The position numbers were made by a program, and so were the translations under genes. Below, piece by piece: positions 1 to 64,000 of a DNA stretch of 64,000 nucleotides. The DNA comes from Lophium mytilinum (lineage: Eukaryota). Positions within the stretch are counted from its first letter, which is position 1. Every line of letters begins with the position of its first letter. Below the pieces are notes generated by a model. It saw nothing but the letters and a program-made list of their open reading frames with translations. It was not told where the DNA came from and made no database searches. Where the stretch lies: contig MU004187.1 of NCBI GenBank assembly GCA_010093605.1, forward strand, positions 1,974,882 through 2,038,881, in the 5' to 3' direction.

Positions 1-542
1 AGCCATCGCTAATGTTGACTAGAATGGGATCATGAACCCTTACAAGTATCTATAAAAGTGCATCAGGCAGGCCACTTATCACAATTGAGGGTTCTGTATG
101 CATTCATCCGCCAATATAATACTTCTCAGTTCTCTGGTAACGTCACCTGTTCTGCTTCCTCTTCCTAAGCCATCTGCGTTGACACGCCCACTACTTTTGA
201 CGCTTCTTACGTTCAGGCATCTTGTGAGGCTAGAGGCTGGTATCCGTTATCCCGTTGAGAAATTCAACACCTGTGCGTGCGCCGGTATTGTCGCCATTTC
301 TCCTATTTTTGTGACTCTTGCGTGGAAGAGGTAGGATTCGGAGTAGAAGCTACCGAATCCTAAAGACCGCTGCGAAGACCTCCAAGGTGTCCTTTCTTCT
401 CGGTGTCCGTGGCAAGAATTTAAGCAAATTTGCTTTAAAAGTAGGTAGTGTTCTATTGCAACTAACTTCAAATAACCGTCAAAGACCACAATGCTCCTAT
501 GTATGATTGTTCTTACATGCAGGTTAAAAGCTGATCCTATTT

Positions 543-1583
543 TCATTCTGCAAGCAATGCTGTCGCGTTCTTTTCGTAAATCTCCGCTCGTTCCTCTTCG
601 TTGAACAGATCTTCGAGCCCATCCTTCATCCGCTCCGCGAAGTTCTTGACAAACGGTGTTTGTGTGAACGGAAAATCACTTCCATACAGCAGTCGGCGAT
701 GGTCAATATTGTAACCCTCGAGTAAAGCCTTCAACTGTCCACTCCCACCTTTGTCTCCCGCAAATACAAAGCCAGCCAGATCGAAATAAAATTGCCGTGC
801 CACAGCTCCGCGAACCTCTTGGTCAACCAACACGGGTCCAGCCGGCACGACGGAAGAGAAGCCGATGAAACGTGAGAGTACAGGTGGCAGACATCCTCCG
901 GAGTGAGGGATGATAAAGCGAATGTTCGGACAACGGGCCACAGTGCCACTCAAGAAGAGATTCGTTACCGCGCGTGCCGTGTCAAAGAAGAATTCGTACA
1001 TCGGGATCGGATGTTTGGCAGCAAGTGGAGTCGCGTTGACCAGTGTAGGTGGCTCCGAGGCGGAGTTTTGGCAGATTACGCAAGGCATAGTAGGATGGAT
1101 GAACACTCTCGCCTTCAACCTGTCCAATTCCTGGAACACTGAGTCGAAGATGTCAGAGCCTAAGTAGTTTCCGTGGTAGTTGGTCAGGAGACCAAACCCG
1201 TCTGCCCCCTCTTCTTTAGCCTTCTTAATCTCCTCAAAGGTAGCATCAATGTCTGGCAGTGGTAGAGCGGCCCAGTAGCCAAATTTGTCTGGGTGGTCAC
1301 GCTTTAGAGACGCGGCATACGAGTTGCAGAAGCGCGTCAAGCGTATATTGAGGGCGTTGTCTTTGGCGTTGATGTTTGTCCCTGGAGAGCTGATGCTCAG
1401 GATCGATTTGGTGACATTTGCTTTCTTCATCATCTCAAGGTGGCCTTCGAGAGACCACGTCGGTATGGCTGGCATTCCATCAGGCTTCGAGTGGCCATTC
1501 TTTCGAAGCTCGTCGCAGTACTCAGGAGGAAGGAAGTGAGAGTGGACGTCTATCCGTGGTGGTAGCTGAGAATCATCGCCCAT
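543..1583 (-). CDS. Amidohydrolase-2 family metal-dependent decarboxylase/hydrolase (ACMSD / 6-methylsalicylate decarboxylase-like)
   Basis: Intronless ORF; likely start MGDDSQLPP at 1583. Motifs IDVHSH (HxH), FIHPT, IPHSGG and LYGSDFPF. TATATAA on the minus strand about 125 nt upstream. Confidence 0.88.
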   Translation of the reverse strand: MGDDSQLPPRIDVHSHFLPPEYCDELRKNGHSKPDGMPAIPTWSLEGHLEMMKKANVTKSILSISSPGTNINAKDNALNIRLTRFCNSYAASLKRDHPDKFGYWAALPLPDIDATFEEIKKAKEEGADGFGLLTNYHGNYLGSDIFDSVFQELDRLKARVFIHPTMPCVICQNSASEPPTLVNATPLAAKHPIPMYEFFFDTARAVTNLFLSGTVARCPNIRFIIPHSGGCLPPVLSRFIGFSSVVPAGPVLVDQEVRGAVARQFYFDLAGFVFAGDKGGSGQLKALLEGYNIDHRRLLYGSDFPFTQTPFVKNFAERMKDGLEDLFNEEERAEIYEKNATALLAE

Positions 1584-1940
1584 TGTCTGATGTTTGTAGT
1601 CTTTGTTGATTATATTCTTGATGCTTGAGTAGTTTGGTTCGGAGAGCACCAGCAGCCTCAAAATCAGATATGTAATCCGGATCGCAGGAACAACGGGGCA
1701 CCTGGACTTATATAGCAGAATTAATGCACACTGCATCCACTAAGCATGCACACCTGGCGCCACTACATTTCGGTGAATGGATCTACCCGCCGCTGCCCCA
1801 CTACCCCTCTGCCTCCGATCCCTTCCCCGATGCCGCCGCCGTCGACGTGTGTCACTCACAACTCCGTCCTCGAGTTATGACCTTTATAACCGCCACCCCA
1901 CCCCCCACAACACCCGACCGCTGCATACGAGGTCGCCAGG

Positions 1941-4142
1941 ATGGAGAAGGTTACGGATAAGATTGCCGCCCTGCCCAGCGATGCGCACTACTTCTCGCTG
2001 GAGTTCTTCCCGCCGAAAACGGCCATGGTAGGCATTCTCTAGCCACAAAAACCTTTTAGCGGCGTTGGCGATCAATTGACACGTCTCCACAGGGTTTTGC
2101 AAACCTCCAGAACCGACTGGAGCGCATGTCCCGGGCGCTGCGTCCGCTCTTCGTGACGGTAACGTGGGGTGCCGGCGGTTCCACAGCCACCAAGTCTCTC
2201 GAGCTCGCCGAAATCTGCCAGCGCCAATTGGGCCTGACGACATGTCTGCATCTGACCTGCACGAACATGAGCCGCTCCCTTGTGGACGACGCGTTGGAAC
2301 AAGCAAAGGCGCTGGGCATTCGCAATATCCTAGCGTTGCGGGGAGACGCGCCTAGGAGCGAGGAATACCGCAATGAAGAGAAGCCCGAAGAGGAGGACTC
2401 GAACAATGACTTCACCTGGGCTATAGATCTGGTGCGCTATATTCGCAAGCAATATGGAGACTACTTCTGCATTGGCGTGGCTGCGTATCCCGAGGGCCAC
2501 TCCGATCAGTCACATCCGCAAGACCAGGATCCGCTCTTCGACTTACCCTACCTAGTGGAGAAAACAAAGGCCGGGGCAGACTTCATAATGACACAACTGT
2601 TCTTTGATGTCGAGGCGTTTGACAAGTTTGAGAAGCTGCTGAGAGAGCATGAGTCAGGGGTCTTCAAGACAATACCCATAATACCCGGTTTGATGCCGAT
2701 CCAGAGCTATCAGATCCTACGGAGAGTCACCAAGCTGAGTCATGCGAAGCTGCCAGATAAGTTGCTCACTCGACTGGATGCCGTAAAGGGCGACGACGAA
2801 CTGGTTAAGCAGGTTGGAGTGGAGATCTTGAGCGAAGTAATAGATCACGTCAAGACAACCCCCAGTCCAGTGAGGAGAGGTTTTCATTTCTACACCTTGA
2901 ATCTGGAGAAGGCGGTAGCACACATTTTAGAACGATGTCACCTCATACCTCCAATTCAGCCAGACGAGGATGAAGCTGTGGCTGTGGACTTCTCCAAAGA
3001 CTTTGTGCCTCCTGAGGGCGCGCTGAAATCAAAGCACCGACGAAGGGTGTCTTCTGTCAACTCTGGGCCCCGTAATCGCGTAGTTGTGGAGACGCACACC
3101 AAATCAAGCAATACCAGCTTTGAAGCACGAGAGGACGAGGCAGGTGTACCACGAGACCCAATCAACACGAGAGCAAATACTCTTGCAATTTCAGAAGGAG
3201 AGGGTTCATTAGGACGGGAAGCTACTTGGGATGATTTCCCGAACGGACGATGGGGTGACGCAAGATCGCCAGGTACGAAAACTAACTCTTTAACTTAGTC
3301 TCAAGCCAAGAAAGTTTACTGATATTTATAGCATTCGGCGAAATCGATGGATATGGTCCTAGTCTTCACCTACCTACACCCCAGGCCTTGAAGCTATGGG
3401 GCCATCCAGTCACCGTTGAAGAAGTTTCGAATATATTCAGACGCCACATATCCGGTGACCTAGACGCCCTACCATGGAGTGAGGAGGGGCTGAATCCTGA
3501 AACTAACACCATTCGTAACGAACTTCTTCGCCTGAACGGTAAGGGTTGGTGGAGCGTGGCCAGTCAGCCTGCAGTAAACGGTCTCAAGAGCACTGACCCT
3601 ATCTTTGGGTGGGGACCAAGAAATGGCTTCGTCTTTCAAAAGGTACGTTCTTTTAGCCATGACAGTGCTTGTGTTTGCTAATGACAACACTCTAGCCCTT
3701 CGTCGAACTATTCATCCCGTCAGCAGACTGGTTCAAGCTACAAGCGCGCTTGGACCAGACCGACCAGATGACCTACTTTGCAGGAAACAAAGCAGGCCAT
3801 TTTTCGGCGTCGAACGAAGAATCAGTGAACCCCGTCACGTGGGGCACATTCGCTGGGAAGGAGTGAGTTCCTCAACACTTACGGCTTAGTCCTATAGACT
3901 GCATGAAAAGATTCTAACATAAGAACAGGATTATCACCCCCACAATTGTCGAGTCTGTTTCTTTCCGCGCCTGGCTGGAAGAAGCATTTAGCATCTGGGC
4001 TGAATGGCAGCGCATATACCCCACCCGATCCGCGACGTCGAAGCTGCTGGGCGGCATCATGAACGACTACTGGCTTGTCAATATCATCCACCACGGCTAT
4101 CTAGAGAAGGGTGCGCTTTGGGATTTCCTTAACGAGGACTAG
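1941..4142 (+). CDS. MET12: Methylenetetrahydrofolate reductase, MET12/MetF type
   Basis: Exon 1 MEKVTDKIAALPSDAHYFSLEFFPPKT; then VTVTWGAGGS, LHLTCTN, LALRGD, VAAYPEGH, FIMTQLFFD, HFYTLNLE, TWDDFPNGRWGDARSP, SQPAVNG, WGPRNGFVFQK. Introns approx 2028-2092, 3273-3331, 3643-3695, 3862-3929; TAG ends at 4142. Confidence 0.93.
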
Positions 4143-4685
4143 GTGGAACTGTAGTGTACTAGTGCAGATTTCCCTGGTTGCCATTTAATCCTGAATATTA
4201 TCATCAAAAGCTTGTGTGTATTCAATATAATGAGCAGCAAACGCCTTGAAGGTAGCTCAATACGCGTTCGGTTTTACTTTCAATCTTCGGAAGCGTTCCA
4301 GGGACACTACATTAATGTTTCTAGATCCAGATAACTTAGGACAGACATGAACAAAATCGTCCCATTTCAGTATCTTTGGTACTTTAATAACCTTCCCGCG
4401 GTTCCGCCATCCACAAAAAGACAGACGTGGTGGGTACCCAGGTAAACGAGGCCGTTGAACCCTGGAAAGCTCGCAGCCAGACCTATCCTACGCGTCACCA
4501 TCTTCCCACAGTGTAGTATAGAAATAGGTCCGCACCCTCCATACACAATCTATTCAATGCCATTGTGCACTCCGAGCCTTTCGACACCCGTTCGCCTCTC
4601 TGAACATCACACCTTCAAGCCGTAACGGTACCTTGCCTTCTCCATCCCCAGCCCCCGATCATAGGCTTACCCTCTCTAGCCTACA

Positions 4686-5510
4686 ATGCGCCAATCTCTA
4701 TACCTCGCCGCCGTCGCCCTCGTGGCCAACGTGGCCACTGGCATCCCCCTCGGCCCCAAAGGGAGCTTCTTTCACCCCGCGATCCCAAGCACCAATACTG
4801 CTGCTACGTTAAAATTGCTCCATAATGCCCATGACCGGGCGAACAATGGTAGCGAAGGTATTGCTGGAAATAAAACTGAGGCTACGGCCAAGCACGACGT
4901 TGAGCTGCCGAAGAAGATCGAGGACCGCCCAGTGACGCACCAATTTCTTGGGCACCCATGGTTCCCCGATTGGTTTCCACCATATAGATCCTACAAAGAT
5001 AAAGACATTGGTAGAGGCAAGCGTGTTGGTGGGCGTGTAGGTATTATCAAGCCTGCGAAGAGGGAGGACGGAGAGGTGCCGAAGAAGATCGACGACGTCC
5101 CGGCGGCGGATGGAGGCGACGGTGTTGCTGGAAACACAACTGAGTCTACGACCAAGCACTACACGGAAGAAAACTGGAAGTCAATGTCGGCATGGCAAAA
5201 ACTAGACATGGAAGACAGGTGGCGGCGGCATTTTTGCGGGCATGCAATCTTGTGCGTGCCACTGCCCCTAAATATGTCCAGATGGGATGAATTCAAGGGT
5301 CCATCTGAGCGTCACAAGACTATTACGCCTACGAAGAAGCAGGACGGAGAGGTACCGAAGCGGTCCCAGAAGTTCCCGTGGGTCGGGAAAACCCCTCCGG
5401 AGGGTCTAGGAAAGCGAGATACTACGTATCGGCCTATTCGGATTACGGAGTTCAATAGTGAGGGCGAGGTGGTGAAGGAGCAGACCTTGATGAGGAAGAT
5501 GCAGGCATAG
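4686..5510 (+). CDS. Secreted hypothetical protein with internal degenerate repeats and several KR/KK/RR sites (possible Kex2-processed precursor)
   Basis: 274-aa intronless ORF. Signal-peptide-like N-terminus MRQSLYLAAVALVANVATG/IP. Repeats G(I/V)AGN.TE.T.KH, E(L/V)PK(K/R) and P.K(R/K).DGEVPK are also visible in the DNA. Confidence 0.75.
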   Translation: MRQSLYLAAVALVANVATGIPLGPKGSFFHPAIPSTNTAATLKLLHNAHDRANNGSEGIAGNKTEATAKHDVELPKKIEDRPVTHQFLGHPWFPDWFPPYRSYKDKDIGRGKRVGGRVGIIKPAKREDGEVPKKIDDVPAADGGDGVAGNTTESTTKHYTEENWKSMSAWQKLDMEDRWRRHFCGHAILCVPLPLNMSRWDEFKGPSERHKTITPTKKQDGEVPKRSQKFPWVGKTPPEGLGKRDTTYRPIRITEFNSEGEVVKEQTLMRKMQA

Positions 5511-5856
5511 GGATTTGCTGAAGACTTGGGGGTCAAAGAGTGTCGGATGGAGTGGGAGTTGGAGCGTTGGATGGGGGCGTTCTGGTGTCCGGAGAACGGC
5601 GCGACGTTTGAGCCGTTGGGCTGTGGAAGGACTGGGTCTCTGCTTTGTAGATGCAGTTCTGTCATATAGAGTTCCAATGGTACCTTTCATTCCATGAGAA
5701 CCCTTTTTCGTCGGAGACCTGATATTGTTCAGATAATCCCCCGAAGAATTTTGGCTCGAAGTGCCGAGTGGGCTGCGGCGCATTCTCCTGGAACAAAGCA
5801 CTCTAGCCATTTGCCATCCTGTATCGAGCTTGAGGATATGGACAGACTGATGGTGG

Positions 5857-7238
5857 TCAGTCCTCATCATCATCATACGCCGCTGCAAGCCGTCTTGTGT
5901 GAGCTAGTCTTCGTCTCTCTTGCGTTGTCATTAGTCGGGGCTGCTGTGTGACTCTGTCCGGGATCGCTCTCTCAATGATAGCTGCTTCTTTGCTTGAATC
6001 TGTGTCCGGCGACGACGTGACAGTCGCATTCGACGAAGTAGGTGAAGCATCACGAACAATCTTCTCGCTCTGTACTTCGCCCCACGGAATAATCCACTCG
6101 CTGAGCCCTGTCCTAAGGGACGGATGCCGCGGGATGACAGGTAACGATCTGGGATTGGAGGCTATGGGTTTGCGGGGTATTGACTGCCTTTCATCCTGGC
6201 TCGGGGTGATCTCTTCGCTTATGGGTAGATCGGGCATACTTCGTGTTGCTGGGAGACAGCCTGGAAGCTCGGGATACGGTTTGCCGTTTTGTTGGAGGAT
6301 TGGGAGCGAGGGAAAATATCCCGAGGTGCCTCTGAGACTCAGGTGTGGACGAAGGCTGTCCTCTGACGAGGCGATAGCAGGTAGCGCGACGGGCATGATA
6401 GTCACTGGTTCTAGTGAGTTGTTAGCTTTGCAAATGTGTTCAGTGTAATCATGTACATACCTGGTAAGTTCTCGCTTGCGATCTCTATCTCTTGCGCGTT
6501 CATCTGCAGATCACTTCTTGTACTGAAGCTTCTTCTTTTCCTTCTTGAGTAAGGGCCAAGATGGGAGTCTTCGGTCATCTCGCCTGATCCTCGCCCCGGA
6601 ACCAACAAGGTAGGAGAGCTATCGTCCGATGCCCCAAGTCTTAGGTCCATCTCCACACCTTGCATAGCTTGGACCGCAATCATCAGGCTCTGATGACATG
6701 TACTCAGGGCTATCTGCCTGGTAATGAGCTTCTGCTGATTCCGTAACACCCATTCGAACTTATTTTTCATCTTAACCTCCACGCGACCATCCATATCTAT
6801 CCTCGCGTTTTCAACGTATAGCCCGAGGTCGTTGAGCGCCCGCTGTACGTCCATGATCGTCCCATCAATCCAATTTCTTTCTCGCGGGAAGCTTGCGAAA
6901 TGATCTGCCACTCTGCGACAGCGACGCAGTCGGAAAGCTTCATCTACGTCATGGCGGACGCGTTCAATCAGCGATATGAAGACGCGGTTGTCGTCCGAGA
7001 CCTCTTTGAGAGCTGTAACGAAATCAACGAATCCAAAGATGGTTGAGATAGCGGTGAAAATGCTACTCGAGCCTGGGTCGGAGAATCTATGTTGTTTTCC
7101 AGCTTCTCCAGGCGGTTCCATGGACTTGCGGCGTTGTTCATTACTTTGGAAGGATTTCCTGTGGTTCTTGGTGACTCCCGTCGAACGTGTGAGGGTAGAG
7201 GCCATTGTCGATGAATATATGGCTGAGTGGCCATCCAT
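5857..7238 (-). CDS. Hypothetical protein with HeLo-like/fungal STAND N-terminal helical domain and Pro/Ser-rich tail
   Basis: Two ORFs joined by a 50-nt intron at 6411-6460 (GTATGT...GCTAAC...TAG). DPGSSSIFTAISTIFGF hydrophobic helix, then heptad-like helices and KFEWVLRNQQKL...LSTCHQSL, typical of HeLo-like domains. Confidence 0.62.
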
Positions 7239-9161
7239 CAGACCTCTTAGAAGTGTAGTATAGGGTTGGTCGAACGCTGCGAAATATGAGGGGCTACAGC
7301 GGATGGAATTGGGCGGGGGTGTTTAGGCAATCTTCGTACGAGGGCCGTGCTGCGGCACAGTAACGTGGGAGAGCGCTCTGGATCAGTGATACTCTGGCTG
7401 GCTGTAACACTCAAAGCCTCGCAGAAAGGGAGAGCTGGTCAACGAGACGACAGGTGAGTCAAGATGTAAAGCGCTGAGAAGGCAGTAAGATTGCAGCTAG
7501 AAGCATAGGATGGAGTTGAGAAGGCTATGCGGCACAATAAACAAGCTTCTGCGAAGTAGTCCTGTCGAGGGTCTTCAGATCTGCATAGAATACGCAAGTC
7601 TAGAGGCACAGCAACATGAACGAAAGAGCGTGGAAGGTCTAAGCAGCGCGTGACTAAACCATATTGTTGTGGTATGTGTGAGGCTGAGAGACAGGCAGTG
7701 CCGCAGAAGACGGGAATCGGGTACCACTTCTCGCCGTGTAGGCACAAAAATAGACAGTTGTGCCCGTGGCTACCGCACAGCCTCGTGTGCTGAACCGGCA
7801 GAGTGCATGAAGCTTGCGAGGTGCATGGGGGAGTTGACGCCCCGACGCCGGATCAAGCAATGGTTGCCCTGGTGCCGAGCGAGTGTCATCCGAAAGCCCT
7901 CTATTTGTTACACAGTGTGGGTACTTCGTAGGAATGAAGTCCACAGGCATGACGTCCACAAGCATGGCAAAAATATGCCTTGGTCGCCTTGGACTCTTAC
8001 ACTAAGGCTGATGCGAACAAAGTCAATGGCCGCTTTCATACAAGGGTGTGAATTGAGCGATGATAAAGCGAATTCGAACTTTCTTTGCAAGGCTGTACGT
8101 AAAGTTATTGTGAACCAACAATTAAGCTAGTATATAGATTCAAAATTTCAGGTTTCAATCAAAATTGCCTTCCTGGTCTAGTTGGTTATGACGTCGCTCT
8201 CATAATACTATGTTATGACTTCGATCATCGAAGATATGCGAAGGTCGGCAGTTCGATCCTGTCGGAGGGCATTCCTTTTTGTTCTCGTCTTTTTGTGTGA
8301 ATGAATGAAGTATCTTAGCACAAGACATGCGAGAAGAGACCTAAGGCTTCAGAGTTAAACATTTTCATTTTTTTTCATATTCCCAGCTCTGTGTCTCTCT
8401 CACATCTTGGAGAGCCACGTTGGCAGCACTCGAGTACCCATTGCCAGGAAGGTGAACATAGGAATACCAACTACAGGGGAACCACAATGACCAGATTAAC
8501 GCTCCCAACCTTTTCTGCCAAAGAAGAGGTGACGACGATGTTTTTAGGGAGGTGGATCATAGTTCGCAGCAGCGAAAGGCCTAGCTAGAGACTGTGGAAG
8601 CCGCGTTTCTGGTAATAGTCACGCTATGCCCAAGAGCTACTCTTGACACAAAACGCAGGAAAGCTTGGAATGTACACGCGTACGCTGCATTCATGCTTAC
8701 ACTGAGGCACAACTGGATTAACCTCCTTGTAATCGACTAGGAATAGCAGGTGTGGGCTTCCTCTCCGTTACGTAGCGATAATCTAGAGACGGGATGAGAT
8801 TTATGTATTTTTATCCGTGAAAGATGAAATCCTGGCGCTACCGGCCCAGATAAGAGACTATTGGAATCTTAGGTTCGAGATTCAGCCTCGTGAGATAACG
8901 AAAGCTTAGGACAATGTAGAAAGCATCATTTGTGGCTCAAATATCTAACACTGATCTTTCATGGGTATTGCTGACCTTCCTACGCGACACCTGCTTCATA
9001 GAACAACGGGTATTCCGAAAACAACAATCCTCTTAGTGAAATAGATGATCATCCTATCATTCATTACTCGTGTCTACTCCAAATCCATAGGTAAACTATA
9101 GAGAGCATGTAACTCTCAACAAGATTGAGCAACCCACCACTACGCGAATAATATCCCCAGC

Positions 9162-10571
9162 TCACTCATCTATCTGCCGAACTACCAATTCACTAAAAGT
9201 CCGCGGGGGACTAAACCTTCTGCCCTCTTCATCCATAATCTGCTCCAGTGCAGGGAAAATGACAAGACTGCCCGGCGCCATGGTCCGAGAATCTGGCCAC
9301 TCCAGTCTCCACGAGCTGCGTTGAGAGAACAAGACGAACGCGAAGGTAGCAGCTCGCTTGATGATCTCCTCCAAATTCCGTCGTCGGGTACTGTGATCCA
9401 TTCGAGTAACAGCGAATGGAGCCAAGATCGCTTCTAAGACTTCTGTAGTTTTTAGGATATTGGGGTTGCGAGCATCTTGCGGGCCGAATGGGTTCAGAAG
9501 ATAGGCGTTTTTGATGCATTCGGCGGTTATTGCCTTCCAGTTCGTCGTAAACGCGTCCCACGCTATGCATAAGTTAGCTATGCTCGTAAGACTATTAAAC
9601 GATCGAGGCCTACCTTTGGGCTCCCAATTTAAAGCGCTCATAGAGGAGGAGCATTCAACGACTTCTGGAGGTAGCAAAGTGGTCCTGGGGTCGCCGTTGA
9701 GTTTGCTTCTTGATATTATGACCCAAGCAATACAGAATCTTAGGCCAACTTCTCGTGTCGTCGGATTCGACAGCAATGTGCCCAGGGTTCCGACTGAGAT
9801 GGGCATGTTATCTCCAAGAGCTTGGAGAGCATCAAGATCGACCGTGCCAGAGTCAACAAGAGACTCATGATAGTAGCTCTGAACATGGTTTTTGATCAAG
9901 GTGCTAAGTTTCGTGATATCTCCAGAGATGGCACTATCTTCGAGAGGGAGCGGTAGGTGGTTTTCGACTACTCTCAAAGTCGAGTCCGAGCTAGCCTTGG
10001 GGAGTGTTCCAAGAATGGGTTGCTTTTCGGGTCCCGCATGAGCTGCTGCGCCGTGGTTTGGAAATCCAGCCTGGTTTTTGTTTCTCGATCTGCGCATCAG
10101 AAGCCAAACGATGAACCCGGCGATGGCTGCCCCTATGACGAGACAGGCGATGGCAATGCCAGCGGTCGCTCCTCCAGACACACCAGACTTGGACGTATGA
10201 ATTTTGCCTGTGCTCGTAGGTGATGCGGTGGACTGAGTGGCACTCAGGGCATTTCCAGAATTCGCGGTAGAGGTAACAGAAGATAAGCTTTGGCCTGGTG
10301 TTGGATTGGACATAGTTGTCTGTGTATCTGTCCCAGATTGCACAATGGAAGAAAAGGATGTTGGAGCTGATGAAGACGGCGCGGCAAAAGTGTGAGGATT
10401 ACTCTCGTACCAAATTACACCATCGCTCGCAACTGAAAACCAGATTCCATCGAAAGAAACACCTGGGTCGCCTGGTACTACGGCAGTATTGCTTAAGAAC
10501 AGGGTACCTGACACCAGAGATGCCGTAATCGGGGGCTTATTCAACACAGTCAATGTTATCGTAGAGGTCAT
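9162..10571 (-). CDS. Single-pass membrane protein: Ser/Thr-rich N-terminal region, one TM helix, cytoplasmic helical domain ending in a GrpE/MIEAP-like motif
   Basis: S/T-rich stalk; TM segment GGATAGIAIACLVIGAAIAGFIVWLLM followed by RRSR; 51-nt intron at 9563-9613; C-terminal LVIFPALEQIMDEEG. Confidence 0.75.
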   Translation of the reverse strand: MTSTITLTVLNKPPITASLVSGTLFLSNTAVVPGDPGVSFDGIWFSVASDGVIWYESNPHTFAAPSSSAPTSFSSIVQSGTDTQTTMSNPTPGQSLSSVTSTANSGNALSATQSTASPTSTGKIHTSKSGVSGGATAGIAIACLVIGAAIAGFIVWLLMRRSRNKNQAGFPNHGAAAHAGPEKQPILGTLPKASSDSTLRVVENHLPLPLEDSAISGDITKLSTLIKNHVQSYYHESLVDSGTVDLDALQALGDNMPISVGTLGTLLSNPTTREVGLRFCIAWVIISRSKLNGDPRTTLLPPEVVECSSSMSALNWEPKGRPRSFNSLTSIANLCIAWDAFTTNWKAITAECIKNAYLLNPFGPQDARNPNILKTTEVLEAILAPFAVTRMDHSTRRRNLEEIIKRAATFAFVLFSQRSSWRLEWPDSRTMAPGSLVIFPALEQIMDEEGRRFSPPRTFSELVVRQIDE

Positions 10572-11431
10572 CTTGATGTAGCGGTGGAGGCCTTATGGGA
10601 ATACACAAGACGTGGAAAGAGTGGAACAAGCGCCAACAGAGGCAATAGAGCAGACAAAAAGATTGCAACAAAAATGGAGCCTGCCACACAGGCAAAGACT
10701 CAAAGGTGGTATTCTGCGAGGATGCCGATCGTAGAGCTGAGGAGACGTCCGGGTAGAAGAACACTCCTAGGCCACCTGCACTAATATCATGGCCCCCAAG
10801 GACGGATGAGGCACAGTCGATGCACGAAATCACAGCCTTGCGCGAAACATTGCTAGGTCTCAAACGAGTGGATCATGTTGAAAGATGGAACTGGGGCAGT
10901 GCTTTGTCCTTTCTTCAAGGCGCCCGATCAGGGGATGTGGTGCGCCGGAGGCTGGGGTAGCTGCATAAGGGAGTTTTAGAGGGACCAAATATTGTGAACC
11001 ACAATTGGAAGAGATCACCTAGAATAACTCGAGATGCCTTCATCAGAACTTCTTCACTATAAAGATGAAGTTATCAAAACTGATATCAGTAACGTTGATA
11101 ACAACGCTCTCGAATAATACGGGAGCGATAAGGAGAGGAAACTCTTCGAACCATTAACATATTGGGGGCCGAAAAAAGAAAGAGTAGATGAAGCGCTTAG
11201 CAGCAGAAAACGGCATTAGTATGACTAGCAGGATCGCTACACACTTGCCGCTCAATTTAGAAGCCTCCAATGATCAACGAATAACTGGGGGCCAGCTGCT
11301 GTGCCGCGAGGCTGTGACAACTGCAGGGCGACGGCACTGCCCGCCCCTAGGTCACATCCCGGCCCTACACATAAGGTAGCTGTTCTGCTCAAGAGTATCG
11401 ATATACTAGACGCAGAATAAAGCAAGAAAAG

Positions 11432-13866
11432 ATGGAGGTGGTAAAGCCGCATATGGTGATCGGGATCGACTTTGGCATGACTTGTGAGTGCTGATGTGAG
11501 GCTGGAGAGAGGGGCCGGTGAGGCCAGTAGCGCCGAGTCTATCCCCCTTTCGGGCCGGCGGCTATTCCTTCCACCATCATTCCTCTCCATAACCACAAGG
11601 TGGATTTGATGCTGATGGTCTATCACTTCAGGTACTGGAGTATCTTATGCAAATCTATCAATCGGCTCAGAAACAGTGCGATGGGTTCAGAAATGGCCCG
11701 GCCGCTTTCAGGCAAACGAAAATAAAGTTCCCACTGTCGTGGTATATCCAACCAACAAATCAGAGCCATCATCATGGGGATTTCTATCAGAAACAATAGC
11801 AGAGACTACTGCCGAGGACAAAGAATACAGAGAGTGGTTCAAAACATCTCTGGATCCCCAGAAGCTATTGAAAAAGCAAGAGGAGGATCCTGAAAACACA
11901 GCGAAATCCATCGCTGAAGTTGAGAAGTGGTACACGGACTACTTACAGAAGCTGTATCAGTACATCGCTTTCAAACTTGAGTCTGAGCTCTCGGGAGTGA
12001 CGTGGAAAGACGCGACGATTGAGTTCTTGTTCAGTGTACCGACTACCTGGGCGCCTAACCCTACCGTGGAGCTATTTCGAAGCATTACCTCAAGAGCTGG
12101 GTTCGGGGAGCACATTGGCCATTCTGTGTCCATTGGCTTGACGGAAGCCGAAGCAGCTGCTGTACACGTATCTACAGAAGCTTGTGGTATCTTTAGGGTG
12201 CGTTTTCAAACAGTCTACTCCGTGGCCCCTTCTTCAATCTAATAACGTCTAGGAAAGAGATATATTACTTGTCTGTGACGCAGGAGGTGGTACCACCGAC
12301 TTATCTGTGCTCCGCGTCACAAACACGTATGGTCAAAGTATATCATTAGAGCAGCTAGATGTTGTGTTTGGCGAAACCATCGGATCTGCTGCTATCGACT
12401 TTGGGTTTCAGAAGCTTGTACGGGCAAGGCTGGACGCGGCCAACAGTGCCATTGAGCTCCCGATATCAATCGACGATGCGTGTTGGGAGATGATGAAGAG
12501 CAGGGACTTTCAGGCAGTGAAGTGCGAGCACGGCTCCCCTGATGATACACCATTCTTCTCCATCGCCATCTCAAAGTTGCCTCCGTCTTACAATAATCCA
12601 GAGCATAACATTAAAGACGGAGAGATGAAGTTTGCTCGGTAAGTCGCTTCCGAAGCCTGAAGTGACAACTTTGACAAGTCTGACCATAAGTAGAGAAGAT
12701 TTACAGCGAATGTTCGACAGACAAATCGAGAAGCTATTCAGACTCGTTGACACTCAACTAGAAAGTTTACGCCGCAAGCATGCTCATGAGAGAGTAGTTC
12801 GTACTTTGCTGCCTTGCCGTTTTACGCCCCTGCCTAACACTCGACAGTCCCATCTCGTACTCTCCGGTGGTCTCGGAAACTCATCCTACGTCCAACAACG
12901 CCTAAGCGCCCGCTACGCCTATGGCTCCAACTCACCACACTCCAACGCAAACGGCATGCAAGTGCGCATCGCCCCGGACCCCCAGCTCGCCGTCTGCAAA
13001 GGACTAGTCGCCGACCGCGTCCGCAAGCTCACTACCAACCAATCCGTGCTCGGCTGGCGGTGCTGTCGCGCGTCCTACGGCACCATCTGCAAGATCTTAT
13101 ACAACAAGAAGAATCCCGAACACGTCGGCAAGCCGACAATCAAAGACCCCATCAACAATAAGCTCTACATCTCACAAGCCGTAGCATGGTTCATCAAAAA
13201 AGGGGAGCCGGTGTCGGTTGATCAGCCCATCATCCACAATTTCTTGAGAAAGCTGAGTCCTGGCGACCCGCGGCGAGCGTTCCCGACGAGTATCATTACG
13301 AGCGATGTGGATAAGGAGTATTTGCCGTTTAACATGAGTCCTAGTAAGATATTCATTCCCACTCAGTAGACTATAGAGTTAATCTGGATGGATTAGATGC
13401 AAGATTACTGTGCGAAATCGAGTCAGACCTCTCAACCGCAGACGAGAAACGGTTTGTAGAAAAGAACAAACAGTTCTGGAAGGTGGCGAAGCACTACTTC
13501 AAGGTGGAGTACCAAATCAGAGTCATAATTGGTGCTGCGGACATCCGGTTTGAGCTTTGTGAGTATCTTCTCCTCTCATACATACCCTTTTGCTCTCGTT
13601 CAGTATCGATATCTTTCAACAGCCTAACAGGCTTAGGGTTTGACGGGCAAAAGCTCAGCCGTGACCATCCTATTCGCGTAGAATGGACCGCCGCAACACC
13701 ACCGCCACCTGAGCCAGTGGTACCCGTGGCAGTCCAATCACCAAGCCTCTTCTTGCCACGCCGTAGCTGGCAAAGCCATAGTCCTGTCACGAGCATCATC
13801 TCGCCGAAAAGTAGCAACAACTCTCCTGTTAGGCCGGATGCTCAGCCAACTCATTTGTATGCGTGA
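11432..13866 (+). CDS. Atypical Hsp70-like actin-fold ATPase (fungal HSPA12-like family)
   Basis: VIGIDFGMT-GVSYA (phosphate 1), KVPT, SWGF, FSVPTTW, LTEAEAAA, ILVCDAGGGTTD (phosphate 2), LVLSGGLGNSSYV (adenosine), PQLAVCKGLV, RASYG. Introns approx 11484-11631, 12198-12252, 12639-12690, 12797-12847, 13344-13396, 13559-13636. No EEVD tail. Confidence 0.88.
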
Positions 13867-14399
13867 GGAGGGAATGGCAATGAAGAACTCTCGTGTATTT
13901 GGTGTTTGGGACAAAAGGTGCATCAGATATCCACAGAGTAGAGCATACTTCATTTCTCTTTATTTAGAAATTCTACAGAATAGACAGTCATTGAACCATC
14001 CGTATACTCGTTTACCGCTGTTTGAGGTGCCTCGTACCAATTTTAGCGATCGAAAAAGGAGAGAAATACGCCATCTTGGAATACTGGTGAACTTATCAGG
14101 CCACTCCAGACAGTGTCAACATGATGTACGTAGATTAAGTCGTATTCGCTTTGCCGGTTTCTCATAGTACGTGGGAGCCCCTCTGATAGTGGCAGGGGCA
14201 CGGTAACTCATTCAAACTCCGCAGGTCCAATCCATCACGTATAGCTTTTGACATTGTACTCTTCATATTTTTAGTATGTTCAGGAGGCAATGCACATTAC
14301 CTCACCATCGTCAAAATAAACACAAAGATACTGCAGATTACACTCTCGGAGCTGTGCTCAGTTGATTCCATTCACGCCACATACGGTATACTAACTCCC

Positions 14400-15975
14400 T
14401 CAAAGCAGACCATGCTTGGCCAGGTTGTGGTAGATGCGCGCTGGCATCACGTTGCCCTGTGAATCCTCCATTTGCACAACATTCTCCACGGCCTGTGCCT
14501 CCTGCTTCTTGTTTTGCGTGATCTTCTGCCACAAGAGTATGGCCTCTTCAATTTTCGTTATCTCTCTGAAAAGAGTAGTAGTTGTAACGCCGAGTGACTT
14601 CAGGCCATAGATATGCCGAGGCTCATTAAAGTGTTTGTCGAACGCGCGCCGGCCCATGTACACATAGTTGCCGCAGATCTCGCAGGGAAACTCCACGCCG
14701 AGGCCATGCAGCTTGTAGAGCCAGAATGGAATGGGCTTGCCGTCCCATCCGAGCGGAAGCTTGAGCGGGTTGTAGATTTTGCCTTCTTCGTCCTCGTCGT
14801 CGCCTCCGTCCACAGCCCCGGGACCGCCTGCCTTGTCGTCGGTTTCCGCATACATCGCGTCGATTTCGAGTTGACGTTCCTTATCTGTCATGCCTTGCCT
14901 ACGTTCGACGTTGACCCGAGTATCGCTACGCTCAGTGGACATGGCGGCGGCTAGCTTGCGGACTCGGAATTCGCGTTCGGCAATGACGCGCTCTTTGAGG
15001 CGATGGATAGAATTTGCTGATGAGGCGGAGGTGCCGTTGCTAGTTTCCTTGCTGCTTCCGCGTGCTTTGCGCAGCTCGGCGGCTTTGATGTGTTTCTTTC
15101 CCGTCAGATGTGCGTTGTAAACGTTCTCATTCTTGAAAGCCTTCTCGCAGTCCGCGCAGAACAGATCGTCCTTCGTAGCATCGTCTTCGAGGGCCGTTGA
15201 GCCAGTCTGAACGTTCTGCTCCCATCCTGGGACCTGGTCCTTCTCCCACGCCTCTTCGAACTCCTTGTCAAACGATTCGAAGAGCTTCTTCAGATCCTCA
15301 AGTGGTTTCGTGCGCTCCATGAAGCTCTCGAGGTACTTCGCAAGCGATGTGATGTACTTGAAATAGTCATCCGTCATCTTGTCGTTGTACCGCAGGGTGC
15401 ACTCTGGAAGTGTGAATTTGTCGAAGATGTCGATGTACTGCACGTAAGGAATGCGGCGAATATTCTTGACGCCCTGGAGGTTGACATAATGCTCGTGCAG
15501 CGCCACTAGATCGAAGAACCGGCCACATCCCTCCTCTCCCGTGAATCTAGATTCAAGCTCTGCGATCGCCGCGGCCTTCTCGTCTGGGCCTCTCTTGTAT
15601 GCGCGCTCCAGGTCTTCGACAGGTTCGTTGGGGTAACGCCGATGGAAGCTCTTGATTCCGGCAAGCTCCTCATTGAAAGCCTGGAAAGGGTCACCGGTCG
15701 TGTACTTTTGAATGTCGCTGGCTAGTTTCCTGTCCTTGTCTTTGCGAAGGACTTGCGCACGCTTAGCCTGATTTCGAAAGTGGACGAGAAACTGGGCAAT
15801 TTGATGGTCGCGGGTTAGACGCTCCCGGATCTAACACAAAAGCCTGTCAGCTTGCTTGTCGAGAGCGATTGGCAGTACTTACATGCTTTGGGTCCTCCAG
15901 GACGCGGTCCGCGATAGCTTGCTCCAGCCTCTCCATATCCTCCCAAAGGAGCCTCTCATCCTCCAGCGCACTCAT
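14400..15975 (-). CDS. PRP9: Splicing factor 3a subunit 3 (SF3a60/Prp9)
   Basis: MSALEDER...EDMERLEQAIADR; intron approx 15831-15882; FTGEEGCGRFFDL, C2H2 finger CADC...HLTGKKH, YNPLKLPLGWDGKPIPFWLYKLHGL, CEICGNYVYMGRRAFDKHF. Confidence 0.95.
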
Positions 15976-16547
15976 GGTTGCGATGGTGATATCGCGGGAA
16001 TTTGTGGGCAAAGGGCAATGTGTAGGCTAGCAGTACGGAACCTTACCTTTCAGATATCGACGTGAATGCAGCCCACCGAGTGACTGCGGGGTGCGGAGGT
16101 GAGGTGCATGTGCAGCAGCAGCGGCGCGTTGAAGTATTCTGGAAATGAAGGCGGTCAAAGATTCTGCCGGCTACGCAGGGGTCTGGCCGCGGCCAGGATC
16201 CCTTGCACGCTAGGCGGGAAGAAAGTGGCACGCTTAAGCTCAAGCACTTCACCACCGTCTGAGGTAGCCCGGAAAGCTATCAGGCTTAGCTAAACTAGTG
16301 CTTCGTGAATAGAAATACCATACGAGAGGACCTCAAGCGGTGTAAAACAAGCGTACACAGTTACAGAGTGAAGAGCTTCTATCGCGTTAAGATTTTCGAG
16401 AATGGATTAAGGCACCCCAAGCAGTGGCATACAGGAGCACACACCCATGTAAAATACAGTGCCATCTATTTCATGCCCTGCGTCCCTTGGTCGTCCCAGG
16501 ATTGAACATCTGAGGCCGCGCAAGACCACACTTCACACGTCTCCAAT

Positions 16548-17905
16548 ATGGCGCTGCCCAAGAGCATACGCATTCTGGCGGCAGCCACACTATGCATCTT
16601 CTTCTACATGGTCGTGCAGATCTTCAAGGCGCCCGAGTCGCTCGAGGCGCCTGGGACGGGCAAGTTAGGAAAGTTAGACAAATGGACCAAAGACCCCCAA
16701 TTAGATCGTATGTCCATGTCCCTCTATTCTTTGCAGATTCTGATGGTTCTTAGCATCCGGAGAGCCCCCAGAACCTCTCCGGAGAGTGGAGGGCGACAAC
16801 TACGAACCCAACAATCCCAATTCAGCCAGGATCAACGCCACGATACTCTCGCTGGTGCGCAATGAGGAATTGGACGACCTGCTGCAGTCCATGAACGATC
16901 TCGAGCGGACATGGAACCACAAGTTCAACTACCCTTGGACCTTCTTCAACGACGTTCCCTTCACCGACGAGTTCAAGAAGCGCACACGAGCTGCCACCAA
17001 AGCCGCCGTTCATTACGGTACCACCCCCTCTACCATTCCCCCAAGCACCCAACCGATATAATAACTGTACAGAAATCGTCCCCAAAGAGCACTGGGACGT
17101 GCCCAGCTGGATCAACATGGACCTCTTCGGCGAATCCGTCTCCGTCCTCGTCGAGCAAAAAGTGCAATACATGCCCAAACTCTCCTACCACCAAATGTGC
17201 CGCTGGAACAGCGGCCTCTTCGTCAAGCACCCTGCACTCGCAAACACCCAATATTACTGGCGCGTGGAACCCAAGGTCCACTTCTTCTGCGACATCGACT
17301 ACGACGTCTTCCGCTGGATGCAGGACCACAACAAGACATACGGCTTCAACATCAACATCTACGACTCCCCGGAGTCGGTCACGACGCTGTGGCCCGAGAC
17401 GCGCAAGTTCATGGCGGACCACCCGGAGTACCTGAAGGAGAACAACGCGATCGAGTGGCTGCAGGACAAGGAGCGGCGGCCCGGCCATAACGAGCTCGCG
17501 CACGGCTACTCGACGTGCCACTTTTGGTCGAATTTCGAGATTGGCGATATGGCGTTTTGGCGCAGCCAGGCGTATCAGGACTACTTTGATCATTTGGATC
17601 GCGCGGGCGGGTTCTTTTATGAGCGGTGGGGCGATGCGCCGGTGCACTCGATTGCGCTGGGGTTGTTTGAGGATAAGAGCAAGATTCATTGGTAAGTTTA
17701 CGCGGAGAACTCCATCGTGAAATGGTATGCTAATGGCAGTGTGTTCAGGTTCCGTGATATTGGATATCAGCATATTCCCTTCTTCAATTGCCCCAACAAC
17801 CCTAAGTGCAAGGGATGTGTCACAGGCCGCTTCACGGACGGAGAGGCGTGGCTGAACCAGGAGGATTGCAGGCCGCTGTGGTTCAAGTATGCAGGCATGG
17901 ATTGA
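16548..17905 (+). CDS. Alpha-1,2-mannosyltransferase, GT15 (KRE2/MNT1/KTR family)
   Basis: Type II N-terminal TM; NATILSLVRN, FNYPWTFFND, SYHQMCRWNSG, YYWRVEP, CHFWSNFEI, GGFFYERWGDAPVHS. Introns approx 16708-16752, 17018-17072, 17692-17748. Confidence 0.93.
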
Positions 17906-18493
17906 ATTCAGACGGACCGGTCATAGTTATCTGGTTGCGGAAAACACGGCGCGGCGTTGGGAGTTCCTTGGGAGTACTAGAGCTTGAACCTGTATATGTT
18001 TATTATCATCGCATAGATTTCACCTAGTAAATAGGTCTGAGAGCATGTCAAATGAATGAATGTGATATTGCCCTGGACCTATGAGTTTGGTAGCCTATAA
18101 AACGGGAAGCTGTATAGTTATCCAATCGTGAAAGTATTGGATCTGCCTACTGATAGAACTCCTTGTTTATCGCTTCTTGATAAAGAAGCTATATCTGTGG
18201 AGTTAGTAAACAGACCTGCAAGCTACGATTCATTTCAGCCAAGCCCAACTCAATCACAATCAATCAAGAAGGCGACGATCCAAACGGGCTGTACAATTGC
18301 TTTCTCACCAGCACACCACAAGCGGCATACCGCTCCTCTCTCATCTTCTAACCGCAAACCAGGGAAATCATATGATGATACAAGACAAGTCTCCGCTCCC
18401 CACCCCTTCAGCACGCCCAAGCTCGAGTATCCCATCCATCCACATCCCAACTTGTGCTTTTGAACGATTTCTCTTTGTAGCGGCGCAAAAAGC

Positions 18494-19261
18494 TTAATAG
18501 AACTGCGTGTCCGGGAACATGGCCTCCTTGAGCACGATGCCAAGCTCCGCTCGTATCGGTTCTAGCTCGGTGAGGTACTCCTCATACTGGCCCTTGTTCT
18601 CCACCTTGGCTTTGATGCCTAGCAAACAGCGGAACAAATTAGCAGTCCGCAGTATAGTTATTGGTAAGAAACGGAGGCTGGCCACACACCCTCGAAAACT
18701 CGCACGGCGGACGGGTAGTCGTTGACCCTCCTCGCTGCCTTCAGCGCCGCCACAATGACGGACGGCGCCGGCACCAAATCGTACGCAAAAGCGTTGTTGA
18801 GGTTACGCTACCACCCGAATAAATATTAGCCTTTATCCCAAGAGAAAAGGGGGGCGGGGGGTCCTCCAGTGACGCAACCGCCGGCAAACATACCTGAAGC
18901 TCAAACACATCGCTCACAGCATCAAACTCCTTCTCATACCTGTCACACACACAAATCAGCCATGTTCTCTGCTCAGAAGCTTCTTCCGCAGCTGTGCAGG
19001 CCCCCAATCGCACTCAATGCCTCCCTCTCTCCCCCCGGCAATGCTCCCCCCAAAAAACCCCCCATCTTCGGAAAGCGAGCTATCGTACCTGGCGCTGAAC
19101 TCCTCGAAGCTCTCCTCGGCGTGCGGGTCGTCGTTCTTCCTCGCCGCCGTCTGAGCAAAGGCCCGGCGAGCCTGCATTGGGAGCACCCGGCGCGCCGGAG
19201 CGGCAGCGACCCCCAGGCGGAGGCACGGGCGGACGCGCGAGGCGGCGCGCACAAAAGACAT
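18494..19261 (-). CDS. COX6: Cytochrome c oxidase subunit VI (COX5A/Cox6)
   Basis: Arg/Ala-rich mitochondrial presequence; spliced exons give HAEESFEEFSAR-YEKEFDAVSDVFELQ-RNLNNAFAYDLVPAPSV...RRVNDYPSAVRVFE-GIKAKVENKGQY. Three introns. Confidence 0.93.
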
Positions 19262-20036
19262 TATGAGTGGAGATGTGTGCGAGGCGGCTCGAGTATCGAA
19301 GGTTCGGGAGGGAAAGGCTCGCGGTGGTGGGCTGGGCGAGCTGGTTGTGGGGGGAGGAGGGTTGGTGAGGTTAGGTTAGGTGAGAGAAGAATGTCGGCTG
19401 GAGATTCAGGTCACACCATGCCCGACAGTTCGCGTGCACGTGATCGGAAGGGCCCGCTGCAATAATCGAATTTCGATTGGAGGTGTCTTCTGTGCCCCTG
19501 GGATTCCCTGCGTCATGGGCTTTGAGCACTAACTGCGGTGAATGCCATCCGTGGTTCCCGGGAGTGCATGGTGATATTTGTATAATTTGCGAAATTCAAT
19601 AAGACTTTTGGAGTACATGCAAGTTTTTATTCATATCCAAACACAGGAAGAAACTATGCATTACACTTCTAGCAGCGCCTCCCCGCGCTATGCTAGGGAT
19701 TTCTAGTTTTTAGAATTACATTGACAGTAGTGCTCTCATGACCCAAACGCATAACTAATTACAAGGAAATATTTTGCAATGTGTGGATCCCCCTGCGGCT
19801 CTTCGCAAACATGAAATGCGAACACGACGCGTGAAAGCATTCGACGAAAACGGGGGTTTTGATTGAATTGAAGCTGTGGGTGCATTGCTTCATGGAGATT
19901 TTGGGTCGGCCCGGCGAATCATCCATGGCCTGACACGCACCGGGGGGACGTCCAGCGTACGAGTAGCCAAAGCAGAGCTCAATCTGCTTCGTCGCCTGCC
20001 CTGACTCAGTTTGTGTGACGGCAGTCGAGGGCGTGT

Positions 20037-21227
20037 TTACGCCTTGCGAGATCGGGTGACGCGTCCGTTGGGTGTGGCTGATCCTGTAGAGGTGGCATGT
20101 CCATTAGCCAACGAATGTGCACCTTGGCTGAGACGCCGTCTGGCTTCTGCAACCGTTGGTACCTTCTCATCCTTCATCTCAACCAACGCGCTCGTGGCCC
20201 GACGCCTGCCCTTAGGAATGGGCTTCGAGTACGTGGCGAAGTAGAATGAGATGAACAGGACGAGGTACGAGGTGAGGATGCAGATTCCGGCAATGGCGGC
20301 AAACTCCTCGCCGGCGCATTTGCCCGCATTGGGGAGCCAATTCCAGTAGGTGGAGGTGAAGTAGGTCCATGATGCAAAATAGACGAAGCCTGTTTATGGT
20401 CAGCTTCGTGGAATATATAGAGTATGAGCACACTTACCCAAATCCAGAACGAATTGGACAATCTGCATGACCGTGATGTACTTCTTCCACCAGATGCGAA
20501 TGCCCCGCGCGCTTTGGAAGTAGTACCAGTACATGACGACATGAACCATAAGGTTCAGTGTTATGGGAACCCAGGAGACAGAAGTGTTTCCGATGAGCTG
20601 GGTGTAGCAGAGAAGGGCCGTTGCGCCGTGATGGTATGTGTGGAGGAAAGCTGAAGACAGGTCAGCGCTACAAATTGTATGTTGTCAGGTAGAACATACT
20701 CAGAGGCTTCTTCTTCAGGAAGAGGAAGCAGGTGTCGATTAGTTCCACGAATTTCGTGAGGTAGTTAAGCTGAAGCTCAGTTAGCCAAGTCGAGAATTGG
20801 GGTTCGGAGCGCGCACATAGTACAGTATGACCAGTTTGTCGGTCCAGCCTCCATTGTGATCGCAAATGGCGAAGAAGACGCCGTTGCGAGCAACGATGGG
20901 AATCAATTGCTCCGCAAACAGCGCCAACAGGGTGCCGCTGATGAGGGTGAGGTAGAAGTTGTGGACCTTGAAGAAGAAGCTGAGCTGGAAAGGTTCCCGA
21001 CCGCGCATCAACTCTCTGCCGCCAAAGATTATAACGTAGTATGATGCAAGCATTATGGCCGTGGCCTTGAAGGTCGACAGCGTCGTCTCTCCAGACTCGA
21101 AGCGGAAGTCTTGGGGTTTGTAGCCAACGACAGCCCCGAAACCCTTCTCGAAAATAGGCCACAGCTCGAGGCCAAAGGGGCGATCCAGCGAAGGAGTGCC
21201 ATATTGAATCCAATCCAGCTTCGACAT
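20037..21227 (-). CDS. Very-long-chain fatty acid elongase (GNS1/SUR4, ELO2-like)
   Basis: [33 protein letters not shown] histidine box, [29 protein letters not shown]. Three introns. Confidence 0.93.
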
Positions 21228-21939
21228 TGTGGTGTTGTTGTGGGTGGAATGGAGAGCAACGGAAGGCGCGGAGAGTTGCAGGTCGCGTCAAGAAGGTAGA
21301 AAAAAGGCAGTGGACGTAAAATACAGAGCGGCGAAGGCTGAGCACCAATGCCAAAGGAGTGACAGGAAGATCGAAGCGGAGGGGGAGGCGCGATTGCGAT
21401 GGTGGGTGGCCCTTGGGAGATCTGGTATCTTTTTGTACGGGGTTCCAAGGGTGAAGGTCGGGGGTGTTTCTTCGAGAAGCGGCACCGTGATGAATAAGGG
21501 GCTAGGAAATTGAGCCAGCTCCACCCACCGCGCCGTGATTCCCGTCCAACCCCAACGCCAGCCTTTCTTACAGCCTCGACGCCGTTAGGTGCGAATTGCG
21601 CATGTGCTGGCCATGTCATCCTGCCTCGGCCTGCTGCACAGACGGATTCGATTGGCTGCTGCCGCCTGAGCCTCTCTCGTACCTAGGAATTGCCTTTTCT
21701 GGTCTCATTTGCGATGGGAGCGGACTGCGCCCTAAGAGGGGGAAACGGAGCTACCGGATGGGGTGCATCATGGGACTTGGCGGGAGCTAGGGTGCCTTCA
21801 CATGGGTTCTAAAGAGCGCGTCGTAACGCGGTGAAGGGATTCACGGGTAGCGAGTTTCTCGGACCAAATGCCGCCTGTAGTTGTACTGGACGTGGAGCTT
21901 GCGGTCTATAGTTTTCCCGTTTTCTAATTCTAAGGAACA

Positions 21940-22010
21940 TAGGCATCGTTACATACTGTAATTTCAAGTAGGCGTCATCACATACTTTAATTTCAAGTAG
22001 GCATCGTCAC
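21940..22010. repeat. Minisatellite, about 2.4 copies of a 29-bp unit
   Basis: TAGGCATCGTTACATACTGTAATTTCAAG / TAGGCGTCATCACATACTTTAATTTCAAG / TAGGCATCGTCAC. Confidence 0.85.
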
Positions 22011-22409
22011 GGGAAATATCACACCAGGCGCTTTCAAAGTCAGAACGCTCCATGTCTATCAAGGTCGTGCCGCAACATAGTAAACAGTAGAGGGGCCGCA
22101 TATCCCAGCCCAGCACTACCGGCGCCCTCAATCAATTCCGTACTCCGTCGCGAACCTATGGAAGAAAGTAATGAACGCTCCAAGTTCGTTTTAGGTAGCC
22201 CTGTGCTTTCTACCAACGCGTCTCCCTTCCAGCCGGCGCACTCGAGAAGAGAAAAGAAGAGACCGAAACAAAAGCCCGCTCGGCCCCGCGCACAATCAAG
22301 ACGCTTTGTGTCTGCACCTACAAACGAGGGGAATCGAGCAGAGTCAATAGAAGCAAGCAATTGGCCATGCAAAAACGCAGGTACGCGCCATGAGATCGAA
22401 CACCGTGTG

Positions 22410-25215
22410 CTACCCAACCCGTGTCGCTCCTCCAGAGTTGGTACGCGTGGGCCCAGTCGACGCGCCCACGCCAGAATTGCTGCGCGACACCGATGGCGAG
22501 ACGACCCCGCCAGCAGATCCAGGACGACTGTTGCTGCGCTGTCGGCCTGACCGTTGTGTCCTCGGCTGCTCTTCTTGTGCTGAATGATGCCGGCGCTGAA
22601 AGAAGCAACAACAAAACAAAGTCAGATCATCGTGCCAAGAAGCATAATAATCTAGAGAAGGGAAATTTTGAAACCTAGGGATGGGACTAAGAGTACATGG
22701 ATTCGGTCACAGAATTCCCTAGGAGGCTTCTTGAAGACTCGGAAATCAACGTACCGAATTCTGAGTTTGCCTTTCATACTCTTTCGGTCTCCTGTCTCGA
22801 GCCGACATCGCGTCGTCCTGAAGCCGCAGTGCTTCCAATCGGCGTTGACTGTCCTGGCTCAATGGATCGGATTCATCTAACCGCATTGGTGAGCTGACCT
22901 TGGAGCTTTGTCCGGTAGGTGCTGCCGGCTTTGACTCGATTCGTCCATTCTGTCTGGCTTTCGCCAACTCAGACAACTTGTCCCATCTTGACTGCCGAGC
23001 TTGTTGTCTTTGATCTGCGTTATTCTGGGATTCGGCGTAGTCATGAGAGCAGTCGTCGAAAAGTTGAGGGTTGACTTCCATAAATAGCTTCATGGCATTG
23101 TACACCATGCCGTGGATGGTCCTGATACCAGTTAGTTGAACCCACGCTAATTGGGGGAAACACTTACCGATTCCAATGGCCTTTCGAGTTTTCGTAGAGT
23201 GGCGCAAACATTATCGGCAAGATGACTTCGACGTTGTCGCTGACGAGGTTGCAGAAGTACTCGTTGTTCCAGAAGTAGAGTGCCCTCTCAGCAACCTAGT
23301 AGACATTAGCTTCTGAGTCGTTATAATATAGCGTTTACGTACCTGGAAATGTGGGCTGGCCACAGACTTTGCTAGCTGATTGAACAAAGGCTCTTGAACC
23401 TTGGCAAACTCTGCCGGGTCCATGACCTCAAAAATATCTTCCACCTCGTTCAAGAACATGACCTCCTTCGTACTATTCACCTTTGGCCAATATCGCAGAA
23501 GCCCCAAAACGACCTATTCACAAATCAATAAGGGCTTATATTCAAAATCGTCGTGAGAACATACCTCTTCAGTCAACGCCGCATCCTTTTCCAAAAACTG
23601 TACTATACAATACGCCAACTGTGGGTGATACATGCTAAGACTCTTCACTTTGTGGAGAGGCAGAAGAACTCGGGTCAAGAAGAGCTTATGCTCCTCTTTC
23701 AGTGGAAGAGCGAATCCGTTAATGATGGATCCAAGAATTTCCAGAAGCTCGGCGATGCCGTTGAAGCGCTCCGTTTCGTAGACGAATTGGAAGAAGACGT
23801 TGTTTATCGACCTACGGATGTATGACCGGAGGTTGAGGAATTTGCCATATATCCGGTGAAGGGTCGTCTTCAGGAAGTCTCGTTCTCTGGGATCTTCGGA
23901 GTCGAACAACTCAAGTAGCTACCAAAAAATTAGCGGAAGTTAATTACAAAGGTATGTGACCAGCTTACCTGTAGTACAAAGCTGTGGTCTATGTACTGCT
24001 TGGCGATATTGGTGTTGAAGTCCTGGCTCTCGATGAAACGGAGGAAGAATTCGTAGACTACTTGGATATGGGGCCAGGCCACTTCCAGAACCGGTTCATC
24101 TTCTTCGGGATCGAAAGCTTCGCCTTGGGGGTTCATCGGCGGGGGAATCGGTCGGAACAGATTCTTGCTGAACATCTCGACCACGCGTGGATACATCCGG
24201 TCTGTGATGACTTGTCGATTGTTCGCGACATAGTCAAGCAGTTCATGTAAAGCCAGCCGCTTGATCTCCTTTGACTTCATGTCACCACTCGCGTCGTTGA
24301 AGTCGAAGATGATGTTGCATTGATCGATTTTCTGCATGAAGAGCTCTTCGCGCTTGTTGGGAGGGACCTCGTGGAAACCAGGGAGCTTTTCCAGCTCGCG
24401 CTGTCTTTGATCCGATATGTCAAATCTAGACGAGTGTTGGCGCTTCGGGGTACGGATGCCTTCGGCAACATCCTTTGGCGTAGTCTGGAGGCCGGCGAAA
24501 AGCATCGACTTCTGGCCGGCTTTGGGAGGAAGAAGATCGCCAGGCATCGTCTCTGCGGCACCAGGTGGTGGAATGTGCTGAAATGACACAAAAGTTAGTT
24601 AGAAGCTTCTAGAGAACGGAGTTAAACAACAGGATTGTATACCAAAGCGAAGGGGGCAGTGGAGCCAGCTTCGGGGTTCGACGTCCTAGGATTGACGTTA
24701 CTTACCGGTGCGCTTGGACTTATCACGACGCTTGGAGCAAGCGATTGATTCGGCCTGTGAGGTGTGCCAGGGCCTGTAGCACCAGGACTGCTCGCACCAC
24801 CCAGCCCCATCGTAGGCGGCTGTTGTCCAGTCAAGAATTGCGGTCCGGCAGACAGCGCACTCGGCACGCTCGACGGCGCAGCTCCTGCGGTTGCGTTGAC
24901 GCCCCCAGCACCGTCGCCGGCGGGCAGAGGTTTATTGCGGGTGTCTATCAGTTGGGTAGTGGACGAGGTCGGCGTAGCGTGGGCTGAGCCGGAGGGCGAG
25001 TGTGTGCCCGAGTTGGCATGCGACGGTGAAGAGGTGCCGGAGCTGGTTTCTTTCTTTTTGGATGATTTGTCCTTGTTAGCCCGTGAGAGCTGCTCATGCT
25101 AGGTATGTTAGCTTCTAGTCGATGACGGGGGCGGCAGTCGGGTGGATGTAGGAGAGGGGTGCAGGGGCGGGGGAAGAGGTGAGCTGCTTACAACTCTCTG
25201 CCTGAAGCCCTTCAT
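22410..25215 (-). CDS. RTS1: PP2A regulatory subunit B' (B56/Rts1/ParA)
   Basis: MKGFRQRV exon 1; [79 protein letters not shown]. The 3' end is ambiguous: stop at 22746 if the last intron is retained, 22410 if spliced. Confidence 0.95.
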
Positions 25216-26025
25216 GACGGCGGCCTGCGCAAGGGCTCTGTAGATGGCGCGAAATAGTCCAGTGACGCGGCGGGGAAAGCGACACGGCGTGGACGGGCTG
25301 CCCCCTCAAGGGACTCCGCAGCAACAGCCAGGCGAACGCAGCGAGACAATCCAAGAGGCACCGGAAGCGAGCACGGTGGATGACAGCGGGGAGCGGGAGC
25401 GGGCAATTCAGAGAGACATGGAGGGAGATTGGGCAGGATTGGGCAGGGTGAGCGGTGGTGGTGGTCGGCGGTCGTAGTTGTTTTGGAGCTTAGAGCAACG
25501 GGTGCTGCGATACGGTGTGCGGGCGGGGAGGCAGCACAGCAGCAGGAGAAGACGCCGGGACGGGCGGCGCGAGGGTGGGATGAATGATGCTATGTCGAGG
25601 GCTGGGAGCGACGAGGTCGAGGGAGGAGATAATGCTGCGAGGCAGAACAAGCAGCTGGAGGGGTGCAGTGCTGAGGAGTCCACCAAGACGACGCAAAACG
25701 GGGCTACGCTGCTTCGGGCGAGGCACGGGCTGCGATTGGGAGAAGCTGTGGTGGAGTGCTGAGAGGACAGCGATACCTACCTTCGTAGCTATAAATCAAG
25801 GAAGACATTCACCATTCACTCTGCCAGGTCCAGCATCTACTATACAGTACGTGGCCTGCGAGTCGAGGCCGAGTAGAGGCCCGCTGAAGACGCCGCTCTG
25901 CGCTGCTTGCCGAACCATTCATCCCTCCCACGACTCCCAACGCTCACGTGCTCAATCCCTGCTGCTGTATTGCCTGCCCTTTCATCAACTTCGATATCCC
26001 GACTAGGCAATTCAGCCCAGCAGAG

Positions 26026-28166
26026 ATGCCGCATGCACACGACCTAGATGCTGCAATGGCCAGCCCTGCGCCGCCCGCCGCTCCAGCAGCCACAGCGAGA
26101 CGACCTGCGCCATATCTTCCCGTGCCCGACCAGTCCGTTGTATTGGTGGAGCATCCCTGCATTATCAAGAACATCGACAAAGGCATCGCGTCGCTGGGAG
26201 GAGAAGTGAGGCTTGGCCAGGTGAGCGCTGCACCATTACTGCACGGGGGCTTGGTAGTAACGGCTGCCACAGTTCTTGGACTCCCAGAGCGACACCAAGA
26301 TAATCGCCGTCTCGCTCCGCCCCGATGACCGTCTAGCCAAACCCATTCCATCAGTTTCTGCTAAGACGGACAATCTGCTGCTCAAAGTCACCGTGCCCAA
26401 GTTGACCGGGCGTAAGAGGAAGAGAAAATCGTCCGGCCCTTTTCTCCCACCATCTGAGCATGAAGTCAATCAGATGCCCCAGTCCCAACTTGTTGGAGCC
26501 AAGAGAGTGTGTCGTAGTCTGGAGGTCAACGCGTCCAAGTACAGAGTGGACGTAGTGGGCCACATGAATGAGGTCCACCGCTTCAGGAGTTAGCTCCCAT
26601 TCTATATCTCTCAGTCTACTGGCCACAAGAACCATCTGACAAAGGCAGGCCTACCCGACTTCCAATATGCTGCCTCACGAAACCACCTGATGCAAAAACT
26701 ACGGGATTTCTTCCTCCCCGTCGACCGTAAGCTTGTCTTTTTCTATTATTCGACTTGTTCGCTGATGCCGTCCCAGCGGCCAAGCTCCGAGGAGCCACTT
26801 TCGACACTTCCAAGTTGAAGCTTTTTCCTGACATTGGCCCTCCCGCACGTTTCAGCCAGACGGGCATACCCTTCAACTACGCGTGAGTCTCCCCGCCCTA
26901 TTTAGCACGCCATGCTCACCCGCTCTCTCTAGGTATGAGCAGAATCGCTACATAACGTATGCAAAAGATGCCACAGGCTCTGGGGACGTTCAGGTTGTTG
27001 CTCCACAGCGACGAATACCGGTCAACAACCTGATCATCCCTACTGACTCGGACAGTGTGCCCTTTGAGACAACGCTGCCGAGCATACCCGAAGATGAGCT
27101 GCCTGAAGACCATCAAGAATTCATCACATTGGTTCGGGAGCAATTTAACAAGCGGCCAATAATAAGCCGACATGTCCTATACAACACTCTTGGCTGGGGT
27201 AATAGAGACAAGATCCGACTTGCGGTCTCATACTGCGCCTACCGCTTTAAATCTGGTCCGTGGAAAGATGCTGTTATCAAACTGGGGGTAGATCCACGAA
27301 CAGACCCACAATATCGCTTCTACCAAACGATTATGTTCCAGCCATTCCGAAACGAAGAGTATAAGCACTGGAAATATCTTACCAGTGAAACGTCACCCGA
27401 GGCATTGCAAAGAATATCCCGAGGACATATCTTCGATGGCAAGAACATTGTCCAAACCGGTCATGTATTCCAAGTCTGTGACTTCACGGATCCACTCTTA
27501 CGTCGACTTCTCGATACTAAAAATATTAGAACTACATGCAGCGTAAGACAATCAGTTTCTTCATGTTATTCAACCCATATATACATGTCCTAATCGCTCA
27601 CATAGACTCACAATCATGGCTGGTATCATGCTGGAACATGGGCCAAAGCACGGATCATATCGAGAGAAAAGGGAAATATCATCCTTGATGGAGACACGGT
27701 GGACGACCAATTGTTCGAACGTATTCTAGAATTTCCAGAGCATATCACGACTGCAATTGTTCATGAGCTGAGAGAAAGAGAAAAAGAGGAAGGGAGAGCT
27801 ATTTCCAGACGAGAGCTAAAGTTGATAATGTCAGTGCGCGACCTCGCCTATGTGCCAGATCGTATGGAACACATCATCAGGCCTAAGCCCTCGACTGAGG
27901 AAGATGAAATTACAACGAGAAATATTGGCGCTCTCGACGGCTCGCTAGAAGACACCGAGCTTTCAAGTGCCGAGGACGTTGTTGATAGCGAAAACGGCGA
28001 GGGTACCGAGATCGATGAATACGATGAGTATGACGAGGCTGAGAGTTCTCAGACAGAATCCTCGGAGGCAATTAGTAGTGGATCTTCAGAGGGAGACTCG
28101 GGAAGCTCAGAAGATATCACGGATGAGGAGGGGAGTGAGAGTGATGATGAGGCTTCGGATGCGTAG
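26026..28166 (+). CDS. TFC1: RNA polymerase III transcription factor IIIC subunit Tau95 (Tfc1/GTF3C5)
   Basis: VEHPCIIKNIDKGIASLGG, LLLKVTVPK, spliced HRFRSLPDFQY, PFNYAYEQN, FNKRPI, YRFKSGPWKDAVIKLGVDPR, GWYH, acidic tail. About five introns. Confidence 0.88.
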
Positions 28167-28584
28167 TGTAGTGGTATCACTACACCTATTGCAATGTCAA
28201 AACCTTTTGAATTCTATAATAATACCCTGCAATAAGTGATGTCTTCTGTCTCCCTAGGTACGGCACAGTCCTCATGTATGGAATGCACCGCCACTGAATG
28301 GCTTGTCTCGCGCCACACTTTCAAATTCTGCCCCTCGCGGAAGAAAATCCGATAATTTCACCCCGCAATCTTCAACACCTCATTGCCTTATAACAACCTT
28401 GAATGGCCACATCTGAGCTACCAGGTTGTGCATCTATACGATCCATCATTGATGCTTCAAGATTGTCCTCGAACAAGCTCTTGTCATTGACTTGAGCCGA
28501 TACTTCCGTACCATTCCGTCCATCTCCCTCCCAGTACTACTTACATAGTATCGCGCCTACAGAAGGCACAACGCAAAAGAGAAC

Positions 28585-31500
28585 ATGGCGACATCCCAGG
28601 GACCTTATCTTCTCATACCGGGTTCTGCGGCCTTCTCCGACTTTAGACTGACCCGACTTGCCCAAGCTATAGGAGCTGTCGAGGTTAGAGCCGTATGGGT
28701 GCATTTCGTCAATCCCAACATAGACCTCGATGACCAGGAGCTTAGTACACTGGAACAATTGCTACAATATGGGGATTCTCCAAGCGCTCAAGATAAGCTG
28801 TACCAAATATTGCTCGATGCAGTAGCCCGGAGCGGCGACCCACGGGATCCCAATACCGCACTATTCTACGTCTGTCCGCGCGCAGGAACAATCTCGCCAT
28901 GGAGCTCACAGGCTACCAGCATAGCGCATGTCTGCACTCTGGAGGGCAGTGTCAAGCGCATCGAGCGTGGCATGGCTATTGCAGCGACCTTTGCGGAACC
29001 GTTGGAGGCCGATTCCATTCCCAAACCCGACTCCCTCCACGACCGCATGACACAAACAATTAGCCGCTCTCCACCAGACCTAAACCTTATATTTGCTGAG
29101 CATGAGCCTGCACCTGCAAAACGAATAGACTTGGAGGAAACTGGGAGCACGCCGCAGGAGGTGTTACAAAAGGCTAATCGCGACCTGGGTCTTGCTCTTG
29201 ATGCGTCAGAGATCGAGTACTTGGTAGAAGCCTATACCCATCAGCTCAAGAGAGGTCCGGTAGACGTGGAGCTGTTCATGTTTGCTCAGGTCAATTCAGA
29301 GCACTGCAGGCACAAACAGTTCAACGCGGAATGGACGATTGATGGAATAAGAAAGCCGCGTAGCCTCTTCGGAATGATAAGAAATACCCACCAGAAGCAT
29401 CCAAAGCATGTTGTCAGTGCCTACAGTGACAACGCCGCTGTACTTCAGGGAGAACATGCCAGTCTTTGGGCCCCGAGCCATCTGACCGGAGAATGGACCC
29501 AAACACGGGAAACCGTTCACATCTTGGCCAAGGTTGAGACTCATAATCATCCCACCGCCGTGTCGCCATTCCCTGGTGCCGCAACGGGCTCCGGTGGCGA
29601 GATCAGAGATGAAGGTGCTGTTGGACGAGGATCTAAGCCCAAGGCCGGTCTTTCGGGCTTCAGTGTTTCGGACTTGCTCATTCCCGGGTTTGAACAGCCT
29701 TGGGAGTTGACAGATGTAGGAAAGCCATCACATATCGCAAGCAGTTTGGACATTATGCTTGAAGCGCCCATTGGCAGTGCCGCTTTCAACAACGAGTTCG
29801 GACGGCCTTGCACCACTGGGTATTTCCGCACTCTTCTTACCAAGGTTTCAACCAACGAGAAGGAAACCGAAATTCGAGGCTATCACAAACCAATCATGAT
29901 AGCCGGCGGTGTAGGGACAGTGCGTCCTCAGCATGCAATCAAAGAAAAAAACGTAGTCAAGGAGAAATCTCACCTCATTGTAATTGGTGGCCCAGCAATG
30001 CTAATTGGTCTTGGTGGAGGTGCTGCATCCAGTATTCAATCAGGGGAAGGATCTGTGGATCTTGACTTTGCCAGTGTGCAGCGAGGGAACGCAGAAGTTC
30101 AAAGACGAGCCCAAGAAGTCATCAACACTTGCACTTCAATGGGGACTCAGAATCCGATTTTGTTCATTCATGACGTAGGCGCTGGTGGTCTCTCAAACGC
30201 ATTGCCCGAGCTTGCTCACGACTCTGGTTTTGGGGCAACGTTTGAGCTAAGAGAAGTCGACAACGCGGACAAGAGTATGAGTCCTTTGCAAATATGGTGC
30301 TGCGAAGCTCAAGAGCGGTACGTTATGGCCGTCGCACCGGACACTCTAGACCTATTCAAACGTATCTGCAAGAGGGAGCGCTGTGGATACTCTGTTGTCG
30401 GAACAGCTGAAGGAGGCGCTTCAGAAAGCGAGCAGCGCCTGGTGCTCATGGACCGGGACTCCAAGGATGTTCCGAAACCCATCGATTTGCCTATGTCCAC
30501 GCTGTTCGGAAAGCCCCCAAAGATGACAAGAATCGTTGACTCTAGGAAATTACGACTACCTGTATTCAACAGCAGTCTCTCCGTCTACCTACCAAACGTA
30601 TTCAAGGACGGGCTGCTCAAGGAGGCCGTTGACAGAGTGCTGGCTCTCCCGTCCGTTGGTTCAAAGTCATTCCTCATCACTATTGGTGACAGAACCGTTG
30701 GCGGCTTGACAGTTCGAGATCAGATGGTTGGACCATGGCAAGTTCCGGTCGCAGATGCCTCTGTCACCGCGACATCTCTGCTCCCAGGAGTGAAGACTGG
30801 TGAAGTCATGGCCATGGGCGAGAAGCCTAGCTTGGCGCTTATATCTCCGGCAGCATCAGCACGCATGGCCGTAGCGGAGTCCTTACTCAACATTGCAGCT
30901 GCAAGCATTTCGGACAGGCTGTCTCGCGTTCGGCTTTCAGCAAACTGGATGGCTGCGAGCAGTCACCCTGGCGAAGGAGCAGCTTTATATGAAGCTGTCG
31001 AAGCTATCGGAATGGACCTCTGTCCTCGGCTTGGTATCAGCATCCCGGTCGGGAAGGACTCGATGTCAATGAAGATGAAGTGGAACGATAGTAAATCCAA
31101 GGAACCAAGAGAAGTAACAGCACCGATGTCTCTCGTCATCTCTGCTTTTGCGCCGGTAGAAAGAACCGATCGTACATGGACTCCTGCTCTAGAGCGACGA
31201 GAAGACGTAGGAGAAACTGTCTTGCTGTTCGTCGACCTAGCTGGGGCGAAGAAGGCTATGGGCGGTTCATCACTTGCACAAGTCTTTGGCCAGGTTGGAG
31301 ACGAAGCACCCGACGTCCGAGAGGTTGATGTTCTGAAAGACTTCTACGATGCCATCGAAGATCTACATGAGTCTGGCATCGTGCTCGCATACCACGATAG
31401 GTCCGACGGAGGTCTCTTCACTACTTTAGTCGAGATGATGTTCGCTGGACGTTGCGGATTGGAAATTATGCTAGACAAAATTTGCCGGTCTACGGATACT

Positions 31501-32706
31501 AAGGATGTGCTGGAGACCCTCTTCAATGAGGAACTGGGGGCCGTCTTCCACGTACGCGCCAAGGACGTTACGGAGTTCAAGTCGTGCTTTGCTACATGTG
31601 GGCCACCTCCTGGGATGATTGAGAAGATCGGAAGGATTCCAGACGCCTCCAAACAAGAGATATCATTCCGACATGGTATCGATGTTGTCTTCCGTGCCTC
31701 CCGACAAGATCTTCAGCAAAGATGGGCATCGACTTCACATCAACTACAACGTCTAAGAGACAACCCCGCTTGTGCAGACACCGAGTTTAACAACATCAAG
31801 GATAGCTTGGACCCTGGTATCAGGTACAAACTGACTTATAACCCCAAGGAGAACATCCTTCCCTTCACAGCATCACTTTCATCAGCTTTCACCTCCAAGC
31901 CTCGCGTAGCCATCCTCCGAGAAGAGGGAGTCAACGGCCAATCCGAAATGGCCTTCGCCTTCAACGTCGCCGGCTTCTCCGCCGTCGACGTCCACATGAC
32001 CGACATCCTCACCGAGCGCGTCTCACTCGCCGGCTTCGTCGGCCTCGCAGCCTGCGGCGGCTTCTCCTACGGCGACGTCCTCGGCGCCGGCCAAGGCTGG
32101 GCCAAGAGCGTGCTGCTCCACCCCAAAGCGCGGAAAGAATTCCAGGACTTCTTCGAGCGCAAAGACACCTTCACGCTGGGCGTCTGCAACGGCTGCCAGT
32201 TCCTCTCCAAGCTCAAGGAGCTCATCCCTGGCGCGGAGAACTGGCCCTCGTTTGAGCGCAATGCGAGCGAGCAGTACGAAGCGCGGGTGTGCATGGTCGA
32301 GGTCATGGACCCGCCGGGCCAGACGCCGTCAGTGTTCTTGCATGGCATGCATGGCTCGTACCTCCCGATCGTCACGGCGCATGGCGAGGGCCGCGCGACG
32401 TTCCCGCCCGCGACGGTGTCCGCGGCGACGGCTGAGACGTTGTCCGAGCAGGGCTTGGTGGCGATGAGGTATGTGGATAATTATCTTACGCCGACGGAAC
32501 GCTATCCGTTCAATCCGAATGGGAGTCCGCAGGGGATCACGGGCGTGAGGACGCCGGATGGGCGGGTTTTGGCGCTGATGCCGCATCCGGAGCGCACGAT
32601 TTTGAGGGAGGTGGCGAGCTATGTGCCGAGGGGGAAGATGGAGGAGTGGGGTGAGTTTGGGCCGTGGGTTAGGATGTTTAAGAGTGCGAGACGGTGGGTG
32701 GGTTAG
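28585..32706 (+). CDS. ADE6: Phosphoribosylformylglycinamidine synthase (PurL)
   Basis: 1373-aa intronless ORF; FAQVNSEHCRH, KVETHNHPTA, GAATGSGGEIRDE, HDVGAGG, GKDSMSM, GVCNGCQ glutaminase cysteine, MPHPER. Confidence 0.98.
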   Translation: MATSQGPYLLIPGSAAFSDFRLTRLAQAIGAVEVRAVWVHFVNPNIDLDDQELSTLEQLLQYGDSPSAQDKLYQILLDAVARSGDPRDPNTALFYVCPRAGTISPWSSQATSIAHVCTLEGSVKRIERGMAIAATFAEPLEADSIPKPDSLHDRMTQTISRSPPDLNLIFAEHEPAPAKRIDLEETGSTPQEVLQKANRDLGLALDASEIEYLVEAYTHQLKRGPVDVELFMFAQVNSEHCRHKQFNAEWTIDGIRKPRSLFGMIRNTHQKHPKHVVSAYSDNAAVLQGEHASLWAPSHLTGEWTQTRETVHILAKVETHNHPTAVSPFPGAATGSGGEIRDEGAVGRGSKPKAGLSGFSVSDLLIPGFEQPWELTDVGKPSHIASSLDIMLEAPIGSAAFNNEFGRPCTTGYFRTLLTKVSTNEKETEIRGYHKPIMIAGGVGTVRPQHAIKEKNVVKEKSHLIVIGGPAMLIGLGGGAASSIQSGEGSVDLDFASVQRGNAEVQRRAQEVINTCTSMGTQNPILFIHDVGAGGLSNALPELAHDSGFGATFELREVDNADKSMSPLQIWCCEAQERYVMAVAPDTLDLFKRICKRERCGYSVVGTAEGGASESEQRLVLMDRDSKDVPKPIDLPMSTLFGKPPKMTRIVDSRKLRLPVFNSSLSVYLPNVFKDGLLKEAVDRVLALPSVGSKSFLITIGDRTVGGLTVRDQMVGPWQVPVADASVTATSLLPGVKTGEVMAMGEKPSLALISPAASARMAVAESLLNIAAASISDRLSRVRLSANWMAASSHPGEGAALYEAVEAIGMDLCPRLGISIPVGKDSMSMKMKWNDSKSKEPREVTAPMSLVISAFAPVERTDRTWTPALERREDVGETVLLFVDLAGAKKAMGGSSLAQVFGQVGDEAPDVREVDVLKDFYDAIEDLHESGIVLAYHDRSDGGLFTTLVEMMFAGRCGLEIMLDKICRSTDTKDVLETLFNEELGAVFHVRAKDVTEFKSCFATCGPPPGMIEKIGRIPDASKQEISFRHGIDVVFRASRQDLQQRWASTSHQLQRLRDNPACADTEFNNIKDSLDPGIRYKLTYNPKENILPFTASLSSAFTSKPRVAILREEGVNGQSEMAFAFNVAGFSAVDVHMTDILTERVSLAGFVGLAACGGFSYGDVLGAGQGWAKSVLLHPKARKEFQDFFERKDTFTLGVCNGCQFLSKLKELIPGAENWPSFERNASEQYEARVCMVEVMDPPGQTPSVFLHGMHGSYLPIVTAHGEGRATFPPATVSAATAETLSEQGLVAMRYVDNYLTPTERYPFNPNGSPQGITGVRTPDGRVLALMPHPERTILREVASYVPRGKMEEWGEFGPWVRMFKSARRWVG

Positions 32707-33248
32707 TTTGGGGTGCCAGTGCTTAGTTCGATCTTTGGGAAATGGAGTCGGCGTTGGAAAAGCTCTAGATTGGAGGGGAGGTTTGCATGCTCATGGAAAA
32801 GAGTTTATAGAGTATCTATCACTTTTCCTGCCGTTGCTCATTATAGAGTTACGTGAAATTGATTTCCTGGTGAGATAGTTTTCCCTACATAAACGTGATC
32901 TCCGCTAGCAAAACTAGGAGCTCAGACAAGTCCTGCTTCGCGATCGCGAAATTAAAAGGCCTAATTCTAGGAAGAGCCGTGAGAGGGGTGTTTCAAAGCT
33001 AGTCAGTCCTAGACGTAGAAAGTAGGGTTATGAAGGAGACTACTCCTGTGGAAATGCGTCTTCTTTCCCTAAGAATAAGGATGGCCCGAAAGCTAGTTTC
33101 GCACAACCGCTTATTGCTGCAATGTTGGAGCAAGTCTCGATCCTAAACATCCTATAACGAAGTTCAGGTCCTGGCCCCAAGAGCCGTAGGTACGTTTGAT
33201 TGAAGTATTGGTTTCTATACTAGCGGATAGTCATCACGGAAACAGCTT

Positions 33249-33411
33249 GCGGTTATGAGTGCGGAAACCGTTGCGGAGTCGAGTTGCGGAGGCGATTTGC
33301 GGAGTGGCGGAGTGGGATGGCGGAGGTGTCAGCGGGGGGAGCTAGCGGAGGGGGTCAGCGGAGGGAAATTCGGGAGGAGGAGCGGAGGGAAATGCAAGGG
33401 GAGTGGCGGAG
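33249..33411 (+). promoter_or_regulatory. Phased array of GCGGAG/GCGGGG hexamers (SYGGRG, CreA/Cre1 consensus)
   Basis: SYGGRG hexamers at 33273, 33286, 33299, 33307, 33320, 33332, 33345, 33358, 33382 and 33406; degenerate copies at 33249, 33261, 33370 and 33394; spacing mostly 12-13 bp. Confidence 0.5.
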
Positions 33412-33789
33412 AGGACAAGAAGACACTAGCAGGGGAGATGACTTACTTACTATGAGTGATGAAGCCCGTTTGGGGTATCGCTGATCAAGTTGTTGCCTAT
33501 TCTAGGTTTTGAGTGCTCGGTCGACAAACCATGGAGATGTTTGCAAACGTGGTGTTGGGTTTAGAAATAGGGTTTAGATGCATGTAACTGAATACGAATG
33601 TACTAAATATACCTAATAGGGGCATGATTGGAAATGGAGGTGGTTGTTTTGGAGCTACGGTAGCATGCACGTTACGGACGTAAGACTAGATACAAGGCCG
33701 TATATCACATATGTAATACTCACATCGCCCATGTATAGAAGTTTATTAGCTTTAACCTGGTAGCAGATTTAGATAACCAACAACTCAAG

Positions 33790-34910
33790 ATGAAAGAAGC
33801 AATCGTTGCCCCGGACCAGACGGTCGAAATCATCGACTCACCAATCCCAACTCCACAGCCCAGCCAAGTCCTGATCAAAGTCATCTTCTCGGGAAGCAAC
33901 CCAAAAGACTGGTAAACCCCCATCTTACCAGAACATACTCTACCCTAGCCTCCTAACAACATCGCAGGAAATATGGCTCTGCTCACGGCAAAACCATCAA
34001 CCCGGGCGACGACATCGCAGGCATCGTCCATGCGATCGGAGCCAATGTCTACGAGGTCAAAGTCGGCGACCGCGTAGCCGCTTTCCATGAGATGTTCACT
34101 CCCGGTGCGAGCTTCGCCGAGTACGCGGTCGCGTGGCAGCATACTACTTTTCATTTACCGCAACATGTGAGCTTTGCGGAGGCCGCGACTTTGCCCCTCG
34201 CCGGTATGACCGCAGCGGTCGGCTTGTATCGCTATCTAGGGCTCCCTGAGCCTTGGTCGAGTGCTAAACCAAAGGACGATGAGAAGCGACCGATTCTCGT
34301 GTACGGAGCAGCGTCGGCGGTTGGTGCTTTTGCTATTCAGCTTGCAGCGCTGTCGGACCTGCATCCTATTATTGGCATTGCGGGTCGGGGTGTGGTTTTT
34401 GCGGAGGGACTGATTGATAAATCGAAAGGCGATGCTGTGATCGACTATCGAAGAGGCGACGAAGCCGTCGTCGCAGGCATTAAAGACGCTCTAAAGACCG
34501 CCGGGTGTGAAGACATCCCGCTACGATATTGCTTCGACGCCATTTCCGAGGCTGGTAGTCACGAGATCAACGCCGCGGTGCTAGACTCGGAACGGGGTAG
34601 CAGCAAAGCGACGCATGTTTTGCCCGTAGGGCGATTTGCGACCAAAGGCTTCACGTATCCCGAGGGAATTGAGTCTAGCCTAATGATGGTGGGTGATGTT
34701 CATGGCCCTGCGAAGGACTTTGGCTACATCTGGTTCCGCTACTTTTCGAGGCTTTTAGAAGACGGGAAATTGAAGACGCATCCGTATGAAGAGAAGCCAG
34801 GCGGACTAGGAGGTATTGCGGCGGCTTTGAGTGACTTGAAGGAAGGAAAGGCTAGCGCTGTGAAGTATGTATTTGATATTGGGAAAACGGAGGGAGTTGA
34901 AAGGACTTGA
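33790..34910 (+). CDS. Medium-chain dehydrogenase/reductase, trans-enoyl-reductase-like (quinone oxidoreductase) family
   Basis: MKEAIV...VLIKVIFSGSNPKDW; intron 33912-33967; GDDIAGIV..IG..V..VKVGDRV, SFAEYA, EAATLPL, ILVYGAASAVG, GKASAVKYVF. Confidence 0.9.
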
Positions 34911-35806
34911 GAGGAATGAGAATCTGGGCTAGACAGTATAAGGTTTGAGGGTTCAAGACATGAGCATCAATGATGGAATACCCTGCCAAGTCGTGATCTG
35001 GGTTACTCCTTTTGGTGCCTCGATACACTTTTAAAATAATTGAAACTGGTCAATCATGGCCATCTAAAAGCTCGCCGGGTGACCTCAGGCGGCCTTATCT
35101 GCGTTCGTTAGTGGAATATCCAGCCGGTGCTTTCAGAGGACGGAATAATTGATACTCAATCGCAACGCTTGGTCCTTGTAGTGCCAAATTCATAGGAGTC
35201 TGCCGAGTGGTGTACGCTTTTCGACGCCAGCTGAGGTGACTTCATCGAAGTACAGGAACCGGGACGGAAGGTGAAGCAGTTCACCCTTTCGCGGCTAGTG
35301 AGAGAGTAGCGAGGATCTTCAAGGTTCCCGCTATAACGGCACGTGATGAAAGCCGCTCGGGCCATCCACTTAGAAAGCGAGCCAATGAGATAGTTTTTAC
35401 GTGACTAGCCACTAAGCCTATATAGACCTAGTTGAAATCTTTCGGCGGTCGCAATGCCCCAACCCAAACTTAGATCCGCGCGACAGGACCGCGAACCTCT
35501 AACAAACGAAGTGGAGGAGCTCCCGCGCTCCACAATACAAACTATTTTCCTTTCCTGTACCACCTTTTTAATATCTGGGACCCTCTGTTCCCGCGGCTTT
35601 CCTTTTCTATCCAGAGCCCCACCCCAAGCGCGTCAAGACTCCCTCTTTCGTCTACCGCAGGCATCCCAAGGCTCTATACCAATGCCCTCCTCTTCCGACA
35701 AAACCAGCGCACAACTACGGGAACAAATAATCGCCCTCACATCTGGTAGCGACGGCGGCCTCTCCAGCTCCTACTCGAGCAGGTGGTCGTCGTTGAAAGT
35801 CTAGAG

Positions 35807-38800
35807 ATGGCGACAGAGAGGAACTTTGAGGCTACGGCCGCGAAGCTTGACGACCCAGGCACGGGTATGTTTGCGATACTCTGCTTCCAGAGCCTCTACA
35901 CTTATATGAGGCTTCTTGAAGACTTTAGCAGTTCGCTTTGCTAATGAGTCATCGCGTTAGATCTAAAGATCAAGGGAAACATCGCTGTGGAGGTGCGGGA
36001 TACCATCGACACGAACTGCCAGGGCGCGCAATATGCCTCATTCTTGCAACATTTTGTGCCGGTGTTCTTGAAAATATTAGATGGCGCTCCTGCTTTCATC
36101 AGCAATTCGCCAGAACAGGTGACGAAATATGGTCCCGCAGCTCTGAATATTTGACTAATATATTTGCTTCCACAGCGTCTTCGAAACTGTGTTCTCGAGA
36201 TCCTTCACCGGCTACCTATGACGCCAGTCGAGACAGTTGAGCCACATGCGCAGGCGATAGTGGACAAGCTTATGGGCTTAGTGAAGATCGAAAATGAGGA
36301 TAATGCAGTGTTGTGCATCAAGACGATCATGGATTTCCAGCGGCATCAGACCAAAGCGCTCGCGGATCGAGTCCAGCCGTTCCTAGACCTGATTCAGGAG
36401 ATGTTCGAGACGATGGAACAGGTCGTTCAGGATACCTTCGATAATCCAGCACCGGCTGCGGCTCCGGGGGTACCATCAACGCCAAACAATCCCCAGTACT
36501 CACAGTCCCCACGACCCGGATCTCCTGCAACCGCATTGAATACTGGGCCCGCTGGAGATATGGGATCGGAACAACAGCAAGCGCGAATGCTTCTGAAAGG
36601 CATGCAGTCTTTCAAAGTGCTTGCCGAGTGTCCCATTATTGTGGTCTCACTCTTCCAGGCCTACAGGACTTGCGTGCACAGGAACGTCAAATTGTTCGTG
36701 CCCCTCATCAAGAATGTCCTCATGCTCCAGGCCAAACCGCAAGAGAAGGCGCATGCCGAGGCAAAGGCCGCAGGGAGGGTTTTCACAGGCGTGAGCAAAG
36801 AGATCCGTAATCGTGCTGCGTTCGGAGACTTCATCACAGCGCAAGTTAAGACGATGAGCTTTCTGGCATATTTGCTCAGGGTGTACTCGCAACAGCTGAC
36901 AGATTTCGTTCCAACACTGCCGGACATCGTTGTGCGGTTGCTGAAAGACTGCCCAAGGGAGAAATCTGGGTCCCGGAAGGAACTCCTTGTAGCAATCCGG
37001 CACATTATCAACTTCAACTTCCGTAAGGTCTTTTTAAAGAAGATTGACGAGCTCCTCGACGAAAGAACTCTAATTGGTGATGGTTTGACGGTGTATGAAA
37101 CTATGCGACCCTTAGCTTACAGCATGCTGGCTGATCTCATACACCATCTCCGGGATCAACTGTCACGAGAACAAATCCGTCGCACGGTGGAGGTGTACAC
37201 CAAAAACCTACACGACACATTCCCGGGGACGAGCTTCCAGACGATGAGTGCGAAGCTACTCCTGAACATGGCCGAATGCATTGCGAAGCTAGAACCTAAG
37301 GAGGATGCACGCTACTTCTTGATTATGATTTTGAACGCAATAGGGGACAAATTTGCTGCCATGAACCGCCAGTACAAAAACGCTGTGAAGCTATCTGCGC
37401 AGTATTCCCAGCCATCTATCGATGCCGTTCCGGAGAACCACATGCCTGAGAAGGAGCATCCGCCAGACTGGGACGACATCGACATTTTCAATGCTACACC
37501 CATCAAAACGTCGAACCCACGAGATCGGAGCTCAGATCCCATAGCTGACAACAAATTCTTGTTCAAGAACCTGCTTCACGGACTCAAGAACTTGTTCTAC
37601 CAGCTCAGAGCTTGCAATCCACCCCGCATCAAGGAAGAAATCGATGTGAGCAACGCACCGGCAAACTGGCACGAGGTTTCTTTTGGCTATAATGCAGAAG
37701 AGGTGGAAGTTCTGATCAAGCTCTTTCGAGAGGGAGCACAGGTCTTCCGCTACTATGGCACCGACAAGCCCAACCCAGACCAAAAGCTCTCTACCAACGA
37801 TCTCCTTGCAAACCAGCATATGATGTCGAGCGGCAAGGAGGAGAAGGAGTTGCTCGAAACGTTTGCGACTGTGTTCCATCATATCGACCCCGCCACTTTC
37901 CACGAGGTGTTTCAATCCGAGATTCCACATCTATACGACATGATGTTCGAGCATTCTGCGCTCCTGCACATCCCACAATTCCTCCTTGCAAGCGAAGCGA
38001 CCTCGCCAAGCTTTGCTGGCATGCTCCTGCAGTTCCTTATGGACAGAATAGAGGATGTCGGAATCGCAGATACCAACAAGTCGTCGATTCTGCTGCGCCT
38101 CTTCAAACTGTCCTTCATGGCCGTAACCCTCTTCTCTGCCCAGAATGAGCAAGTTCTCCTCCCACACGTCAGCAAAATAATCACCAAATCTATTCAGCTG
38201 TCTACAACAGCAGAGGAGCCTATGAATTACTTCCTGCTTCTGAGGTCCTTATTTCGAAGCATTGGAGGTGGCAGGTTCGAGCATCTGTACAAAGAGATTC
38301 TCCCATTGCTCGAGATGCTTTTGGAAGTCCTAAACAACCTGCTCATAGCCGCTCGCAAGCCATCAGAGAGAGACCTCTTTGTTGAGCTCTCCCTAACTGT
38401 GCCTGCCCGTCTGAGCAATCTCCTACCTCATCTGAGCTATCTCATGAGGCCTCTGGTCGTTGCTCTTCGTGCCGGTTCCGACCTCGTAGGCCAAGGACTT
38501 AGGACGCTGGAGCTTTGTGTGGACAATCTTACCGCGGACTATCTCGATCCGATCATGGCTCCAGTCATCGACGACCTTATGGCAGCTTTGTGGGAACATC
38601 TCAAACCCAATCCCTACAGCCATTTCCACGCCCACACCACCATGCGGATCCTTGGAAAGCTAGGTGGTAGGAATAGGAAGTTCCTTACCGGCCCACCAGA
38701 GCTTGTCTACAAAGCTTACTCCGACGACGAATCCAGCATCGATATTCGTCTGATAGGATCAACGAAGGACCGAGCATTTCCAGCTGCCACTGGCATTGAT

Positions 38801-41800
38801 GTCGCCATAGCCAAGCTCCAGGAAGTACCAAAGCTCCCCGCCGCCAGAAAGTCTGATGGGTTTCACAAACAACAAGCTTTCAGGCTCATCACCGCTCACA
38901 TAAAGCTTTTGATAGGTTTCGACAACCTTTCAGACGATTTCGCACAACTCGTACGGTTACAAGCAATCGATCTCTACTCCGGAAAATACGATGCCGGTAG
39001 TGATCTTATGGACATATCAGAGCGGGACAAGTCGATGGTCAAAAAGTCCGTGGAACACGAAACTCTCAAGAAGTTGATCAAAGCCTGCATATTCGCGGTG
39101 TCTATTCCTGAATTGAAGGCTGACGCAGAAATACTGGTTGCAAACATGGCGCGGCATTTCACACTTCTTGAGGTCGGACGAGCGCTTGCGCAATTGAAAC
39201 ATAAGGAGAAACCGTTCGATGTCAAGTCTGGAGAAGGGCCTGTCCACTTAGACAGCCGAATAATCGTGGAGGCTATCGGTGATGCACTCTCATCTGATCA
39301 TCCCGCGGTCCAAGAGGCTGCCCAAGCCGCAGTCATCGTGATTCGCGATGCCGCCAAAGTGATCTTCGGCTCTCAGGACAAGTTGGACAAATTCGCTCTC
39401 TTCACACACATGTCGAAAACATTCTGTCATAACTGCCATGCTGAGGAATGGTTCGTTAAAGCTGGTGGAACCCTGGGTATAGAGATTCTAACTAAAAAGC
39501 TTGACCTCGGCGACGGATGGATGATGGACCGCCAGCTCGACCTTGTGCGTGCCTTGACGTTCGTCATGAAGGACATGCCCGCAGATCTCACCGCGAAGAC
39601 CAGGATTCAGGCAGAGGAACTGCTCGAGGATCTCATTCGAAGGTGCAATTCCTCGGTCTCGAAGAAAGACATGGAGAACCATCAGAGCTCCTTGTTCAAG
39701 CTTTGCGGCCAGCTAGTTGTCGACCTATCACATATGAACAAGAATGTTCGGCTCGCAACGCAAAAGGCATTCAGCATTCTAGCCGAGGTGTCAGGCATGG
39801 GGATCCACGAACTCATCAATCCTGTCAAAGAAAGACTCGTAACTCCGATATGGACCAAGCCTCTTCGAGCGTTACCGTTCAGCATCCAGATTGCATACAT
39901 CGATGCCATTACATACTGCTTGAAACTGAAGCCGGGCGTCTTGGAATTCAACGATCAGTTGACACGGTTATTGATGGAATCACTGGCGCTTGCGGATGCG
40001 GAGGATGAAGGCTTGGCCACCAAGCCTCAGGAGCAACGCAATGCAGAGCACATAGTGAACCTCCGAGTTGCATGCATTCGTCTTCTCTCGAAAGCGCAGG
40101 CATTTCCTGAAGTATCACCTTCGCCGCCGAACCAGAGCTTCCTTCGAATCATTGCTGTCTTCTTCAAGGCCCTGTACTCCAAATCTCCGGAGGTAGTCGA
40201 AGCAGCGAATGCGGGTCTGCAAGGTATCCTCGCAGCAACAAATAAGTTACCGAAAGACGTTCTCCAAAGCGGGCTCCGACCAATCCTAGTCAATCTTCAG
40301 GATCCTCGCAAGCTCTCGGTCGAAGGATTGGATGGCCTGGCTCGGCTCTTAAAGTTGCTCACTAATTATTTCAAAGTTGAAATCGGAACTCGATTGCTTG
40401 ATCACCTGAAGACAATTGCTGACCCCCTTAGTCTGCAGAAAGTATCCTTCACTTTAGTCGAGCAGAACCCGAAGATGAAGGTCATAACCGCGATCTTCAA
40501 CGTGTTCCATCTTTTACCACCTGCCGCGGTCACGTTCCTGAAGCCTCTAGTGTCAAAGGTCATCGAGCTAGAGACGGCGCTCCGACGCACCCATTACAGC
40601 CCCTTCAGAGAACCTCTCATTCGTTACCTCAATCACTATCCGAAGGAGGCTTGGGAGCACTTCGCTCCAACTGTCAAAGATCTTGCTCAAGGACGTTTCT
40701 TCGCTCAACTTCTGGAGGACTCTGCAAGCGGGGTTCTACGAGACACCGTCATGAACGACGTCCAAGGCTTCCAAAGCTCCTTTGCGATTGATGGGTCTGA
40801 CACGGAGAAATGCCAAGCTGCGATCAATGCTATCCATATCGCCTTTGCCATGTCCAAACATCCTGCCACGAGCAAGTTGCTATGTACACAAGAGAGTCTA
40901 AGGAAGGCTCTCTTTGAAGCAGCAAAATTACTTGAGACAAAGCTCAGGCAGAACTCCATCGACGAAGAACTTCGCCTGGCAGGCGAGCAGGCGGGCGAAC
41001 AGATCATAGTCGTGTTTACGAATTACCTCAAGCACGAGCCCAACGACTTAGATTTCTTCTTCGAAGTAATAGATGCCGTCACTTCGGAGGAACTCAAAGC
41101 TTCCCCCCTTCTCTTCGACTATATTTATTGGGAGATGATTTCGAGCGAGTCGATCGATTACTGGAAATCTTTGGTCCTCCGATGTATCGATATCTACACC
41201 GCGCGTAATACCTCGCAGAAGACGAAAACTTTCGCATTCCGTAACATAGTAAACCCCATTTTTGCTATGGACGTCATGCGGAATTGGGATCGCTTATTTG
41301 GGGTCACGAAAGGTACCAAGCTGATGGATAAGGCTATGACAGAAACCATTCACGTTCGTCTCTGGAAACCACAATCGATGAGCGATACCTCCGAGGAGAC
41401 TGCGCAGCTGGGCGTTGATCATTCTCGAATGGAGCTTCTGCAGCTTACGACGCTCCTGATCAAATACCACGCACCACTCGTCCAGGAAACGCGCAAAGAT
41501 ATCATAAAATTTGCGTGGAATTACATCAAGCTCGAAGACATCATCAACAAGTATGCGGCATATGTTCTGATTGCCTTCTTCATAGTCATGTACGAGACAC
41601 CTCCAAAGATCGCCAACCAAGTCTACCAAGCATTGCTCAAGGCCCATCAAAACGAAGGCCGGTCCTTGGTCATGCAGGCCCTGGAGCTACTTGCGCCTGT
41701 GCTGAAGAAACGTATGGGTGTAATGGACCCAAAGATTCCAAGATGGGCAGCGATTCCCAAAAACATATTGGCACAAGAGAGCTCCAACTTGCAGCAACTC

Positions 41801-44800
41801 ATGAGCATCTTCAACTTCTTAGTTCGCCATCCAGATTTATTCTACGAGGCCCGGGAACCTCTCTCAGCACAGATAATCTCCTCCATCACGAAGATCGCCC
41901 AACCGCCAAATCCCTCAAACGAGGCTAAAAAGCTAGCACTCAACTTAATTAGTCTCATCCGATCATGGGAAGAAACGTCAGTGAATGAAGCTTCTGCTTC
42001 CCCAGGGAGACTGTCACAATCACCTCAGACGGCCAAACGGAGGGTTGATGGTTCCCTTGTACCTCCAGGATCTTTACCCAAAGGCTTCGTCGCAAACCCT
42101 GCGATCAGAATGCTGCTCATCAAATATCTCATCCAGTTCATTGCGTATCTGCCGGAGAGATATCCAGTTCCTACAGCGAAAATCAAAGAGGCCACAAGCA
42201 ATACGAATCCGTCACCTGCTCAAACAGCTGAGATCTGCAAGAAGGCGGTCCAGCTTCTGCACGATTTACTCTCGCCGCGACTTTGGGCAGATCTTGATTT
42301 GGATCTTATGCTCACGAAGAAGATTGAAGAAATCTTGTGCGCTGATCTGAAGCCCGACGAAAAGCAAGAGGCTTTCAATACAAGAATGATCAATACGCTC
42401 CAGATTCTCAAAGTTATTGCGAACGTCAAACCGGATGAGTGGGTACTGGAGCGTATGGCTCAATTCCAGAAGATTCTGGAGAAACCTATCAGAACCGAAA
42501 ATGCTGACATCCAGAGCTGTCTTCATGCGGCCGAGGAGCATGAAGATGGATCCCCGGCCCTCAAGCCATTATTAGCCAGGGTCCTCGAAGTCATGCCTGA
42601 GCCAGTCACAGATGAAGACGGCACAAGCGAGGAGACGCCATCGACGGAATTTGTAACATTCCTGGGTGCCGTAGCCACGGAAGCACTCTCGAACGGGTCC
42701 TACATATCTGCCGTCAACATTCTATGGACGCTCTGCCAGAAACGACCCGACGAGATTGATCAACATATCCCTCAAATCATGAAAGCCTTCCAGAGCAAAA
42801 TGGCCAAAGATCATCTTGCAGTCCACAGCAGCCTTCCTGGGCAGATTAGTGTGCGAGCTGATGGCGTCAAAGAAATTGTGCGGCCCGATGGCACGAAAGA
42901 ACCCATAGACATGCAGGAGGTAGAGATCCAAACAGGATTGATTCTGAAAGTGATCGACATCTTGGCCGCACGAATGAACGAACTTGGAGATAATAGGCGT
43001 CCATACCTTAGCGTCTTAGCTTCCTTAGTCGAACGGTCTCTCAACAATGCTGTTTGCATGAAGGTTCTTGATCTGGTGGAGAATTGGGTGTTCTACTCGA
43101 CAGAGCCGGTACCAACTCTGAAAGAGAAGACAGCCGTGCTAACCAAGATGCTGCTTTTTGAACACCGAACAGACACCTCTCTTCTGACTAGGTTCCTTGA
43201 CCTAGTCATCAGAATCTACGAAGATCCCAAGATCACTCGATCGGAGCTTACCGTGCGCATGGAGCACGCATTCCTGATTGGCACCCGTGCGCAAGATGTG
43301 GAGATGCGTAATCGATTCATGTACATCTTCGATAAGAGCTTGAGCCGTACCGCTAGCAGTCGCTTGAATTACGTCCTGGCGTCGCAGAACTGGGACACGT
43401 TGAACGACAGCTATTGGCTTAGTCAAGTCATTCATCTCATGTTCGGGTCAGTCGAGATGAACGGGCCTGCGCAATTGCATTCGGATGACTTCGTTGTAAT
43501 GCGAACGTCAACATTGTTCAGCACTTACGCGAAAGATCCGAGGATTTCTGATATCATCATTGACGATACACTGGAGACCTTCGTCAGCACCCATAGGCGA
43601 TTCTGCACCTCACTAGGCGATGTCAAGATTCGGGACGTTTTCGAACCTTTGGGCCATCTTCAACATACGGACAGCAACCTCGCACATGACATCTGGGTTG
43701 CCTTTTTCCCTCTGTGTTGGTCCGCTCTCGTCAAGGATGATCAAAACGAGCTGGAAAGAGGATTGGTCTCTTTGCTGACGAAGGATTTCCATACCCGCCA
43801 AATTGACAGACGGCCTAACTGCGTAGCTAGCATGCTCGAAGCCATCGTTCGGACTAGGCAAAGAATCAAGTTCCCCCCGCATATTATGAAGTATCTTGCC
43901 AAGACCTACAATGCCTGGTACACCACAGCCTGTTATATGGAGGAAAGTGCTATCAACCCCATCATCGACACTCCGGCTATCAGAGAAAGCAACCTGGATG
44001 CTCTTCTCGAAGTGTACGCGAACTTACAAGAAGACGACCTCTTCTACGGTACGTGGCGTAGACGATGCCAGTATGTCGAGACCAATGCTGCTTTGTCCTA
44101 TGAGCAAGCTGGAATATGGGATAAAGCTCAGCAAATGTACGAAGGTGCACAGATCAAGGCGCGTACAGGTACTCTTCCATTCTCCCAAGGCGAATATATG
44201 CTCTGGGAAGATCACTGGGTAGTATGCGCCCAGAAGCTGCAGCAATGGGAAGTCCTGAGTGATTTCGCCAAGCACGAAAACTTCAACGACTTGTACCTTG
44301 AGGCGACATGGAGGAACTTCGAGGCCTGGAGTAACACCGAAACACGAGAGCAGCTTGACTCGATAATTCGATCCGTCAATGACGCTCCCACGCCTCGGAG
44401 GATATTCTTCCAGGCTTTCATGTCGTTGCTCAAGATGCATCTGCAGCAGGAGACCCCGCAGGAATTCAGCCGAATTTGCGACGAGGCTATTCAACTATCA
44501 ATTCGAAAATGGCACCAACTACCAAAGCGGATGACAAATGCGCACATACCGATCTTGCAAAACTTCCAACAACTCGTTGAGCTCCATGATGCCAGCGTTA
44601 TATGCCAAAGCCTTGTCTCCACCACTCAAGCCAACCTGGACGTCAAATCGCAGGAGCTTAAATTGCTGCTTAGCACGTGGCGAGATCGTCTTCCAAACTT
44701 TTGGGATGATATCAATGCATGGCAGGACTTGGTTACCTGGCGGCAGCACATTTTCCATCTGATCAACCAGAAGTACCTCCACCTTATACCACAGACTCAA

Positions 44801-47464
44801 GGCAACGCCAGCGGCAATTCTTTCGCTTATAGAGGCTATCACGAAACGGCCTGGATTATTAACAGATTTGCTCACGTTGCTCGGAAGCACAACCTTCCCG
44901 AAGTCTGCATCGCCCAACTCAGTCGAATCTATACCCTGCCAAATATCGAGATTCAGGAAGCGTTCCTCAAGCTTCGAGAACAAGCCAAGTGCCATTATCA
45001 GAACAAATCCGAGCTTACCAGCGGCCTTGATGTCATAAACAACACCAACCTCAACTATTTCGGCGCGCAACAAAAGGCAGAGTTTTATACCCTGAAGGGC
45101 ATGTTCCTCGCGAAACTGGACAACAAGAACGAGGCCAATGACGCGTTTGGAAGTGCGCTCTACTTCGACATCAAATTACCCAAAGCTTGGGCTGAATGGG
45201 GCCGCTATAATGATATGCTCTTCAAGGAGGACCCTACCAATCTAGAGAAAGCCGCGGCTGCAATCAGCTGCTACCTGGAGGCCGCAAGTCAGTTCAAGAA
45301 CGCGAAGTCGAGAAAGCTGCTCGGGCGCATTTTGTGGCTTCTTAGCCTGGACAATGCTGAACACGTGTTGGCGAAGTCGTACGAGTCATTCAAGGCGGAC
45401 ACACCGGCTTGGTACTGGATCACTTACATACCTCAGCTGCTAGGCAGTCTGTCAAGACCGGAGGCGCCTATTGCCAGGCAGATCCTTGGAAAGCTCGCCA
45501 AGACGTACCCACAAGCTCTTTATTGCCACTTGAGAACTGTGCGCGAGGAGATGGTAACGGTCAAGAAAGTAGCGGAGGCCAAGGAAGCCAAAGAGAAGGC
45601 GGCTCGAGCCAAGCCAGGTGCAGCTCAAGGCTCACCACAAGTCAAGCAAGGATCCCCCGACGCTCGACCGGGCTCGGCTTCTAGCTCCAACAGACCAGGT
45701 ACTGCGAATGGAGATTCGAAGCCCGCCACTACGAACGGCTCCGCAACCGGGGCGAACGGAGCTTCATCCGAAGGAAACGAACAGACGACACCCAGTGGCA
45801 CCCCAGCCGTCCCGGCAATTGATAAGAAGAAACCATGGGATCATGTGGATGATATATCGGCCGCACTCAAGACAGCATTCCCTCTTCTAGCCCTTTCTAT
45901 GGAGACTATGCTTGACCAAATACAGAAGAATTTCAAGTGTCCCCAAGATGAGGATGCGTACAGGCTCATTGTTGCACTTCTGAACGATGGCCTCTCCTAC
46001 GTCGGCCGCCAGCCTGGCTATTATGCACAAGAAGTACGACTGCCACCTTCGACCGAGGCAAACATCTCGCGCTTCGCGGAATCGGTACTGCCGTCACATA
46101 TCCGCAAAGCATTTGAGACCGACTTTGTCACCATCAAACCCACGATGTATGAATACATACAGAAGCTACGGACCTGGCGCAACCGATTTGAAGAAAGATT
46201 GGACGGGCGGAACCAGCGTGCTACTCTTGAGTCCTACACTCATCAGTTGAGCGAGTTCAGTTTCTTGAAGTTCGACGATGTTGAAGTGCCTGGACAGTAT
46301 CTGGAGCACCGCGACAAGAACCAGGACTTTGTACGGATCGAACGTTTCCTGCCCGATGTGGATCTGGTCAGAGGTATAGGGTTCTGCCACCGCCGACTCA
46401 AGATACGAGGCCTTGACGGAAGCGTGCATCCATTCGCGATTCAATATCCAGCTGCCAGAAGCTCGAGGAGAGAAGAGCGAATCTTGCAACTGTTTAGGAT
46501 TTTCAACGGCATACTGTCAAAGAGAAAAGAAAGTCGTCGAAGGAACTTGCAGTTTCATTTGCCACTCGTTGTGCCTATCACGCCAAGCGTACGCATGGTC
46601 CAAGACGACGAATCTTATATCAATATGCAAGGCATATTCGAAGATTATTGCAGAAGGACAGGTGTCAATAAGGATGAGCCGGTGCTGTACAGCATCGAGA
46701 AACTCCGCAGTCTAGCACCTGTAGGTGTTCGTAACTCTAGCTCTCCACATCGTGAAAGACCTAACGATTCCCAGAAAAATATCGAGCAGGCCAATGCTAT
46801 CCGTCTCGAGACATTTGCTGCCGTACAAGAGAAGTACGTACCGCCGACGATCATTCTCGACTACTTCCGAGCTACATACCCGTCCTTCGCGGACTTCTGG
46901 CTTTTCCGGCGTACTTTCTCGTACCAGCTTGCGGCACTCACGTTCATAACATACATCATGCACATGAACACACGCTATCCACACAAATTGTTCATCTCAA
47001 GAGCAACTGGTCGCGTCTGGGGATCAGAACTTATTCCCGTCATGGCTGTATCCAAGCCTATCCTCAACAATCCTGAGCCTGTTCCATTCCGTCTCACCCC
47101 AAATCTTCAGACTCTTATGGGGCCGCTTGCTACAGAAGGCATCTTTGCGCCGGCAGTCATGGCCATCGCACGTTGCCTGATAGAGCCCGAAGGCGAGATG
47201 GACATGCTCCTCTCTATATTCATGCGCGATGAAATCACGCATTGGTTCACGACGCAGCACCGTGTGCTTCAAGACGGAAGCAGTCAGCTACGAGAAGCTG
47301 TTCAAGGGAACTCGGATGCCGTAGTGAAGCGCGCAGTCACTCTGGGTAGTTTGCCGACTGTGCAGAACTTGCCAGCCAACCAAACGATGGTAGATCTAGT
47401 CAGCGTGGCCGTCAATCCGGTCAAGCTCTCTCAAACGGATCCATTATGGATGGCTTATTTGTGA
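35807..47464 (+). CDS. TRA1: Transcription-associated protein Tra1/TRRAP (PIKK pseudokinase of SAGA/NuA4)
   Basis: About 3800 aa; SFKVLAECPIIVV, FITAQVKTMSFLAY, HEAT and FAT regions, RREERILQLFR, VPFRLTPN, FATC end TDPLWMAYL. Introns approx 35865-35960, 36119-36175, 46721-46774. Confidence 0.98.
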
Positions 47465-48146
47465 GCGAGCGTCGGGAGTCTCGTCATGACTTCTATTCTC
47501 TATTTTCTTTGCTTGTCTTTTTCTTTTCTGGTAGATCTATATTAGCGATGCTGCAAATGGCCCTTACTATTTGGGCAAGGAGTTTTTTGGTCATTTGGGG
47601 CAATTTGCCCTTGCCTATTTCGAAGCGTTCGGGCGGTGGTGGAGCGTGGGTCCGGGGTGGATTTCTCTCGGCATATGGCGTTGAGATAGGGGATAGGTTA
47701 TAAGGGCAGGCCGCCTATGTAAAGGTGGAGCCCGCTCTTTCTCAAAAGAGGATGTTTTCCATGAGTGTGCTGATATCAGATTGTGCGCTGTAACTCATAG
47801 ATAGTCTGTAAACCCAAAACTGTTGTCATATACTTGTGGTGTTGTGCTTCAACGCCTGTCCACTCATGTTGGACAGTGGGCATCTTCTGATGCTCGACTC
47901 TGTTAGAAAGGGGTCCACAAGTCATACGTTACTACTCCACATCGCTTAGTAAGGTGTGCCAACGTCTACGAAGTAGCCAACCTTTTCGGGTGTTTGTTCC
48001 CTAGCCTTGTCTGACTACAACGGCTATCGGCGTCAACCCCACTATTGGTCCAACCTAGATAAAAGAACGCTGATGCTGTGGCTTCAACCTCCCAACACAC
48101 TAAACATACCCAAACCAAACATACTCACAGCTACCACTCATCCAAA

Positions 48147-49357
48147 ATGGCCGCAGCCATACAGACCCCTCCCATACCCACGTCACGGAACGACCTCTCA
48201 ACCTTCGACGAAGCCCGAAAAGGCGCCTACGCCTACCTGCAATCTCGCCTAACTCACAAACCCGCAGCCTCCAATGAACCATTCGAGATCCCAGTAATTG
48301 ACATCTCCTCTTCCTTCTCCTCCTCGCTTCTTGACCGCCAAGCCGTCGCCGATAAGATCTGCGCCGCGTGCACCACTAGCGGCTTCTTCTATATCACGAA
48401 CCATGGCGTGCCGTTGCCGACCTGCGCGACTATGCTCGGTGAAGCTAAACGCTTCTTCAAAAGTCTTAACCCAGAGCAGAAGGAGCTGATGCATTTGCGG
48501 AACTCGAAGGTGGGGATGGGGTGGGAGCCGAAAGCGTACACGAGTATCGCGGGGGACACGGAGACGAAAGAGGGGTTTAACTTTGGGTATGAGGCCGCGT
48601 TGGACAAGACGGGGGGTGATGGGTTGTATAGGAACATCGATGGGACGAATGTGAAGGGGAATCAATGGCCGCGGGAGGAGGAATTGCCAGGGTTTTTTGA
48701 GAATATGAGGGAGTATTATAGTGAAGTATGTGTCACTTTGTATCTTCTTAAGCTCATCTTCCATATACTCGTTGGATGTAGTTCTGATCAAGTATCCAGC
48801 TTCTGCAACTAGCCCGCCACCTCTTCCGCCTCTTCGCCCTCTCTCTTGCCCTCCCAGAGGATCATTTCGACTCGATGACGACGCACCCGGGTGGGACAGT
48901 CCGCTTGCTCTACTACCCACCCGCCAAAACCCCTTCCCCGTTCTCCTCTTCGAATTCTGCATCTTCTGAAATCGGCCTCGGTGCCCACTCCGACTACGAG
49001 TGCTTCACCCTCCTCCTATGCTCTGCCTCCTCTGGTCTCGAGATACTCAGCCCATCCGCAAAATGGACTCCTGCGCCTCCCGTGCCCGGGAGCTTCATTG
49101 TCAACGTCGCAGACTTTATGATGCGCTTCACAAATGGCGTGTACAAGAGCACTGTTCATCGCGTTGTGAATCGCGCTGCGGAGGAGCGGTACAGCGTCCC
49201 ATTCTTCTTTAGCGTGAACTACGACCAGGTGGTCGAGACGTTGCCCAGTTGTGTGAGTGAGGAGAATCCGGCGAAGTTCCCGCCGATTCGGGCCGGGGAG
49301 TATGTATTGCAGCGCTTTTCGAATACGACGGAGGGCGGTGGAGGGTATGGCGCGTGA
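48147..49357 (+). CDS. 2-oxoglutarate/Fe(II)-dependent dioxygenase (DIOX_N plus 2OG-FeII_Oxy; IPNS/thymine dioxygenase-like)
   Basis: IPVIDIS, GFFYITNHGV, NQWP, RLLYYP, GAHSDY (HxD), STVHRV, RYSVPFF (RxS). Intron 48726-48799. Confidence 0.92.
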
Positions 49358-49477
49358 GAGTCAATACAAATCATATAAAGTTTGTTGAATGCAGGCCGTA
49401 GCGTTGGATATTGAATGAAGAGGAGCTAATATAATGGAATGGACCTAAGTCGTGATTGGTTGATTGTCATAATTCAG

Positions 49478-51331
49478 TCAAGCTTCCTTCCAGACCTCAG
49501 GCTCATTGGCTAGAGAGCTATTCACGGACCATCGGCCAACGAGAGGTTCTTCGTCAATGCCGCAGTAAATCTTTCCATCACGACCGGCGTACCATCCCAA
49601 TCCGAACGTTTTACCAGAGTGCTCAAGGAACTCGATAATCTGTTTTGTGGACCATGTTTCTGTATCAACCAAGCTGACGAGCCACTGGGCTTGGTGGCAG
49701 TTCAGAATAATGAAAGCTAAACTCCCGGGCTTCCGAGGTAGCACGATTTTACGCCGTTTCCAGAACGCTGATATAGTTGTTACGCACAGTAATACCAGAA
49801 TTACCATAGAGAGCATAAAGGAGACCCAAAATGACTTGAATGTCTCCGCGTTGCCTTTCAAAATGCTGTTCTCTGGCGCCTCCCCTGTACGGTGGAAGAA
49901 TGAGGAGCCCCTGATGGCACAACTGGCGAGCGATACTGCGAGTACATCGAGTAGGATTGTGCCGGATCCAACGAGGGAAAGAAGGTAGTGCTTGTTTAAG
50001 AAGGCTCGAATGGGTAGCGTGTATAAAAAAGTTCCTGAGTAGTCTAATCCAAGGGTTCGAGCACTTGCAGATCCGAGAATTAGTCGATAGTATGGTTCAA
50101 CCAGACGTAACCTTGTGTCGAGGATTCCCCAGAGCAGTTTGACGAGAACGGCAAATCCAACAAGAAGGAACGGAAGGCGGATTATCAACCAATGAGCCTC
50201 GGTGAAGACAAGGCATGGGACTAGGGCCAATAGAAAGGCCGGAACTCCAAGAACGAATGCGAACTCTGTTTTCGAGAGTGTTACAGGGTAAGGTTCCATT
50301 TTCCGGTATCCTTCCGATGCTTCGGGCCCGTCTTCGGTCTGCGTTCGAAATTCTCCTTCCCAGAGAGAGCTTTTGTAAAGAACAAACATACGATTGCGAA
50401 TTCTCTCAGTAATCTCGTGATCGGAAGAATTTCCGTCAAGCCCTTCGAAGTTTAATAAGATGTGGCTCCTCGTGCACATGGCAGCGAGTGCGACAATTCC
50501 CTTGGGATCGTGCAACAATCCTGACTTGCATCTGAGCGCTAATAGTAGGAGGAGACAGCAGAGAGCATTGAGACAAAGCAATACCGTTATCACCCTAGAC
50601 CAAATTACACTGACGAAAACAATATAATGGCTCGGAGGTTCTTTGTCATTTGCCACCTCTTTGACATCGAGAGATGCGGCTTGCACCGTGGGTAATACAG
50701 CTACAGTCAGTACCATGGAGATTGTAGACAGTATAACGCGCCTACTAGCAGGCCAAGGCGGACGGATCCATGTAAAAAAGTTTGAGGTGTCGACGACAAG
50801 GCTCTGTAGGGCGGGTGCTCCTTGAGGTTGAGCAAGCCTGAAGAATGGGTCTAAACGCTTGACCTGGGTATCTAAAATTTGATGTGCTATCCCAAAAAGG
50901 ACTGTGATGATAGTGGGCAGATATCGCCAGGAAAAATAAACGCCATGCGAGATATTCTGTGGGGAATGGAACTGTATTAAGCGGCCCTTTGATTGAGACC
51001 ACTGGAGCAATATCTCCTGAGACGCAGCCATGCCGATTGAAAGCAGAATGAGAACGGAAAGATATGCCTTGCGCAGGACTAAGGGTTTCCAGGAGGGTTT
51101 GTCTAAGTCTTCAGGGAAATAGTAGCTTGTATTTCCTGTCGTACCCTGGCATGAATAGATCTGGTCTATCTCCGCTATATTGAAGACGCCATCCGTAGAT
51201 AGACGAGGATCTTCAGCCGCTTGACTGGCATGTAGTAGAGGGTGGCTGCCCGCGTACAGATCTGCGTTCGTTCCGTAGCTCTCAGTGGCTTCAAGTTCGT
51301 AAGGGCCTTCAACTTCCGGAAAAGATTCCAT
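49478..51331 (-). CDS. Polytopic membrane protein, DUF3433-like (two repeated TM modules)
   Basis: SWKPLVLR, WRYLPTIITVLF...DTQVKRLDPFFRLA and a second copy LDTRLRLVEPYYRL...LGLDY, LPRKPGSLA. The start is uncertain; the frame stays open upstream to about 51463. Confidence 0.78.
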   Translation of the reverse strand: MESFPEVEGPYELEATESYGTNADLYAGSHPLLHASQAAEDPRLSTDGVFNIAEIDQIYSCQGTTGNTSYYFPEDLDKPSWKPLVLRKAYLSVLILLSIGMAASQEILLQWSQSKGRLIQFHSPQNISHGVYFSWRYLPTIITVLFGIAHQILDTQVKRLDPFFRLAQPQGAPALQSLVVDTSNFFTWIRPPWPASRRVILSTISMVLTVAVLPTVQAASLDVKEVANDKEPPSHYIVFVSVIWSRVITVLLCLNALCCLLLLLALRCKSGLLHDPKGIVALAAMCTRSHILLNFEGLDGNSSDHEITERIRNRMFVLYKSSLWEGEFRTQTEDGPEASEGYRKMEPYPVTLSKTEFAFVLGVPAFLLALVPCLVFTEAHWLIIRLPFLLVGFAVLVKLLWGILDTRLRLVEPYYRLILGSASARTLGLDYSGTFLYTLPIRAFLNKHYLLSLVGSGTILLDVLAVSLASCAIRGSSFFHRTGEAPENSILKGNAETFKSFWVSFMLSMVILVLLCVTTISAFWKRRKIVLPRKPGSLAFIILNCHQAQWLVSLVDTETWSTKQIIEFLEHSGKTFGLGWYAGRDGKIYCGIDEEPLVGRWSVNSSLANEPEVWKEA

Positions 51332-52391
51332 TCTCAAATTGAGGATTCGCGTTATCAATCGAATGGGAGGTGTAAAATGGTCTTCGGCTTCGACAACGAG
51401 CTGGTCCCAGGGCTGGGAAGAGTTTCCGTTCGCCGTGTTGAAACTACCGTTCTTGTCCGGACTCTACCCGCCGCGTTAGAATAATAACGGGCCGTTGACA
51501 GGAAACATACTAGAATGACACTGTACTCACGTTCGTCAAATCCTTTTCCTTTCGCTTCTTGTCTTGCTAGGCGACTGGGCTGGTCTCCTTGGAGCTCTTC
51601 TCGCATTACATGGCGCGAAATGGCCAATACAGGGCAGGGCTGGACGAGAACAAAGAAATGGACACTCCGCCTGCACTGGAAATGGCACTCTTGAATAGCT
51701 TTACCTCGCAAAAGATCCGGCGAAGACGACCGCGACGGAAGCCCAAGGTTAAGGAAAGCGTGCCGGCCCCACAGCATATGGACACGCCGGTGAATTAGCG
51801 CCGATTTGAAGCCACAGGTGAATAACTGGGATTGGAGCGGAGGAGAGGTTTCCTTGGACTTAATCCGGCTGAGGCTGAGCTGAATCTATCAAAAGCATGC
51901 CGCGAAGCGTTACTTTCGAAATTATCCCTCTTTTGCAGCTGGCTTTAGTGGCTTGATATCTGCGCTAGTTTATTGGAGGCGTCCTAAGGCTTGCAACACA
52001 CTAGGGTGCGTAGCCAACAACTGGAGTGAAATAAGAAGGCAGGAACCAAGGTGTCAGGCTGCAACACCATCGAAGATGATATTTCGTTTTCGACAACGCG
52101 CAGCCGCTGCCTCGCCAACCCATTCCCTGGGACGATAAGCGTGCATACCCTTCGCCTACCCGCAAATAAGACAAGCCTACGCGATCCAGGCCCAAGCACA
52201 GGAGCCAATTGCGTTTTATGCCAAGTCGAAAGATGGGGCGCTTCGTCGTTGTCAATCCTCAGCTCTCCGGGGCTGATGTGCAGCCTGGCAGCCTTGTCAG
52301 AGCAGGCTGAACGCGGGGTATAAGATTTGACACTGCCCCCCAGTGTTTCCGTCTGGGCAACACAGCATATTCTACAGCCTGGTCTTTGAAT

Positions 52392-54255
52392 ATGAAGCGA
52401 CTGTTCGTGTGTTGCGACGGCACGTCGTGCGACGCCACACAAGGAGAGCACGAGGCAATCACGAATGTGGCGAGATTTGCGCGGTGTGTAAAGACCGTCG
52501 CGGATGATAAGAAGACACTCCAACTCGTATATTACCACAAAGGCCCCGTAAATTGGATAACCGGGAGTGGTGAGTTGTTTAGTATTTTGCTCGAAACGTA
52601 AGGAGGTTGCCGACATCAGCTTGACTCACTAGCTGGCAGACATCCATGACATTATTCAAGATGCCTACCACTTCATCTGTCAGAACTATGATTTTGACGG
52701 AGATGGGGACGAAATCCACCTCGTCGGCTTCTCACGGGGGGCGTTCGCGGTCCGAGCTCTGGCTTGCTTCATCGCAGATGTGGGCCTCTTTCGGAAGACG
52801 GGATTAGCGTTCCTCCCAGGCACGTATAAGCTATGGCGAAAGTCGAACGAGAAATTGGAAGAGAGGGAATCTTATAAGGAGTACCTCGACCCGCTTCTGA
52901 CGGAAGTGACTGGGGAAGAAAAGCCCAAATTAATACAAGGCATCGCCATACAGTCTTGCGCTGTCTGGGATACCGTCAGCAACCTGAAGGATCCTTTGAA
53001 AAAAGGACATGTGCGTAATAATCACCTGGCTTGGGTAGAATCTGAATTACCACAGAGACTGCAGAACGCTTTCCAAGCTCTCGCACTCAACGAAGACAGC
53101 TATGAGTTCTTACCCGTCCTATGGAAGAAGCCAGACCCTGGATTGAAATCAGAAAATTCAGAGACTGAACGCGAATCGGAGAAAGCAGACGGTAAATCCG
53201 AGGAGAAGAAGCCAGAGCAACCCAGAATTAAGCAGTGTTGGTTCAGAGGCAACCACTCTGATATTGGTGGAGGCTACGCTGACTCTGGACTTGCGACTCT
53301 ATCCTTGCTATGGATGGTTGCCCAGTTCAAGGCATTCCTTCCCAACGTTTCCTTCGACGACGATATCCTCACTGACTTCATGACCCCTATGTCTTTGAAG
53401 TGGACTACTGACAGCCAAGGAAGAGAAACGTACACGTACAAGAGTCACAACGCGACCAAAGGTAAGAAAACTGATCGACAATACATTTGCGCGTACCTTG
53501 GATATGGTGTACTTATCCTATCTCTAGGAGCTGTTCATAACACGCCCAATCTTTTCCGGTTATCGCTTCGGGGATTGACTTCGGATATAGCACGAAAAAG
53601 CTTATTCGAAAGTTCTGCGACTCTCCATTCAACTGTCAGGATACTGATGAAGCTTGACGCCAGAACGGATCGTGGAAAGAAGAATGTTTTGCTGGAAGAC
53701 TATCATCCCGAGATCTATAAGGAAAACGGCCAAAGAGCTAGGTGGTGCCATAATTTGAAGGGAAACACTCTGGAAGAAGACTGTGCCACGAAATGGGAGA
53801 GCGATATCTTCCACGAGTGGCTGATAAGAGAGCACGACTGGCGAAAAAAGCATTCGGACGATAATGAGGAGATGCGCAAGAGTTTTGCCGCCAAACTTTA
53901 TCCTGTCAGGAACCAGATGGAAGGCCCCCACGAACGGACCATGTTCGAAGCTCCCCAGTCACCAAATCGGAAACGAGCGTCATCAGAGAAGAGAGAAAAG
54001 TCAAGCTCTATGAGTCGTACCAAATCGGAGGGCAAGCCTGTGAAGGATCCTATTCGTTCGAAAAGCATGCAGCCTTCTAGAAAAATTGATCGTCCGGAGG
54101 ACCTGCCACACCTCGGAAAAGCTATGAATGGCAAGGATGGGTCTAACTCACGTGGTAGACTTGATCTGAAGGATACGCCAAGCCCCGAAACGGCTACTCG
54201 TTGGAAAAAAAGGTCAAACTCACGCAGAAAACAGGATAGTGATTCGCCGGACTAG
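52392..54255 (+). CDS. DUF2235 (Tle1-like) alpha/beta hydrolase with charged disordered tail
   Basis: MKRLFVCCDGT, TNVARF, AYHFICQNY..GDEIHLVGFSRGAF, VWDTV, QALALNE, QCWFRGNHSDIGGG. Introns 52570-52632 and 53462-53527. Confidence 0.88.
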
Positions 54256-55285
54256 ACCACCAGTCCCTATTACAAAAAGCCCAAAACTGGTTTCCAGTGT
54301 GTCACTTCCGCAACTGGGTGCCCTGCTATTGGGAGTGCATGCGCATACTGAGGCGATGGCACTGGGCAGGATTGAATCTCGGAAGCAGAGAGGTAAACAT
54401 CGGGGGGTTTTGACAGTCTGGCTGAAGTACAAGTAGTTAGCAATCGTTATTCAAAAAGTCACATTCTCTAGATGTACTTACTACCCCACGGTCACACCTC
54501 TCTACATCAACCAGAGTGATAGATTGTGACGGAAGCGTGAAGTCTGAGGGCGGGCAAACTGCGGTGAAGAAAACTGTCAAAAAGGAAAGCGTTCTTAAGC
54601 AGGCTGGCCATCTAAGGCCATCCTGCTGCAGCTGGTGAAGCTGGCTTAGACTTCGGATTGGACATGAGCACAGCCTCCTCGCTCTCGTGCAGTATCCTCC
54701 AATCTCCGAGCTTCGAACGATCTGAAAGGGGGGATGGGAACACCTTGAGTGTGGAGACTTATCGGTCGGGTACTCTAAACAGTCGTGGAAGGTCAGAACT
54801 GCGACCTCGAAGAACCGCCCAGGTTGGGAGACAGCATCCAGTCTAGCCTCAAGGCCGACTTTAAGTCGAGTTGCACACTTACAGCCTCCCCTCGTAGCTG
54901 ACGGTAGAGTTGGATCGTAGATACTGCGTTTAAAACGCTTGAAAGCACTGGAAGAGTCGTTAGCCAATAAGATCCCTTTCAACTAGGCTTCAATGCTGCA
55001 TTCTCCCTTGAGGCCGTCCGTTGAACAGCCTGTAAGCGGTTTCAGCGTAACGCAAGAATGGATGACCACGTTCAATGACCAAGATCAACTCTTCAGGGAT
55101 CAAAATGCTCTCTTGATACCTAGAATCATTCCCATAAGCCGGCCATCGGACGTGAGGTCGTGGCGTACGTTCACACACCTAAGCATCCCAGTATCATCAA
55201 CCATGGTATACAGTCGCAACCGCCCCGTGCTCAACAACTCCCCCTAAAGCCCAAAAGCGCCGTTTGATCCTCTAGAGAAACCTAC

Positions 55286-57662
55286 TCATGCTCCACTCCG
55301 ATGCACCTGTGCACCTCCCCGCCTGAACTGAATGGTCTCTCGCCTCTGCATGACGATCAACGCCCGGTTGAGAGCCTGTTCGCTATAACCCTTGCCATCT
55401 ACGAACTCGCGCTTCAAAGTCGCTAAGCTGGTGTTCCAACCAATGGGCAGCCGCCTTCTTAGTTCTTCTTCGACCTTCATCATTTCGTCGTTCAGCTCCT
55501 TGCTTCCCTGACCTTCACCTTGACTGACGGCATCCATGGTAGAGGCCAAGAACAGTCGGATAGCCTCATCGACATGAGCTTCGTTCGCAATGGGAGAAAG
55601 AGAGAGTTTCGCAAGAGACTCCGTGATACGGATGATAGCTTCAAGCTGACGAACGGTGATGGGGATACTAGATCGGGCATTCGCCGATAGCTCAGCAGCG
55701 TGCACCTGGCGACGGATTGACACGAAGTGAGAAGAGAGCTTTTCTGCTGCCTCGGGGGAGAGGCGGGGCGCGCATTTTCTGGCGGAAAAATGTCAGCTAT
55801 GCAAGGAAATTTATTGGGTCGATAGGAAGGAGTCGCTTACTGTTTGCAGTAGCTGATGTACCGCTTCATTTTGTCAACAGGGATTTCAGCCTGCACTTGA
55901 TCTTCTGCGCCGCGTCCACCCATGTGGATGTTCATGACATGCTTCGCCATTTTCTCATCGCGACCACGCTCGTGCTCGTCACGAACAATGAAGATCATGT
56001 CAAAACGAGATAGAATAGTGGTCTGAAAGTCGATGTTCTCCCCGGGCGTCTTGAGATCATCATAGCGTCCAAAGATCGGATTGGCGGCAGCGAGTACAGA
56101 TGTGCGGGCGTTTAGGATTGTTGTGATGCCAGCTTTGGCAATTGAGATGGTCTGTTGTTCCATGGCCTCGTGAATGGCAACTCGATCCTCATCCCGCATC
56201 TTGTCGAACTCGTCAATACAAACAACGCCACCATCTGCGAGTACCATCGCACCACCTTCCAGGTAGAATTCTCGGGTGGTGTGCTCGCGCTGCACCGAAG
56301 CCGTCAGACCCGCTGCGGACGAACCTTTTCCGGAAGTGTAGATCGCAATAGGAGCCGCTTTCTCAACGAATTTGAGCAACTGTGATTTGGCCGTACCAGG
56401 ATCACCGAGCAGTAGCACGTTGATGTCGCCGCGAAGTTTCATTCCATCGGGGAGAATCTTTTTGGACCCGCCCATTAGCAGACAGGCAATGGCTTTCTTG
56501 ATGTCTTTGTTTCCGTAGATCGAAGGGGCGATGCAGCTCGAGAAGACCTCGTAAAGGTCCGGTCGCCGACTCAATTCCAAAAATTCCTGCTCTTCTGCTT
56601 CTGAGAATGTTGCATTGCCTTTCATGGAGTGATCGACATCAGCTGTGATGCCTACAGCGCGCAAGTATGGGTTTCGAATGGCCACGGCCGACTTCTGCGC
56701 TTGCTTGGACGCCTTCTGAGAATAGATCGAGTAAACACCCATGACTGTGCACCGAGACCCCGGGACAACGCGATTCGCAAGGTATCGATCTGCAGAGACT
56801 ACGATAGATCGTGGGAGTTCTCCAACCGGAACGTGGTCGGGCGCCTCTTGAAGCTTCAGAATCTGCTGATCGATAAACTGGCTCTTCTCGTGAACGACAA
56901 CATATGGGTCCATGGGACAGGGCGCGTTGTCCTCTGCCTTTCTTAGACCATCGGGTTTCTTTTGTCCAGCTCGACATGTTCGAGGAAGAGTCACACCGGC
57001 GACGCCTCCAGAGATCGGGTAGTCAAGATCGTCCTTGCAGTTCCGACATTGAATATGGAGAGCGGTGGCTTTTGAGGCCAGGACTGTGGCGCTGATGATG
57101 ATGCCGGGTATCCGCACAAGATGTGAAACACTGGTAGCGGCTAGATCTCGTATTGAGAGCTCAGAAGCTCCTGAATGTAGAAGGAGTTGGTGCTGGGGAA
57201 GCTCTTTGAGCATATCCCGATCGGATGGGAAAACGATTCGTTGTGTGCAGATTCTCAGCGCAGATTCGAACTAGAAGTGACGACTGATTAGCTAGGCCGA
57301 AGACGACAGGTTCAATCTTTGTCTCGTACCAAGGGTATGATATCGGCGGGTTCATTCTGCAGTCGGTGTGCTAGTTCCTCGTTGTAGGAGATCAAATGCG
57401 CAACGTCGATGTCGCAGTAATACTGCTTCACCAGAACATTCTCCCTGATCTGATCTCTGCAAAGCTGTCAGTCCGGTTCGCCAAGATTGCAAGATTCTAC
57501 GAAATCCTACCTGTATACAAAGACGTTGTTAAGGTGGAATTCCATAACGAAGTCGACGAGCGCTTGCTCGATGCGAGACGGCTGCATGCCATCGGGGCCG
57601 TCATCGTCAATTTGGCTGCCGAAGAGCGGCACAGAGATGGCGGATTGTCTATCAAAGGCCAT
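55286..57662 (-). CDS. MCM5: DNA replication licensing factor Mcm5
   Basis: [17 protein letters not shown], Walker [26 protein letters not shown], Walker [10 protein letters not shown], arginine finger [13 protein letters not shown]. Three introns. Confidence 0.97.
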
Positions 57663-57744
57663 GTTGGAGCGTGGTAATCGTGTGGACGGGAGTGTCTGCG
57701 GAGTCGTAACAGGAGGTGAGGAGGTGGGATGAAAACGAACTAGG

Positions 57745-57780
57745 GCTGGGACGCGATCTAGCGCGTTGTCGCGTAGAAAA
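57745..57780 (-). promoter_or_regulatory. Triple MCB-like (ACGCGN) cell-cycle element upstream of MCM5
   Basis: Minus strand reads TTTTCTACGCGACAACGCGCTAGATCGCGTCCCA, about 90-120 nt upstream of the MCM5 ATG. Confidence 0.65.
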
Positions 57781-57885
57781 CACTTTAATCCCCAATCGGA
57801 GTGTTAGTAAGCGAGTGTTTTATTTATGTGTAGGTATACCATCCTACCTTCATCTCCACTCCATCACTATCTACACCCCATAATC

Positions 57886-58417
57886 ATGGCATCGACCCTC
57901 CAAAGCGGATCCACCGCTCCATCAGCCACTCCTGCGACCCACGAACTCTCATTTCCCCTCCCCCGCGCCCCGCAATCCCACATACACCTCCGCTTAACCA
58001 ACCACACTACCTCTGTGCTCCTCTTCCTCACAACCTCTGTGGAGTCTACGTCCACGTTGTCCTCACTAGGGAGCTTCGTATATGCGATGCCGAACGTGAG
58101 TTATGACCCCGGCCGGTCTCACTATAACACGCTCCTATTTTCGAATCATTTACTAATACGAGATCAACTGTGAATAGCGAACCGGAGGACAACCACTAAG
58201 TACACCGTTATACACCCAAGGCTCCACATTAGATTTTGCCACGAGATTGGCGAGGCTATTGGCGAAAAAACTGGGCAAGCCGGTGTATGTGGGCAACTCA
58301 ATTAGTTTTGCTGGGGCGGGGATGGGAGGAACAGTTGAGGAGGAGATGGAGGGCTTTAGACGATGTGTGGACGTTGTAGTGGGAGTCTTAGAGAGAGACA
58401 AAAAAGCAAAGGAGTGA
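57886..58417 (+). CDS. Proteasome assembly chaperone 4-like (PAC4/POC4) small protein
   Basis: HELSFPLPRAP..HIHLRLT...LLFLTT...LGSFVYAMPN, intron approx 58096-58177, then PLSTPLY....LDFATRLARLLAKKLGKPVYVGNS. Confidence 0.72.
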
Positions 58418-58638
58418 GAGTATGCATGCTGAGATATGAGCGATTGGTCACTTCATGGCGTTTGGGGACCGTGTGATGAGGAATGACAAAATCACGAGTA
58501 CAATAATCCTTCCAAGAAACAGGGGGAAAAGCATCAAGAGTAGGTACTGTTCGATAACGAAGGTGCTATATTGGATCCCAAAGATCATCACGCCTACAAA
58601 AATTTTATGTCGGTTAAGGCCGATGGGCAACGACCACT

Positions 58639-59014
58639 TCAGTTCATTCCCTCCAAGCGCTCCTTAGCACTATCCTTGGCCTCTTGGGACACATTAGGGT
58701 TCTTCAGCGTCGCCTTCAAACCACCCGCACTGCCGAAAAGAATTAGTAATCCAATTCTAGAAGCGTCAGGAATGATTGGAACCTACACGTTGTTTGGGTT
58801 CTTGTTCTCATCCGCGTCGGCCCTGGACCCAACGTTTCCACCGTCCAACTCCTGTTCGAGAACTTCGCGGGAGTGTTGCTTGGACTCCTCAGAGGTGTCT
58901 AGATACACAATCAGGTTCATGATTATCGCATGAAAGGGAAGAATGAAAGAGCTGCTCACTGGGGTTGTTGAGGTTAGCCTTGTGGCCACCCGCAACGTTT
59001 CCAAGGTTGGACAT
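58639..59014 (-). CDS. con-6: Conidiation-specific protein CON-6 family (two Con-6 repeats)
   Basis: Three exons (59014-58960, 58898-58787, 58729-58639) splice to MSNLGNVAGGHKANLNNPNTSEESKQHSREVLEQELDGGNVGSRADADENKNPNNVAGGLKATLKNPNVSQEAKDSAKERLEGMN. Confidence 0.9.
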
Positions 59015-61146
59015 AATGATTGAAAAGTTTGATGAATTGGAAGGTTTTGAAAGGCTTGGGGTTCAGTGTGCGAAGTGGATTGAATTTGGATGAGATGAGA
59101 TTCTAATGTGTACTTCTCTGGAGTCTTTATACCATCTTCGCAGGTATTTTCGATGCCGGAAAAGAGTCATCCTGTCTGTAAAGCAGCCGGCAAAAGATGA
59201 AGACTCTCATCGGCTCGTCATACATGCACCCAGGCCACTACATCGCTGCACACCGCATCACACTATTTGCCAATCCTAGCGTACCGGAGCGCTTCCAAAG
59301 GAAATTTTAAGAGAGTCGACGTCGTGGACAAGCGCCCACGTTCCAATCGACAGGGTTACTACAGCTACCTGTGCGCATATTAACATCGATGGCTGCGTTG
59401 GTAGGCTATGAATTGATGCCAGACGGGAAGTCCACGAAGTATAATCGCGGATCTGGAGTCGATCTCGATCTACCCATGAGCCTAAATTAACCCAGATCCA
59501 CCACAAATCCAGGAACCCTGGCCCGGCGTGGAACTAAGGGCGGTGAGCGCTACGGAGAACGCCCGCGGAGTAAGAGGAGTGTTTTGGTTACTTAAAATGA
59601 TGTCTAGCTCGCTATAGAGATATCGCAAATATAGCCTCTCAGTCTCTGGCGTATTTGTTTGTATCATTCGTAGACTCTTCCCGCATTGGCTTTCAGAGCC
59701 AAGATCCATGAGTAGCATGACGGTACCTTTGGATGATTGAACTGTACGCAGACAAATAGCGCCGCATTAGTGCATTCTGTATGTTGACATCAGAGCTACA
59801 CGGACGTGACGTGAAAATGATTCACCGCGTTCACTGACACGCAGTCACGGGGGCCAGCCCGATCTAGAGAGCCGCCTAGTTCCCCCTAACCATCCGCCAC
59901 TTATTGGCGGGTTTCTCACCGTTCTCTTCTGACTCTATCTAGTAGCTAATCCATGACGTGGTATACATGCTACTACTTTCTAGGGAATGTAAAGTGTTTA
60001 ATGCCGCATGTGAACGGTGACTCCTTTTTGAATCTGAGGATCTATCAAATCAGGCATGCGGAGCCAAATTATCGCAGGTCAGTGTGAAGATTGCCTAGAC
60101 GACTTGGGGACTCGTCTGTGAACGTTGAGAGAAGGCGCTCGTCCCGTGCGTTAGCCTGACACACTCTGTGAACTGCCATACTCCTTTTCTATCATTTGGA
60201 GAACGCATATGCAACTCGCTACGAACTATTCTCTAGATCGAACTGTCTGCTTTTGTCAGATGGTGCCCTCGAACGTTGTAGGTAGGTGGCTAAGTACGTG
60301 CCAAGACCAGGCTCACATGCTCCCTATGTCCTGCTTTCGCTCCTTCTCCCGTCTAACCTTCACACCATGCCGAATTTCTTAGATGAAAATGCCCCTCGTG
60401 CCTCACATGCACCGACTGCTGCCACCACGATACTCTTCTTTGGCGCTCATCACTCCGCTTACAGCTCGGGCCGTTATGCGCACTCTGACTTCCCCGCTTG
60501 CTGGTCAGCCGTCTGCGCCGCGTGCCTTGCAGCATGCATCCATCGCCGCCTCACAGCCACTCACCACCACCCGACTTCTAGAAAACCGTTGAAAGCTCTG
60601 CTGTATCACCTCTTTCTGTCTTTTCTCCACTCGAATTACTGTTTAGACCACACCCCACATTCCTTAAGTCGTCCGACCCATGACGCAACGCTTCGCTGTT
60701 CAATCTATTCGCTGACCAGGGAGAGCCTACAACATTCTCTTAAATCGCCATATAACCGCCTGAAGATAGAAGTTATTCCGTAGGTAGTCCTTGTTGAAAC
60801 AGTTCACACAGGGGAATGGTGGTGTAGGGACTGGGCTGTCATGTGCATCTAGCTTGCCTATACTCCTCTGAATCCTGTTCTGCCACCTCTCTACCATGCA
60901 AGCGCGGGAATTGACATGCACCAAAGTAGGATTCACCACATCTATCAGCGGGGCTAGTATCGCCATTACGACTGCAAAATGGCACCAAGTGTTGTCACGG
61001 CGCAGGCTATCCTCGGTTCACCTAGAAATGCATCCGTGGTTGCCAGCTTGGCTGCCACCGCCATATTAAGGCCACATATAGAACCAACCTCGTGTCTCCA
61101 GCTCCCTTTCCTTCAAGCTTCTGCATGTCTTTTTGAAAAGCTGACC

Positions 61147-62866
61147 ATGAAGATGATCTCCCTATTTGTTCTATTACTGTCTGCGTTGTCACCGAGTCCG
61201 ATTACGGCTCTTGTCCGCCCTCTCGATGTTGGCAAACTACCAGCACTGGGCTGGAACTCTTGGAATGCGTTTAACTGCGACATCAATGAGACCAAATTCC
61301 TTGTCGCGGCAAACAAGTTGGTCGATCTCGGCCTCAAGGACGTCGGCTACAACTACGTCAACATTGACGACTGCTGGCAAGTCAAAGACAAGCGAAACGA
61401 AACGACTGGACGCATGATCCCAGACCCCGACAAGTTCCCAGATGGCATCAAAGGCACGTCCGACAAAATCCACGCCCTGGGCTTGAAAATTGGCATCTAC
61501 AGCAGCGCCGGCACCAAGACGTGTGCTGGCTACGTTGCTAGTATCGGCAACGAATTAATCGACGCAACTACTTTCGCCGACTGGGGAATCGACTACCTGA
61601 AATACGACAACTGCAACGTCCCTGCCGAATGGGCCGACGAATGCGACGCTTGTGTGCCCGATTCTTGGGCGAGCCATTTTCGGCCAATCAAAAACGGAAC
61701 ATGTGCGTATAGTGTGCTCCATATATCTGTCGTCTTTCGGAATTCACTGCCTGTGCTGTTCTGAAGCCTCTTTCAAAATCGCGAGCACTAGATCCTATAT
61801 GCGTTCGTGTACTCCTATCCGAGGTGGAACAGCATATCTATCGGTGCTACAAATGATGACCTTCCGTTCGATTGAAAGCTTCAAACCTTGTCGCGAGAGT
61901 TTAATCTATGGAGGTTAGGTCTACAGAGACCGATGGCAAATGAATACACTAAATCAAAGCACCTGCTAACCCCTCTTAGGCACCGACAAAACCGGCCTAT
62001 GCCCTGACGGGTACGACTTCCACAAGTCCAACACCGCCGAAAGATTCCGCATCATGGGCGATGCGCTGAAAAAGCAAAACCGCACGATTCTCTACAGTCT
62101 TTGCGAGTGGGGCGAGGCTAATCCGTAAGTGACCTTACAATATATACCTAGTCCCATTTATCAATACGCACTAACGCATACTGGCACCCGCAGACAACAA
62201 TGGGGCAACGACACCGCCGCCTCCTGGCGCATGTCCGGCGACATCTCCCCCAGCTGGAGCCGCATTGTCGAAATTCTCAACGAGAACTCCTTCTACCTCA
62301 ACTACGTCGACTTTTGGGGCCACGCCGACCCGGACATGCTGGAAGTCGGCAACGGCGATCTCACGCCCGCCGAAACCCGCTCCCACTTCGCTCTCTGGGC
62401 CGCCATGAAGTCCCCTCTCCTCATTGGCACCGCCCTCGACAAGCTCTCCGACGCCAATGTTGCAATCCTGAAGAACAAGCACCTTCTCGCCTTCAACCAG
62501 GACGCCGTCGTCGGCAAGCCAGCTATGCCATACAAGTGGGGCACGAACCCGGACTGGACCTTCAATGCGACGTGGCCTGCGGAGTTCTGGGCGGGGGATA
62601 GCCAGGCAGGCGTCTTGGTCCTCTTGTTCAATCCAGCTGGAGAGACCGTAGAGAAGTTCGCGAACTTCACGGAGATTCCAGGCGTGACAGCGGGTGAGAT
62701 GTATGAGGTGGTGGATATCTGGACAGATACGAAGCTGGGCTGCTTTGGGGGCGGGGTCGTGGCGCATGTGGACAGTCATGATACCGCTGGGTTCTTGCTC
62801 AAAAAGGGGTGTGGGTATGGGTATGGATACAAGCGTGGGAAGAGGTCGAGTAGAATTTGGAGCTAG
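61147..62866 (+). CDS. Secreted alpha-galactosidase, GH27
   Basis: Signal peptide; [75 protein letters not shown]. Introns 61703-61979 and 62125-62193. Confidence 0.95.
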
Positions 62867-63448
62867 ACTAAGATTCGGTGATAGACGGGTAGTCTAGAGA
62901 CTAGGAGGGTTAATACACTAGAAAGTGCTCATCTTTCTCCAGATTTGTGTAATCCTCTTGAAGTGTGGAAGCAGTGATAAGCTGTTTAGTGTACACAAAA
63001 CTGCTGGCAAGACACTGTAGTTTTGTTTCTCATGCTAATGCCGAAGTGGTAACTCTTTATTAGAAGAAGCTCTACACATACTAACCAGCAGCACATAGAA
63101 AGACCAAACTCCTCCGCGCGAGAGACCAGGTAGAGGATCCCCAGAATGTATTTCTTTGCCAATGCAATACCGCACATTGCGTATCGCAGATAGATGCGCT
63201 TGAAGTCATCGCATATCATCTCACTCTGCCACTTCCAGGCACTGCATTAAAGCCGTCTGCGCAGACTCAAAGACATCTAAGGATGGCAAACCCCTTAATC
63301 TTTCAACAGCAAAGAAATTAGAGCCCATTGGAAACCAGAGAACTACACATCCCCCTTCATCATTAATAATCCACAAATCTCTTCAACTTCCAAAGCACCA
63401 CCCCACCTCCCCATGAAGACCCAGGTGCCCATTTCTTCATCCGTTTCA

Positions 63449-63773
63449 CTAGTTCCCACTCCCCTGCGCAGGCTTGAATGCTTTGATCCTCTGCTCCATA
63501 TACTTCGGGTCTAATAACGGCGACGGCATCGCGTATGGATTGAACTCCGTCACTGCACTATCATCAAAGACCATTTCGACCAATATAAGTTTTTCTGGAC
63601 TCACCTTTGAACTTTCGCTTGTTAGGTGAGGAGACAACGGGCAGGTCGCTCTGCACAGTTGCGGATTGCGTGGACGAAGTTGACGAGAGTGGGGTGGTGG
63701 GTTTGTGCAGGGGGGATTTAGAGAGGAGGGGGCGGGAGGATTTGGGCTTGGGGTTTTTGTCGATGGGAAGCAT
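63449..63773 (-). CDS. Small basic Ser/Pro/Lys-rich hypothetical protein (about 90 aa)
   Basis: MLPIDKNPKPK...NKRKFK; a GTGAGT donor near 63604 spliced to a CAG acceptor near 63553 joins it in frame to VTEFNPYAMPSPLLDPKYMEQRIKAFKPAQGSGN. No family recognised. Confidence 0.4.
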
Positions 63774-63936
63774 GACGGTGTCCGAAGAGGTAGTTTGGAT
63801 TGCTGGTTTCTGTATATAGAGGGCACGAAACAGGATAGGTGACATAGTTGTGCATTGAAATAGGTGGCTGGTAGATTAAGCTCCACTTTGCGTGTGATAG
63901 GAAATACGCAGGCTGTGACCTAGGAAGCACCACTTA

Positions 63937-63967
63937 ATTTCTACGCGAGACGCGTAAACGCGTCCCA
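63937..63967 (+). promoter_or_regulatory. Triple MCB element (ACGCGA, ACGCGT, ACGCGT)
   Basis: TTTCTACGCGAGACGCGTAAACGCGTCCCA, with two perfect MluI sites at 63950 and 63958. Confidence 0.65.
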
Positions 63968-64000
63968 CCTCAACCCAATGAACGTAATTGACACTACTTC

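Follow-up and report, generated by a model that had tools for sequence, protein, structure and literature searches.

The locus examined here raises the question of whether a single-pass membrane protein and an atypical Hsp70, encoded head-to-head in Lophium mytilinum, act together, and if so by what contact. Both genes lie in the window, that is, the whole stretch of 64,000 nucleotides that was analysed, with gene A on the reverse strand and gene B on the forward strand (Table 1). An earlier note on this DNA had described them as a divergent pair about 860 bp apart, and this is borne out, the spacer between the two start codons being 860 bp. The whole case is computational, being built from sequence, profile searches, and models of structures and of the complex.

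Table 1. Features of the A/B locus, in positions of the window
Feature	Position	Strand	Basis or remark
Gene C (approximate limits), downstream of A	5860..7121	-	Third syntenic gene, same strand as A
Gene A, P0001, BU16DRAFT_353874, 452 aa	9162..10571	-	ORF, match to P0001, splicing joint
A exon 1	10571-9614	-
A in-frame intron, 51 nt, GTAGGC...CATAG, CTAAC branch-like site	9563..9613	-	Protein comparison and transcript-like contig
A exon 2, including stop codon	9562-9162	-
A Ser/Thr-rich stalk, residues 61-133, 47% Ser+Thr	10173..10391	-	Presumed extracellular
A sole TM segment, residues about 134-158, then RRSRNK	10098..10172	-	Hydropathy scan
A conserved cytoplasmic domain, P0001 residues about 204-452	9165..9962	-	Nine helices and five-strand C-terminal unit
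A most conserved motif, LPLPLED..ISG.I.KL..LIKNHVQSY, P0001 208-233	9873..9950	-	Invariant alignment columns; core of predicted B contact
Intergenic region between A and B starts	10572..11431	.	Presumed shared bidirectional promoter and 5′ UTRs
Conserved 20-nt element, 114 nt upstream of B start codon	11299..11318	+	k-mer enrichment
Gene B, P0065, BU16DRAFT_617235, 664 aa, lidless HSPA12-like Hsp70-fold ATPase	11432..13866	+	Translation, splicing
B exons	11432-11483, 11632-12197, 12253-12638, 12694-12796, 12848-13343, 13397-13558, 13637-13866	+
B nucleotide-binding (actin-fold) domain, residues about 1-435	11432..13045, introns included	+	Model secondary structure, Foldseek, hhalign
B QANEN loop (residues 44-48), with A45-N48 unchanged across all 44 homologues	11709..11723	+	Predicted A contact
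B residues 290-309, RDFQAVKCEHGSPDDTPFFS	12502..12561	+	Predicted A contact
B beta-rich C-terminal domain, residues about 436-597	13046..13662	+	In full-length matches, aligned with the substrate-binding beta domain of Hsp70
B disordered Pro-rich tail	13663-13863	+	Structure model

The spacer presumably holds a shared bidirectional promoter together with the 5′ UTRs of A and B. By k-mer enrichment across 22 intergenic regions, the conserved element CTGTGCCGCGAGGCTGTGAC was found in it; this element occurs once in the window (0.04 occurrences expected by chance), and its exact degenerate match is present at 9 of 44 loci, always in the orientation of B. Both genes, with all seven introns removed, are present on one transcript-like contig, which also covers the entire 860-bp spacer; the run behind it is guessed to be RNA, and a contig spanning A and B does not show one transcript.

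The membrane protein A

The unspliced open reading frame of A (9162-10571) encodes 469 aa, and the annotated protein P0001 is 100% identical to its translation except for a 17-aa intron read-through. The spliced translation equals P0001 exactly, the transcript-like contig skips the same 51 nt, and many metagenome gene calls of A homologues end at the position of this intron. Since the open reading frame reads through an in-frame intron, the protein is therefore 452 aa long, not 469. The earlier note was right about the Ser/Thr-rich stalk, the one TM helix, the helical cytoplasmic region and the ending that it quoted; its length of 469 aa falls away, because the intron had been read as residues 320–336.

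A hydropathy scan of A finds one hydrophobic segment only, and basic residues follow it. These residues suggest a topology in which the stalk would lie outside the cell and the C-terminal domain in the cytoplasm; no signal peptide is evident in the sequence, and the N-out topology therefore follows solely from the positive-inside rule. In the AF2 model, the cytoplasmic part folds into nine helices with a small beta unit at the C-terminus. This domain of about 250 residues is a fungus-specific family, so far undescribed, of 698 clusters at 50% identity (E ≤ 0.001), for which 31 members and Foldseek yielded neither a Pfam model nor a clear structural relative (none at E ≤ 0.001 with Foldseek). 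Weak Pfam matches of members to mucin-like or TM-like families were observed (Podoplanin in 15/31, VSP in 15/31). The BAG domain is absent from the Pfam matches of the 31 members at E ≤ 10 and from the structural matches listed, and Mid2/WSC is absent among the 19 Pfam families matched by any of the 31 at the same threshold.

From the helices and the beta ending, the earlier note had likened A to the GrpE head and the animal MIEAP domain. Homology of this kind is not supported: PF01025 (GrpE) and PF16026 (MIEAP) have no match at E ≤ 10 either in A itself or in the family (0/31), the family profile aligns to E. coli GrpE with an hhalign probability of 0.13% over 17 columns that lie outside the C-terminal part, and the Foldseek search at E ≤ 0.001 lends the likeness no support.

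The lidless Hsp70-fold ATPase B

Gene B consists of seven exons; the six introns between them, all GT..AG, are removed in the transcript-like contig, and its spliced translation is exactly P0065 (664 aa). The nucleotide-binding domain (NBD) has a two-lobed actin-like fold in which the phosphate-1, phosphate-2, connect and adenosine motifs are present, and GIDFG, LTEAEAAA, CDAGGGTTD and LSGGLG are invariant in 44 homologues. The model has no helical lid and no helices past residue 432, with disorder from residue 598, and the protein ends in THLYA, not EEVD. That B keeps all actin-fold motifs and has neither lid nor EEVD tail, as first read from the letters of the DNA, is thus confirmed by the homologues, the model and the C-terminus.

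B belongs to the Hsp70 superfamily as a very divergent member, recognised by fold and by profile-profile comparison only. Foldseek aligns its model with DnaK, BiP, mortalin and Sse1 at E about 2e-17, the match to full-length DnaK, BiP and Sse1 extending over about 620–630 columns, and hhalign aligns residues 148–396 with DnaK 137–361 at a probability of 91%; the Pfam HSP70 model (PF00012) gives 11.6 bits (E 0.077), below the 20.6 cut-off, and the best match of the B profile among PDB sequences, to mortalin, reaches only E 0.074. A closeness to the HSPA12 subfamily is suggested by the nearest named clusters of the Atlas feature search: an ascomycete cluster named "Heat shock 70 kDa protein 12A" scores 0.98, and the chordate HSPA12A.1 cluster scores 0.95 with 185 shared features. 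DUF8340 (PF27033) is annotated on part of the Atlas cluster of B. The same genome encodes a paralogue of B, P0165, which keeps 17 of the 26 residues of the predicted interface described below, and a second A gene was not found in L. mytilinum; it may therefore be that proteins of the B type can function in the absence of A as well.

Recurrence of the gene pair

A neighbourhood survey, which the earlier note had proposed as a check, finds that the divergent adjacency of A and B recurs. Among 42 metagenome loci with a relative of A, 21 were informative (at least 3 kb upstream of A), and B lies upstream of A on the opposite strand in 17 of these. The four informative loci from which B is absent hold the most distant A-like genes; at six further loci B is truncated by the contig end, and the other 15 of the 42 are too short to judge. 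The geometry is constant, the TM segment of A lying 0.8–1.5 kb away from the 5′ end of the matched B sequence. Consecutive A/B locus tags occur in 11 named species, namely Coniosporium apollinis, Kalmusia sp. and nine lichen-forming species including Xanthoria steineri, which span two classes, Dothideomycetes and Lecanoromycetes; in 18 further named species, the A and B proteins come from contigs of identical size. As a control, the other window neighbour of B, the SF3a60/Prp9 gene, adjoins B in only three loci and lies elsewhere in three.

The conserved motif of A follows the same division. In the unpaired distant A-like paralogues (L032, L036, L041, L042) it has diverged, IKNHVQSYYH becoming ILTHVNKFY and LED becoming LSN or LPD; the paired orthologues L015, L027, L034 and L038, themselves only 31–35% identical, keep it.

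Predicted complex and interface

The A-B complex, predicted without an alignment and for a domain of A of which no complex has been solved, gave an ipSAE of 0.73, 0.75 and 0.73 in three runs, against 0.00 for the best of three controls; the partner had a pLDDT of 87, and at least 98% of contacts are common to the runs. Of 78 solved complexes, 51 pass the ipSAE mark, as do 2 of 108 mismatched pairs; for eukaryotes the figures are 39 of 65 for solved pairs and 2 of 126 for unrelated ones. The mismatched pairs that passed reach 0.34–0.59, well below the 0.73 of A-B; the test is also passed by 7 of 44 blindly drawn neighbouring gene pairs.

On the A side, the predicted contact comprises the motif LPLPLED...IKNHVQSY, the helix RRNLEEIIKR and a DEEG turn, so that the stretches RRNLEEIIKRA and MDEEG pointed out in the earlier note are part of it. 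On the B side, only NBD residues take part (32–48, 290–309 and 332), and none of 436–597. Residues 293–306 align with DnaK 267–280, i.e., with subdomain IIB (hhalign 91%), and residues 32–48 are placed in lobe I from the order of secondary-structure elements, not from an alignment. In DnaK, a loop at about 28–34, just before the TTPS strand, is required for GrpE binding; the QANEN loop of B has the equivalent position with respect to its KVPT strand.

Among the interface residues of A, 20 of 30 are at least 90% conserved, compared with 58 of the 222 others (Fisher p = 1.9e-5). The enrichment in B is weak (14/26 vs 234/584 conserved; Fisher p = 0.12, rank test p = 0.02), and the B sequence is highly conserved along its whole length; A45, N46, E47, N48, Q293, C297 and F308 are both invariant and within the interface. 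Since conservation may enter a language-model fold implicitly, the conservation of the interface is not fully independent of the complex prediction. Taken computationally, the adjacency, the ipSAE of 0.73 against 0.00 and the contact with subdomain IIB support the earlier proposal of a dedicated Hsp70-like ATPase with a membrane-tethered partner.

Proposed mechanism and alternatives

In the reading preferred here, to which we give about an even chance of being right, A is a single-pass membrane protein that docks the divergently encoded lidless Hsp70 B in a complex, tethers it to the membrane and probably sets its nucleotide state. A and B would be transcribed divergently from one 860-bp region. 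From the outside inwards, A would consist of a mucin-like stalk rich in Ser and Thr, a single TM helix and the folded domain in the cytoplasm. The two proteins are most likely in physical complex according to the model, the cytoplasmic domain of A being predicted to dock on the NBD of B through the lobe-I QANEN loop and the helix and loop 290–309 of IIB. Such docking would hold B at the cytoplasmic face of the membrane, and because the contact spans both lobes flanking the nucleotide cleft, A would probably set the nucleotide state of B, whether it acts as exchange factor or clamp. A signalling role may be supposed for the stalk.

The same arrangement could arise if a shared bidirectional promoter, e.g., one serving a single stress response, co-regulated A and B whose products never touch, adjacency being kept by the promoter or by overlapping 5′ UTRs. 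The conserved divergent order and 0.8–1.5 kb spacing, the element in the spacer, the transcript-like contig that spans it and the passes among blindly drawn neighbours all agree with this explanation; however, the complex scores far above its controls and above the passing mismatches, the predicted contact lands on the invariant motif of A, and it is precisely the paralogues with no B next to them that have lost this motif, so that co-regulation alone is judged rather unlikely, although it is the strongest competitor to docking. Less probable still is a titration switch, in which A is a client or sensor bound by the beta-rich C-terminal domain of B and released under stress. B does keep a domain that superposes on the substrate-binding beta domain of Hsp70, A has a sensor-like architecture and the linkage is conserved, but the predicted contacts of B are confined to the NBD, and A offers a folded helical face for contact rather than an extended peptide; we regard this switch as improbable. 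As for descent of the ending of A from the GrpE head or the MIEAP domain, the general shape (helices, then a small beta unit) and a IIB contact compatible with an exchange-factor-like function are all that speak for it, and against the Pfam and hhalign results given above it has next to no likelihood.

Docking of B on A may also be part of a larger arrangement. Gene C, downstream of A, encodes a conserved stretch of helices, about 125 aa long, that belongs to no known family. It is conceivable, though doubtful, that B-A-C is a conserved three-gene transmembrane module of filamentous ascomycetes in which A is a mucin-like surface sensor and its domain, with a new fold of independent origin, is a fifth structural class of Hsp70 nucleotide-exchange factor or NBD clamp, coupling the cell surface to the ATPase cycle of B, with C as client or output; if true, the HSPA12-like Hsp70 branch would thereby gain its first defined partner and working context.

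Comparison with known systems

An Hsp70 with a membrane-anchored cofactor is a kind of system already known. The earlier note knew of no characterised fungal system of this kind, a statement that is qualified by Snl1 of Saccharomyces cerevisiae, described in the cited part of PMC3962485 as a BAG-domain Hsp70 cofactor anchored to the ER membrane. Like Snl1, A has one TM anchor and a cytosolic helical domain predicted to bind an Hsp70 NBD; unlike Snl1, it has no BAG or other Pfam match, its TM segment is preceded by a long Ser/Thr-rich N-terminal part, its domain is much larger (about 250 aa) and includes a beta unit, and its presumed partner is the lidless HSPA12-like neighbour, not a canonical Ssa/Ssb Hsp70. 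In the portion of PMC4753570 drawn on here, the known exchange factors all act on NBD subdomain IIB despite unrelated folds, BAG domains among them, and GrpE opens the nucleotide cleft by rotation of IIB. The predicted contact of A resembles that of GrpE with DnaK in joining IIB to a lobe-I loop, whereas A has no detectable kinship with GrpE in sequence or fold, is membrane-anchored and has no evident dimeric stalk. If the prediction is true, A would be another unrelated fold among the cofactors converging on IIB (as outlined in the cited part of PMC4753570).

Hsp70s of the lidless HSPA12 type are found in organisms ranging from fungi to vertebrates. Like HSPA12A/B, B consists of an NBD and a beta domain without a helical lid, and stands far from canonical Hsp70s; unlike B with its predicted partner A, animal HSPA12 has no described membrane partner in the sources cited here. 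In the cited part of a 2026 review (PMC13580251), HSPA12 function is described as unknown and its mechanism as untested, and in that of a fungal Hsp70 census seeded with 14 yeast genes (PMC3879978), seven subfamilies are given, HSPA12-like proteins not being among them. The predicted binding of A to B thus suggests a candidate partner for a class of chaperones whose function is unknown, and a linked, membrane-anchored candidate with a precise predicted interface makes the function of HSPA12-type proteins experimentally approachable.

Another atypical Hsp70, Ssz1, works in a stable complex with a dedicated, anchoring partner, Zuo1, according to the parts of PMC3879978 and PMC13580251 cited, and B is likewise an atypical Hsp70 with one predicted dedicated and anchoring partner; structures of this complex, RAC (5mb9, 6sr6), are among the fold matches of B. 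Unlike A, Zuo1 is a J-domain protein on the ribosome and not a membrane protein, the Ssz1 and Zuo1 genes are not neighbours as A and B are, and the Pfam search with 31 A members gave no homology of A to Zuo1. In outline, A is also like the Wsc/Mid2 sensors, with a Ser/Thr-rich stalk, one TM segment and, on the topology suggested above, a cytoplasmic C-terminus; unlike them, it has a large folded cytoplasmic domain in place of a short tail, no Mid2/WSC Pfam match and no evident signal peptide. In the databases, the name "Mid2 domain-containing protein" is given to three homologues of A, and one is called "cell wall integrity and stress response component".

Locus and gene models

Gene A, encoding a single-pass membrane protein, and gene B, encoding a lidless HSPA12-like protein with an Hsp70-type ATPase fold, form the divergent pair described in the earlier note, with 860 bp between the two start codons. 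Each product is letter-for-letter identical with an annotated protein of Lophium mytilinum (Dothideomycetes, Mytilinidiales), that of B being named 'Actin-like ATPase domain-containing protein' at its source. The open reading frame of A had been recognised correctly, but not the protein length of 469 aa, which was obtained by reading through the intron. The evidence of splicing is a single 4567-nt contig of one public run, X1, only guessed to be RNA; it spans A, B and the entire spacer, and what is missing from it is precisely the single intron of A and the six introns of B, each bounded by GT..AG. Since it is spliced at all seven introns, this contig is taken to derive from a transcript and to support the models of A and B; on transcript ends and expression levels it is uninformative. 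Across the spacer (10572-11431) it runs unbroken from A into B with the introns of both strands removed, so that the 5′ UTRs of A and B may abut or overlap, which such a contig cannot prove. An ORF at 4680-5507 (+) had no Pfam match.

Features of the locus (positions in the window) and residues of the predicted A-B interface
Feature	Position	Strand	Remarks
Amidohydrolase	546-1739	-	ordinary neighbour
Methylenetetrahydrofolate reductase	2060-3295	+	ordinary neighbour
Gene C	~5860-7121	-	approximate model; downstream of A, same strand
Gene A	9162-10571	-	ORF; product P0001 (BU16DRAFT_353874), 452 aa
Gene A intron	9563-9613	-	51 nt, in-frame
Conserved 20-nt element	11299-11318	+	CTGTGCCGC(A/G)AGGCTG(A/T)GAC; 114 nt upstream of B ATG
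Gene B	11432-13866	+	seven exons; translation P0065 (BU16DRAFT_617235), 664 aa
SF3a60/Prp9 splicing factor	14400-15830	-	C2H2 zinc finger; ordinary neighbour
Predicted interface, A	construct 24, 28-33, 36-37, 40-41, 44-45, 47-49, 51-53		motif LPLPLED...KNH.QSY
Predicted interface, A	construct 201-202, 205-206, 208-209		RRNLEEIIKR
Predicted interface, A	construct 250-251, 256, 260, 263		DEEG turn and beyond
Predicted interface, B	32, 34-35, 37, 44-48, 290-291, 293-295, 297-298, 301-309, 332		44-48 is QANEN

The membrane protein and its domain family

Residues 61-133 of A are 47% Ser+Thr, and the sole strongly hydrophobic stretch of the protein, at about 135-159, is followed by RRSRNK, which bears out the Ser/Thr-rich stalk and the single transmembrane (TM) helix noticed earlier. 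The conserved domain extends from about residue 200 to the end. By the names of its members the family is fungal and large: 64 proteins were collected by a word-seeded search and 97 by a profile, and in an exhaustive HMMER search 698 of the clusters made at 50% identity had E<=0.001, 321 of them with E<=1e-10. The domain is C-terminal throughout, in the same architecture. Conservation is strongest in PLED.AISGEISK...IKNHVQSYYH, followed in order by TRE.ALRF.IAW..SR, LLPPE, R.RNLEE..KRAA.FAF.LFSQ and FPAL.Q..DE.G...PPR. Many of the metagenome-derived predictions of the family (P0033-P0064) stop at ...KPQG(K/M), exactly where the intron lies in the window; the gene callers evidently missed it, so that those database entries are truncated.

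The AlphaFold2 model of the domain, made from a 31-sequence alignment, is confident (pLDDT 81.2, pTM 0.81) and consists of nine helices and a five-strand C-terminal unit. This region had been likened to GrpE, the Hsp70 exchange factor, and to the MIEAP domain, and homology to either is now rejected as most improbable. At E<=10 the GrpE and MIEAP Pfam models matched neither A nor any of 31 family members, and the isolated domain matched no Pfam family at all; hhalign of the family profile with E. coli GrpE (this and the dnaK comparison sequence were taken from the annotated K-12 record) gave a probability of 0.13% over 17 columns outside the C-terminal region, and Foldseek of the model against the PDB returned nothing at E<=0.001, the best E being 0.12. 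Moreover, a PDB sequence search yielded only chance matches of TM-like segments, and the protein Atlas search only unnamed Ascomycota clusters at 0.84-0.89, under the 0.9 level. These results leave the domain, with its beta unit searched as part of it, without a known family or a clear known fold; no BAG, GrpE, HspBP1 or other known cofactor domain was found in A.

The Hsp70-like protein

By sequence the relationship of B to Hsp70 is distant: the Pfam HSP70 model stays below threshold (11.6 bits, E 0.077), single-sequence phmmer against the PDB found nothing relevant, and a profile of 44 sequences matched mortalin, among PDB sequences, with an E of no better than 0.074. In the AlphaFold2 model (pLDDT 75.4) the predicted Hsp70 fold is clear, matching full-length DnaK, BiP, mortalin, Ssb, Ssz1 and Sse1 with E of about 2e-17 over some 620-630 columns. 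Between the B profile and E. coli DnaK, hhalign gave 91% probability (B 148-396, DnaK 137-361). The ATPase motifs are invariant in 44 of 44 homologues, and after the nucleotide-binding domain (NBD) come a beta-rich domain (~436-597) and a disordered Pro-rich tail; a helical lid and an EEVD end are absent, in agreement with the earlier description of an actin-fold ATPase lacking both. The named Atlas clusters nearest B are a fungal 'Heat shock 70 kDa protein 12A' (0.98) and the chordate HSPA12A.1 (0.95), which makes 'HSPA12-like' a supported lead, short of tested membership; part of the fungal clusters near B carry DUF8340 (PF27033).

A second B-like paralogue of L. mytilinum, P0165 (BU16DRAFT_472014), lies on another contig; it is 54% identical over residues 1-610 and retains 17 of the 26 residues predicted to contact A, and a second A-like protein was not found in this species. 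Patellaria atrata likewise has two B-like proteins (P0124, P0151). One B homologue of Coniosporium apollinis, P0128 (H2201_008810, 974 aa), is annotated with a fused protein kinase domain (PF00069/PF07714), which could be real or a merged gene model.

Conserved linkage of A and B

When metagenome contigs were scanned with the profile of A, 42 loci were obtained, in which B was then sought by tblastn. B lies upstream of A on the opposite strand in 17 of the 21 loci with at least 3 kb upstream of A; in six further loci the contig ends within B, leaving its 5′ part, and the upstream sequence of the remaining 15 is too short to judge. The paired loci include A orthologues only 31-35% identical to that of the window (L015, L027, L034, L037-L039), and in all of them 0.8-1.5 kb separate the TM segment of A from the 5′ end of the B match; L013/L014 and L037/L039 each look like one organism sampled twice. 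Consecutive A/B locus tags occur in 11 named species: Coniosporium apollinis (W97_02172/02173), Kalmusia sp. (N0V90_008975/008976) and nine lichen-forming fungi, namely Letrouitia sp. 1, Kuettlingeria erythrocarpa, cf. Caloplaca sp. 1 and sp. 2, Flavoplaca citrina, Gallowayella cf. fulva, G. weberi, G. concinna and Xanthoria steineri. The last belongs to the Lecanoromycetes (Teloschistales), as presumably do the other eight. In 18 further named Dothideomycetes A and B come from contigs of identical length, which is weaker and shows the same contig only. As a control, the homologue of SF3a60/Prp9, the other neighbour of B in the window, adjoins B in only 3 loci and lies elsewhere in 3, so that the conservation is specific to the A/B cluster and not general synteny. 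The recurrent adjacency sought by the gene-neighbourhood check is thus present among these loci and species.

In the four of the 21 loci without a B neighbour (L032, L036, L041 and L042) the A-like genes are distant paralogues of 27-40% identity, and a helicase-like gene adjoins the first three upstream. In these unpaired paralogues the motif of the predicted interface has diverged, IKNHVQSYYH becoming ILTHVNKFY and LED becoming LSN or LPD, whereas paired orthologues equally distant retain it. The distant A-like paralogues lacking B beside them also include that of L031; for those at L032:7779-8822, L036:7515-8870, L031, L041 and L042 the tblastn match begins only past the TM region of A, and the alignments of the L041 and L042 copies contain in-frame stops.

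Predicted complex and proposed working

Residues 1-610 of B were co-folded, without alignments, with the A domain (21-272 of a 272-aa construct; adding 180 gives P0001 numbering). A confident interface was predicted, with ipSAE of 0.73, 0.75 and 0.73 in three runs against 0.00 for the best of three controls, a partner pLDDT of 87 and at least 98% of contacts common to the runs. Of solved complexes 51 of 78 reach the pass mark of this test, as do 2 of 108 mismatched pairs; in a eukaryote benchmark the figures are 39 of 65 for solved pairs that had no older like complex and 2 of 126 for unrelated ones. Blindly drawn neighbouring genes pass in 7 of 44 cases. On the A side, residues conserved at 90% or more are strongly enriched in the interface (20/30 against 58/222 elsewhere, Fisher p=1.9e-5); on the B side the enrichment is weak (14/26 against 234/584, p=0.12). 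B 293-306 aligns in hhalign with DnaK 267-280, which by the usual limits lies within subdomain IIB of the NBD. B 44-48 is the loop directly before the KVPT strand and, placed by the order of secondary-structure elements and not by alignment, probably belongs to lobe I.

On the computational evidence that is all there is so far, A would be dedicated to anchoring B at a membrane, and its cytoplasmic domain may grip the NBD of B at both the lobe-I loop and IIB; the chances of such a physical partnership appear about evenly balanced. Such a grip would also set the nucleotide state of B, by faster exchange or by clamping, and, given the partnership, an effect on exchange might equally well exist or not. 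Co-regulation of A and B with no contact between them would go with the conserved linkage, and beside the predicted and, in A, conserved interface we regard it as a distinctly less favoured, though serious, account. That A is a client or sensor bound through the beta domain of B seems unlikely, with the predicted contacts lying in the NBD. The earlier interpretation is thus supported in part: the idea of a dedicated partner is favoured, the site of action may also hold, and the homology falls away.

The Hsp70 exchange factors have unrelated folds and yet all target subdomain IIB, which suggests convergent evolution, as stated in the available part of one review (PMC4753570). According to the portions available of two papers, Snl1 of yeast is anchored to the ER and is an Hsp70 cofactor with a BAG domain (PMC3962485, PMC4753570). 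It is the closest working analogue of the A-B pair, although A has no BAG domain and its presumed partner is lidless and HSPA12-like. Therefore, the remark that no characterised fungal system of this kind exists was too strong as to kind, and it stands as to family, A having no known cofactor domain and an HSPA12-like partner. The pair may thus be grouped with Hsp70-family ATPases that have an NBD-binding cofactor anchored in a membrane. Since the Ser/Thr-rich stalk of A resembles those of fungal surface sensors, the pair may, by inference only, link a signal at the surface with the ATPase.

HSPA12 is said to be of unknown function in the available part of one report (PMC13580251), and the seven subfamilies of an Ascomycota Hsp70 census seeded with yeast genes include no HSPA12-like group in the text available (PMC3879978). 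In the literature searched, no description of the A/B pair or of DUF8340 was found, nor, among the matches listed for HSPA12 and atypical Hsp70s in fungi, any mention of a fungal partner. In this way a predicted partner and interface, both specific and testable, are now at hand for a large fungal domain family that was uncharacterised, and a working context is offered for the enigmatic HSPA12-like branch.

Gene C and the intergenic element

In 20 of the 42 loci (E<=1e-3) a relative of gene C, the third syntenic gene, occupies the corresponding position, for example at L001:9521-10135 and L034:9772-10146; this makes 20 of the 26 loci having at least 1.7 kb downstream of A. The loci without it are L031, L036, L038, L040, L041 and L042, four of the six being distant unpaired paralogues. 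Its conserved region is helical and some 125 aa long (...RVR.D..EA.RL...WI.G...ALNDIG...EWVL...KL...L.TCHQSL...); the motif TCHQ.L in it is invariant, and the region matched nothing in Pfam or among PDB sequences. Being syntenic beside A, C may extend the conserved unit to B-A-C.

In the spacer, the 20-nt element occurs once in the window (0.04 expected). A hairpin in it (GCC-GCAA-GGC), having only 3 base pairs by eye, was dropped. The exact pattern is found in 9 of 44 loci, each time in the orientation of B, and for a related motif the distance to where the B match starts is 133-143 nt in 6 loci and 262-490 nt in 5 others and the window; the element could be a promoter site or a 5′-UTR element.
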